A stretch of 64,000 bases of DNA from Octopus sinensis. Its lineage: Eukaryota. Within the stretch, counting starts at the first letter, position 1. Each line of letters starts with the position of its first letter. This document shows positions 1-64,000 of the stretch, piece by piece. The stretch is from positions 177,134,001-177,198,000 of the forward strand of contig NC_042997.1 of NCBI RefSeq assembly GCF_006345805.1, in the 5' to 3' direction. The notes below the pieces were generated by a model that was not told the DNA's origin, searched no databases, and worked only from the letters and a program-made list of their open reading frames with translations. The translations under genes and the position numbers were made by a program.

Positions 1-429
1 CAAAACATGTGCTTTCCATACCAATAGCCAACTCTCAGATCTCTCCCAAATGATATTCCTGTCATTATTTTTATAAAAATTGTCCAGAGAATTTCAATGT
101 CGATGTCATGTTTTGGATCAGACATTTGCATAGTATTCATACTGCAGCTGACTTAATCACACTGCGTAACGGTTATACTGTTTATAGCGATGCTCTAAAT
201 TCTGGACACTTTCTAATACAGTTGTTATTTCTTGACCTTATGCCTGATTCCTCCTCATTTTTGTCAATTTCGAAGGATAGATTTCACATTTAAATATACT
301 AAAACACGCTTATATTAGCATAGAGATATATGAAATACTATATAATGTATAACATTATTTACTTCAGAATATGACAGCTTATAAAACTATTTAGTAGGAT
401 AACCTTTTGCTTTAATTATTTCATTAATT

Positions 430-1200
430 CTTGACGTGGCAGTGAGGAGATTCTTTAACTTTTCAGGATTTATGATTCTAAACGATGCCTTGTTAATTGC
501 TGAAATTAATTGCTGAAATTAATAGTGTTCTGATATTTGGCTAGTAAACCGATTCCAGTCTCTTGATTCGCGAACATAAATGTTCTCTCCGATAAAGGTC
601 AGGGAAGGTTAGAGCCCATTGTTAACGCTTATTTTATGACCCTTTCAAACATTCACACATGATTTTGCTGTATGACATGGTACACTGTCTCGTTGAATAA
701 TGACATCGCCTAAATCATCTGGGAGTATGGAACTGATTCCAAAGAACTTCTTTATAGTTCTTAAAAATTCATATTTCGTTTATGATTTCTGTACGATCAA
801 CACTTCTGGCAGAATCCCACTTCCTCAGCTGCATTACATGGGCAGTATATATCATTGTAAAACCAAATGTTTTACCATGTTCATTGTCCTGCTTCTCACA
901 TATTTCAATCAATTCTATTCAAAAAGTGACACCTTCGTTTCACCACAGTTCATCCCTTATGTTCCCTTGCTCGAAAAGATATTTTCTTTGAAGAACATTC
1001 GCGTATGGTATTTTTTCTTAATATTCTTGCTTTAAGTTCTCCATCAAAGAGTCGTTGTCTTACAAGTTTATCGCTTAAACTGATCTCACTAGCCGCTACA
1101 GTGGCTCTATTTCGCTTATTGTTGTTCAGCGATCAGTTAGAGCTAATGAAAGATGGGTGAATTATTCTGCTCGCTTTTTGAAACATTTCACCTATTTTTT
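430..1200 (-). mobile_element. Degraded Tc1-family transposase fossil
   Basis: Minus-strand translation gives VIIQRDSVPCHTAKS (~660-706; Tc1 motif FQQDNAPCHTAK), WALTFPDLYRREHLCSRIKR (~559-618; motif WPxxSPDLNPIEHLW) and ISLSDKLVRQRLFDGELKARILRK (~1010-1085; N-terminal linker-like); stops and frameshifts present. Confidence 0.65.
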
Positions 1201-1825
1201 CATTTTTTCTTTGCGCTTTTCAGTGAAGATGATTGGATTTTGCAGTACATCTTTTCCCAGTTTTCTTAATATTTGTTGAATAGTATATGTTTCTCCTTGA
1301 GGAGTTACTGCCTCTCCTAGTTTGACAATGATTGTCTAACGCGAAAGTCATGAAGACAAAACATGGAGCAAGTTCAAATACAAATTCTATCAAATGATGC
1401 AGTTTTATCTCAAAGATGAATGACAATACATCGTGTCTCAATATTGCTGAATATCAAATGCAGTACGATCTTATATAAATGCTGATCGGCTATTGAATGT
1501 AAAGTGATGGAATATGTAACTTTTACTCCTATATAATAAAGTTGAATATAATCTCATCACCACAGATATTGCAGGTGACAATTCTTCAGGATAGATATCC
1601 TGAGACGATGAATTTCCAAGCGGCAACACCTGGGGAAAAGGGTAACAAATTTTCAGGTGGAGGTGAGATTAAAACACAAAGACATTTCACTACCAGCAAC
1701 ATCAATATCATTATCACTACTAACGCTATTATTATCACTACTATCACCGTCATTATCACTACTCTTATTTACAACATCGCTACTTCTATTACTAACTAGA
1801 TTATTTTTTAAAAGCTATTACATAT

Positions 1826-2180
1826 AGGCGTAGGAGTGGCTGTGTGGTAAGTAGCTTGCTTACGAACCACATGGTTCTGGGTTCAGTCCCGCTGCGTGGC
1901 ACCTTGGGCAAGTGTCTTCTACTATAGCCTCGGGCCGACCAAAGCCTTGTGAATGGATTTGGTAGACGGAAACTGAAAGAAGCCCGTTGCCCACCATGCT
2001 TCGACAACAAATTTTGGCGTGTTTACGTCCTCATAGTTTCGAGGTTCGACAAAAGGGTTCAACAAAATAAGAACTAGGCTTAAAAATAAATAATAAATAC
2101 TTGGGTAGATTCGTTCGACTAAAATTCTTCAAGGCGGTGCCCCAGCATGCCAAAGACTTATCGCTGAAACAAGTAAAAGA
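1826..2180 (+). mobile_element. tRNA-derived SINE, family A (GGCGYAGGAGTGGCTGTGTGG head, CORE-like CCTTGGGCAAGTG)
   Basis: A-box TGGCTGTGTGG, B-box-like GGGTTCAGTCCC, CACCTTGGGCAAGTGTC, tail ending GAAACAAGTAAAAGA; near-identical copies elsewhere in the window. Confidence 0.9.
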
Positions 2181-3025
2181 CAGGAGACATTGTGCAAAGT
2201 AAAACTCCACTCGCTGTGGCAATGTGTTTCGCATTTTAATTTCAGAGGGAAGTGAAGGGTAGAATAACGAGAGCTAATCTAAATTAGAAGTATTCAAAGA
2301 CGATGTCGGGTTTTACTTGGATCCTGAAACAAAAACAGATCATTTTTCAACGATTGCATAAATGCGTGTGAGATACATAGAATATTGCTTTGCAAGAAAT
2401 GAATGTAATAAATCAAATATGAATGGTACAAAAATTATTGAAAAAAAATAATATTGCATGGAAAATATTTCCATGGGAAAAACTATTTGCTTGCTGGGAT
2501 TATACATCTGTAAAATAATCGTTATCATTTGCATAGAAACATTTCCACAAATTGATCAAAGGTGTATGTCATGTGAATATGTTTGTGTGTGGCAGCGAGT
2601 AATATCGTGCATCAGTTATTCTCCACCCGCGTATACAAAGGCAAAAACACGCATACATATATATACATACAACTTATTCACGTACACATACATGGATCTG
2701 TTAACATACCTACACATGCAGACATAAATGTACGTATATGCGAATGTACAGACACGTACACACCTTCCGCCATGTTGTCTCACATATAACGAGTGAATAG
2801 CAACAGAATATTAATATGAATAGAGTCAAATTATAGAATAATAATTAAAAAATATTATTGTTATATTTTGGGGGATGGTCATATTTTTTTGCCAATTAAC
2901 CATACTATTCTATTTTAGTGTTCGTTGTCTGAAATCTTTTGTCACACAACTTGTGACCTCCTTAGCGATTCTCCATCCCATGTGTCTCATCCTGTTCTGT
3001 TTATTCTATTCATTTTTCTGTCTAA

Positions 3026-3165
<140 letters not shown>

Positions 3166-3867
3166 TTTTAATAATGCTGAAGAGAAGACCAAGTATATAG
3201 TAATTGAAAAAAAAAATGACCATTCCCAAATAGAACAATATGTTTCAATAAATGTTTTCACATCAGGAATATTGCAAAACAAATACATAAACGTAATTAA
3301 AAATGCTGATGTGATAAAATTGGTTTGCAAAGAAACATAATTCGAAAAAAAAAAGTGTTCGACAAAACAACGAGTTGGAAGTATAGATGTTTAAAGACAA
3401 GTGGGGGTGAAAATTGACTATGAAGGAAGAATAAAAGGGAAATGTTCAATAGTGTATATATCAGCCATGTGCAGACTGCATGCAGATGCGGGAATATATG
3501 ACTGGTAAGACTAAATAAAGCTTACCTTGAATTTTGTTCTAATAGAGCTGCCCAGCATATGATGTTGAGCCATATCTTATGCAGCACGCTTCTGGAAAAA
3601 AGGTTCTGCATGCGTGGTGCATATACATCACTCTCTCACCCCCCACACACACACACAAAGACACACACATACAAATGCCATATTCCAAAGATACTTCCAA
3701 CAAAATTTATCAATTTTTAGATTTTTTTAGGAAATATTTTGCAGAAAATTTTTTGTTTTAGCTTCCGTTCATTTTCACGAATTCGCTTATCTATTCGTTC
3801 CCACCTTTTCTTTCTCTCTTTCTACTCGCCAAAATTCTTTGTATCTATAAACCGAGATACTTCTAGG

Positions 3868-4209
<342 letters not shown>

Positions 4210-4479
4210 ACATCAGTATACTTCAACTTTTCACAAGAATATGGATGTGGATTTCGTAAATGTGTGTGGGCAATATTCCATTTTCCCATTGTCTCCACAT
4301 TTCCGCTTCAATTCTGCGGAATACACCGAATTTATTGGACTATTCTAATTAGACATTTCCACCTTCTTTGCAGTGGTAAAGAGTTATTTTGAGTATTAAT
4401 GCATGAAATAGGCTGCAGTCTTCATATATACCACGTCAACAAACAGCTGATATAATAAACATATACGCGCATATATAAA

Positions 4480-4523
<44 letters not shown>

Positions 4524-4609
4524 ATTATATATATATATATATAAATATATGCTTATATACATATATATATGTACATACCTACGCATATATGTATATATAT
4601 ACATGCATA

Positions 4610-4836
4610 TATGGGTATAGGATATAAAAAAAAAACGTTGAACACAATGAGAAACGAAAACAAAAACAAAAACATAGAAACGGGCTTCTATGAAGAAGAT
4701 TCCCCTACTTCAGTAGTCCCTGTTTCAACTACTCTACGTTCCGAAGGCAAGGACAAGACGCGACTTCGTTGAAACAGTCATTCCCGCAAAGCAAATTAAA
4801 TATGAATTTGGGATTTTTTGCGGAGGGTGAAAGTGG

Positions 4837-4838
<2 letters not shown>
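4610..4838 (-). mobile_element. Short interspersed repeat between (TA)n tracts carrying a degenerate permuted hammerhead-like motif (paralog of 18920-19170)
   Basis: Aligns with 18920-19170 (AACACAATGAGAAACGAAAA...TCCCCT...GTCCCT...TTCAACT...CGAAGG...GGACA...AATTAAAT); flanked by (TA)n. Confidence 0.7.
4700..4777 (-). ncRNA. Degenerate hammerhead-like motif, non-canonical strand order
   Basis: Minus strand: CUGUUUCAAC-gaagu-CGCGUC-UUGUCC-uug-CCUUC-GGAA-CGUA-gagua-GUUGAAACAG-GGACUA-CUGAAGU-AGGGG; two core substitutions. Confidence 0.45.
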
Positions 4839-4906
<68 letters not shown>

Positions 4907-4916
4907 TATATATGTT

Positions 4917-5289
4917 TGTTAGAAATAAGAGCTAAACCGGTCTAATGCTTACTGTTAACGCACATAAATGAAAACATGTACATACATGTTATGACTATAT
5001 ATACAAACGTACAACCGTACAACTGATGATTGAATGAGACTGAGCGAATGATAACAACAATTATACAGAACTAAGACGCGGTTAGAATGTGAATGAGATT
5101 GAGAAAAGAAAGATGATGGTATGTGTGAAAAAGACAGAAATATCGTGAAACAAAGAAAAAAGATTGAGATAGAGAGAGATTAAACCAAGTCAGAATGATA
5201 GAAGGAATGAAAGTGTATAAGTGTAACTTCAGTATCTCCACAGTGATAGCTGAACATGTATATATATATATATTATATATATTATATAT

Positions 5290-5343
<54 letters not shown>

Positions 5344-5379
5344 ATCTATATATATATATATATATCGATATCACTAACA
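4917..5379 (+). mobile_element. Possible LTR relic
   Basis: TGTTAG...CTAACA terminal inverted hexamer followed after 3 nt by TGGC (PBS-like); no internal coding sequence seen. Confidence 0.25.
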
Positions 5380-5541
5380 TTTTGGCAGACACTATTCCAT
5401 CCTTGACATTAAAATGTTTCAGTGTATGAAGTAAATGAATCCTGTGTGCAATTGAAAAATGTTCGATCGATAAAATGCTGAACGAAAGATCTGTATGTAT
5501 TTATTTATTTTTCAAGCACTCTCCCTCTTTGAAAGCAAAGT

Positions 5542-5544
<3 letters not shown>

Positions 5545-5598
<54 letters not shown>

Positions 5599-5694
5599 AC
5601 ACAGGCACACACTCATATGTGTATGCATGTACATATATATATACATATAAGTATATACACAAACATGATATATGTATAATATATATATATATAT

Positions 5695-5728
<34 letters not shown>

Positions 5729-5791
5729 CACACACACATATATATAAATATATATAAATATATATATATATTTGTATATATATAATATATA

Positions 5792-5854
<63 letters not shown>

Positions 5855-5907
5855 AATACGTGTGTCTGTGTGTATTCATGCATGTATATACACACAGTGA
5901 CATATAT

Positions 5908-5939
<32 letters not shown>

Positions 5940-5956
5940 ATATGTATATGTACGTA

Positions 5957-6045
<89 letters not shown>

Positions 6046-6125
6046 TAGTGTTGTATGCATATATGTATATACGGGTATTCATATATATGTATATATACGC
6101 ATGTGTATATATATTCATGTATATG
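5545..6125. repeat. Compound (CA)n/(TA)n/(GA)n microsatellite field
   Basis: Seen directly. Confidence 0.95.
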
Positions 6126-6177
6126 AAAGCAGATCCTGCTAGACACTTGCAATATTTAGAATTTTATTTCAGATAAC

Positions 6178-6208
6178 CAACAGCAATAACAGCAGCAGCA
6201 GCAGCAGC

Positions 6209-6248
<40 letters not shown>

Positions 6249-6450
6249 TCAGCAACAACAACAACAACAACAACAACAATAAAAACAACAATTTCTGCAA
6301 CAACAAACAGCAGGGATAACCACACACACACGTACACGCCAAAAAAAAAAATAATAAAAAGCACAAAACAAATAATAACAACAAAAGAGAAGCAGCAGCA
6401 ACAATAAGAGCAACAACAACAACAACAACAACAACAACAACGACAGCAAG
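6178..6450. repeat. (CAA)n/(CAG)n trinucleotide tracts
   Basis: Seen directly; explains poly-V/L/C ORFs. Confidence 0.92.
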
Positions 6451-6682
6451 AACGATAATTCAATAACAAAATCAACTGCTGCAGCTTTAATTTACGATAT
6501 GGAAATAGATACATCAGACGGTGTCTAAGTTTTGGTTCTGTTAGGTTTGTATTGGTGTGTATGCGCGCGTGTTTGCTTGCGTGGGTGCATGTGTATATAT
6601 ATGTGTTCCTCTGTGTGTGCGTGTGTGTGTTTATGTTTATATTTGCATATATGTACAGGAATGTGCATGCATGTGCATATCG

Positions 6683-6828
6683 GTACAGGAGTGGCTGTGT
6701 GGTTAAGAGGCTTGTTTCCCAACCACATGATTCTGCGTGCCACCTTGGGTTTCTCCTACTATAGCTTCGGATCGACCAAAGCCTTGGGAGTAGATTTGGT
6801 AGATGCAAACTGAAAGAAGCCCATCGTA

Positions 6829-6915
<87 letters not shown>

Positions 6916-7295
6916 TTTTTTTTCTTTTTTACGATTCCTTTTGATCGAAAACCTATCGCCCCTTTTATTTTTTTTCTCTCCAAAAAGAAAAGCTCTACTT
7001 TGTAATTTGTCCCCTCTGTGTTCAGCCCTATGTGGCTAATAAAGAAACATATCTATAAATATATATATATATGTATATGTTATATGTTTGTGTGTCTGTA
7101 TTTGTTTCCCCGCCATCGCTTGACAACCTATGCTGGTGTGTTTACGTCCCCGTAAACTAGCGATTCGGCAAAACGACCGATAGAATTAGTACTAGGCTTA
7201 CAGAGAATAAGTCCTGGCATCGATTTGTTCGACTAAAGTCAGTGTTCCAGCATGGCCGCAGTCAAATACCTGAAACGAATAAAAGAATAAAAGAA
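6683..7295 (+). mobile_element. SINE family A with internal (ATCT)n/(TA)n and nested insert
   Basis: Head GTACAGGAGTGGCTGTGTGG..GAAAGAAGCCCATCG, then microsatellite, then 3' half ending CAGCATGGCCGCAGTCAAAT..AATAAAAGAAT. Confidence 0.88.
6915..7050 (+). mobile_element. Probable LINE 3' end inserted in (ATCT)n, sharing the SINE B tail
   Basis: Ends TTTGTCCCCTCTGTGTTCAGCCCTATGTGGCTAATAAAGAAA, matching the SINE B tail, but the upstream sequence is not SINE B. Confidence 0.5.
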
Positions 7296-7302
7296 TGGTT
7301 AT

Positions 7303-7374
<72 letters not shown>

Positions 7375-7492
7375 ATGAGTATATATATTATATATATATA
7401 TATACATACACGAATGTATGTATGTATATATGTGCCTTTCTATTAGTTTCGCTGTCTTTGTATGTATGTATGCATATATGTATGTGTATATG

Positions 7493-7623
<131 letters not shown>

Positions 7624-7869
7624 TGTGTGTGTATGTGTGTGTATAAATGAATGTATGCTTGGATGGGTTTGTGTTTTTATGTACGTGTGAGAAATATAGT
7701 TGTATTCGCATGCAAATATATTTTTGTCTATGAATCCATGCTTCAGGACTGATAAACAACACTGGATCGATCCAGTTACATTTACATCTTTCAACACCCC
7801 CACCCCTACATAATATTCAACTGCCTTGTTTTATTTTTAATATAAAATTCTAAGGAAGCGTTCTGGGGG

Positions 7870-8440
7870 AAGCGCCTATTGCTCTTGCAGGCTTACTCGG
7901 ATAACCGAAGTCGATATGGTTAAGTTAATTCCAGCATCTCGATCTCTGGATGTTGTTATTGTATATGAAATTGTGTACAAGATGTGGATGCAGTTCAAGA
8001 AAGAGCAAATTTCGCGTGAAGAAGGACTGAGCGATACATTTATTACAAGTAGAATTATAGTGAGACACAATAAGTTGGAGAAAAGTATGGTCAATGGGGT
8101 AATGTGAGCATTGATAGGACATATTTTACTAATTCAGAAGAAGCAGGAATCAAGGTTTCGTATAACCGTAAAAAGAGAGACAGGTGGAGAATCAAGGGTA
8201 GTAAGAATGTTCTCTAGTGGCGTAGTATTGTGATATATTGCTTATTAGGATCAGTGCCACACTACTGAAAGACAAATGTTTGCAAATTTGTACGAAGTGG
8301 TTTCTTTAGTTGATAGTAGGGAAATCATCCAGCTGTAAAATAATTTGACTGAGAGAAAGTATTGGTATGCTTCTGAAAAAGAAAAGAAATTGTTCAAATT
8401 TTCAGTGTTGGACCTATAGATAATGTGACAAAAGTTAGGT
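7870..8440 (-). mobile_element. Possible degraded CR1/L2-type LINE endonuclease region
   Basis: Minus-strand SLSQIILQLDDFPT resembles the APE-domain QLVDFPT motif; otherwise highly decayed. Confidence 0.25.
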
Positions 8441-9043
8441 AAGAAATTATTTTATATGTTATATAAATATAATTATGTCAATACCCATGTTATATAAGAT
8501 ATCATACAGAGATGCGAGAAGCCCGAGAAATACAAGTTGCCAAAGTTTGGTGGAAAGTTAATACACCACTTACAAACAAAAAAAAATGGAAACAACTTGC
8601 TTCACTTGATCGGGAGATGCTCTGCCACTACAAACATGCAAGTACATTTTAATCAACCAAGTTAGCAAAGAATGCATTATGTATGCAAATCGGCTTGTCC
8701 GACTTGCTTATGTTCTTGGTCATTTTAGTTTTATGGATAGTTTTCATGGAAAGTTATCTCAATACAGAGTTGAAACTCATCTGTCTGATCACTATTTTTC
8801 TGCCCACATAAACACTGTACGTAGAGACAATGTGTATATCTCTGTCTATGCATACGGTGTTAGATAAAATCTATATACTCTGTAACACAGTACAGTATTA
8901 AGCAGAATATCTTTCTAAATGACATTTAACAAGTCTCCTGTTATTTTTCAAATGTTGCTTACAAATTTATTCTATCGAATACACACATACACATATGTAC
9001 ACGTATATACGTACATGCACATCCTCTCTCACACACACGCGTG

Positions 9044-9137
<94 letters not shown>

Positions 9138-9159
9138 GTCATCCGGGTTGAAAATCATT

Positions 9160-10800
9160 CATCTATCGCCATTAATCAAAATTTCGTGCCACCTGGTTGT
9201 TTTCTGACGGCTGAAAACATATCCGTGACCTTTATTTACCTAATACTTTTGGTCTATTTATATTTAATAGATCAGTCTTAGTTCATATTTGTTTTATGGT
9301 TCTCTAGGAAGATTATATTATCGTAACAACGTTCGGAATTTATCACAGATTATTTTAGTGTATTAAAGAGATAGATTAAGATATGCTATTTCCTTGTTTA
9401 TGTAATGGTTGCTATATCCGTATGCTGACCATTCAATATATTTCTTTACTGCCCACAAGGGGCTAAACATAGAGGGGACAAACAAGGACAGACAAAGGGA
9501 TTAAGTCGATTACATCGACCCCAGTGCGAAACTGGTGCTTTATTTATCGACCCCGAAAGGGATGAAAAGCAAAGTCGACCATGGCGGAATTTGAACTCAC
9601 AACGTAACGACAGACGAAATACCGCTAAGCATTTCGCCCGACACGCTAACATTTCTGCCAGCTCGCCGCCTTCATTGAATGCTGAGCATTCAATAATGAA
9701 AAGATTCTTCACATATAAGTCTTTCACTCGCCATACATATTTTTGGCAAAGTTCTGGGGATTATTTTCCCTCATTCTTCATAGTGAACACGTGTTTGAAG
9801 AACGGTGCTCGAAGCTGCTTTCACATCTTCCGATGTAATTTTTCTCCATTTTTACATTGTCTACCCGGGGTGTTATTTTATTAATATACTCAACTGCTTT
9901 GTTTAACCATCTTCTGAAAATGTAAAGCTTTCTTTCTTTGCAACTGAAGTTTTGTTTCCATTGTATTGGATAGCTCATCGGAATTTGCTCGTCATGATAT
10001 AACTGACTTATTTTGTGTAGCTGTAATTTGATGTTCTTACTAAATAGCTTATGGTATTTTTTGGTTGGCAAGTTCTTTATTCACGATAAGAAGTTAGGTT
10101 CTGAGCTACATTAAGTTCCACACTTTTATTGAAAAGCAGATTCAATTAAAGTATGTACGCATTTTTCGGTTCTCTGAGCTGCCGCTCGTTACAAGGTAAG
10201 AAGTTTAACTCATTTTAAAATCAGTTTCATACAAACGTGTTAGTGCAATCGTTGGAAGCTTCTTAAATGTTTCCTAACTCAGGATATGTTTGATATGCTA
10301 CGCCTTTTAGTAAAAATAATTTTAAAACTATGATGTGATAAGGGGTATTAGAAACAACTTTTTTATGTTTTTGTTACTCATTCGTCTTCTTTATCGTTGG
10401 TGTTTATCGGTGACTATATGTTCTGTATGATAAGAAATTAACTCTGATAAAGTTGGTCGTAACTACAATTTTTGGGACAAACTATTTAGTAGGCATTATT
10501 AATTTTTTCATATATCTGTCTAGGACAACAACCTTTTGGATTGTGTAAATTGGTAAGACCAACGTCTCGGAATAGTTCTGTATCTAGATCTTTGAATTCA
10601 TTTCGTTGCGTATATAAGATACAAGCCTACCAGCTCATATAATCTTTATCTGTCATAGCTCATCATATTAATATTAAATAAGAAACATCGACAATTTCCC
10701 AAGTGGTGAGCTGTCGAAAATAAAACAAAGCAAAGATGTTAGTTCTCTCAATTCGACATTTTAATATTCTATCCACGAATTACTAAAGTTGTGTTCACTA
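9160..10800 (-). mobile_element. Penelope-like element fossil (RT plus GIY-YIG), split by a SINE
   Basis: Minus-strand MMSYDR*RLYELVGLYLI (PLE motif MGSYDGAExCELVGLY), TELFRDVGL (motif GLYRDDGL) and ORF 9778..10071 with KYHKLFSKNIK...KNYIGRCESSFEHR (GIY-YIG YIG motif). Confidence 0.75.
9439..9672 (-). mobile_element. tRNA-derived SINE family B (AAGGCGGCGAGCTGGCAG head) with ~17 bp TSD
   Basis: B-box GAGTTCAAATTCC, central GCCTTTCATCCTTTCGGGGTCGATAAA domain; TSD ATGCTGASCATTCAATA at 9422-9438 and 9679-9695. Confidence 0.92.
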
Positions 10801-10949
10801 ATACAGGAGAATTCGAAAGAAAAAATACAGCAGCAACACTCACAACGGTATCAGTATTACACTGCGTCTTAGAAAGTCCCTACTCTTCAATAATAGCCCC
10901 AGACTGGTAAAAAACAGTAAGGGTTATAAATATGTGCAGGCTGTACATG

Positions 10950-11045
<96 letters not shown>

Positions 11046-11509
11046 AGTGTATATATGTGTGCGCATTGAATATATATATGTACGTATGTATACACATACA
11101 TAGCACGTATGTTTTCGATGCGTTTCGTATAATATATAGTCAAAGACAAGAGAATTTCATAAGGAAGTGAGAACATTTTTGAAATATCACTTTTGTAAGA
11201 TGGATAAGAACCGTTCCATTTGATCATGTTTGTGTTGGTCACTTCGGTAATGGCCCATGGGTTGCTGGACATAATAATATTAATGAAACTAAAATTTAAA
11301 AACTGTTTAAAGTTGATTTATGAAATGACACTCATCACTTGCGATGTCGAGGCTTTTTGTTTGTCCAGATTCAAGATCCTTATATTTAAGGAGAGAAATG
11401 AAAAATGTGATGCTCATATTTTTCTCAAATGTATAAGCAGTATATGAGAAAGAAAATGATATATAATGTGGCTCATTATTTGATAAATAGTTTTCGTCTT
11501 AATTATGTA

Positions 11510-11950
11510 GCAGATTAAAAGGATCAGTACAGCACCAGACAAAATTTTTTACGGTAATTGCTCCGGCTTTCTACATTTTTAGTTCAAACCCTGCCAATGT
11601 TATCTCAGCCTTTTATCTGCCCGAGGTCGATTAAATAAAGTACCAGACAAGTACTAAGGTCGATGTTATCGACTAATTCTCTTCTTTCAGTATTGCTGGC
11701 TTTGAAAGGTGACGAGCTAGCAGAATCGTTAGCGCGCCGAGAAAAATGCTAAGCGGCACTTCACCTGTCTTAACTTTCAGAGTTCAAAATCCGTCGAGGT
11801 TGACTTTGCCTTTCATCCTTCCAGGCTCGATAGAATAAGTACCAGTTGAGCACCGAAATAGATGTAATCGACTTAAATCCTCCCCCAAATTTGCTGGTCT
11901 TGTGCCAAGATTTGAAACCAATATTGCTGGCTTTGTGCCGAAATTAGGAA
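11510..11950 (+). mobile_element. Two older SINE B copies in tandem
   Basis: GAGTTCAAA..GCCTTTCATCCTTCC..GATGTAATCGAC..GTGCCAA alternative tail. Confidence 0.8.
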
Positions 11951-11993
11951 TTATTTTCATTATGTAAAAATTCACTATATACTTAGGAAATGA

Positions 11994-12205
11994 AAGGCGG
12001 CGAGCTGGCAGACACGTTAGGGCGCCGAGCGAAATGCTTAGCGGTATTTCGTCTGTCGTTACGTTCTGAGTTCAAATTCTGCCGAGATCGGCTTTGCTTT
12101 TCATCCTTTCCAGTTTCGCACTGGAGTCGATGTAATCGACTTAATCCGTTTGTCTGTCCTTGTTTGTCCCCTGTATGTTTAGCCCCTTGTGGGCAATAAA
12201 GAAAT
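11994..12205 (+). mobile_element. Young SINE B with internal deletion and TSD
   Basis: Head AAGGCGGCGAGCTGGCAG, tail GCCCCTTGTGGGCAATAAAGAAATA; flanking direct repeat ATATACTTAGGARATGA. Confidence 0.9.
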
Positions 12206-12415
12206 ATATATACTTAGGAGATGAGAAAAGAAGGATTTGAAGTTAATGCTTTTTCCAAACACTGAGGTAAAATGGCTTCAGTCGCCTCTTATAGAAACAA
12301 ATGTTACAATATGAGGATGCTGGGACTTAATGTCTACCAGATTTGACATATTTCTTAATATGGCTGAAATAAGAAATATATTCAACTGTATATTAATTTT
12401 TACCTTTCCCAACAG

Positions 12416-12532
12416 CCTTCTTCTGATGTAAAGCGAAATAATAGTGCACAAAGCAAAGTTAAAATATTGCACGAACTAATTCTAGGTGAATTAAGAATGT
12501 TTCGTGCTAGTCACGAACAGCCGTTTCTATAA
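12416..12532 (+). CDS. Candidate terminal coding exon of an unidentified host gene
   Basis: Pyrimidine-rich acceptor TTTTTACCTTTCCCAACAG, then open frame PSSDVKRNNSAQSKVKILHELILGELRMFRASHEQPFL*, followed by AT-rich unique sequence; no homology recognised. Confidence 0.15.
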   Translation, partial: PSSDVKRNNSAQSKVKILHELILGELRMFRASHEQPFL

Positions 12533-13289
12533 TATATGGCTTCTGTTATTTGTTTTGAACAGTTATCTTCTTTTTATATATATAGTTTTATTTTTTACAC
12601 CTCCACTGTGTTTGATATCTTGATTCAATACATTCGTTTGATGGTAAGTTGGAATGAATAGATATTTTTTTTTACGAGGTTCCTAGTAAAACATTTATTT
12701 TGCCAACTGTAACATGAAATACATAAAATATAGTCTGTTTAATGTTGTGTACATTTATATTTATATGTTCTGAGGTAATTTTCATAACTTTATTTCACTA
12801 ATTCAATCTTAATGTTTTCTTTACTTTGTCTCGTCGAATAATTCTTCTCTTCTTTTATATTTTCTAGTTTAAATTCTTCTTTTCTTTTTTATTTTCCACT
12901 AATTTCGCATTTCCTTAGATACAAAAACATTAAAAAAGTAAAGACGTTAATTAGAAGCTACGTGGGGAAGTATGAAGTCATGTTTCCATTATCTCTGTAT
13001 GAGGAATTAGAAACACGAGGTTGTTGTACCTCTAGTTTAATTCGTTTTAGACATCACGCGACAATTATACTAATTATTTCTGCATCAAAATCCAGGTTTC
13101 TAAAATTAAAGCAACTGCACTTGAAGATTGGAAGGTTGTAGTTAGCTGAGTTGACAAGGTGACATACTGCTCTCCAAGAAATTCAAAATTGGTATTTCAT
13201 TACCAATGCTGCACTGCGTCTATGGTCGCTCTCAATAACTCAGCCATCTTTGATAGATTTTTATTTCATTATTTAGGCTGGAAAGAAAG

Positions 13290-13910
13290 GTTGAATCGTT
13301 ACCGCAGCAGAGAAAATAACGGCATTTCTCTCGTTTTTGTGTTCAAATTCCATTGGGATCTACTTTATCTTTTATTTTCTGGGGCTGATAAAATAAGTAC
13401 CAGTTTATCTCTGGGGTCGATGTAATCGACTATCCTTCTCTCCCAAAATTTCAGGCCCTGTATTTCTAGTAAAACGAATTATTTAGTCCCGAAAGAGATC
13501 TATAGATTCACAAAATTTTTAGGACGTGGAGAATTGCTTCAAAATTCTTTGCGGTATTTAGTTGCAGCGTTCTACGTTCTGAGCTCAAATCTCGGCAAAG
13601 TCAACTTCACCTTTCACGGTTAAGAAAATAAAGTATCAATCAAATACTGGAGTTTATATTGTCTATTGTTACCCCCTCAGTATTTCTGATATGCCTGGAT
13701 ACAAATTTAATTATTCAGTTTGAAAAGAGGCGGTGGATTGGTAGAATCATTAAAGCGTCGGTCAAAATATCAGGTGTCATTTTTACCGACTCTTTACGTT
13801 CTAAGTTTAATTCCCGTGGAAGTCAGCTTTGTTTTTATCCTTTCGGGGTCCATAAAATAAAATACCAGTCAAGTACTGGAGTCAATTTAATTGACTAAAC
13901 TCTCCCCCAA
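13290..13910 (+). mobile_element. Cluster of three degenerate SINE B copies
   Basis: Repeated TTCAAATTCC / CTTTCGGGGTC / AAATAAGTACCAG / GATGTAATCGAC motifs. Confidence 0.75.
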
Positions 13911-14294
13911 ATCTGAAGTTGATTGTCTATCAAATAAACTATCATTTAGTTCCAAGGAGCAGAGGAATATTTTCACACCCGATGCCAAATCTGTAACAGC
14001 TGTGGGGTGATACTTTTCAACGGAACATGGGCAAAAAATGGAGTTTCGAGGAAAGGTTAAATATAGAGATTAGTTTGGATTTTGGAGGAGAGACAGTTGG
14101 AATCACAGAACAAATACAGCACGTAAATTGGCACACTGTTAGCTAATTCAGAAGAGAAGAGAGGTGGAGGTAGGCAATTCGTTAGTTTAAAGAAGAAAAA
14201 GCCATTGAAGTCGCGGAAGAAGTGACAAATGATGGATAAAATACGTTGAGATACTAACGGTTATAGCTGCACATGGATGCCATATATATATATG

Positions 14295-14490
14295 TGACCT
14301 CGTGTGTACCGTTGGCGATTGTTTTCCCTCTGTCTTCCCTTCTCTGGATCTTTCTTTCTCCTATGTTTCCGACGAAGAGCTCCGCTCGAAACGTTAAATC
14401 CTCCTTCTTTCCTTCTCTCCTGAGCGTCCAATAATACTATATTTGTTCCACGTCCTCGCGTTGTGTTTTTTTGTGCTTTCTTGTTTGGAT

Positions 14491-14495
<5 letters not shown>
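14295..14495 (+). mobile_element. PLE terminal-repeat-like fragment in (TA)n containing a minimal hammerhead variant
   Basis: GTTT-CCGACGA-A-GAGCTCCGCTC-GAAA-CGTT-AAA at 14365-14398; flanked on both sides by (TA)n. Confidence 0.55.
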
Positions 14496-14522
<27 letters not shown>

Positions 14523-14830
14523 CCATAGAGCAGGTAGGTTGTTGCACCTGTTTTTTTATGGTTGAAAAGATTATTTCAAATCATATCTTGTGTATCACTT
14601 GAAGAGGTTTCCACTTTGTTTGCTCATGTTGAGCTACACATAAGCTATGTCATCTAGTCGTGCTCTATATTGAAGTCTTTTCAAAAATATAGAAGCACAT
14701 ACGTATTTCTGTGATATATACTTTTAACATGCATATATAATATATTATACACATACGCACGCAAATACACAAACGCATATATATATATATATTGTATGTA
14801 TGTACATATGTATGTATATATATATATATG

Positions 14831-14919
<89 letters not shown>

Positions 14920-15369
14920 TCGTATAATCGTTGATAGATGTTTTATCTATAACATTACTGGATGGTTGAATTCGTTTCGGTTGGCCGTGCATCTATTAAT
15001 CATAAATGAATGCATGGGTGGCCAAATCGATTCCATTCTGAACGACTAGTTGAAATACCGGCAGTCCAAACACAGCTTTATGTCGTTGACCAAGGCACGT
15101 ATCTCTCCATCATCGACTTTACTTAATCCGAAGTAGGTAATGCAAAATGATACAGACCACCGCTAAATGCAAACTCAAGTGATCCTTTGGTGCGCAATGT
15201 CAAGTTTAATCAGCCCAAAGCATACATTGATGAATGACCATTATATCCAGTGACATTAGTTTTCTTTCTTTCGTCTACTAAACGCTATGAAAATTTCAAC
15301 GATTCTCTAAATCTTGAGGATTCAGAAAGAGATTAAAATATCAGGTAGGGGTAACTTGTATTTCAACTA

Positions 15370-15832
15370 TTATCTTTTACTTGTTTTCATCATTGGACTG
15401 TGGCCACGATGGGACACCGCCCTGAAGGGTTTTGTCGAACAAACTGCCCTCGGTATATAAATGTTTTGTGAAGGGTGGTACTTACTCTATCGCCCTCTTT
15501 TGTTGGACCGTTAAACTATAGGCATGTAAACAAACAAGCAGCGGTTGTCAAACGGTGGTAGTGTTAGGTGACACAATTACAAAAACAAAGACATCAACAT
15601 ACACACACACACACACAACATACACACACACACGCACACACACACACTCACATGCTTACACATATACGACTGGATTCTTCACTGTTCCCATCTACCAAAT
15701 TCACTCACAGGGTATTGGTCTAACCGGATTATAGTAGAAGATACTTGCTCAAGGTGCCACGCAGTGGGACTGAACCCAAAGCCACATGGAGGCAAAGTGA
15801 GCTTTTTAACCACATAATCATGCCCGCGCCTA
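15370..15832 (-). mobile_element. Older SINE family A copy
   Basis: Reverse complement of head (..CAAGGTGCCACGCAGTGGGACTGAACCC..GCGCCTAT) and tail, with internal (CA)n. Confidence 0.85.
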
Positions 15833-16215
15833 TTTCTTACATTATTTGAATTTTTGGATGGGATGTAAGAGGGTTAAAGAATAATAAATGGAATCTGCAC
15901 AGTATATTACTGTCATTCATTCATTTGAGCTAGACGAAATGTTATATCTATCAGCAACACTTCTACAGAAGTCAGATATACCTTTACCTTTGGCAATTGA
16001 ATCATTAGTCTACCGAAGAACGTATGTATTGATCTTTCCACACCATTTCGTCATTTGTACCAAGTGTCAATATGTTTAAAGTTCGTAACTTAGATAAGTT
16101 TGTATGAAGCCGTAAGGGAGACATAAGTATTAATTAATGTTTACTCGTTCGATACATTCGCTGTATTAATATTGACAGAACCATATATATATATATATAA
16201 ATATACATATATATT

Positions 16216-16305
<90 letters not shown>

Positions 16306-16309
16306 GATG

Positions 16310-16364
<55 letters not shown>

Positions 16365-16384
16365 GATGTATGTATATATATATA

Positions 16385-16441
<57 letters not shown>

Positions 16442-16551
16442 TATATATGTATGTATATATTAATGTTTGTTTTTATAGCAAGTTATAAAATCAAGTTAAC
16501 ATCAAACTAGAAGATTACTCAATACCATACCATTTAGCTTAGTATTAACCT

Positions 16552-16657
16552 TATATAAGAGTGGTAACAGTGACAATGATGTTTCGGCTTGAAAGCCCTC
16601 ATCAGAAGTGTCTGATGAAGTCTAGCAAGTTTCGACGTCACTGTCACCTCACTTGTA
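16552..16657. ncRNA. Back-to-back hammerhead-like cores forming an imperfect palindrome
   Basis: Minus strand CUGAUGA-G-GGCU-UUCA-AGCC-GAAA-CA-UCAU-UG-UC (16605 to 16572); degenerate inverted copy TCTGATGA..GTCACTGTCACC on plus from 16611. Confidence 0.55.
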
Positions 16658-16879
16658 AAAATTTGATAAATACTTACATGCGCGTGTGTGTATGTATGTG
16701 TGTTTGTATGGCTATAAATGCTTGAGAATTCACCAAAGTTCGTTCAGTATGTTGACACATAATTAGATGAATGCACATCCACAGAGCGTAGAGTGCCGGA
16801 AGAAATGCAGCAAAGTTATTTTAATGGCGGTCTTATGAATTTGTAAATCAGCCCTTCCCATTGAATTACGAATATTTCT

Positions 16880-17292
16880 CTTTACTCTTTTAATCTTTAA
16901 CTTGTTTCAGTAATTTGACTGTGGCCATGCTGAAGCACTGCCTTTTAGTCGAGCAAATCGACCCCAGGACTTATTCTTTGTAAACCTAGTACTTATTCTA
17001 TCGTCTCCTTGCCGAACCGCTAAGTTGCGGGGACGTAAACATACCGGCATCGGTTGTCAAGTGATATTGCAGGGACAAACACAGACACACAAACATATAC
17101 ATACATATATATATATATACATATATACGACGGGCTTCTTTCAGTTTCTGTCTACCAAATCCACTCACAAGGCTTTGGTCGGCCCGAGGCTATGGTAGAA
17201 GACACTTGCCCAAGGTGCCACGCAGTGGGACTGAACCCGGAACCATGTGTTTGATAAGCAAGCTACTTACCACACATCCACTCCTGCGCCTA
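16880..17292 (-). mobile_element. Full-length SINE family A
   Basis: Near-consensus reverse-complement copy with internal (TA)n. Confidence 0.93.
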
Positions 17293-17689
17293 TTATATTA
17301 TAAATGATTTAAATGTTTCTAAAATAGAATGCTATTTTATTCCATAGTTTGTCAGTATCATAAAGAATACATATGTAATAGTTTCTAATATAGGTACAAG
17401 GTTTCATATTTTGGTATAAAGTAAATTATATGGAAACATAGTGCATGACTGACCCTTTATTTTATAAAACCAGAAAGGATACCACCACTCTCAATACACA
17501 CCCTATGTGTGTTAAATGATCTAAGTAGATTGGCTATATACACTTCTTAACTATGGTTGTTTAAGTTATCTCACTGGAATAATCTTAGGTAAAAAATTGG
17601 TTTCATAACAAGAGCATGCAAACTTATTCAGTTACATGTCAAAGCATTAGATTGTAAGGTTGTGTAACATGATATAAACATTGTATCTC

Positions 17690-18050
17690 TTGATTGAGAC
17701 ATCTTGCTTTTCCAATGCATGTTGGAAAATATGGAAGTAGGTTTCTTTGTGGCATACCTCTTCTACTTATCAACGTATCTTTCACCTACACTACGAGCCA
17801 TCTCTCCTCAGTAAGTTTCGTTAGGTTTCCGAACGTTTCGTCATGATACTTTATACGGTATACTGTTTCTAAAATTTGCAGCGGATATGTGATTTTGTGG
17901 AATACTTCTTGCCATCCTTTTTACAGTTTTGTACTTAAAGATTATTGATCTTTTGAATATACCAGCTTTAAGATTGAGATTATTTCTCAGAAAACTTTTT
18001 AAAACTGTTTGCTGCTTCAATGGGCTTCTATCATCATTACGTTAATAAAT
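17690..18050 (-). mobile_element. Degraded PLE GIY-YIG endonuclease region
   Basis: Minus-strand IPYKVS*RNVRKPNETY*GEMARSVGERY resembles VYxIxC...YIGETxRxLxER. Confidence 0.4.
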
Positions 18051-18529
18051 TTTTCTTATGTATGAAAATAAGCTTTTTGGTCAGTGTAAGGTCAGCCCTT
18101 CTTGGCCAGTACTGTAACCAAATGTACTTCAGCTATAACCAGCCGATCTCTCTATATATCTAAAATTACATTCACCAAGGTGTCCTTCGTTTTTTTGAAA
18201 CGAGTAGGGGATGACTTAAGGGAATTTGGTTGCTATGACTAGCAAGCAGAATAAATTCATAGAGGTGTTTCCATTGTTTTGTGCTTCATGATGTTTTTTT
18301 TTCTTGGGTCCAGGTCAGTCCTCGTCGAGTTGTTTTTAAACACAAATATATTTTCTCGAATATAGAAAAATATAGAAATTCATTGAAAGAGCGAACACAG
18401 GAACAAAACGATTTCTGAGATGAGATACAAAAGAGAACAAAAAAAGGACATAATAAAAACAAACTCTCTCAAAGGCTCGTTAGAACAAAGCTCAACATCA
18501 CAAACGCACGCACATACACACACACACAT

Positions 18530-18800
18530 AGTGAAGGCGCGTGACCTTGTGGTTAGGCTGCAGCACTCATGATCGCTAGATCGTGGGTTCGATTCCCTGA
18601 TTGGGCGGCGTGTTGTGTTCTAGAGCAAAACACTTCATTTCACGTTGCTCCAGTTCCCCTTTCGATCAGGAAGGAATGTTAGCCTGCTCTCCTAACCAGT
18701 GGGGTCGCGTCACATAAAGGCTAAAACATTACAAAACTCATTGTGACCAGCGATGTCTAACAACATCTGTTAGCCTAGTCGGCCACGTGATCATATGATA
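18530..18800 (+). mobile_element. tRNA-derived SINE family D
   Basis: GAAGGCGCGTGACCTTGTGGTTAG head, B-box GGGTTCGATTCC, GAGCAAAACACTTCATTTCACGTTGCTCCAG core shared with 39600-39863 and 54125-54410. Confidence 0.8.
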
Positions 18801-18919
18801 TATATATATATATATATATAAATATAGTGTAATAAATAAAATATATGCATACATACAAACATATATGTACGTACCTACATCTACATGTATATATACATGC
18901 ATATATAAATATATATACG

Positions 18920-19170
18920 TGTGTACAGGACACCACAAATAGACGTAGAACTCAACGAGAAACGAAAAAGTAAAAACAGCATGGAACGGACCATTTTTTA
19001 ACAACGAAAAAACAGAGTACAAGACAACTACACAAGGAAAAATCCCCTTCATCAGCTGTCCCTAGTTCAACTCCAGCGTGTTTCGAAGGTGAGGACAGAA
19101 CACATCTCGTCGAACTAGTCCTTCATGCGAAAGAATTAAATAAAATTCCTTTGCAGAGAGGTAAAAACAA
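18920..19170 (-). mobile_element. Short interspersed repeat carrying a permuted hammerhead-like motif (paralog of 4610-4838)
   Basis: Alignment with 4610-4838; located in a TA-rich microsatellite context. Confidence 0.7.
19043..19118 (-). ncRNA. Candidate hammerhead ribozyme with non-canonical (pseudoknotted) strand order
   Basis: Minus strand: CUAGUUCGAC-gaga-UGUGUU-CUGUCC-uca-CCUUC-GAAA-CACG-cugga-GUUGAACUAG-GGACAG-CUGAUGA-AGGGG; intact CUGAUGA, GAAA and GUU triplet; helices covary with the 4.7 kb copy. Confidence 0.55.
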
Positions 19171-19784
19171 GAAAAGAATGTGACAAAAACAGGACGTAAA
19201 AACAATACAATTAAAAACAAATACAAAATAAAAATACAATTACAAAAAATACAGTACAAGAAGGAATATATATATATATACACCATTTAGTTTTGGGGAT
19301 GGAGCTAAGTAACGTCTAATAAGACAACGGAGATGCCGTTTGATGGATATTTTTAGGACCGCAAAGGGTTTTTACAATGACAGTCCACTTATTGTATTGG
19401 GTAATTTCTTTTGAAATGGCGTCGTTTTCTTAATTCAATAACTTCGTTTAGGAGGAGCAATTGTTTGTTTGCTTTCGTTGATTTTTTTTTTAGTATTTTT
19501 TGTTATATATTTATATTAGTCCAGAAATAGCTTAACCTTATTCTCTGGACATTGAAGGATTGGTATTATTGATTTGTTCAAAATTGTTCTTGAAAAGAAC
19601 TACAATAGCAGCAGGAGCAGTTTCTGCAACAGCAGCGGCTGCAGTCGCAGCAACAATAGCTACAAGAATAATTTCGTTTCCGAAGAGAACGCAGCCAGAA
19701 GCAACAACACGAGTAAAAGTATCAATTTTTGCAGCAGCAGCAACAGCAGCAGCACTAACAAGCCTACAAGAGATCCTCCAAGTA

Positions 19785-19900
19785 GTCGCTCAGCCTGCTA
19801 GAAATTGTGATCTAATCTCTCACAGATCGCACCCTTTCGTCTTAAAAATGGAAGGACATATTAGAAATTGTACTCTAAAAATGAATAATCTACGTCTAAA
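19785..19900 (+). repeat. Unclassified old interspersed repeat (CTGCTAGAAATAGCAGCCAAATCTCYCTCAAATC..CCCTACCGTC-like)
   Basis: Related degenerate copies near 18150-18270(-), 29055-29160, 36205-36400, 37720-37810, 39545-39595 and 63135-63330. Confidence 0.6.
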
Positions 19901-19954
19901 GGGAAGTACGTTTAGAGTACTATCGATCATAAATATGGACGAATAGTAACACAC

Positions 19955-20181
19955 TCTTACTCTTTTACTTGTTTCACTCATTTGACTGTGGTCATGCTGG
20001 AGCACCGCCTTTAGTCGAGCAAATCGGCCCCTGGACTTATTGTTTGGAAGCCTAGTATTTATTCTATCGGTTTCTTTTGCCGAACTGCTATGTTACGGGG
20101 ATGTAAACACACCACCATCGGTTGTCCAGCGATCTTGCAGGGACAAACACAGACACACAAACATATAAACACACACACACT

Positions 20182-20240
<59 letters not shown>

Positions 20241-20403
20241 CGAAGGGCTTCTTTCAGTTTCCGTCTACTAAATCCACAAGGCTTTAGTTGGCCCGAGGCT
20301 ATAGTAGAAGACACTTGCCTCCAAGATGCCACGCAGTGGGAATGAATCCCGGAACCATGTGGTTGGTAAGCAATCCACATATCACACAGCCACTCCTGCG
20401 CCT
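19955..20403 (-). mobile_element. Full-length SINE family A
   Basis: Reverse-complement head ..CACACAGCCACTCCTGCGCC and tail; internal (CA)n(TA)n. Confidence 0.92.
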
Positions 20404-21319
20404 GGGGATAAAAACAACAACGATATGAAAATATTATGATAAGAGTAAAATTGAACAATAATGTTGTTATGACTGAAATAGATGACGCCTCTCACTCGAA
20501 AATGTTTACTCTTTTTCCTGCAAAAAAAAAAAAAACCGAGAACACGCACTACTCCCCTTGAAGCGGTATCTAGCTGCATATGTGTATCTAACTGCATAAA
20601 TGTAATTTAAGGCTTTAGGAAAGTTTTACTCATCGTTGCACATATTATTTATAATTCTGTTATAACTTTTATTAATATAGAAGGGTAAGCTGTAGTTTTC
20701 TGTATCTTTTCTAGATTTCAAATTTTTAAAAACTGCTTTTGTAAAACTTTCCACACAACGGGAATAATTAATATCTTAATTCCATACGAAGAAGAGCGCA
20801 TATATTTCATAATTTTAGTTCGATCTCTAGCGTACCCCGCTGCCCAGTGTACTGAGCAGCGCAGGGTGACGATAGAGCCAAATACTCTAATGTACCATAA
20901 AATTACAATGATCGAGTGTTTGAACACTTGGTCAGTGGTTCTCAAAGTCAGAACTACTCCAAGTATCTATCACGTCCTACATTTCTTTATTAATGAGAAT
21001 ATTATATGTGTTCATGGTTGGTTGGCATCCTTTTTGTCTCGGGAGACAATGGAATTGCGCATAAAGTAGTCTAGTCCGGCTTTTATATTTCATGTCCTGA
21101 TACATTTCCTGCTGTGGATGTGTAGTCCTATCCTGGACAAACACTCCCTCTGGCAGTTTCTTGTTGACGTATTTTCTTGTCTTTCCATTTCTCCTCTCTC
21201 TGTCTCTGTCACTCCTTTGTATTCCCTCTCTTATATCTGTTCATATAATTGTTGCTTTTTTCTTTATCAGGATATCAAACTTTTAAGCTTGCACAAACTT
21301 AATTTGTTTTCATTACTAA

Positions 21320-21740
21320 GCATGGCACTAGCAGAATCGTTACCACGCCGGATAAAACGTTTAGCAGTATTTCTTCTGGCTTTACGTTCTGAGTTCAAAT
21401 GACGCCGAAATAGTTTGCGTCTTTTATCGTTTCGGGGTCGATAAAATAAATACCAGTTGAGAATTGCAGTTGACGTAATCGATTCCCCACCTCAAAATTT
21501 CTGGCCTTTTGCCAGATATTAGAAAGACTTATCATGGCAAAAGAGGCAATATGGCAGATTTGTCGGCACGGCGGAGAAAACGTTCAGTGGCATTTCATCT
21601 CGCTTTATATTCTGAGTTCAACTGTCGCCGAAGTCCACTTTGCATTTCATTCTTTCGGGGTCGATAAAATAAGTGCTGTTGAAACACTTATCGACTAGTA
21701 CCCTCCACCAAAATTTCAAGTTTTGTGTGTATAGTGGAAA
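21320..21740 (+). mobile_element. Two older SINE B copies
   Basis: TTCTGAGTTCAA and TTTCGGGGTCGATAAAATAA motifs each occur twice. Confidence 0.8.
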
Positions 21741-23339
21741 TAATTATTACACAATGCGATTTCTGAAACTTCTTTTCAATCCTCCAGGCTCCCTTTGCAG
21801 GAAAAGTACTGTTCTTGGTAATGGGAGCACATTTAAAGTATTGACAGAGTATTGTTTTATTGCGGCAAATCTTACGTAAATAAATTCGCAGACGCAGGCA
21901 TTTGGTGATATAGCAGAAAAAATTGTATTCTTTTACGTTTGAAAATTAATTGTCAGAGAGTCGGATGGATGAAATAAATATCAGAGATGCTTTTCCTCAA
22001 GAAGAAACTGCAAGCGCTTCTAAATCTATTGCAATGCTGGACTCACTTTCGTAACGTCAGCAGATATCTCAGTGTCACAAGCATTTCACGTCTTAGCTTG
22101 TACGCTTTACTTTAGTGGGATAGCAAGGACTAAGCTAGACCTCACTTACGGAAGGTCTCCGCTTGTGGTCTCTTATCAATCATAGCCATCTTGTGCTAGT
22201 TTTATCTATTCCCTTCATGGCTTTCTTCATTGTCTGGGGTTCATACATATCTTCACTGCATTCATTTCGACCGCATGTGTTCTGAGTCCAAATCTCATCA
22301 AGCCCGACTTTGTCATTCATCCAAAAATATACTGGTCATTCAAGGCTGAAATTTAGAGTGATGGGTTGAAAGAATATATAGAGCGACGACCGAGTTTCCC
22401 TACGGCATCTGTCGAAGCTCTTTGCGTTCTGAGTTCAAATTCCACTTTGGTTTTAATGGCCAGGACTCATCAACCGGCAGAGAGAATCCTGTGTAGCCTG
22501 CAGTTATCCATCATTATCGCTTCAGCCTTGTGTTATTTGTTCCGGATCACTATGTTCTTAGTTCAAATCCTACCAAAGTAACTTCACCTTTCATTCTTCT
22601 GAGATGGGTAAAGTTAATAGTCTGGGCCGGTTGGTTAACAGAGTTGGTAGAGCGCTGTACAAGAAGCTTTGTGATATATGCTTCAGCATTTTGCGTTCTA
22701 ATTCTTGGATAGTACACACCACTTAACGCTTCGCCAAATCCTTGGGTTCCTTAAGCCAAGCTTACTTTAATTGCATGCATTCGAGTCAGATCTCAGTTTA
22801 AGGATAAATTCTAATCTTCTTGAAAACTTAAGGCTACTGGGCGTTACCAGTCTGTTTCTGACTAAAGAGTAACGCGCACACGTGCGCGAATACGCTGACA
22901 CAGGCACACAGGCACCCACCATCACGTACAAACACTCACACACCACTACCAACGATAACACAACCATCACCCCAATAAAAATGATCTGTGTGTCTGTCTG
23001 ACTCATTGTCTCTCTCACACACGCACCCAGTGTAAATATAAACAGCTGAGTAAAGCTGACCGTTGGCCACACTGCTAAAAGCAAAGCAAAACGTGAGCGT
23101 GATATTGCAAAGGAGATTTAATCGTTGCCAATAAGATCAGAGGGATGTGATGAAAGAACTCTAGCAAATCAACTAATAAATTAATTAGTATCAACTTAAT
23201 GGTTATTTATATAATTAATTGATTACTAGCGGGACCCGCGAATATTTCACGGAATTAATGGTAAACCTGTTGGGTTATTTCTGAAAACTTTATCCAAAAA
23301 AACTGAAAGTATAGCCTGTGTTGTGTCAGTATGGAAAGA

Positions 23340-24019
23340 TAGTCGCTCATCTGCTACTCATCTGGTGGTCGGAAATAAGGTAAAGGTTGACTCGTCCAAG
23401 AAAATAACATTCTTCCACTGCTCTAGGGACCGATTCTGTAGGTTTTTACTCCACTCTAATGCCTTGCAACGTTTGTTTTTGAAAGTAATGGTTTTCTGAT
23501 TGCAGCCCTCCTATGAATTGTGCAGCTCCCGGCGAACAGTTTTTGTGGAAACTGCATTCTCGAGGTTGTCATTAAGCTCTGCAGTAATTTTCGGAGCTGT
23601 ACTATTATGATCCTTTCTAACAATTCGCGTAAGAGTCTGACGGTCCCTATCTGAAAGTTTTGCTTTTCTTCCGGAGTTTTGTTTCGACGAAAAGGTTTTT
23701 CCCTCGTTCTCAAAGACTGTCATTACTTTCGAGATAGTACTTCTTGATACACCAAACATTTCGGCTGTTTTCGTTACTCTAGCGCCTGTCATACGAGCAG
23801 CAACAATTTCACCTCTGTGAAAGTCTGATATATCTGTCGTTTTAATGATTTTTTTTTTACCATTTTCTTATGATATCTGCAAAGAAACAGCAATTTTTGC
23901 AAAATATATTAAGCAACACTAATAATAAATCTGAAAACATAAAAATAAAGATTCTTTTGACGGTTTTATAGATATTTCAAAATTATGATACTAGGTGTTT
24001 CCCCTATTTTGTCCAACCC

Positions 24020-24022
<3 letters not shown>
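23340..24022 (-). mobile_element. Truncated Tc1 element (TIR plus N-terminal transposase)
   Basis: TIR CAGGGGTTGGACAAAATA next to (TA)n; ORF 23511..23792 is a paired HTH region (GRKAKLSDRDRQTL..VSTKTVRREL); downstream WKNVIFLDESTF (first catalytic D). Confidence 0.92.
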
Positions 24023-24075
<53 letters not shown>

Positions 24076-24080
<5 letters not shown>

Positions 24081-25162
24081 ACTCTCCCGTCGGGTTTCGA
24101 CGTATGAGGATCTGGCAACCTACTCTTTCTTTGCCAGTCATAATGCTTATGGCGAAAGTGACATTTAAGTCATGCCAACAATTTGCAAAGAAGCCCACAG
24201 ATGTTGCAAGTATGAGAATTACAGGTCAGAGCAGGTGTTATATTTACAGCCGCCTTTCACCTTTGCCTTGCACCCCGAAGCCTGTTAATGCTGGTTGCAA
24301 CAAAGTTTCTTATACCATTTTGACACAACAATCTCCATTTTGTTCGCCCCAAGGCTGTTTGATCAAAGGTATTGTGAACTATATTGACTATTGAGAGGTT
24401 ACTCTTCAGCTTATTCTTATATATGAGCCATGGTCGACCAACATTCCTGCACCCACTATCAAGCTAGTTGTACATGAAGACTTTGGGTATTCTCTCATCA
24501 TTCATTCTGACGACATGGCCAGCCCAGCACAACTGTGACTGCATAAGGAAGCTCTTGATTCCACCAATCTTACACTTGCTAAACCGATCGGCATTAGAAA
24601 CTCTGTCTTTTAGTGAATATCTGCAGATTGTCCTGAGACAGCCTGTGAGGAAGACGTCTAGTTGGTTAATGCGCCGTATATAGGATGTCCACGATTCTGA
24701 GCCATACAAGAGAGTAGTAAGAATGGCATCTTTATAGACCTGTACTTTGACGTTAAGTTTGATGCCCCATTCATTTCATAAGTGATGACGGAGTTTGCCA
24801 AATGCGTTGGTTGCTTTTGCAAGACGGTTAACGGTTTCATCATGAAGGGAAGCACTCGTGTTCCCTTTCCTACCAAAATATGAAAATGACTCCATATACT
24901 TTAGGTTTATTCCATCAACCTGTATAGGAGTGTCAGGGAAATTGTGAACCGGTGACCTCAACTTGACACATCGAATTTGCTTAGGAGTAGGACAACGTTG
25001 GTGGATCACTCCCGTCTTCTCTATGCTGATGATCAAGCTAAAGACTTTACATGCATCAGAAAACCGGTCTAGAAGTTTAGTAACTTTCTTTATGTGGAAT
25101 CGCGTGACGAAACAAATATTGTTGCTGTATTCTGGGAGATTCATACAGCAAATATGACACAT
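24076..25162 (-). mobile_element. 5'-truncated RTE-clade LINE (RT C-terminus, C2H2 finger, 3' end)
   Basis: LLDRFSDACKVFSLIISIEKT, YGSESWT, QLCWAGHVVRMNDERIPK and terminal HTCNICG..KCHFRHKH; frameshifted. Confidence 0.93.
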
Positions 25163-25387
25163 GCATCAGTTGTATTTCATTTCAGCCTTATAACCAATTA
25201 ATTAAATCAATAACCATTAAGTTGATATTAATTAAGTGATTAGTTGATTCGTTAGAGTTCTTTCATCACGTCCTCTGATCTTATTGGCGACAATTAAACC
25301 TCCTCTATAATATTACACTCACGGTTTGCTTTGCTTTTAGCAGTGTGACCAACGGTCAATTTTACTCAGCTGTTTATATATATATAT

Positions 25388-25497
<110 letters not shown>

Positions 25498-25550
25498 GTA
25501 TATCCATATATATAAGTACGTATGCAGGTATGCGGTATACACACATACAA

Positions 25551-25590
<40 letters not shown>

Positions 25591-26901
25591 GCACATATAT
25601 ATGTATGTATATATATGCACATACGTATGTTTATATGTGTATATATGTTCGTGTGTGTATGTGTGTGTGTGTGCATGCGTGCATGTGTGTGTATATCTAT
25701 GTGTGTGTGTGTTTGTGTGTGTTTGTTTGTGTGTGCGTGTGTGTGTGTGTGTGAGAGTGTGTGTGTCTATCACATCATGTACAAAATTGAAGTTTTCTTT
25801 GTGGATTACACCTACAGCGTTAGCTTCTTAGTGTCCAATCCGGATTGGTCTCATTAGATGCACCCCTGTTTGGTTACTCATCGGAGAACAAGTACCTGCG
25901 TTTTCTGCCCATTGAAAGATTAGTTGCTTATTGCTAATGTCGAAAAATACGTTCTGTAATTTTTTATGTAATTAATTACGTTAAGAATAGACTGACAAAT
26001 GGCTAAATAGACCCAGAGAAGTATTTTGGGATATTTCAGAATTCCTACAATAGCGGCGTTTTCCCCGCATTAGAATGTCACACTGAATATCGGAAATATA
26101 TCTGAAGTTACTCGTAGCTGTTCTGTCTCATCTTTTTGCCATTCTGGTTCTCAGAAAACCTGAATTTTGCCATTCAGGTTCTCAGAGTTTTCATAACTAC
26201 AGGAGACATGTAGCTTTCTGCTCCTATGATGAAAAACTTGACTAATTTAGTCTCCTTTGCATTCTTAACTGTCTATCTAAAACTAGTTGAGAAAGTATTC
26301 AGACAGTGGCTACAGAGGATATCGTAAGAAATAAAGCCTCAGATAAATATCCCAGTCATTTTATATGGAAAAACCGAGATGCCAGAGCGTTTGCCATCAG
26401 TTCGAGATAAGACAATGTAGAAGGTGTGTAAACGTAGAAGAGGGCTCTTAACTTGTAATTGCCGTAGGTATCTGCCTGCGCTTACTGAACAGCTTAAGCT
26501 GTGTACTTCATCTTGATTCGCCTAAGTGGAGCCTTTAGACCAAGCGAGAGCGATAAACAAAGGGAACCGAATCAAAACAAATGCTCTTGATGTGCAATCC
26601 GTCCAATCGTTCTACAAATAGATTGGTGTAAACTCCAAACCTTCTAGCGTATCAAATACCAACGCTTCCTAAAATCTAAATGACAGGAACTTCATACAGT
26701 CTTACCTTGAACATTGTGAATGGTCACGAGATGAAAATTCACTTGAATCAAATATATTACACACTAATTCGTTCATACTCATTACTGAGGTTTTTCATAT
26801 TTAAGTTGGAGCTAGAAGTCCCAGGCAACGAACTTTTTCTTATCTGTCTATCTGTCTGTCTGCCTGCTTGCCTTTCTGTCTGTCTGTCTATCTATCTATC
26901 T

Positions 26902-26962
<61 letters not shown>

Positions 26963-26987
26963 TTATCTCTCTCTCTCTCTCTCTCTG

Positions 26988-27036
<49 letters not shown>

Positions 27037-27362
27037 GGCGCAGGCGTGGGTGTGTAGTAAGAAGCTTGCTTGCCAACTACATAGTTCTGTGTTCATTCCC
27101 ACTGCATGGCACCTTGGGCATGTGCCTTCTACTATAGCTTCGGGCCGACCAAAGCCTTGTGAATGGATTTGGTAGACGGAAACTGAAAGAAGCCCATCAT
27201 ATATATATATATGTATATGTATATATATGTGCGTGTGTGTATCTGTGTATGTGCTTGTCCTCCCACCATTGCTTAACAGCCGATGTTGGTGTGGGTCGAT
27301 TTGTTCGACTAAAGGCGGTGCTCCAGCATGGCTGCAGTCAAATGACTGGAACAATAAAAGAA
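27037..27362 (+). mobile_element. SINE family A
   Basis: Head GGCGCAGGCGTGGGTGTGTAG, CORE-like segment, internal (TA)n, tail. Confidence 0.9.
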
Positions 27363-29497
27363 TATATATGTGTGTGTGTACATATATATGTGTGTGTATG
27401 TGCATATATATGCGTATATATATACATACACATACACAGATATATATTCACACAGACATATATAAACATATATGTGAAGAGAGAGAGAGAAAGAGGTAAG
27501 AGAGAGAAGGGAGAGAGGGCGATGGAGAGAGAATAGTATTCATGACAACTTAGTCAAATAACCACAACATAAGAATTGTGTAGAAAACGAAAGAATGTAC
27601 GTGTTTTGTCTGTTGATTATAATTCACCAGACATCCATCCAAACAATGGTTAAGACGGCTGTTTGCATTAAAGTTTCTCGTTGATACTCAAGGCTCAAGC
27701 AACTGAGAACAGGGCAGCTGCCAACCGTCATCTGTTATTGACCATATTCACCAGGTGCTGTTTATTTATTTACGGAAAATGTAGTCTTTCGGCAGAGATA
27801 TTTCATTTAAGCTGTCATTCATTAGAGCAGACATTTTCCTTTTGTGTATTACATCGCTGTAACAATCTACATACATTGTTGCGTATTTCAGTTTTATTAT
27901 TTATCTAATTCTTGCTTCCTCATAATTTCTTCTTTCTTCATAATGGCACAGGATATTTTCTTTGTGTTTTGTGTTCATTCTCTTATCAAGATCTGTTGTT
28001 AATTTACTTGTGAATTATTTAGTCGAAAGAATTGGAACTATATATCTGTGGCCTTTACAAGATCTCTCCAACTAACGAGGATAATTCACCTCCATGTCCA
28101 CTCCAACTTTATCGTGAATTAATTAGAAAAACCTGAATAAGAAGCCAACCAGGAATGTAGTCAGAAATAAAGTTACAGAAAACAAAGTCACAGTAAAATA
28201 TCACAGTAGCTTGAAAAAAGGGCAAAGAAAAAAAATGTCATATTTTTTTAAGCACCATAAATAATCGTTTAAGTAATTAAAGAATTGGTATTTTTAGCCG
28301 CTTATTAATTGACAATGGTTGACTTGTTCATATTGACAACATAATTTATATTATGGCATTACATGTATGTGAATAAAAATTCCTATTTTATTCAATATAT
28401 TAAATAAATAATGACACATTCACACACACATACATACACAAACACATACATACACACACAAACACACACATTCATCCACACATACACACCCACTCCCACA
28501 AAACATCAGCCTCAAATCAAGCATTTATTAAAGTCTTCTTGAGATTTTTATTCTGTGAAATATTTTATAACCTGGATTGAACTAGGATGCCTCTGTCGTA
28601 ATTACTGAACTTACTGAAATCTCCCTTAAATCTCATAGTGCCGCTAAATTAAATGTAAGGAAAAAGAATCCTTTGGATAATATACTTGTCGAAACGACTG
28701 ATGATCGTTAATGAAATTAAACAATCACAGCGTGGCGGTCACACGTTAACCATTCAAAGACATACAAAGACTGTCAACTTTACTTAATCATTTATTATTC
28801 AGTGTTAAACTTTTCAGCGTATCAAATAATAAATATCTGAGTTAATTTAACAGTCTTTGCGTGATTTTGAATGGCTAATATGTGTTTTCCATCCTGTGAT
28901 TGTTTTAGTTTCAGTACACGGTCTCAGATCAAATCACTTCCTTGGCAAGTATACCTCCGTTATTGAAATACTTTCCATTATAGATCGACGCAAGTAGGGC
29001 TGATTTGAAGCCAAAGAACAACAGCAACAGCACTGCATAAAATTATTAAAAAGAGCCACTATATGGTTGCTCGGTCTGCTAGAAATAGCGATTTAATCTC
29101 TCTCAATTCCCACCCTATAAGCGTTAAAAAATGGAAGAGCACACTAAATAATATCGTACGAAAGACTAATATTTAAAGTAAAGACCGAGTGATTAGGGAG
29201 CTAAACAACAAAGCAACGTAGCTAGAAAAGGGATTTCAAAAGGTTTCAGTTTTGGAGGGAGTGAAAAAAAAAACTGTTTTGTGCGAAGTTAATAGGAGCT
29301 GAAACAAAATAGGGTTGAGGATTTGAATCCGAATGATGAGGCTTTAACGATTGGTAAATCATAGCAGTAACAGCCGTTTTAGAACAGGAAAAAGGATGAA
29401 ACAGCATACTGATGGACTAATATTTCTAATGTTATGGTGAGTCTACGTCAGTTAGTAGCAGGTATATTTTTTTCATATAGCCTAAGATGCTGTATGT

Positions 29498-29740
29498 TCG
29501 AATCTCAGACCGGGTGATGTGTGTGTTTATGAGCGAAACACCTAAGCTCCACGCGGCTCCGGCAGAAGGCAATGGCGAACTTCTGCTGACTCTTTCGTCA
29601 CAACTTTCTCTCACTCTTTCCTCCTGCATCTTGCTGCTCACCTGCGACGGACCGGCGTCCCGTCCAGGTGGGAAACCTATATGCCAAGGAAACCGCGAAA
29701 CCGACCATATGAGCCAGGCGTGGCTCGAGAAGAAACAAAC
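29498..29740 (+). mobile_element. 5'-truncated SINE family C with 14 bp TSD
   Basis: TSD AAGATGCTGTATGT at 29484-29497 and 29741-29754; body matches 50052-50300. Confidence 0.92.
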
Positions 29741-31579
29741 AAGATGCTGTATGTGTATAGCAGATGCACTGCTCCAAGTATGTGAACTGTGCTCTAATGT
29801 CTGTCTTCTGTGACTTTTGTAGTCGGGTGGTTTGGAACTGATTAGAGCTGAAGTATTTTCTAGACTTGATAAGGAAGTTGTATTATTATTATTTTTATTT
29901 TTGAGACAAGTTTGGTAATGTTATGTGTAGTCACAATGAAAAATCTTAAGACATTGTAGCAGTTGGAGTAGCTTGACGCTGTGTGGAGAGAATGTATGAT
30001 GAAACGCTATTTTATGGTATGTGTAATGGCCATAATTCGGTGATGTTGAATAAGAGTAAGTTATTTCCCTGAAAGAGGATATCTTCGAAGTTTATGTTCA
30101 TAAACGTGATCTATGGCGTTATATGTTTATGGTTGTGGATACTGCTCGGAGATTATCAAGCAGGGAAGGGTGATATCATCTGAATAGAAGAATTATGTGG
30201 TTAGAAGTGAAAAAGAAAATGTGTAAGAAATATAACCGAAATCCTACGGCATATCAGAATTGATAGAATGCGGATCAGAGGCCGTTCCCATTAATGCAGA
30301 CAATATTTGAGTGATATGAAGAGAAGCTATGTCTATCTTAAGATAAAGATGGAACTTACAAGCTATAATAACTTAATTTGGGAGTTCTCTTGCCAGATAC
30401 GTTGAAAAATTAATTAAATTTGAGAACAAAACATTGATTTCTGTAAAGAAAGGCGAGAAACCAGTGATGTGTGACCTAAGATAGCAAATTCGGTAGCTGT
30501 GGCTATATGGAAGCCATGCTGATAATCACTGCGAACGGAAAATAGGAGATTGGTTATGGTTGTTTCATCATTTTATAGCTAAATAGTAAATAAAATCTGT
30601 CTGGAAGAGAAAACTCTACAATCTCGTATGGTTTGTGTTTAGCAGACCAGTATTAAAAAGAAAAACAGTATTTTAAGAAAACATTCTGCATTTCAGCCGT
30701 GTAATGCAATCAAGTAGAAGCTACTTGAAAGTACCAACAATAGGAGATTGTTTAAAATGTCTGGTTTCACGGCACTTAGTTATGTTGTAACAACGTACAG
30801 TATATAAGTTACGAGATCATTAATCAAACATTGTAAGCACAAAAGCCTTCTTAGTAATGGAAATATCAAAAGAGAGATTAGTTGAGTAAGTTATAATGTA
30901 ACAAGTCCTTTATAGAAAGCATAAACGTAGCCAATGTTGTTATATACACATTAAGTTGTTTGTCATAAAACCCTTTTTGAAGGATCATGTAGCGAACAAA
31001 GACACAACAAAAGCATTAAGATTATGCGGTGGGTGGATCTAAAAAAATGCATGAAATAAATAAAATAAGAATTAGCAATCCAATATTCAACGCATTCAAT
31101 CATTTGGCTTTTACAAGTAGCGTTTATTGATCAGGAAAAAGTAATTCAACATTTGTTAGGATTAACTCTTGGATAAATTATAAGGTTAAACTTTTAATCA
31201 ATCACGTTTCTAGTTTAGAATGTCAAATATTTGATATATCTAGTTTACTTCAATTTCGGTTACCTTGAATTCTGAGTTATGTTGTGGTCGGATCAGCGAA
31301 AATAAAATGAATGATGGAGTCATCAGTCCATATTTAGCACAAAGATTATTTTGAATGAATACATTTATGTGTGCAAGTGTGTTCATGAGGCGGGCTGTAA
31401 GTATCGAATGCATCAAAATTCTTCCTTACAATTTGGATGTTTTAATGATAATGTTTAAACGCAAAAACCATAAGAGTATTTGAACAACTTATAACTACTT
31501 ATACCCAAAGGCCGGTATCTGTTCATATAAGTCAGTTTATAATTGACGTAGTTGACATTTTGATATTAATTTCGATTTA

Positions 31580-31780
31580 AAGGCGGCGAGTTGATAGGAT
31601 TTTTAGCACGCCGGGCGGTATTTCGTCTGTCTTAACGTACTGAGTTACAATTCCGCCGAGGTCTACTTTCCCTTTATCATTTCCAGGTCGATAAAATAAA
31701 TACCAGTTGAGTACTGGGATCAATGTAATCGAATTACCCCCCCCCCAAAAAAAAATGCTGGCTTCGTGCCAATATTTGAA
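31580..31780 (+). mobile_element. Older SINE B
   Basis: AAGGCGGCGAG head, CCGCCGAGGTC, alternative tail. Confidence 0.85.
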
Positions 31781-32556
31781 ATCGATTTTACTTTCGATTC
31801 ATGTTATATATTTGATATATTTTTATTATTTATTATTGCATTTTTATCCATAGACCTGTGTTCATAAATACATTTAGTTGTTTGACTTTTGAGTGATCAA
31901 AAGCACTCACGAATATATTGTACGCATAAGATCCACTCGACGTTCCATAAGAAATTTAGAAATATAAATTGCAATAAAAGTTAGAGGTAATAATAACAAT
32001 TGAATTAAATATAGTAAATATAGTAAGTAGTAATTAAATATATTTTATTTTATTAAAATGGTAATATAACAATTAAAAGAAAAATAGCAATTAGTATAAA
32101 ATGTATCAAGGACTTGAACTCGAATATGTGTCTTTGCATGAATGGGAGAAATTAAAAGATAAAACATTTAATTGAGTGCAGAAGTGAATTAGTCCCGATG
32201 GAGCTGTGCGCTTATCATTTACTATAGCTGCTGGATTGAATTATATGCTTATAAGGTAGCATTCAGTATCTATGAGAATTTTTGGGAGTACGTAATGTCT
32301 GGTCTTTCGCATGTAGCAGGTATGTAATTGTGCATTTGTTTCCGTGTACTATGTGTTGTGTGTAAAAATATCCTGACGAGGTGAGTGTCAATTTTAAATA
32401 TATATGTTTCATATTAATTGGTGCATCTTTTATGTATTTTTGTAAATTTGTATATTTATCTTCTATGTATTTTTCTCTGGAATTTTAATTCGTCTTTTTA
32501 ATATGTCATTGTATGTTTTATTACCCCAAATTTTTAATTTAACAAATTTATACCAA

Positions 32557-32595
32557 ACTAGCACTATGACCCTGTGACGCCGGGTCATAATGCTA

Positions 32596-32597
<2 letters not shown>
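32557..32597. other. 16 bp hairpin bounded by ACTAG/CTAGT (Helitron/Helentron terminus-like)
   Basis: ACTAGCACTATGACCC-TGTGACGCC-GGGTCATAATGCTAGT; similar terminus CCGAAGCAACGCCGGG..TGCTAGT at 44291-44319. Confidence 0.5.
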
Positions 32598-32632
<35 letters not shown>

Positions 32633-32752
32633 AGAACCTAGTAGAGTACTGTATAGAGCTCGTCCACCTTCGTATTTCACCCAGTGCTATCTAACAGTAG
32701 TATTTTACCTACTGCTGGATTTGCATTGGGGATTTTGTAGTGTGATTGGATA

Positions 32753-33187
32753 ATTGAATAAGTTGGAGTCAACAAAAAGGAGTACAGAAAAACATTTACT
32801 TGTAATCACTATAATTGTTTCCGCGCAACGTAGTTCCCCAGGTTCGCAGGTATTTGGTTATGTAACTATTTCCCCGCATTATGAGATCTTCTTGAATTTC
32901 ATCAGGTGATATATAGATATTGTTTCTGTGCTCTGTAAAATCAAATTTTCGGCTTCGACCACATCCTTTCTGTCTGTTGTGGCTATGCAAAGTAGTAGTA
33001 TACACTCAGCATTTCAAAGTGATATTTATATGTCACCTGATGAAACACAACAAAATCTCATAATGCAGGGAAACGGTTCCATAACAAAATACCCGCGAAC
33101 CTGGAAAACTACGTTGCGTTGAAACAATTATAGTGATAACAAATAAATGTTTCTCCATATTCCTTGTTAACTCCAACTTATTCAATG
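32753..33187. mobile_element. Palindromic element (~165 bp arms) with a hammerhead-like core in each arm
   Basis: 32753-32920 is the reverse complement of 33020-33187; plus arm UCAC-CUGAUGA-AACACAAC..GUUGCGUU-GAAA-CAAUUAUA-GUGA (33033-33136). Confidence 0.8.
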
Positions 33188-33194
33188 ATATGTG

Positions 33195-33410
33195 TGTGTG
33201 GTGTTTGTGTCTTTGTGTCTGTGTTTGTCCCCCCAACACCGCTTAATAACCGGTGTTGGTGTGCTTAGGTCCCTGTAACTGAGAGAGTGATAAATTAGAG
33301 ACTTAAAAAACAAGTTCTGGAGTCGAGTTGTTCGACTAAAAACCCTTCAAGGCGGTGCTCCAGCATGGTCGCAGTCAAATGACTGAAACAAATAAAAGAA
33401 TAAAAGAATC
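33195..33410 (+). mobile_element. 3' half of SINE family A
   Basis: GTGTTTGTCCCCCC..AAGGCGGTGCTCCAGCATGGTCGCAGTCAAATGACTGAAAC..AATAAAAGAAT. Confidence 0.85.
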
Positions 33411-33524
33411 TAAATAAACGACTGTTGGTGCAGCAAGATATAATAAACTCAGTCCTTATCCATACAAGTTAAATCAGCCTTAAATACCGACATGCATTTA
33501 CAATACCGCCAGGAAATCATAATT

Positions 33525-33928
33525 CTTATTTCTTTATACCCTCAATGAGCTAAACATAGAGGGACAAACAAGGACAGACAAAGGGATTAAGTCCACCCAG
33601 TGCGTAACTGGTACTTAATTTATCAACCCCGAAAGGATGAAAGGCAAAGTCGACCTCGGCGGAATTTGAACTCAGAACGTAACAGCAGACGAAATACCTA
33701 TTACTTTACTACCCACAAGGGGCTAAACACAGAGAGGACAAACAAGGACAGACAAACGGATTAAGTCGATTATATCGATCCCAGTGCGTAACTGGTACTT
33801 ATTTAATCGATCCCGAAAGGATGAAAGGCAAAGTCGATCTCGGCGGAATTTGAACTTAGAACGTGGCGGCAGGCGAAATACCGCTAAGCATTTCGCCCGG
33901 CGTGCTAACGTTTCTGCCAGCTCGCCGT
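33525..33928 (-). mobile_element. SINE B dimer
   Basis: Two tandem units joined at GACGAAATAC|CTATT. Confidence 0.92.
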
Positions 33929-34361
33929 CCTATAAGCTGTACACTTCCTACTCAAGATATAATCCGTTTCATTTAACTCCATCTCCTAGTTTTGGATTGC
34001 TTTTAAATGGAGTCCACTCAGTTAGTCTGAGGATATTATATATCGATATTCACTTGATCCACTACGCTATATTGCACTTGGATTTGTTAATGCAATTGCT
34101 TGTTGGGGGTACGCGTTGTAGAGTTAATTCAGGAAACGAACAGTGTTGGATATGATGAACAACTGGGGATTCTGTCCTATTTGTTGGCAAGCCTGCCTGC
34201 AAGCAAAGACTTTTAATTGAGTTACTTACAAAGATAATTATGGCTAGCAGGAACTCGTAGGTTGTATTTTCTACTCTCTTTATCAAATTAGTCGCGTAGC
34301 TTTGCAAAAGCCGTGGAATTGCTCCTACACATTTGATTAGACATTTTGAAAAATTCTAACG

Positions 34362-34407
<46 letters not shown>

Positions 34408-34417
34408 CACACACATA

Positions 34418-34630
34418 CCTATTTCTTTACTACCCAAAAGGGGCTAAACACAGAGAGGACGAACAAGGACAGACAAACAGATTAAGTCGATTACATCTAC
34501 CCCAGTGCGTAACTGGTGCTTAATTTATCGACCCCGAAAGGAGGAAACGCAAAGTCGACCTCGGCGGAATTTGAACTCAGAACGTAACGGCAGACGAAAT
34601 ACGGCTACACGTTTCTGCAAGCTCGCCGCC
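34418..34630 (-). mobile_element. SINE B in (CA)n with TSD
   Basis: Flanking TACACGYACACACATACC direct repeat. Confidence 0.9.
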
Positions 34631-34646
34631 TACACGTACACACATA

Positions 34647-34687
<41 letters not shown>

Positions 34688-35274
34688 CCATATACGTAGC
34701 AAAATATGTACATCATATATATATCCACTAATCTCAAACCAGACCTGTAACGAGACTATTACTCCCGGTTGTGCACGATTAATCTTAAAAGGGTTCACAT
34801 TTTTATAATCTTAATGTTTTAATACACATATACACTGACATTAGAAAGCAATCATTACGCACATTATGGGATACATTATAATTACTTGAAAGTAAAATTA
34901 CTGTTTATTTTTAAGGAAAAAAAAAAGCAAGAGAAACTATACTTATATATTATCACTATATATATTGTATGGATTGGTTTGCATTAACTATTATCTATAT
35001 AGAGTCTATGACCTATTATATTAATTTAAATTCAACTGAAAAAAAAGTTGGATATGTTAATATATAAAATTTTCTTGGTGTCTGGTATGGGGGAATCGAT
35101 CATAATTTAATAATTTTAAATATATTTATTTTTGGATCCATTACTGAGTAATAATTAATTCCTAGATTTTTTAATGTAATGACAGAAATATTAATCTTCA
35201 TGATTTTCTGTAACTAACATCTAGAAATATAAGTGGAGAGGCTGCTCAATTTTCTGTGGTGGCTTAACCAAGCC

Positions 35275-35682
35275 ATTTCTTATTTCTTTATTGCCCATAA
35301 TCGGGCTAAACATAGAGGGGACAAACAAGGACAGACAAACGGATTAAGTCGATTACATCGACCCCCAGTGCGTAACTGGTACTTAATTTATCGATCCCGA
35401 AAGGATGAAGGGCAAAGTCGACCTCGGCGGAATTTGAACTCAGAACGTAATTGCAGACAAAATACCTATTTCTTTATTACCCACAAGGAGCTAAACATAG
35501 AGGAGACAAACAACGACAGACATAGGTATTAAGTCGATTACATCGACCCCAGTGCGTAACTGGTCCTTAATTTATCGGCCCCGAAAAGATGAAAGGTGAA
35601 GTTGAACTCAGAACATAACGGCAGACGAAATACGGCTACGCATTTCGCCCGGCATTCTAACGTTTCTGCCAGCTCGCCGCCT
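35275..35682 (-). mobile_element. SINE B dimer
   Basis: Two units joined at GACAAAATAC|CTATTTC. Confidence 0.92.
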
Positions 35683-37242
35683 TACTGTGTCTGGCTTTTC
35701 TTTGTCTATAGATGTACCCCCAAAATTATGCAAAGGAATGCCATAAGAAATAAAAAGCAAAATTAAAAAATTGTTGTATATATCTGGCATAGTAGATCTG
35801 TAGGTTGCATCCAGTCTTTCAACTAGTTACCGACTCAATAAGAGCCGACCAGGGGCTACACAAGTACGGTAAGAACAGCAGCTCTGATTAACATATCTGG
35901 AAATATATTACAGAAAATACCTATGGGAAAGAAAATAAAACTTTCATTTCTTACCAACGAAACTTAATTTTGTTGAAAGTTCTGGGCGGGAGGATATTGA
36001 AGTGAATGGTAGGAATCTGAGAAGCACAAGAATCTTTAGATTTAAAGGCCCAGCCTTAGGCCATACACAACGACGTTATTAATTATCCCTTACAACAGCA
36101 ATTTCAAACAGTGATCAATAGCGTAGAGAGAGATGAACTTCACTAGGATTCCTTGACATTTGGCACGCTATAAAAAGACGAAGACATTGACAAGCAAACA
36201 AGGAGACCATTACGTGGTTGCTTGATCTCTTAGAAAAAGCAGCCAAGTCACTCTAGTTTCAAATCCTACTTATTCAAAAAAGAAAGATATACTGGAGACG
36301 GTACCCTTATATACTCTGTGTCTTAAATTAAAAAAAATATGGGGCAATCGTGGCTTTGAAAGCAAATCAACCAGAGTTGGCTCGGAGCTAAACAGCAATC
36401 ATAAGAACAGCAACGGAACCGTTTGATTGATTATCAAAAAAATGTTTTATGAGTTACAAAATATTTCCATTGTGGATGAAACGTTGGGAAATATATGGTA
36501 TTTTACTGTCAAAAGAGAAAGACAACAAAATTTTCGATTCTCGGTAGAGGAATACACGTAAGAATTGTGAGAGGAGGAAGTGTGATAAAAAAGATGCAAG
36601 GCAAGTGCACAGAAAACAGAACAACAGTAGTTAAGGTGTGGTAGTGGTGGTAGTCATATATTTTATAATTGGCAGAGAAGGAAACGCACTGGGAAGAGGT
36701 AGAAAAAGGACAGCAACAAGTATTAATGTTGATAATGAAAATGGATGCAAGAATACTTGCATAATCAAGTGAGCTAGCATACACATTACTATTATGCTTT
36801 CACGCAGCAGGCGTCCCTGGGCATTTTTTTCTTCCCAGTCGTCCTCTTAATATTAATTACAGTATGGTGGCAGTGTGAGCTGCAGTTGCAGGAGGAGGAG
36901 GAGGTGGGCGTAAGAAGTCGAGGTGGCAGTAGAAGTAGAATGTAGAAGCAGGAGTAGTAGCAGTGGGAGGAGTAGTATTGCGTTGCGAGTAGGTGTAGTG
37001 GAAGAAGGCATAGGAAAACGAGACGAAGTGTATGCGTGTGTATAGACATGCGCGTGTATGTATGTAGGTGTGAATGCATATATGAGTTCTGTGTATGTGT
37101 GCGTGCGTGTGTATATGTGTGTGTATGTGAAGGCGCGTATACGAGGTTATTTTGTCTTTCTATCTCCTGATAAGACATCTAAAACATCACATGACCTGAT
37201 GATCGTCTGCAAGCTCTAGCAGATGCCTATATTACAGCTATC

Positions 37243-37504
37243 ATGGTAGTAATAGTAGTAGTAGTGGTGGTGGTGGCGGCAGTAGAAAGTGGTAGGGATG
37301 GTGATAGTAGTGGCTGTAGTGGTAGTTTTAGTGGTGGCGATAGTATTATTAGTAGTGGTAGCGGTGACGGTGGTGGAAATGGTAATAGCAGTGGTAGCGG
37401 TGGTAATCGTCGGCATAGTAGTAGTCGTAGTAGCGGTAGTAGTAGTTGTAATCGTCGTCATAGTAGTACTAGTAGTAGTCGTAGTACTTGTAGTAGCGAT
37501 AGCT

Positions 37505-37540
<36 letters not shown>

Positions 37541-37620
37541 ATGGTGGTATTGATATCGGGATTGTTGTTGATGGAAGTGGTGTTGTTGTTGGTGGTGGTG
37601 GTAGTAATAGTAGTCAAAAC
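37243..37620. repeat. Degenerate (GTA/GTG)n trinucleotide tract
   Basis: Seen directly; gives poly-T, poly-S/G and poly-V ORFs in three frames. Confidence 0.9.
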
Positions 37621-37912
37621 TAGTTAGATAAACCCACTATCGACGTTACTGTCATCATCACCCACACACTGACACGCGAATCTCAAACACCATGGCCACG
37701 GGCCCGCTAGCGAGAGAATCTCCATGTAGTCGCTCAACCTGCAAGCAATAGCTGATGAATCCATTCAAATCATACCCTACCATCGCTCGGAGGACACATT
37801 GAACAATGCAGAGCTTTATGAGTGATAGCGTGCCTTTGTAGACCGACATCTCGAAATTTGTATAATCTTCTTATTGGAGTGTCACACGTGTATTTATGCA
37901 CTTACCTAAAAC

Positions 37913-38074
37913 CAGTAGCGTAGGGAGAGGAAAGGCGATGGGTGTGGTCATCCCGTCCCTTCCGGGTGGCACTTATATGGAGGCGACACTGATATAAGCC
38001 TACATAAGGACGGTGATGCGGGGCGGCAAACTCGAAGACTACCTCGGACAGCACAAACTCTAGCTACTCGGTGG
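37913..38074. mobile_element. hAT-like MITE with 8 bp TSD
   Basis: TSD CCTAAAAC at 37905-37912 and 38075-38082; left end CAGTAGCGTAG, degenerate right end. Confidence 0.6.
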
Positions 38075-38090
38075 CCTAAAACTATAATAC

Positions 38091-38142
<52 letters not shown>

Positions 38143-38157
38143 TAATAATAATAATAA

Positions 38158-38448
38158 TAGAAATAGAGGTAACTAGAATATGGAATCTAAAATTAGAAAC
38201 AATTCTTATCATAGTAAGTGCATTAGGCATGATGAAAAAATATTCAGACAAATGCATAACAAAAACACCAGGACTTACAAACACATATAGCATACAGAAA
38301 ATTGCACTACTAGGCACTGCACACATCCTACGCAGAACACTTTCCATACAGTAACCATCAGAGCATCGCAACAAATCACAGCACATACCCAAGGCACACA
38401 GAGCTGCGCTCGGTAGTGAAGTGAAAGCACGCTATAAAAATAAAACTA

Positions 38449-38452
<4 letters not shown>
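38158..38452 (+). mobile_element. 3' end of R4/Dong-clade LINE inserted in (AAT)n
   Basis: IEIEVTRIWNLK..IIVSALGM..IQKIALLGTAHILRRTLS* (RLE C-terminus), flanked by (AAT)n on both sides. Confidence 0.88.
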
Positions 38453-38492
<40 letters not shown>

Positions 38493-38769
38493 AATTATTG
38501 TATACAGTGCTCAGGTGCACCACAACTTGTCAAAAGTACGTATAAAGCATATGCAGTAATGTACAAATGTCTGGAAAGTGAACAGTGTATGAGTCAGATA
38601 CATACTTGCGTGTGTATGGAGGGGAGAAAATCAGGTGTAGTGTTGGCGAATGCACAGATAAGTTTGTTATATGATTAAATATTAACTCTACTACCGCCAC
38701 GTCTCTACCATAAACTCCATTACTACCTAAGCTAGAAATAGCTCAGTCAATTACTAATATTAAATACCA

Positions 38770-39490
38770 ATTTCGGCACAAGGACAGTAATTTCAGGAAA
38801 GGGAGCAAGTAGGTTACATCGACCCCAGTGTTCCACTGGTATTTATTTTATCGACCGCGAAAGATGAAAGGCGAAGTCAACCTCGGTTGATTTTGAGCTC
38901 AAAACATAAAGACGAACGAAATTCTTAGCAGCATTTTGACCGGCAGGGTAACGATTCTTATTTCTATACTGCCCACAAGGGGCTACACACCCGGAAAGGG
39001 CGTGATGACCACATCCATCACCTTTCCTCTCCCTACGCTACTGGTTTTAGGTAAATGCATAAATACTCGTGTGACACTCCAATAACAAGGACAGACAAAC
39101 GGATTAAGTCGATTATATCGACCCCAGTGCATCACTGGTACTTATTTAATCGACCCCGAAAGGATGAAAGGCAAAGTCGTCCTCGGCGTAATTTGGACTC
39201 AGAACGTAGCGGCAGACGAAATGCCGCTAAGCATTTCACCCGGCGTGCTAACGTTTCTGCCAGCTTGTCGCCTTCACTCAATAACGAATATTAACACAAG
39301 TTAGGGCGGCAAACAGGCGGGATCATCAGCACACCAGACAAAATACTTAGTGGCATTTCAAATTCCACCGAGGTCGATTTTACCTTCCATTCTTTCGGGG
39401 TCGATAAGATAAGTACCAGTTAAACATTGAGGTCGATGTAATCGACTTACCCTGAAATTGCAGGCCTTGTGCCAAAACTTGAAAGCAATA
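38770..39490. mobile_element. Cluster of SINE B copies (38770-38958 -, 38958-39275 -, 39303-39490 +)
   Basis: Family motifs; the middle copy contains a foreign inverted insert at 38988-39085. Confidence 0.85.
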
Positions 39491-39599
39491 TTAATACCAC
39501 AAGCATCACTAACAAAATTCACTACAATCAACATAATTCCATCATCTGCTAGAAAAAGGAGTCAAATCACCCATTAAATCACACTACCGTTTTAGGAAG

Positions 39600-39863
39600 G
39601 GGCCTGATAAAGGATAAAGATCCTTCCCAAATCATATAGACTCAGAGGGCCCGATTTCCGGTCCCGTGACGGGTATATTCTCCATCCCTGGATGGAACAC
39701 CGGTCCGTCACAGGATTACTTGTTTTTGCCAACTGGGTGGATTGGAGAAACGTGAAAGGAAGTGTTTTGCTCAATAACATAACGTTCGCCAGACTGAGGG
39801 ATCGAAACCACAGTCTTACGATGACGTGTCTATCATCATAACCACTAAGCCATGCACCTCCAC
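39600..39863 (-). mobile_element. tRNA-derived SINE (family D-like head) with TSD TTAGGAAG
   Basis: Minus head GGAGGTGCATGGCTTAGTGGTTA, B-box GGTTTCGATCCC, GAGCAAAACACTT core; TTAGGAAG on both sides. Confidence 0.8.
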
Positions 39864-40057
39864 CTTAGGAAGAAGGCATGCTCAGTAATGTGGTCATAAG
39901 TCTATCTATATGCGGGAATAAGTGGGATTGTTATGACAGATACTTTTTTATTATAAATTTGTCCTTTCGCGGTTTTGCTGGAGCTGAACAACACCACTCC
40001 CACCACCGTAAAACTCCACCATCACCACCACCACCACGAACAACAACAACAACAATA

Positions 40058-40225
40058 AAGATGAGGAATTTCGTACATTATCTACATTATTTACATATGA
40101 CGGATATTTTTCCTTATGTTGTTTGTTGTTAACACAACGTTTCGGCTAATATACCCTCCAGACTTCATCAGGTGTTTTGGGGAAGTTTCGAACCTGGGTT
40201 CTCATTCCTAAGTTATTTCTTGATA
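40058..40225 (-). mobile_element. PLE terminal repeat with minimal type I hammerhead (40131-40176)
   Basis: Minus AACAC-CUGAUGA-A-GUCUG..UAGCC-GAAA-CGUU-GUGUU; same family as 60555-60675 and 59648-59708. Confidence 0.8.
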
Positions 40226-40245
40226 TTGTTGTTGTTGTTGTTGTT

Positions 40246-41351
40246 GTTATTCTATGTTTGACTTTTGCTTTCCATTTGCACAAGCTGGCTCCAAGTCTCA
40301 CCCAGAGACCTCAAGAGACAACAAGTTGGAAGTTCATGTTGGTGTTATGCCTAGGGTGCCATATATTTGGTTTCGTACTTAGTGTTGTACTAGTGAATGT
40401 TTAAGAAACCATAAGAAAATTATGCTTGTTTTAAAACTTGAGATTACATAGAAAGTATTTTGCGTAGGATATGAGCAGTTCCCATGAGCGTTATCTTTTG
40501 AATTTCTTCCATTTTGGTGTTTCCTGGTATCTGAGTTAGGTAGCAATCAGCCCCTTTTGCTGTCATTCCCAGGGCACCCATGACAACAGGTATTGTTTTA
40601 GTCTTCAGGTTCCACATTTTGCTGATTTCTATTTCCAGATCTTTATATTTGCTCAGTTTCTGGTAGGTCTTGACAGATACGTTTATATCGATTGGGACAG
40701 TCATATCAATGAGGAGGCATGTTTTTTGTCTGAAGTCTTTTACTATGATGTCTGGCCTATTCGCGTCTATCTTTCTGTCAGTTTGAATGGTGAAGTTCCA
40801 GAGGAGTGAGATGTGGTCATTTTCAAGCACTGGAGGTGGTTTGTGTTCCCACCAGTTTTTATCATGGGGCAAGTCCAGGCTTTTGCAAATTACCCAGTGA
40901 ATATATTGTGCAGCTCTATCATGCCTGTTGAGATTTTCTGTAGGCGCAAGAAGACTGCACTTGGAGACAACATGATCAATGGTTTCATTTTGTTGTTGAC
41001 ATACACGACATGTTGGGCTACTGCCGTTTTTAATATGTTGGCCTGGTACTTACTTGTAGGTAGGCAATGATCTTGAGCTGCTATGATAAACCTTTGTTTC
41101 AGATTTTAAGCCAGAGGCCATTAACCATTGATGGGTCGGGGCTTTGTCAACATCTGCATTATTCACTCTCTTTGGGTATTTGCCATTGAGAGGTTTTTCT
41201 TGCCATTTATCATTCAGAATATCTAAGGCAGCAGTTTTAGCACAGGTTTTCATGCGCTTAGCTTTTTCTGTGCTTGTTTCTTGTGTGTCTAATTCCGAAA
41301 TTTGTTGTATTCGGAATTCACTTAGATATTCCTTTGCCTGTTTTGTTACTG

Positions 41352-41353
<2 letters not shown>
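40246..41353 (-). mobile_element. 5'-truncated R4/Dong-clade LINE (restriction-like endonuclease region)
   Basis: ORF 40444..40872: WNFTIQTDRKIDANRPDII..LIDMTVP..KLSKYKDL..IPVVMGALG..GTAHILRK; upstream WQEKPLNGKY..GLKSET; flanked by (AAC)n and (AAT)n. Confidence 0.92.
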
Positions 41354-41406
<53 letters not shown>

Positions 41407-41422
41407 TATTATTATTATTATT

Positions 41423-41481
41423 ATTAAGAGCGCGGGCTACTTATCCCAAGATTCCGAGTTCGATTTCTGGCAGCGACCTGA
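41423..41481 (+). mobile_element. tRNA-like head fragment (same as 60421-60497)
   Basis: TTAAGAGCGCGGGCTACTTATCCCAAGATTCCGAGTTCGATTTCTGGCAGCGACCTG followed by (AAT)n. Confidence 0.75.
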
Positions 41482-41505
41482 ATAATAATAGTAATAATAA
41501 TAGTA

Positions 41506-41571
<66 letters not shown>

Positions 41572-42431
41572 GTAATAATAATAATACACACAATCCGATA
41601 AGAAGTCAATGCTGGATCGCCATTGACTATATGCACGATCAGAGTTGATGCTGAGCTTTAAAATACCATCGACAACCGAGATAAACCACCACCACCATTA
41701 ACTTAACTACTCCCACTATTAGTGAACACCCATAGCTACTACTACTACTACTACTACTGAAAAAAATATTACAAGTACGTTATCACTACCGTTATTATTA
41801 CCGCTAAAATTATTCCCCCTCCATTCTGGACACAACCATTATTATCACCTCCACAACCACCACTAACCACCATTATCAAAGAAAAGGAACCCATTAACAA
41901 AAGCCTTCACATCTGTACCATCGGCCATAATGTATTCTACCCTATTCAGTGCTGTAAGACTTTATTTTTTTTCATGTAGATTTTGCTATTTCCAATCAAG
42001 AGGATTTTGTTGGCTTCCCTAGGGAGAATTATTTTTTGTTGCTCAAGAATAGATTGCTGCTAGTATATCAAGAGAAATAACCTGACTACTGTGAAGAAAA
42101 TGCGAGGGCCAGTCAGAAGAGGGTTTTGTGGAGTTGCATGACAACGATCTTTCTTTGTCTGCAGAGAAGTCAATCTCCTAACTCTTTGGGAAAAAAAACC
42201 CAGCTCTTTGTGTCATAGCATGAATAATAGCGGTCGATAACAATACGTATGTATGTATGTATGTATGTATGTATGTATGTATGTATGTATGTATGTATGT
42301 ATGTATGTATGTATATATGTATGTATGTATGTATGTATCTATCTATCTATCTAGACGTGCATACATACACGCATACATACACGCATACATACACGCATAC
42401 ATACGTACACACACGCACACACACACACACA

Positions 42432-42483
<52 letters not shown>

Positions 42484-43136
42484 ATTTGTGTATAAAGAGA
42501 AAATCAATTAGTTTTAAATCTCTGAGCGAGAAATATGTAGTAACAGTACCGAGCAGTAAAGTTTACTAACTCAATGAGGTAGTCCTACACAGGACGATCT
42601 TAACACTTTTTAGCCACAGGAAAACATCTTTTCCAGATGGCTACCGACACATGGTCTATGTCCGTATACTATGAGCAAAGGAGTTTATTACTCCGACCAA
42701 TGATTTCTAGGTTATTTCCCTTCCTCGGTGCAGGACACACATGCAAAAAAAATGTATGATGATGTATTTATGTATGCGTATATGAAATATAATGTGTGTA
42801 TTTTTTTTTGTGTGTGTGAGAGAGAGGGAGAGAGCGAGAAGGAGCGAGTGAGTGCCACTTACACATATATGCAAAGAAATACATACATGACGAATCACAC
42901 CTTCACTCACTAACTCTCTCTCTCACGCACACATGAATACACGCACACACACTTTTCCCTTTCTCCTCTCTTTCAATTTCTGCTCTCACTTCAAAGCAAA
43001 TGTCGCCTTTTCACTTTCTCCTCTCTTTCAATTCCCACCCACCCCTAAAATTTACGAACAATCATATGATCCCGTATGATCAACCATATGATCGAGTTGA
43101 CAACTTTGCTGCTTCAAACGAAATAACTTCCTTTAG

Positions 43137-43177
<41 letters not shown>

Positions 43178-44348
43178 ACTTTAAGTTAAATTTCTGTACG
43201 AATTATGTTATTTCTCGGTGTGTGCACGCGCATAATTACAGCTCAAATCTAATTGAAATTTCCTTTTTCTATTCTGTAATTTATGTTTGCGATGAGCACA
43301 TTTAAAAGGAAGTGTTTCCAGAAATCCTGTCCTTTACCTGTTGTTTTTAGCATGTCCGAGGTGACATTTGCTTCCCCCCACCCTTATATTTTCCTAAATT
43401 AATTCCAATTCCTATGTTTTCCCACCAGAAGATTAGGATTTCGCCCCAAAGCACGTTCTCAATATTTTAATTTTCTCCATCCCCACCCCAATTTCGTCAT
43501 TTTAAGAACATTTTTCCAAATTTGTTTCCTGGCAACACATGGAGAAAAAAAAAAAAAACAGTGTACGAATTTTTAAGAATTTTCTTCCTCCTTTCTTCTT
43601 AAAGAAAGACTAAAATTTCGTTCCCAAACGTCCGCCCATCACTTCACCACTTTCAAAAAGCTACAAACTTCCAACATTTCACCTTTAGCTTTTTGGAAAG
43701 CGGGGAAGTTTCTTCAGAAATAATGTCGTTTACTTGTTGTTTCTTGCATATCAGGTTTTCTGGTGGCAGTCTGGTATTTTTGCGTCTGCTATTTCAGTAC
43801 AATTGTACGCATGCTTGAAACATCAGACGAAAGTGAAACGTTAGTAGATCTTAGCTTCTGGAAAGCGTGTAGGTGATGGGTGGGTGATGTGGGGGAGGGG
43901 CATTGAGTATTTCTTTAAGAAAAATTAAACTTTAAAAAAATATATATATTTCCCAGATTCCTAATCTCTGTATTTTTCGATGTGAATAAAAAAAATAAAT
44001 TCGATAAAAGTTACAAATTAAGAAATTACGGTGGGGACGGGAGAAAATTAAAATTTTGAAAACGTGATTTCTGCGTAAAGTTGTATTAATCACCTTTTAT
44101 ACAATGAAACAGTACATAGCTTAAGAACAGAAAGCACTTTCATGCAAACCCATGTAAATTGTACCCTCTCCACTTCACTTTTAAACAATAACTTCCATTA
44201 CGCTAATAATCCAATTCACTATATATCAGCAGTGCCGATCCTGCCCATAAGAAAGGAATAAATGATACAATGTGGCTGTATGTCATAACACCGAAGCAAC
44301 GCCGGGATGCATTGCTAGTGTGTGTGTGTGTGTGTGTGTTCATACATA

Positions 44349-45610
44349 CAGGATGCCTAATATATTTGAGGACAGATTTATGTTTGTGAAAAAAAAAACC
44401 GATAAAAAAAACCCAGATAACTTTATTTATCAAAAAATGCTGAGGATAAAAATAAACTTTCTTTTCTATAATGCTATTCGATAACGCCACCATTAGCTTC
44501 AACAACTGCTTCTATATGAGACCTAAATCATCTACATGCGCGAATCAAGTAGTCCTGGTTCATTTTGGACATTACTCTGACTATGGCAGCTTTCAAAGTA
44601 TCTTTGGTGTTATGGGTGTATTCATTGACCTCTCTCTCAATAACGCCCCACGTATAACAGTCCAATGGATTGAGATCTGGAGAATTAAGAGGCCAAATGC
44701 TAGCTAGGAGTTATGTGATCATGAAAAGTTTCAGCCATTCATTCCTGTGTTACTAGTGCCATGTGCGATAGTGCAGAGTCCTACTGAAACGCATATGGCC
44801 TTCCATTGTATACACTGTCTGTCTAGGGCTTAGCAATTATTTCCAGGACCTCAATGTAGGCGGCAGAGTAACTCTAAGGCCTTGTGGAACTAAGGAAAGA
44901 GTCATCACATGTCCTTCATTGTTGATAACTCCTAAAACCATGACAGTCGCAGGAAATTTTGTATGCATAACACTTGGAACTTCAGAAGAGTCTGCATATA
45001 ATCATCTGTCATTTCTTCTGTTGACTTTTTGATCTTGGTCGAAGTATTCCTCGTTTGAGAAAAACCAAATCAAATATTTTTCTGTTGGATTTTTCTGTTT
45101 GTTTAAGAGCCTTTTAGATTTGATGTAGTGATTTTCTTTTGCTTTTTCTTACAAATTGACATTTCCTCAACATATAAAACATATCTGATGTCTTCGTGGA
45201 CTACATTTCTGACCGTTCCTTCTGACAAATGGAGATTTTTTGCAATTGACTTCATAGACTTTCTTGGATTGTAATCAATGGTCTGTTGAACTTGTTGGAT
45301 AATTTCAGGTTTTCTGATGACTTCAGAGCGTTTGGAATGCCTTTTATGCTTTGATACTGGTGATACTTTTCCATCCTCAGTCCCTAGCTCCTTACAAACT
45401 TTGTAAACGAAAGATCTGGCAACATTTAAAAATCGAGATATTTCTAAATTGCCGTGTTATTATAACCACAATAACAGCATGCCTCTTCATTTCTTGAGTA
45501 AGCTGAGAGGTCTGCCATTATTATTTTCTGAAACATAGATTATATAGTGTTAGCAGAAAATGCAGCAATGACCCAAAAAATGTATGTCCTCAAATAGCTT
45601 ACGCACCTTT

Positions 45611-45612
<2 letters not shown>
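44349..45612 (-). mobile_element. Full-length degraded maT (DD37D) Tc1/mariner transposon
   Basis: ~30 bp TIRs (CAGGATGCCTAATATATTTGAGGACA / TGTCCTCAAATAGCTTACGCACC..TG) with TA flanks; PYAFQ*DSALSH..IWPLNSPDLNPLDCYTWG with 37 residues between the two Ds after removing a 4 bp duplication. Confidence 0.9.
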
Positions 45613-45667
<55 letters not shown>

Positions 45668-45949
45668 TAGAAATATTATTATTTCTAAGTCTCTCTAAAG
45701 GAGACTACGGCAGCGTTACTGGATATTAACAGTTATCGCCAAGCTAATATGGCAGTCCATAAATATAGGAAGAAAGCTGCCGTTGATTAGCTCCAAGAGG
45801 CCATCGCCTCTAGCTAGCTATATGACACACGAACCTGTGTCCATTATAACCTTCGAACAGGGGAGGTCAGCCACTTCCCCTGCTGGTTAGGCATCTGCAG
45901 ACATGTTTCAGGGTATTATATATATATAACATGTTATATATATAAAAAT

Positions 45950-46632
45950 ATGTAAAACTGCAGGAACAGAAAAATAGAGAGCGTTTAGAAATATTTCAAT
46001 ACTAAATTTATTCAGACATCATGGGATCAATACATGTTACCATTAACCTCAACAATTAAAAGACGTGCTCAAAGTAGTGGCCATTAGCTTCCAGATACGG
46101 CAAACTGCTGCTTGGGCATCGAAGGCCATAGTGTCCAGTGGGATTGCTGCACGAGCTGTTTCAATTTCTTGTCGAAGAGTTGTCAGTGTAACTGGTTCTC
46201 TGCGATACATGACAATCATAAGTAAATGTGTTCAGATGTTAAATCAAGAGAACGTGCGGGAATCTCAACCGCAACTCTTCGTCTTATTCAGTGTTCTTAC
46301 AACCACTAAGTTCGCACGTCTCGGCAGAAGTGTAGTAGCGCAACGTGTTGTTGAAAGAAGAATTCATCGTGTCCATAAAGTTCATGTATGGCAGGTAAAA
46401 ACGGACATGCGTAGCGTGTCTAGGTATCTTAATCAGTAACAGTTCCTTCGGAGCAAAATGAGCCTGTAAAAACTTCGTGATGACGCTCCTCACCAGACAC
46501 TGACCCCAATAATTTGACTGCTTTGTCCAAATGCCAAAAAAGGCAAAAACCGTTAAAAGCAACTTGTATTTATCCCATGATGTCTGGATAAATTTAGTAT
46601 TAAAATATTTCTATGTTTTTCTTCCTCCGAAT

Positions 46633-46637
<5 letters not shown>
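45950..46637. mobile_element. Non-autonomous Tc1/mariner derivative with ~60 bp subterminal inverted repeats
   Basis: 45986-46047 is the reverse complement of 46552-46613; internal minus-strand EANGHYFEH resembles the transposase C-terminal xxGxHFEH motif. Confidence 0.7.
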
Positions 46638-46680
<43 letters not shown>

Positions 46681-47786
46681 AGGAAAAGGGGAGACCACCG
46701 GTGTTTGTATCGTAGGAAGCTAGAAAACGTTGCCAACATTTTTATCATACCCAACGAAAAGATTTTGAAAGAAGTTAGAAAAAAGGAGACAAGGTAAGCT
46801 TATGATGATATGAAAGCAACAACTTCCAGTATGTAATCTTTATTGATTCTATTTATATGAGCGAATAAAGGAAACGTAGAATTAAGGTAGCTGAAAAAGT
46901 AGGAATATCTATTAAAGCCCTAATTTGTAAGGTATACCGGTCTGAGAAAACACCATATATTTACAGAAACCTTAAATTTGAAAATCAAACACATATATAG
47001 AGGATAAGATTCGAAGTGTGGTATAGTGCATTCATTGCCTGAAAGAGGTTGTGCAAGAGACAACACTATAGCCTATATATATGATAGGCAGCTTGTAGTA
47101 CATGTGAAAGGATTGAAAGCATTAGCGTGGGTATAATGAGAAAAGACGAGCATCTATACTTTACCAAGACGCTATAAAGAAACAAGATTGATTAATAAAT
47201 AATATCGACTTAAACTTCAGTTGATACACCCACATAATTCAACTGTCAGATTGATAACCAAAGGCAGTTTCTTACGGTAAACATTCAAATTCTTCCACTG
47301 AACAAAAAGAACGAGTGGGCTAACAACAGCCCACCCACAACAGTATTACAGGCAAGAATAATACAATGCTAATCACGGTCGAAAAATGATTATGTATTGA
47401 ACAGAACACATGAAATAATATAATATTATTAGCACAATATAATACATTGTGGTTTAAAAAAAATAATAATTGACGAAATACATGCGCATGCGCGTGTAGC
47501 AGTAGGTGTGGGCGCCGCGAATATATGTACACATGTATGTGTGTAAGTATGCATGGGTGTATGTCTACGACAAGGTGACACTCTGTGTGCATGTGTCTGA
47601 TCCATTGGAGTATGTATAAATATGTGTGGGATAGTATGTATATTTGTATAGATATATGTGTAAGTATAGGTACATACATAAATGCAAAATGTGTATGCAT
47701 ACATACATGGGTGTCCGCCTGCCCTTGGATGAAACTGTTGCCAGTCAAAATTATGTAGGCGACGAGATATGCATAGAGCAGAGATA

Positions 47787-48017
47787 TATTTCTTTACTAC
47801 CCACAAGGGGCCAAACACAGAGGGGACAAGCAAGGAAAGACAAACGAATGAAGTCGATTATATCGACCCCAGTGCGTAACTGGTACTTAATTTATCGACT
47901 CCGAAAGGATGAAAGGCAAAGTCGACCGCGGCGGAATTTGAACTCAGAACGTAACGGCAGACGAAATACGGCTACGAATTTCGCCCGGCGTGCTAACGTT
48001 TCTGCCAGCTCGCCGCC
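47787..48017 (-). mobile_element. Young SINE B with 17 bp TSD and 5' filler
   Basis: TSD TGCAYAGAGCAGAGATA at 47770-47786 and 48032-48048. Confidence 0.93.
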
Positions 48018-49069
48018 TACATTCCTATCTCTGCACAGAGCAGAGATAGGGATATAGACATGCTCAGATACACACATAGTCTCTCTCCTTTTCTCTCTCT
48101 CTCTTTCTCTCTCTCACACACACGCACAAACACACACATACACCCATTCACTGGAGGACAGTGGATATACTGATATTAGGTTAGTGGTATCAAAGCAATG
48201 GATAATTATCGTAATTAGCGTGAAGTCTACTTCTTTGTGGATAGATGACGCGTGTGTAACTCTTCAGCCAGTTAAATGGATTGAAAGACGTAATATCGCC
48301 TGCTATAGTTGTGATGTCGTCTGCTATAGCTGTGAATGGATAAAAAAATAAATAAGACCTCCCAGGCGTCCGTAATGGAGAGATAATAATGATGATAAAC
48401 CTTCTCGAAAGACTGTCTTTAGAACAAAATATTCGGAAATGATAAAGACATATCAGAAGTGTAACAATATAGCTTGCAGCACAGAAAAAAAAAACGTATG
48501 AATTACGAAAATAACAGATTACATGTATACTTCAAGAGAATTACTATCTCTCCCTCTCTATCTATCTATCTATCGATATATGAGAGTAATAAGGATAAAC
48601 ATTGGGTTTCAAATTTTGATGCAAGGCCAGTAGATTTTGGGGATGGATAAGTTAATAACATCAACCCTCACCACTCAACTGAAAGGCAAAGTTGACATTG
48701 GCGGAATTTGAACTTTAGGAGTTTCAATATTGGTTTCAAATTTTGGCAAAAGGGCAACAATTTTGGGGTGGGAGTGGTGGGTAAATCGATTACATCGACC
48801 ACAGTCCTCAACTGGTAATACAGGAAGCAGGCTAGATTGTGATAATCTAAGCATAACAGTAGCAGTCGTTCATCTATTTGTACACATAATTTCTAATATG
48901 TACGAGCATACATACATGCATACATACATACATACATACATACATACATACATACATACATACATACATCATACATACATACATACATACAAACATACAT
49001 ACATACATCATACATACATACATACATACATACATACATACATACATACACATACATACATACATACAT

Positions 49070-49558
49070 AGGCGTGACTGTGTGGTAAGAAGCTTTTGGT
49101 ATGTATAAGGCAGCGAGCTGGCAGAAACGTTAGCACGCCGCGAGAAATGCTCGGCGGTATTTCATCTGTCTTTACGTTCTGAGTTCAAATTCCGCCGAGG
49201 TTGACTTTGCTTTTCATCATTTCGGGGTCGATTAAATAAGTACCAGTTACGCACTGGGGTCGATATAATCGACTTAATCCATTTGTCTGTCCTTGTTTGT
49301 CCTCTCTGTGTTTAGCCCCTTGTGGGTAGTAAAGAAACAAGAAGCTTGCTTCTCTAAAATATGGTTCCGGGTTCAGCCCCAATGCGTGGCTCCTTGAGCA
49401 AGTGTCTTCTACTATAGCCTCAGGCCGACCAAAGTATTCTGGGTGGATTTGGTAGACAGAAATTGAAAGAAGCCCGTCGTGTGTATATTTATATATACAG
49501 GTGGTGCTCCAGCATGACCGTAGTCAAATGACTGAAACAAAGAAAAAAAAGAATAAAA

Positions 49559-49560
<2 letters not shown>
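49070..49560 (+). mobile_element. SINE A interrupted by SINE B (49107-49338)
   Basis: TSD AAGAAGCTT at 49087-49095 and 49339-49347 within the SINE A head. Confidence 0.92.
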
Positions 49561-49597
<37 letters not shown>

Positions 49598-50051
49598 CAC
49601 ACACACATATGTATGTATGTGTATGTCCATGAATTATTGAACCCAAATGGGAGGTCGAACATACACGAGTGTATACTATATATAAGTATATAACCCTATA
49701 TATCACATAACGTACTTGACATCAGGTTTCTAAAGAGCAAGAATTACTGCTAGATTCATTCAATCCGAAAATTAACACATATATTTGAGAAGAGAGCTGA
49801 CAACAAACATCGAATTGAAAGAGTTTTCTTATCTGTATACACGTTGTATTTGAAGATATATTTGCAGAAGGCTTGCGGTTTTTTGAGGTAATTATCGAAC
49901 GAGTCATATTTAAAGCCACGCTTAAATCTTCGGCTGTTGTCATTTTAGGTCACTTTATTATTAATAAACGATCACGTTGTTGAACAGTTGGTGTCTGGAT
50001 TCGCTCATGCTACTTTCGAGTTAATTAAAATATCCACGTTTTTCGCAAAGT

Positions 50052-50300
50052 GGAGGCACATGGCCTAGTGGTTAGAGCAGCTAACTCGCAGTCGAGGGAT
50101 CACGGGTTCGAATCTCAGACCGGGCGATGTGTGTGTTTATGAGCGAAACACCTAAGCTCCACGCGGCTTCGGCAGAAGGTAATGGCGAGCCTCTGCCGAT
50201 TCTTTCGCCACAACTGCAGCGGACCGGCGTCCCGTCCAAGGAAACCGGGAAACTGGCCCTTATGAGCCAGGCGTGGCTCGAGAAGGAACAAACGACAACA
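50052..50300 (+). mobile_element. SINE family C with complete tRNA-like head
   Basis: A-box TGGCCTAGTGG, B-box GGGTTCGAATCTC; imperfect TSD TTTTYGCAARGTGG. Confidence 0.9.
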
Positions 50301-51219
50301 TTTTTTGCAAGGTGGCTGAGACTGATGACATCCCTCCCTTGTAATCTTTACATCTTTATATTCGGAATTTAAAATCTTATAAACAAAAACCTCCGATTTC
50401 AAACAGTGAAACCAAATTATCGTTAAAGGAAGGATGAAAAGCAAAGTTGCTCCCTTGATACTTGAACTCAGAACAAAGAAAGACATGACAAAGTAATATA
50501 ATCAGACATTTTACCCAATGTGTCTACTGGGTTCTACACCACTCTGTACGTTAAAGCCATTATCATATTAAATGTCTAAATGTTTGAGATGAGTTATAGT
50601 TAATGAGATTAGGATTTAGAAGAAAAAAGCAACAACACAAATATCTCAAAAACAATACGATAATACGATAATAATTTTTTTGACTATTAACTTAATTTAA
50701 CCTCGTTTTTTGAGATGAAACATTCGAAAATAAATTTAGATATAAATGTAAATATTAAACAAAATATACTCCATCTTCAAACATGACGTTAAAGAAAAAA
50801 AAACTATAATCGTCTTATCGGTGATGAATTGACAGATTCGTTACAGCGTAGGATAGAATGCTTCGTGGTTTTTATTTCTACTCTCTGCGGTCTGGCTTCA
50901 AATTACATTAGCGTCAACTTTGTTGTTCACTGCTTGGTGTTCAATAAAACGGTAATAAAAAGGGCCGGCAGATCTGGAAGTCTGTCGAACCGCGCCCTAT
51001 GTCTGTTGTTCCAATCCTTTGCATTCTGAGCTAAAATCCCACTTTTGTCTACGTGGAGGTAGACTTATTCTACCACACTTTTTGTCATCTCCTTACCTGG
51101 TGCCTAGGGTGCCTTTAATAAAGTCGCAGTTTTGCAAGCTTTTCGGCTATGACACGGGTTAGAGGATACTTTCCTGCCCGTGTCATAAGCTCTGGCTTCT
51201 CTTGATTATGAGATAGTAG

Positions 51220-51990
51220 TTTCAAATTTTCGGGTAGAGGGAGTAGGTCGATTACATAGACCCTAATACGCAACTGGTATTTATTTTATCGACCCCGTAA
51301 GGATGAAAGGCAAAGTCGACTTCGGAGAAACATGCACTCAGAACCTAAAGACGAACAAAATACCGCTAAGCATTTTGCCCGCCACGTTAAAGATTCTGTT
51401 AGGCTTGCCACCTTAAAATAAAGATAAACAAAATAATCCTTTCTAATATAGGCACAGGGCCTGAAATTTTGGGGGAAGGGTGCCTGTCAATACCATCGAC
51501 CATCAGTGCATGACTGGTACTTATTTCATCGACCCTGAAAGGCAAAGTCAAGGATGGACGAAATGCCGTTAAGTGTTTTGCCCGTCGCCTTAACGATTCT
51601 GCCAGGCTCACCACCTTAAGAAAAGACAAGCATAATGATATTAACTATTTTTATACTTTCTTTTTTCTCTGTTTTCCCCACATTCCTATCTGCTTCTGTG
51701 GAAGTTCTTCAGTAGCAAAGTTGATTAACGTTATGGCAGCTACATGAATTATCGGAATTTGACCGTTTTAAAGTAGATTGAAGAACATAATACTGAAAGG
51801 GTGGTGATATGGCAGATCAGACCAAACGGCATTTCTTCCAGCTTTATGCTTTGAGTTCAGAGTCCACTAATGTCGACTTTGCTTTCATCATTTCAAGGTC
51901 CATAAAATAACTGCCCGTTAACCGCTGGAATCTATGTAATCGACTAGACCCCATCCCCCACAAATTTCAGGTCCAGTACATATAGAACAA
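51220..51990. mobile_element. Three degenerate SINE B copies (two minus, one plus)
   Basis: ATCGACCCC..GGATGAAAGGCAAAGTCGAC motifs and their complements. Confidence 0.78.
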
Positions 51991-52787
51991 AAGTACTGTG
52001 TGGGGTTGGGTGGCGTTGGGTGGAATAAGAGACAATCTGTGAAAGTTTGCCTTCCGTACTCCCACCCCACCACCTTAACCCAACCAAACAAATAAACAAA
52101 ACAAATCAAAACAAAGACATCAGTAAAAGCAAATCATTGAGAATTTTACAGCTGAAAAGTGTATTTCTATGCATATAAGCAATATACAACTCGGGAAGAG
52201 TTGCTTCTTATAAAATGAAACATAACAACAGCTATTGTATTGCTATTGATACAAGCGGAAGTTTGATAACAACAGCCTTTGTTACAGAATAGAACGTATC
52301 AAATCATAGTTTGTTTATTGTTATTGCAGGAAGCCTATAAACAAAATTCATATTTATTTGTTTGCTTACTTTTGTTTTTACTGTCATTTGCTGTTCTTTG
52401 TTTATTGTGGATGTATCCTACGATTTCTTCAACAGTTTTCAGGGAAGCATGTATTAATTCCCAAGAGAAGGTCATAAAATAACGTACGAGTATATCAAAA
52501 ACAGGAATACACATGCACGCATTAATACATACATGGAAGTATAAATGTATATATATATATATGTGTGTTTATTATACATGTATATATATGCATATGCATG
52601 CATATACATGCATATATAAACGAAAGTATATATATATATATACTATTATATACATAAATATACAAACACAACATAACTAGAGCAAAATATTTTAAATTAG
52701 TTGGAGCGGCTTCTCTTCAATCATATCTATTCATGTATACCCCCAGACAGACCTATGTATGCATGCGTACATGTGTATGAGTGTGTT

Positions 52788-52823
<36 letters not shown>

Positions 52824-53039
52824 GTGTGTGTGTGTGTGTGTGTGTGCGTGTGTGTGTTGTGTGTGTGTGTGCGTGTGTGTGTTTATGTGTGTGTGTGCGT
52901 GTGTGTGTTTATGTGTGTGTGTGTGTGTGCGTGTGTGTGTTTATGTGTGTGTGTGTGTGTGCGTGTGTGTGTGTTTATGTGTGTGTGTGTGGTGTGTGGT
53001 GTGTGTGTTATGTGTGTGTGTGTGTGTGTGTTTATATAT

Positions 53040-53070
<31 letters not shown>

Positions 53071-53073
<3 letters not shown>

Positions 53074-53428
53074 CTAAGCAATAAAGGGTTTAGCAACGAA
53101 TTGCCTTACCACATACCGAATTTAGAAATAGCAGTCAAAGAGTTATAGCTATTCTTCTACTTTTTAGTAGAAGAAATAGCTATAACTCTTTGACTGCTAT
53201 TTCTAAATTCGGTATGTGGTAAGCAATTCGTTGCTAAACCCTTTATTGCTTAGTATATATATAAAACGAATTGCCTTACCACATACCGAATTTAGAAATA
53301 GCAGTCAAAGAGTTATAGCTATTTCTTCTACTTTTTAGTAGAAGAAATAGCTATAACTCTTTGACTGCTATTTCTAAATTCGGTATGTGGTAAGGCAATT
53401 CGTTGCTAAACCCTTTATTGCTTAGTAT
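53071..53428. repeat. Two tandem near-perfect palindromes (arms up to ~90 bp, 4 nt T loops)
   Basis: ACTAAGCAATAAAGGG..CTTCTACT-TTTT-AGTAGAAG..CCCTTTATTGCTTAGT, repeated from 53265. Confidence 0.95.
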
Positions 53429-53509
53429 TACTTAAATTTTCCTCGAAGACTACTTGGTGTAATTGATAATTATTCCAAATTAATTAATTTCACCCTTCAT
53501 TATTACGGA

Positions 53510-53556
<47 letters not shown>

Positions 53557-53844
53557 ATGTATGTATATGTATGTATGTATGCATATATATGCATGTATGT
53601 ATATGTACCTATGCTTACACATATGCACACAAATGCCTTTGTATGTGATGGTAGAAAACATATATGCGCAAAATAGAAAAAAAAACCCCGCTGAATATGC
53701 ATATCAGATTTTTATGGTGTTTGTTAGAAATGAAAAACTTGATTAATCGTTTACTCCGAGTTTCTCGTTTCTGATCTTCACAAAATACACAAAATAGCAT
53801 AGCTCTTTCTTAAATCCTTCACGCTCTTCGAGATAAAAAAAAAA

Positions 53845-53881
<37 letters not shown>

Positions 53882-54124
53882 ATGTGTGTCTGTGTGTCTG
53901 TCTGTCTGCGTAGATACGTGGTAAGTAGTATGCTTCCCAATGATATGTTTCCGGGTTCAGTTCCACTGCATGGCACTTTTGGCAAATGTCTTCTCCATTT
54001 CTCTCTCTTTCTCTCTCTCTCTCTTTATACATACATACATACATACATACATACATACATACATACATACATACATACATACATACATACTTACATACAC
54101 ACACAAAATTCATCTGTCGGAGAG

Positions 54125-54410
54125 ACAAGGGCCATCTAGAGGTGAGTTCGATTTCCGGACCGGGCTGTGTATTGTGTGTCTTGAGCAAGATACTTTATTT
54201 CATGTTGCTTCAGTTCACTCAGCTGTAGAAAGGAGTTGCGATGTCACTGGTGCCAAGCTGTATCGGCCTTTACCTTCCCCATGGATAACATCGGAGGTAT
54301 GAAGAGGGGTGGCTGATATGCATGAACGACTGCTGGTCCTCCATAAACAACCTTGCCCGAACTTGTGCCTCTCATGGTCATTCATGACCAAAGGGAGTCT
54401 TTAGTCTTTA
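54125..54410 (+). mobile_element. SINE family D-like copy
   Basis: B-box GAGTTCGATTTCC and CTTGAGCAAGATACTTTATTTCATGTTGCT core. Confidence 0.7.
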
Positions 54411-55008
54411 CTCTAAATTATGATACTCTCTCTAGGATCTGAGATAATGTTAGTAAATCATGAATTTATACTGTGTAGTATTTGACCTATCTATGTTTGT
54501 CTAATTTCATTAGCACGGCTTGACTCAACCTGAAGCTATTGTAGATATGATACTCTCTCACTATACTTCCTAGTGAAATCGAACCCAAATCATAGCGTGT
54601 GAGTGGTCAGCCGATACATTACCTACTCAACAAGCTATAATCATATTTGTGTGTGTGTGTGTGTAATTCATAGTATAACATGATTATTCTCGGAAATGAC
54701 AGCTTAGTCTGATACTCAAATTCACATAATGTCTTCACCAATTTGCTATCAGGTTTCAAATTACTCTATTAAATTCGAAATTTAAATACATTCTTTCGGC
54801 GTTTAGGATGGTTTAATTTCTGAATAATATTCTGAATCTAGATTTAGAGAAAATACGACTTCAGTGAAAAATTATTTGTGTAATTCGATAGATTAAGCAT
54901 GTCAAGCGTATTTCGTAACTATAAACGAAACGATTGGACGATCATTGTGCTAATCTCTCCTCTCCTCTTCCTTCCCCACTCACTCTTCCTCTTTTTTTCT
55001 TATTATGA

Positions 55009-55055
<47 letters not shown>

Positions 55056-55199
55056 GGTTATCATTCATTCCTCAATAACTTCCTCCTATTTTCTTTCTTT
55101 ATATAAATCATTATTCACATGATAACAGTTTAAAATACAGCTAGCATACTCATTCCTGATATAAGTAAAAAGATGAAAAAATTTAATAATAATAAGTAA

Positions 55200-55640
55200 A
55201 AAAGTTGTAATTTAGAAACAAGACAAGCAATTTTGAGAATAGGCGAAGTAGTTGATATCATCGACATCATATTTGAATGGTACTCAATTTCATTAACCCT
55301 GAAGGAGGAATGAGATACTGAACTGACCTCAGCTGGATTTGAATTCAGAACGTGAAATGTCAAAAAAATACAAGGCAATATTTCTGACGCTTTAACGATT
55401 CTAGCAATCGACTGCCTTGAAGAAACATAAGTTAAGGTTTAAAATTTTGGTACAGGGCCGAGAAGGAGAAAAGTCGATTATATCGATCACATTGCTAAAC
55501 TGGTATTTATTTTATCAATTTGGAAAGAACGAAAGTCAAAGTCGACCTCGGCCGAATTTGAATTCTGAACATGAAGAAACGGAAGTACTGTCGCTAAATA
55601 TCTTGTCCGATGCTTTAACGTTTCTGCCAAGTTGCCGCCC
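55200..55640 (-). mobile_element. Two older SINE B copies
   Basis: CAAAGTCGACCTCGGC..TTTGAATTC..AACGTTTCTGCCAAGTTGCCGCC. Confidence 0.75.
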
Positions 55641-56157
55641 TGCAAAAAAAAAAAAAAAAAAAAAAAAGATAAAAAGAGAAAAACAACACTAATAATAAGT
55701 TCTTTTTCTCTGAGATTCGCTGTATTCGATAAGAAGTGACATAAAGAATATGAACTTAGACGTAAACGAAAAGGGAATTTTTTTTTATCGTAAATAAATC
55801 GATTGTATACATTTGAATAGGTTTGATGATATAGAAAATTTTCAATAGTGTGAATACATGTGGGCGTGTATGTGTGTATGTGTATGTGTGTACGTGTACT
55901 GAATATTCGATTAGTAAAATAAACTAACGTATTGTCTACAATCAAATAAATATAATTTTAGAAAACAGACTTGGCGACGTCAATTTCTGTTTAGAAATAA
56001 ATTAGAAACAAAAAATTTTTAAAAAAATAAATAAGCAAACTGCCTAGTAGGTCGTCAGTACTCATTTTCACATAAATACCACTTTTTTGCAAGCTAAAGA
56101 ATTTTCGATATAACAAAACAAAAAATCTATTAGAAAGACTATTTTGCTTCTTTAGAG

Positions 56158-56348
56158 CCGTATTTTTCATACATACAAGTCGACTTATGAAGTGTAAACA
56201 TTCAGGCATCATCGTTATTTTTCGAAATCCTACTGTATTTCACATGGAATTTTTTTTTCCTCCAAACTAGTCGTGGTGTATAAGTCGACCAACCATTTTG
56301 CTGTAAATTTAGGTCTGAAAAATTCGACTTATATGCCAAAAAATACGG
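56158..56348. mobile_element. pogo/Tigger-like MITE
   Basis: TIRs CCGTATTTTT..ACAAGTCG / CGACTTATA..AAAAATACGG followed by TA. Confidence 0.6.
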
Positions 56349-57781
56349 TACTTCAGCTCCCAAATGTTGTACAGTTTCTATAGTGACAAAAGAAACCTGC
56401 TCCGATATTTAAAACAGTAGAGATGTTGAACACACAGACATCTGAGATCAGATCCGAAAAAAAAAAAAAGCGCCATTCGGTTAACTAGCTCGGAGTCATT
56501 CGCCAACATTCTCTTAAGTCAACCGACGCGCTGTCTCCTCGTTTTGCCTTTTCTACCGTTTCTACAATGGCCAGTGCTCTTCAGAGCTGGTTGTTAAAGA
56601 GATACTAAAGCTTTTTCACTACTAGCCCCAGTGGTTTAACCGGTTATCCTTCGACATAAGGGTAACACGCTTAGCATGATGCTTATACCGAAGAAACAAT
56701 GCAAACAATGCTGACTGTAATCACACTCTGCTGGTTTAAATAATGTCTGAAACATTATGTCTGAGAAAAATAAATGGCATGATGGTAACAGCTGGAAAGG
56801 TTTTTGATCTTAAGTCTCCAGTAAGAGATAACATAACCTAAACAACAACAGCAGCAACAACAACAACAACGTTTAATACGATCAGTACAAATACCTACGT
56901 TAAAAAAAAATGTTGGAAAGAAAATACTAAGTTAAGCCTTTTGTTATAAAGAAAAATACGGCAATAAACTACGCGGCACTGCTGTAAATTTCTTGAATTT
57001 GGGTAAAAGAAAATACAGGAGGATCAATTAATTATGATTTTATTCAACATATTTCCTTCTCATATTCACGCATTTATCGCAACGGTCCTTCAGTTTTTCT
57101 AAGCCCTGTAAAAGAACTCGGAACGCTAGGCCTCTAACCAGGCCTTTCGCTATACTCTTAAAACCAGGGACTTTTCAGCACCCCACTCATAGTATCATAT
57201 ATAAGGGAAGTGATGTTTCAACAGCTTATGATTTTCGGCGGGAAAACGAATTAGTTTTTGATGGTCTGTGGAGAATAATTATATTTCTATCTTTTCTCTT
57301 TAGAATAACCCTACCCACAAACGTTATAACCTAGTCCCACCCAACGAAGTACATTCACTTTTAAATTTGCAAATGTCGTTAACAAAAGTTTTACAATAGT
57401 TTTTTTTTATTCAAACTCCCATTTTTTTTCTTGATTCAGCAAGAAATTTTGATTATCAGAAACATGAAATTTTTCTACCAGTTTTGTTTACAATAAAAAG
57501 AGATGAAAATAGTTTTAAAAAAAGTTTATAACATATAAACCATTCTGTTGCATCGGAATTTCTAAAGGGAAAATTAATAATAATTATTTGCTATGAAAGT
57601 GAGAGTTGGTATTCTGCTCCGAGCAGTTTTTTTTCTAAATACAAGTTAGCGTATTCAATTCTGTTTACTAAAATTATACTTATTTGACTGCAGTCAGTAA
57701 GTTATATTTCACTAAAATAATACGATATGTTAATATATATATATATGTTCTATCTAGTTTCAGCTCAGAGCTGCGGCCATG

Positions 57782-57856
<75 letters not shown>

Positions 57857-57859
57857 TAA

Positions 57860-58245
57860 TTATGAATTTTCTGGTTAATTCCGTAATGGAATCGGCGGCT
57901 TATATTTATTTGCTGCCGATAAATTTGGCGCGAGTGCGATGATTTGAAAATTTTAGGTCAGATATTGCCGAGGCAGGGTCGGAAATGCCTCGTGAAAATA
58001 TCTGTTCCGACTTGGCTATTTCTTACTGATGATTCTAAGGGCTTATGGAAGATTGGCTTGATTTAATTTAATCGGGTTAGTTTACCATTAAACAGTAGAT
58101 GAAACGGTGCATCGTATAAGAAATTACAGGGTAAATGTTTTTTAATTTTCTCCTGGTTTACGGAATTGATGTTATTTTGCGGTTGAAGCTTTTGGCTGTT
58201 ATTTCTAGTGGGTGAATGGCCTATTATGGCCGTTCCTTGATTGTG
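57860..58245 (+). mobile_element. PLE/retrozyme-like repeat between (TA)n tracts
   Basis: Non-microsatellite island flanked by (TA)n that carries a complete hammerhead motif. Confidence 0.55.
58018..58124 (+). ncRNA. Type I hammerhead ribozyme with extended stem II
   Basis: Stem I AUUUCUUA/UAAGAAAU (8 bp), CUGAUGA 58026-58032, stem II UCUA/UAGA, GAAA 58101-58104, stem III ACGGU-GC-AUCGU, GUA triplet ending at 58116. Confidence 0.8.
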
Positions 58246-58251
58246 ATATAT

Positions 58252-58299
<48 letters not shown>

Positions 58300-58307
<8 letters not shown>

Positions 58308-58375
58308 GAACATACATATGTATATATATATTATATATAATATATATATATATATAATATATATTATGAACATAC

Positions 58376-58417
<42 letters not shown>

Positions 58418-58648
58418 TGAACATACATATGTATATATATATTATAATATATATATATATATATTATGAACATACATATGCATATATATATATATATTAT
58501 ATATATATATATATATATATTATGAACATAGATATGCATATATATATTATGAACATACATATGTATATATATTATGAACATACATATGTATATATATATA
58601 TATATTATGAACATACATATGCATATATATATTATAAACATACATATG

Positions 58649-58680
<32 letters not shown>
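58300..58680. repeat. Minisatellite TTATGAACATACATATG embedded in (TA)n, about 8 copies
   Basis: Seen directly. Confidence 0.92.
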
Positions 58681-58688
<8 letters not shown>

Positions 58689-59369
58689 TGTACGCACGTA
58701 CACATAGAGGTACATATACATACGTACTCTCATACATCCACCCACACACACATTACATATTGCACACTGGCACACGCATACATATACATGCCATTGATTA
58801 GTTTTTATATCCTCAAACCTATTCAAGTGCACTCAGTCGATTTGGTTTAAAAAAAAAACAAAAGAAATTCTTTTACATTTATTCATATTAATTTCACCCT
58901 GTCTCGAAAAAAATAATCAATTTATTATTAACTCATTAGTAAATTGGGTATCGTTTCGACTAATAATAGGATACTGCACATTGCTGTGGAGTTTTGACGT
59001 TCCTTTCGCAACCATTTAGTTCTGTATTTAATCTTACAGAACGCCCTTTTGGATAAAAGTTTTTACTATAACTCTGTTTGAGTAATATCTTCTGAGTGTA
59101 GAAGCTCCGCGTATATGTATGTGTGTGTTCCTATTTTGCAGATGAATATCAACGAAAGATATAAACATCAGCAAGTAAACATTAAACCAGTGGTTTCAAA
59201 CAAAGATATCTCATTGTTTTGCTCCTTCTAAGTTGTACAGACGTTTTCTTATCAACTTCTATCGTAGTCCTTCAAATATTCTACTCACAACTTCATTATT
59301 CCAAATCCTACACTTAGCTCACTCTTAGTTATATTGCAGTTATTCAGGTAAAATCAAAATCTAGAACAC

Positions 59370-61007
59370 GCAGAGAAATTCATCCATTCCAAAAATAGAT
59401 GGTCTTTAGTCAGTAATACAAATCCAGTAAGAACTCAGTCCAAACCAGGTCAGACGATGATCCTTTCGTTACTCGCAAACATATTTGCCCTAGACTCAGC
59501 CCATATAACCACCAAACTCTCCAAAATTTTTCTCATTTCAGGGATTTATCTTGATCTTTGGAAACACACTACAATGCCTTTATTCCTGCCAACAACGCTC
59601 TATCAGTCACAGTATCTGTAAGACAACAATGATACAATTCTATATTTAAGAGATGAGGAATTATGTACATTATTTACATTATTTACAATTGAAGGATATT
59701 TGTCCTCAAATCCCACCATCCATGCAGTGTAAAATGAAGGATTGCTCAGAGCCTAAAACATCGAGCAATGAATATAAGTAGCGATCGTGATACCCACTAC
59801 GAAGAAATGATCAAGCTCATTAACAATCTATTAAGTAACAACTACCCCAAAAGCATACTCTCCACTCTAATTATGAAGAAAAGAGAGGATGAAACCGATA
59901 AATTGTCCACGGTTGTCTACTCTATGTGAAAGGCCTCTCCGAAAATATACAATAGATATGCGGCCCATATGACATCAGGACAGTATTAAAAAATAGTACA
60001 ACACTTCGCAAATATCTCCTTCGAGTGAAACCACCAATAGAAGAGAATATGACTAAGAACTGCGTGTACTCCATCCCATGCAGCTGTGGTAGGTTATACA
60101 AAGGCGAAACATGCCGCCCCTCAAAATAAGGGTAGAGGAACATCACAAAGCCGTGACACGGTGAGATATTAATAAATCGGGTATAGCTGATCACGTATGG
60201 AAAAAAATGGAAATCACCCCTCCTGTGGGATGAAGTTAAAATAATAGACAGAGAACACCACTGGAAAATACGAAAACTTAAAGAAGCAGCACATATGCTA
60301 GGACACAACAACATCCTAAGCAGACCGAGTGCAGATCTGAACAGCATTTGGGAACCGATATTAAAGAAGGATAGGAGAATATTAGATTTATAAGCCCAAA
60401 AATTCACTCCATAATTCCCTACGGGTATATGGTGTAGTGGTTAAGAGCGCGAGCTACTAACCCCAAGATTCCGAGTTTGATTCCAGGCAGTGACCTGAAT
60501 AATAATAAGAATTACAATAATAATAACAACAACAACAACAATAACATAAAAAAATACCTTAGGAATGAGAACCCATGTTCAAAATTTCCCCAAGACGCCT
60601 GATAAAGGCTGGAGGGTATATCAGCCGAAACGTTGTGTTAACATATCCGTCAATTATAAATTATGTAAATAATGTCAACAAGGATGTTTTCTAACATTGA
60701 ATATATCTCTCCCTTCTAATCGAGATCCGGATTCCGTGAAGCCAGATTCACCGGTGATCTACGCTACAAAGTCACCCACCAGTGGGCTCTCACCTTGGAG
60801 GAATTTGATGTAAGCACAGTTGTAGCCATTGGCATCATTAAGACTTTAGATCATATCCAATAAATAAACCTATCAAAACAACCCATATTTTATCTCTACT
60901 AGTTACTCATCTCTTGGACTGGTAGCTTCTTAGCAGATTGCCCTATCAAGGCGTGGGTTGACAGAGATATTTATGTTCCGCAGCTTGTCAACACTGGCAT
61001 CCGTTAA
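59370..61007 (+). mobile_element. Degraded CR1/Jockey-type RT (59370-59625 and 60680-61007) split by a PLE insertion
   Basis: GFREARFTGDL..VTHQW..LEEF..VVAIGIIKTLDHI..WTGSFLADCPIKAWVD..VNTGI (RT motifs GFR..STGD, ALDIxKAFD, SFLxDR, VNxGVPQG); left part has a decayed PANYRPIS-like motif. Confidence 0.65.
59630..60675 (+). mobile_element. 5'-truncated Penelope-like element with inverted terminal piece, GIY-YIG, tRNA-like segment and hammerhead
   Basis: SHHPCSVK, CVYSIPCSCGRLYKGETCRP..RVEEH, KLKEAAHM; 59667-59700 is the reverse complement of ~60642-60675; hammerhead GACGC-CUGAUAA-A-GGCUG..CAGCC-GAAA-CGUU-GUGUU at 60594-60639. Confidence 0.9.
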
Positions 61008-61029
61008 GAATTTTGCCAGTTCGCCGCCT

Positions 61030-61262
61030 TAGATACGATTATAATATTGATTTTAAATTTTGGCACAAGGCCAACAGTTTCGGGGAATTGGGTAAGTCGA
61101 TTGCACCGACCCCATTACTTCACTGATACTTATTTTATCGACTCCTAAATGATGCAAAGCTAAATCGACCTCGGCAGAATTTGAACTCAGAACGTAAAGA
61201 TGGATGAAATGCCGCTAAGCATTTTGTCCGGCATGCTCACGATTCTGCCATCTTGTCGCCGT
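61030..61262 (-). mobile_element. Older SINE B
   Basis: Family motifs with alternative tail. Confidence 0.8.
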
Positions 61263-61730
61263 TAAGAAATTACATAGCGAGCCACTACAGAGGATCGCAC
61301 ACGTACCTTTCGAACTGTAAAATGTGTTGTACCATTCACCTGAGCGACTTATGACAGATACGATTAGAATATTTTAGAATGTAAAATATGGATCTCTATA
61401 AGCATTCCCCATCAATATTTTCTGTTGTTCGATCTATACTGATCTACAAGGCTCATTGAATTAGTATGTAAATGTTTAGTATTCCACAGACATGTGTGCC
61501 CTAAAAATAATTCTGAGCGTGACACAATTTAATGAAATTAAACTTTGGAGTTACTGTTACAACTCAGTAACGAGTTTCCGTACAGTTTCTGTCAACTGAA
61601 TTTCATTCACAAGGGATGGATCAACAGGAAGCTATAGGAAGTAAGTGATACCTACCCGACATGATACACAGTGGGATGGAACCCGAACCTCGTAACTGTG
61701 AAGGGAACCCTTTTTATAATTAGGCACACT

Positions 61731-62315
61731 AAGGGGGCGAGCTGGCAGAAACGTTAGCACGCCGGGCGAAATGCGTAGCCGTATTTCGTCTGCCGTTTCG
61801 TTCTGAGTTCAAATTCCGCCGAGGTTGACTTTGCCTTTCATCCTTTCGGGGTCGATTAAATAAGTACCAGTTACACACTGGGGTCGATATAATCGACTTA
61901 ATCCGTTTGTCTGTCCTTGTTTGTCCCCTCTGTGTTTAGCCCCTTGTGGGTAGTAAAGAAATAGGTATTTTGTCTGCCGCTAGGTTCTGAGTTCAAATTC
62001 CGCCGAGGTCAACTTTGCCTTTCATCCTTTCGGGGTCGATTAAATAAGTACCAGTTACACACTGGGGTCGATATAATCGACTTAATCCGTTTGTCTGTCC
62101 TTGTTTGTCCTCCCTGTGTTTAGCCCCTTGCGGGTAGTAAAGAAATAGGTATTTCGTCTGTCTTTATGTTCTGAGTTAAAATTTCGCTGAGGTCGACTTT
62201 GCCTTTCATCCTTTCGTGGTTGATAAATTAAGTACCAGTTGCGTACTGGGGTCGATGTAATCGTCTGCCCCCCCTCCCACAAAATTTCGGGCCTTATGTC
62301 TAGGGTAGAAAAGAA
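61731..62315 (+). mobile_element. SINE B trimer
   Basis: Full head, then two restarts at AAAGAAATAG|GTATTT(C/T)GTCTG; the last unit ends in the alternative tail. Confidence 0.93.
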
Positions 62316-64000
62316 TATTAAGGCACACTGCGCCTACTTACTGAATCGGGAAGTGGACGAGTCAATGATACAACGACAACAAGAAACGTTTTAAGGCAAG
62401 TCTTCCGCGAAAACAAACTTTTGCCTTGCGGATCACATATGTGTAATATAGGTCTGACAGAGACTGAATGAAGTTTAAGAAAATATATTGTCCATTGTGC
62501 TAGTCGATAGTATGTTGTAAATGGTGAGAAAATAGTCATTGTTTAGTATTTCTTAGTTTCTCTTTCAATGACATTCATAGCCGAAACAAATTTAAGCCTG
62601 CCTCTGATTTAGATGCTTCATGCGTTATTGTTTCTTGATATAGAACTGATACTGTAATGAAAGAACTTAAACAATTTGTAGTGGCGACGGTGACAATGAT
62701 AGCGGTGTAAAAAATTTACAGAGAATGTGATGATAGTGTTGTTGTTGTTGTTTAAGTTGTTTTTGTTACCGATAATTGTTATTGCTGTGATGGTAATGAA
62801 TGTTGTTGATGGTTAGGATGAGGTTGAAGATGCTGTTACTAGTGAGGATGAGGATGCTGTTAATGATGATGGTGATGATGATGATGATGATGCTGATATT
62901 GACAAATGCTCCGACGACTGTACTGAAATATGCTGATATGGATTTCTTACATTGGTATATGTCTACGACGTGACTTTGTTAACGGATTTGTCATTGCTTG
63001 GTACTAACACGAGGAAGTTTAGAGTTTTGATGCCGGTTAAGAGTTTACTAACATTTCAACCGAGATAATAATAATTCACTCATTCCACTATTCATATTTT
63101 ACTGGATTTAAGTAATGGGGAAGCCCCTAAGTTTTTGTTCGACCAGCTAGAATTGGCAGCCAAAGTTTTCACACCACACACTACAGCCTTCAATGTAAGG
63201 TAGGACACTTAACAATGTGGTTCTAGATATGCTATGCCTGAAAGAAATAAAACCAGAGAATGGTTAGATTTTAAACATTTTTTATCATAGGTTTCCTTGA
63301 TCCAGGTTGACTTTTGGCTTAACAAGAAGAACAACGTCTAAATATTTTCATTAATATATTGTGAATAAATTAACTTTACAGGAAAATAATTATTTCGAAC
63401 GTTTTACAAAGTAAATGTCGTCGTCGTCATCGTTAGTCTTTGGAGAAGATGGAGATTTTTTCCTTCCATTTCTCTTGCAATAACACATCATGTCATTGGT
63501 ACTTAAATTTCTCATGTTAATGTTTCATTATTATATATGAGAGTGGAGCTATGGACGCAAGCTTGTTAACTCTCAGCTTGTTTTTTTAGTGTTAGCAACA
63601 ATATGCTATTAACATTTTTTCCTGCCACTTCTCTCGGTGGCTTTGTCTTAAATTATCCCCAAGGTGTTAACGACATATCACCAGCAGTTAACTTTCCGTT
63701 TTGACCGATGTATGTCGTTTATTTTTCTGAGGATACAGTCTTGTTAACTCTTTAGCTTGTTATTCAGTTCTGCAACGGTATCCAAATTTGTAGCCCCAGT
63801 TCCCTAGACCTATTGGATTTGTCAAGTTTATAAACAGACAGGGTGCTTGCTATCTGAGATTAATCAATGAAATGTCGACGATTCTGATAGGAACCCAATA
63901 GGGTTCGAAAATCGATTAAAGCTTGTCTTCATTTTTCAATCAACGGAGAAATAGTTAAATTTACCCCGATTATATATCCACACATACACACACACACACA

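Follow-up and report, generated by a model that had tools for sequence, protein, structure and literature searches.

A Hammerhead-Like Motif of Rearranged Strand Order in an Octopus Repeat, with a Stem II Probably Completed by Its 5' Flank

How can an RNA carry every core element of a hammerhead ribozyme and present them in an order that allows no nested fold? The question is raised by a locus on the minus strand of the window, the 64,000-nucleotide stretch of Octopus sinensis DNA analyzed here (RefSeq assembly GCF_006345805.1, contig NC_042997.1, positions 177,134,001 to 177,198,000 of the forward strand). A preliminary description, made from the letters of the stretch, had noted GUU, GAAA and CUGAUGA at this place, and all of them are present. 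They follow one another as cleavage strand, GAAA strand and CUGAUGA strand (S-G-C), in the reverse cyclic order that the description had recognized. The motif has neither the C-G-S cyclic order nor the nested three-way junction of hammerhead types I to III, and its fold must be pseudoknotted.

The preliminary description named no natural precedent for the order; the literature has one. The type-SGC hammerheads, named for their S-G-C order, cleave in cis at 0.007-0.19 per minute, and their cleavage needs all four helices and is co-transcriptional (Eckert et al. 2023, PMC10085705). Their source is metatranscriptomes, and that paper places none in the genomes of known organisms; the published non-circular set, as given there, consists of 583 predicted type-SGC sequences from environmental RNA, the organisms being unknown, and two CSG sequences. 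In a literature search that consisted mostly of papers outside subscription, no S-G-C or C-S-G hammerhead in an animal genome and no break at A9/G10.1 was found reported. The S-G-C order itself is thus already published, and what is new is its occurrence in an animal genome, a stem II probably supplied from the 5' side and the retrozyme-like host unit.

The locus carries an S-G-C hammerhead motif within a non-coding unit of ~770 nt. Taken as a whole, the sequence comparisons described below make it probable that its RNA forms a pseudoknot in which the 5' flank provides one strand of stem II, that it cuts itself after 19099, and that the unit is copied by a Penelope-like reverse transcriptase.

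Layout of the motif in the window

The CUGANGA, GAAA and NUH core is complete in the window copy, its three stems being correctly adjacent, and stem II can be satisfied by either of two partners (Table 1). Stems I and III form as first described, the proposed 10-bp outer helix pairs throughout, and the expected 3-nt linker (19092-19090) joins stems I and II, a trait that the motif shares, along with its order, with type-SGC. The limits first given, 19043..19118, prove too short at the 5' end, the best stem II strand lying just outside them. The cut is predicted between 19099 and 19098, by analogy with hammerheads and type-SGC.

Table 1. Features of the motif and its host repeat (window coordinates; RNA letters read on the minus strand)
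Feature	Positions	Strand	Remarks
5'-truncated copy (~445 nt) of the ~770-nt tandem non-coding retrozyme-like unit	18824..19268	-	between TA runs
Candidate 5' arm of a helix that would close the A9/G10.1 break	19125..19129	-	would pair with 19035-19031; by eye
Strand b (GAAGG), putative 10.x strand of stem II from the 5' side	19120..19124	-	five Watson-Crick pairs with 19089-19085
Outer helix, 5' strand	19109..19118	-	pairs with 19071-19062, 10/10 including one G-U
Purine-rich internal loop, 5' side	19105..19108	-	opposite 19076-19072; tandem G-A beside outer helix
Stem III, 5' strand, and G-U-U triplet	19099..19104	-	19104-19100 pairs with 19081-19077; U17 = 19099
Stem I, 5' strand	19093..19098	-	6/6 Watson-Crick with 19061-19056
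Linker joining stems I and II	19090..19092	-	3 nt; read from the sequence
Stem II 11.x strand (CCUUC, 19089-19085), GAAA (19084-19081), stem III 3' strand	19077..19089	-	
Outer helix 3' strand, directly continuing as stem I 3' strand	19056..19071	-	
CUGAUGA core	19049..19055	-	
Extra A and GGGG (rival stem II partner)	19036..19048	-	predicted local hairpin with the following UUUUUCC instead

A descriptor combining S-G-C order with stems I and III matches the window once, at 19043..19118, and finds nothing in 100 shuffles of the window. Among the 150 of 177 Rfam matches listed for the window (E<=1), none is a hammerhead and none overlaps the element, in keeping with the early expectation that standard models would miss such a motif. 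The window copy has two private changes, a G-to-U change at 19125 and another at 19104. Core conservation cannot be judged from pattern-selected hits; in the less biased contig data, variants reaching at least 5% of contig depth fall on 0 of 26 core and stem II positions and on 9 of the 56 others (p=0.051), which is only suggestive. Two features of the contigs were rejected as signs of cleavage. Contig ends at 19103 adjoin the variant positions 19104-19105 and do not coincide with the predicted cut; the reduced depth on the 5' side of the cut site is present in DNA runs too.

The window has other features of its own. Hammerhead cores of canonical C-G order with a short stem II lie on the minus strand at 16605 and 40171 and are probably Penelope-type type I motifs; CUGAUGA also occurs at 16612 on the plus strand, with cores overlapping on both strands at 16605-16612. 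A two-copy 171-nt tandem of long perfect palindromes occupies 53095-53428, and the repeat that makes up a 184-nt tandem (2.6 copies) at 61781-62263 is also present, in inverted orientation, at other places in the window.

Families of the motif and the partner of stem II

The preliminary description had proposed that copies be collected across the genome, and they proved plentiful. A 25-mer from the motif has 289 exact copies in the 2.72-Gb genome (control, 0), and the 40 matches that rank best over the whole motif have 97-100% identity. The motif sequence is also present in contigs from four DNA-type runs with four organism labels; no RNA run is listed as containing it, and four runs presumed to be RNA have it in contig form only. 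A generic pattern of S-G-C order matches the genome 9,736 times, compared to 975 for the reversed control. The figures are 9,372 versus 859 without G after CUGANGA, and 364 versus 116 with it. Several thousand related motifs are present; they make up nine or more families, among which stem I covaries. Copies of the focal family (A) are ~97% identical, and the families do not align with one another by sequence.

The loci fetched were the first 100 of the 364 G-pattern matches, 30 of the 9,372 non-G matches and 30 relatives of one locus, L066. The G-pattern loci fall into related groups in 70 of 100 cases and pair in stem I at four or more of five positions in 58 of 100; the 30 singletons, the pair L137/L146 and L121 were left unassigned. 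Both stems I and III are found in 26 of the 30 non-G loci, two of which were likewise left unassigned. Thirteen of 30 Naiad-like loci were parsed, including one duplicate of L066, and 60 focal loci, seven of them duplicates or overlaps, gave 53 distinct ones.

Strands were swapped between families in a test on 110 copies of nine families, the p-values of which overstate independence because the families are related. Stem I differs between families yet pairs within them (p=1/362,880). The outer helix is likewise family-specific (p=3/362,880); in the window copy the strand leading into stem I has its partner in a 5' strand (10/10 positions), and not in an interaction strand 3' of stem II as in type-SGC. 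For stem II, the 5' strand pairs with the 11.x strand of its own family at -5.5 kcal/mol versus -3.5 for other families (p=125/362,880), the own family being the best partner in only 4/9 rows and 5/9 columns. In contrast, the strand right after CUGANGA, where type-SGC has its stem II strand, has no same-family complementarity (p=0.56, or p=0.28 in a wider 3' window). Control windows far upstream and far downstream gave p=0.62 and 0.25.

The 5' partner strand closely precedes the outer helix, at 21-28 nt upstream of the cut. In a fixed register selected so as to maximize pairing, its positions 1-5 pair in 82, 86, 94, 97 and 75 of 108 copies, compared to 69, 58, 57, 43 and 56 for the 3' strand with no insertion and 75, 67, 56, 60 and 47 with one insertion. 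At position 1, G stands opposite C11.1 (G-C) in nine of ten groups, and the commonest pair at position 2 varies by family, being A-U, G-C, C-G, U-A or G-U. The paired strands (5' strand/11.x strand) read GAAGG/CCUUC in family A, GCACC or GCGCC/GGUGC or GGCGC in C, GCCCA/UGGGC in D, GGGGC/GCCCC in G, GGCCC/GGGCC in H and GACAC/GUGUC in N. Family G is C-rich after CUGAUGA, and there the 3' side pairs at positions 1-4 in 0-1 of six copies and the 5' strand in 5-6 of six. In family E the 5' strand does not pair with C11.1 (0/13 copies); pairing from position 2 and a G after CUGANGA suggest an intermediate that combines a stem II of one pair with a three-way junction.

A stem II formed after CUGANGA would make G dominate the next position. 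G is found there in less than 4% of pattern matches, so that a 3' stem II is unlikely to be general. The stem II described at the outset, GGGG with CUUC, therefore stands only in part: it can form and is kept in family A, but its conservation fails across the nine families and in the 9,372 of 9,736 genomic matches that have no G at this place, the 5' strand being the family-specific partner instead.

Within family A the choice is closer. The 3' GGGG pairs at positions 1-4 in 13, 14, 14 and 11 of 14 copies in one subgroup and in 18, 18, 14 and 12 of 18 in the other, published type-SGC RNAs have one inserted nucleotide at the place of the extra A (PMC10085705), and strand b can also form a hairpin of its own with pyrimidines immediately upstream of it, the minimum-energy state of the constrained fold. 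All this would also suit a focal family that is plain type-SGC (extra A, GGGG with CUUC) and whose 5' strand is inhibitory or alternative, as in a two-state switch. We regard that reading as unlikely, given that two of its four possible pairs with the 11.x strand (C-G, U-G, U-G, C-G) are G-U, that its 3' complementarity is not family-specific, and that families G and N and the Naiad elements of Acropora and Pomphorhynchus have no 3' partner. Folding argues in the same direction. Unconstrained folding cannot represent a pseudoknot, and the fold results rest on constrained folding, in which 27 of 30 focal-family copies have an 11.x strand that favors the 5' partner, with ~1.1 of five expected pairs in typical copies versus ~0.03 for the 3' GGGG. 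The 3' GGGG stem II is thus probably not the main one, the partner being supplied by the 5' flank, although in the focal family it can still form as a weaker rival.

With stem II completed from the 5' side, the RNA would fold in cis as a pseudoknot in which the 5' strand occupies the 10.x position, and the chain ends would lie between A9 and G10.1. Such a fold would be a circularly permuted type-SGC: the 3' module of the published RNA HRIMA-1 (5-nt stem II strand, purine, interaction strand) would have moved to the front and been joined to stem III via the bent internal loop. Since a module of this kind begins the RNA here and continues into stem III, the best reading of the window motif is type-SGC in circularly permuted form, the opening falling between A9 and G10.1.

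It is improbable, in our judgment, that the conserved structure cleaves inefficiently, acting for example as a retrotransposon-protein binding or priming signal, or that the window copy is dead. Cleavage is predicted here from the sequence; the phosphate region at A9/G10.1 binds Mg2+, and the break at this point removes a backbone link inside the core. The window copy has its two private changes as well, and eight of nine predicted Xenopus retrozymes went uncleaved in vitro in one report (bioRxiv 10.64898/2026.07.22.740005). However, the core nucleotides are all intact, the complete core pattern is ~tenfold above its control, published consensi of four phyla have the same core and helices, and the private changes weaken flanking pairs only.

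A kink-turn consists of a 3-nt bulge followed by tandem G-A and A-G pairs. Spacing of this kind, with both GA at the expected offsets, is found in the loop between stem III and the outer helix in 12/17 copies of family B, 5/12 of C, 4/8 of D and 2/13 of N; together B, C and D have it in 21/37 copies versus 1/32 in the focal family A.

Two of the other families have features of their own. Family E (L074, L078, L092 and others) has an internal loop with an AGUA/GAA pattern. Family H (L226, L235, L243, L246, L252, L253, L174) is compact, and its core is closely like the Naiad motif of Pomphorhynchus laevis. A family-H-like pattern has no match within the window and at least 120 in viral contigs; of the 80 listed, three have a downstream CUGANGA, and none has a like architecture by eye.

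The host unit and its insertion

The window copy of the host unit matches the L008 monomer, as delimited by two ribozymes, at its positions 602-771 (93%) and 1-275 (98%). A full monomer between two ribozymes is found head to tail at three of the 53 distinct loci (L008, L040, L054), which gives tandem non-coding units with one hammerhead each, as in non-LTR retrozymes, and what precedes the ribozyme on its 5' side is in every case the 3' part of the unit itself. In 48 of the 53 loci the 3' end falls at either of two sites, ~+275 and ~+355 relative to the cut, and 47 loci run into TA repeats. The 5' ends are ragged, with lengths of 0 to 734 nt, and an inverted piece is present in five loci. The unit thus has the Penelope-like insertion pattern of fixed 3' ends, 5' truncation, inverted 5' pieces and microsatellite targets. 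L162 and L164 are tandem arrays of sister family A3, each with three to four units that are 820-837 nt long and 95-99% identical within the array.

A trans dimer of two units, also considered in the preliminary description, found no support and is very improbable, even with the head-to-tail units, the sister-family arrays of 824-832 nt and the dimeric cleavage known for salamander retrozymes (PMC7229834), since all helices are long enough to form within one molecule, type-SGC RNAs cleave co-transcriptionally in cis (PMC10085705), and tandem repetition preserves the reverse cyclic order, so that a canonical C-G-S arrangement would need three units.

No ORF was seen in the unit, and it does not carry the RT and GIY-YIG ORF of an autonomous Penelope-like element; such an ORF is fused to one of the 53 loci and lies about 1 kb away at one more. 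At two loci, L161 and L157, a family-A unit is fused to the end of a Neptune-like ORF with no TA run between them. The ORF at L161 is 647 aa long and 5'-truncated, with an RT match. These fusions suggest template jumps by a Neptune-like enzyme, and they could also be nested insertions at common AT-rich sites. The GTAAGT beside the L161 junction was considered as a splice donor and rejected, being the ordinary 3' end of a subfamily.

The Neptune-like element at L161:4391-6331, also found at L165-L194, is very young, with copies 99-100% identical and an intact 647-aa truncated ORF. It has frequent inverted pairs and two alternative 3' ends into (TA)n. In 30/30 of its loci the 3' end has no CUGANGA ribozyme core, and no homology to the unit was found; on both grounds the family was rejected as the autonomous parent and kept as a possible mobilizer only.

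A Neptune-type Penelope-like enzyme may mobilize the focal family, which would have its motif in common with Naiad 3' ends. Self-cleavage after G-U-U at 19099 would trim the RNA of this non-autonomous element, and multimeric transcripts, once cleaved, would give monomers that may circularize as in other retrozymes. For one Penelope-like element, insertion in vitro did not depend on cleavage (Frangieh 2024, PMC11167929).

The rewired motif is also found in family G (L230, L231, L247, L248, L225, L098), where it lies within the 3' UTR of a non-LTR retrotransposon, ~120 nt away from the element's 3' end, and it is therefore not confined to Penelope-like elements. The host ORF ends in zinc knuckle and restriction-like endonuclease motifs, and we take this element to be HERO-like. 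Its upstream ORF has nothing significant in Pfam; in Atlas it falls in unnamed eukaryotic clusters, one of which has zf-RVT in 23% of its members.

Naiad elements and known systems

Naiads were reported to be without a canonical hammerhead, some of them flagged 'HHR_core' or 'HHR_half_core' (Craig et al. 2021, PMC8557442). Their consensus file (54 consensi) was searched for CGAAAC (60 of 81 places listed) and for four CUGANGA words (first seven places each), and the form with a 5'-supplied stem II was recognized by eye in seven consensi from four phyla: one ctenophore, three Acropora, Pomphorhynchus laevis (Naiad_Plae) and two Octopus (Naiad_Obim, Naiad_Ovul). Their 5' helices, also judged by eye, have the same position as those of the genome families and other sequences. 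Eight more consensi, in the nematode section, have C-S-G order with full stems by eye (PMC8557442 supplement, File S5, parts 13-16); their species come from the headers for three Nippostrongylus entries and from the file order for the remaining five. The other 39 of 54 gave nothing with the words used, which miss motifs split by line ends. Family N of the octopus genome matches published octopus Naiad 3' ends. The rewired motif is likely the self-cutting ribozyme that some Naiads were reported to lack.

On balance, we lean towards a wider reading in which animal retrotransposons hold a large and overlooked class of active non-circular hammerheads, including a seventh permutation opened at A9/G10.1 with a 5'-completed stem II. 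The class would be ancestral in Naiad, with two or more circular permutations occurring among ctenophores, cnidarians, acanthocephalans, molluscs and nematodes; it would have spread to retrozymes and to a non-LTR element and would exceed, in one genome, all published non-circular hammerheads more than tenfold.

These motifs bring a non-circular RNA permutation into animal genomes, where thousands of copies and a setting of named mobile elements open it to study. They would also break the assumption behind the six-permutation scheme, that CUGANGA is inseparable from its stem II strand. The original report assumed that CUGANGA and the adjacent stems are not interruptible beyond 1-2 nt (PMC10085705). 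How Naiads thrive without a hammerhead may have an answer here, in that part of the clade has one that is invisible to type I descriptors, and animal ribozyme censuses made with type I-III descriptors are therefore likely incomplete. To the only two CSG sequences published earlier, the nematode-section Naiads add eight by-eye readings. A scaffold with free ends at A9/G10.1 would be a new design option as well.

Compared to known systems, the window motif is closest to type-SGC. Type-SGC typically has a stem I-II linker of three nucleotides and one inserted nucleotide after CUGANGA, and the 3' end of HRIMA-1 consists of CUGAUGA-U, a stem II strand of 5 nt, a single purine and then the interaction strand (PMC10085705). 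The window motif has the same S-G-C order, an intact core, a ~3-nt linker, and a stem II of 5 bp, after which come a single purine and an interaction helix. By its layout against the HRIMA-1 alignment, the outer helix is the equivalent of the type-SGC stem I-II interaction helix, and in both the interaction strand pairs with the strand leading into stem I. They differ in that type-SGC has the stem II partner and interaction strand after CUGANGA, whereas the window motif has both before stem III. The published descriptors require CUGAUGAG or CUGAUGAUG and then stem II, and they would not match the window motif (PMC10085705). Type-CSG, known from two metagenomic sequences (Eckert 2023, PMC10085705), has the same cyclic block order with the chain ends elsewhere and is not the form found in the window.

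The unit as a whole resembles the non-LTR retrozymes, which are non-coding, low-GC and tandem, have one hammerhead each, range from monomers to multimers and are tied to Penelope-like elements, and its 770 nt fall within the retrozyme range of 51-972 bp given in one survey (Li et al. 2026, bioRxiv 10.64898/2026.07.22.740005). Metazoan non-LTR retrozymes are defined by type I hammerheads (PMC7229834; bioRxiv 10.64898/2026.07.22.740005); the unit has an S-G-C non-circular hammerhead instead and is known here from DNA. With Naiads it has in common the (TA)n preference and the inverted pieces; it differs in being without an ORF, and the likeness to them here is one of motif layout only. Its insertion pattern fits the Penelope-like pattern (Craig 2021, PMC8557442) and internal initiation at AT-rich targets (Frangieh 2024, PMC11167929).
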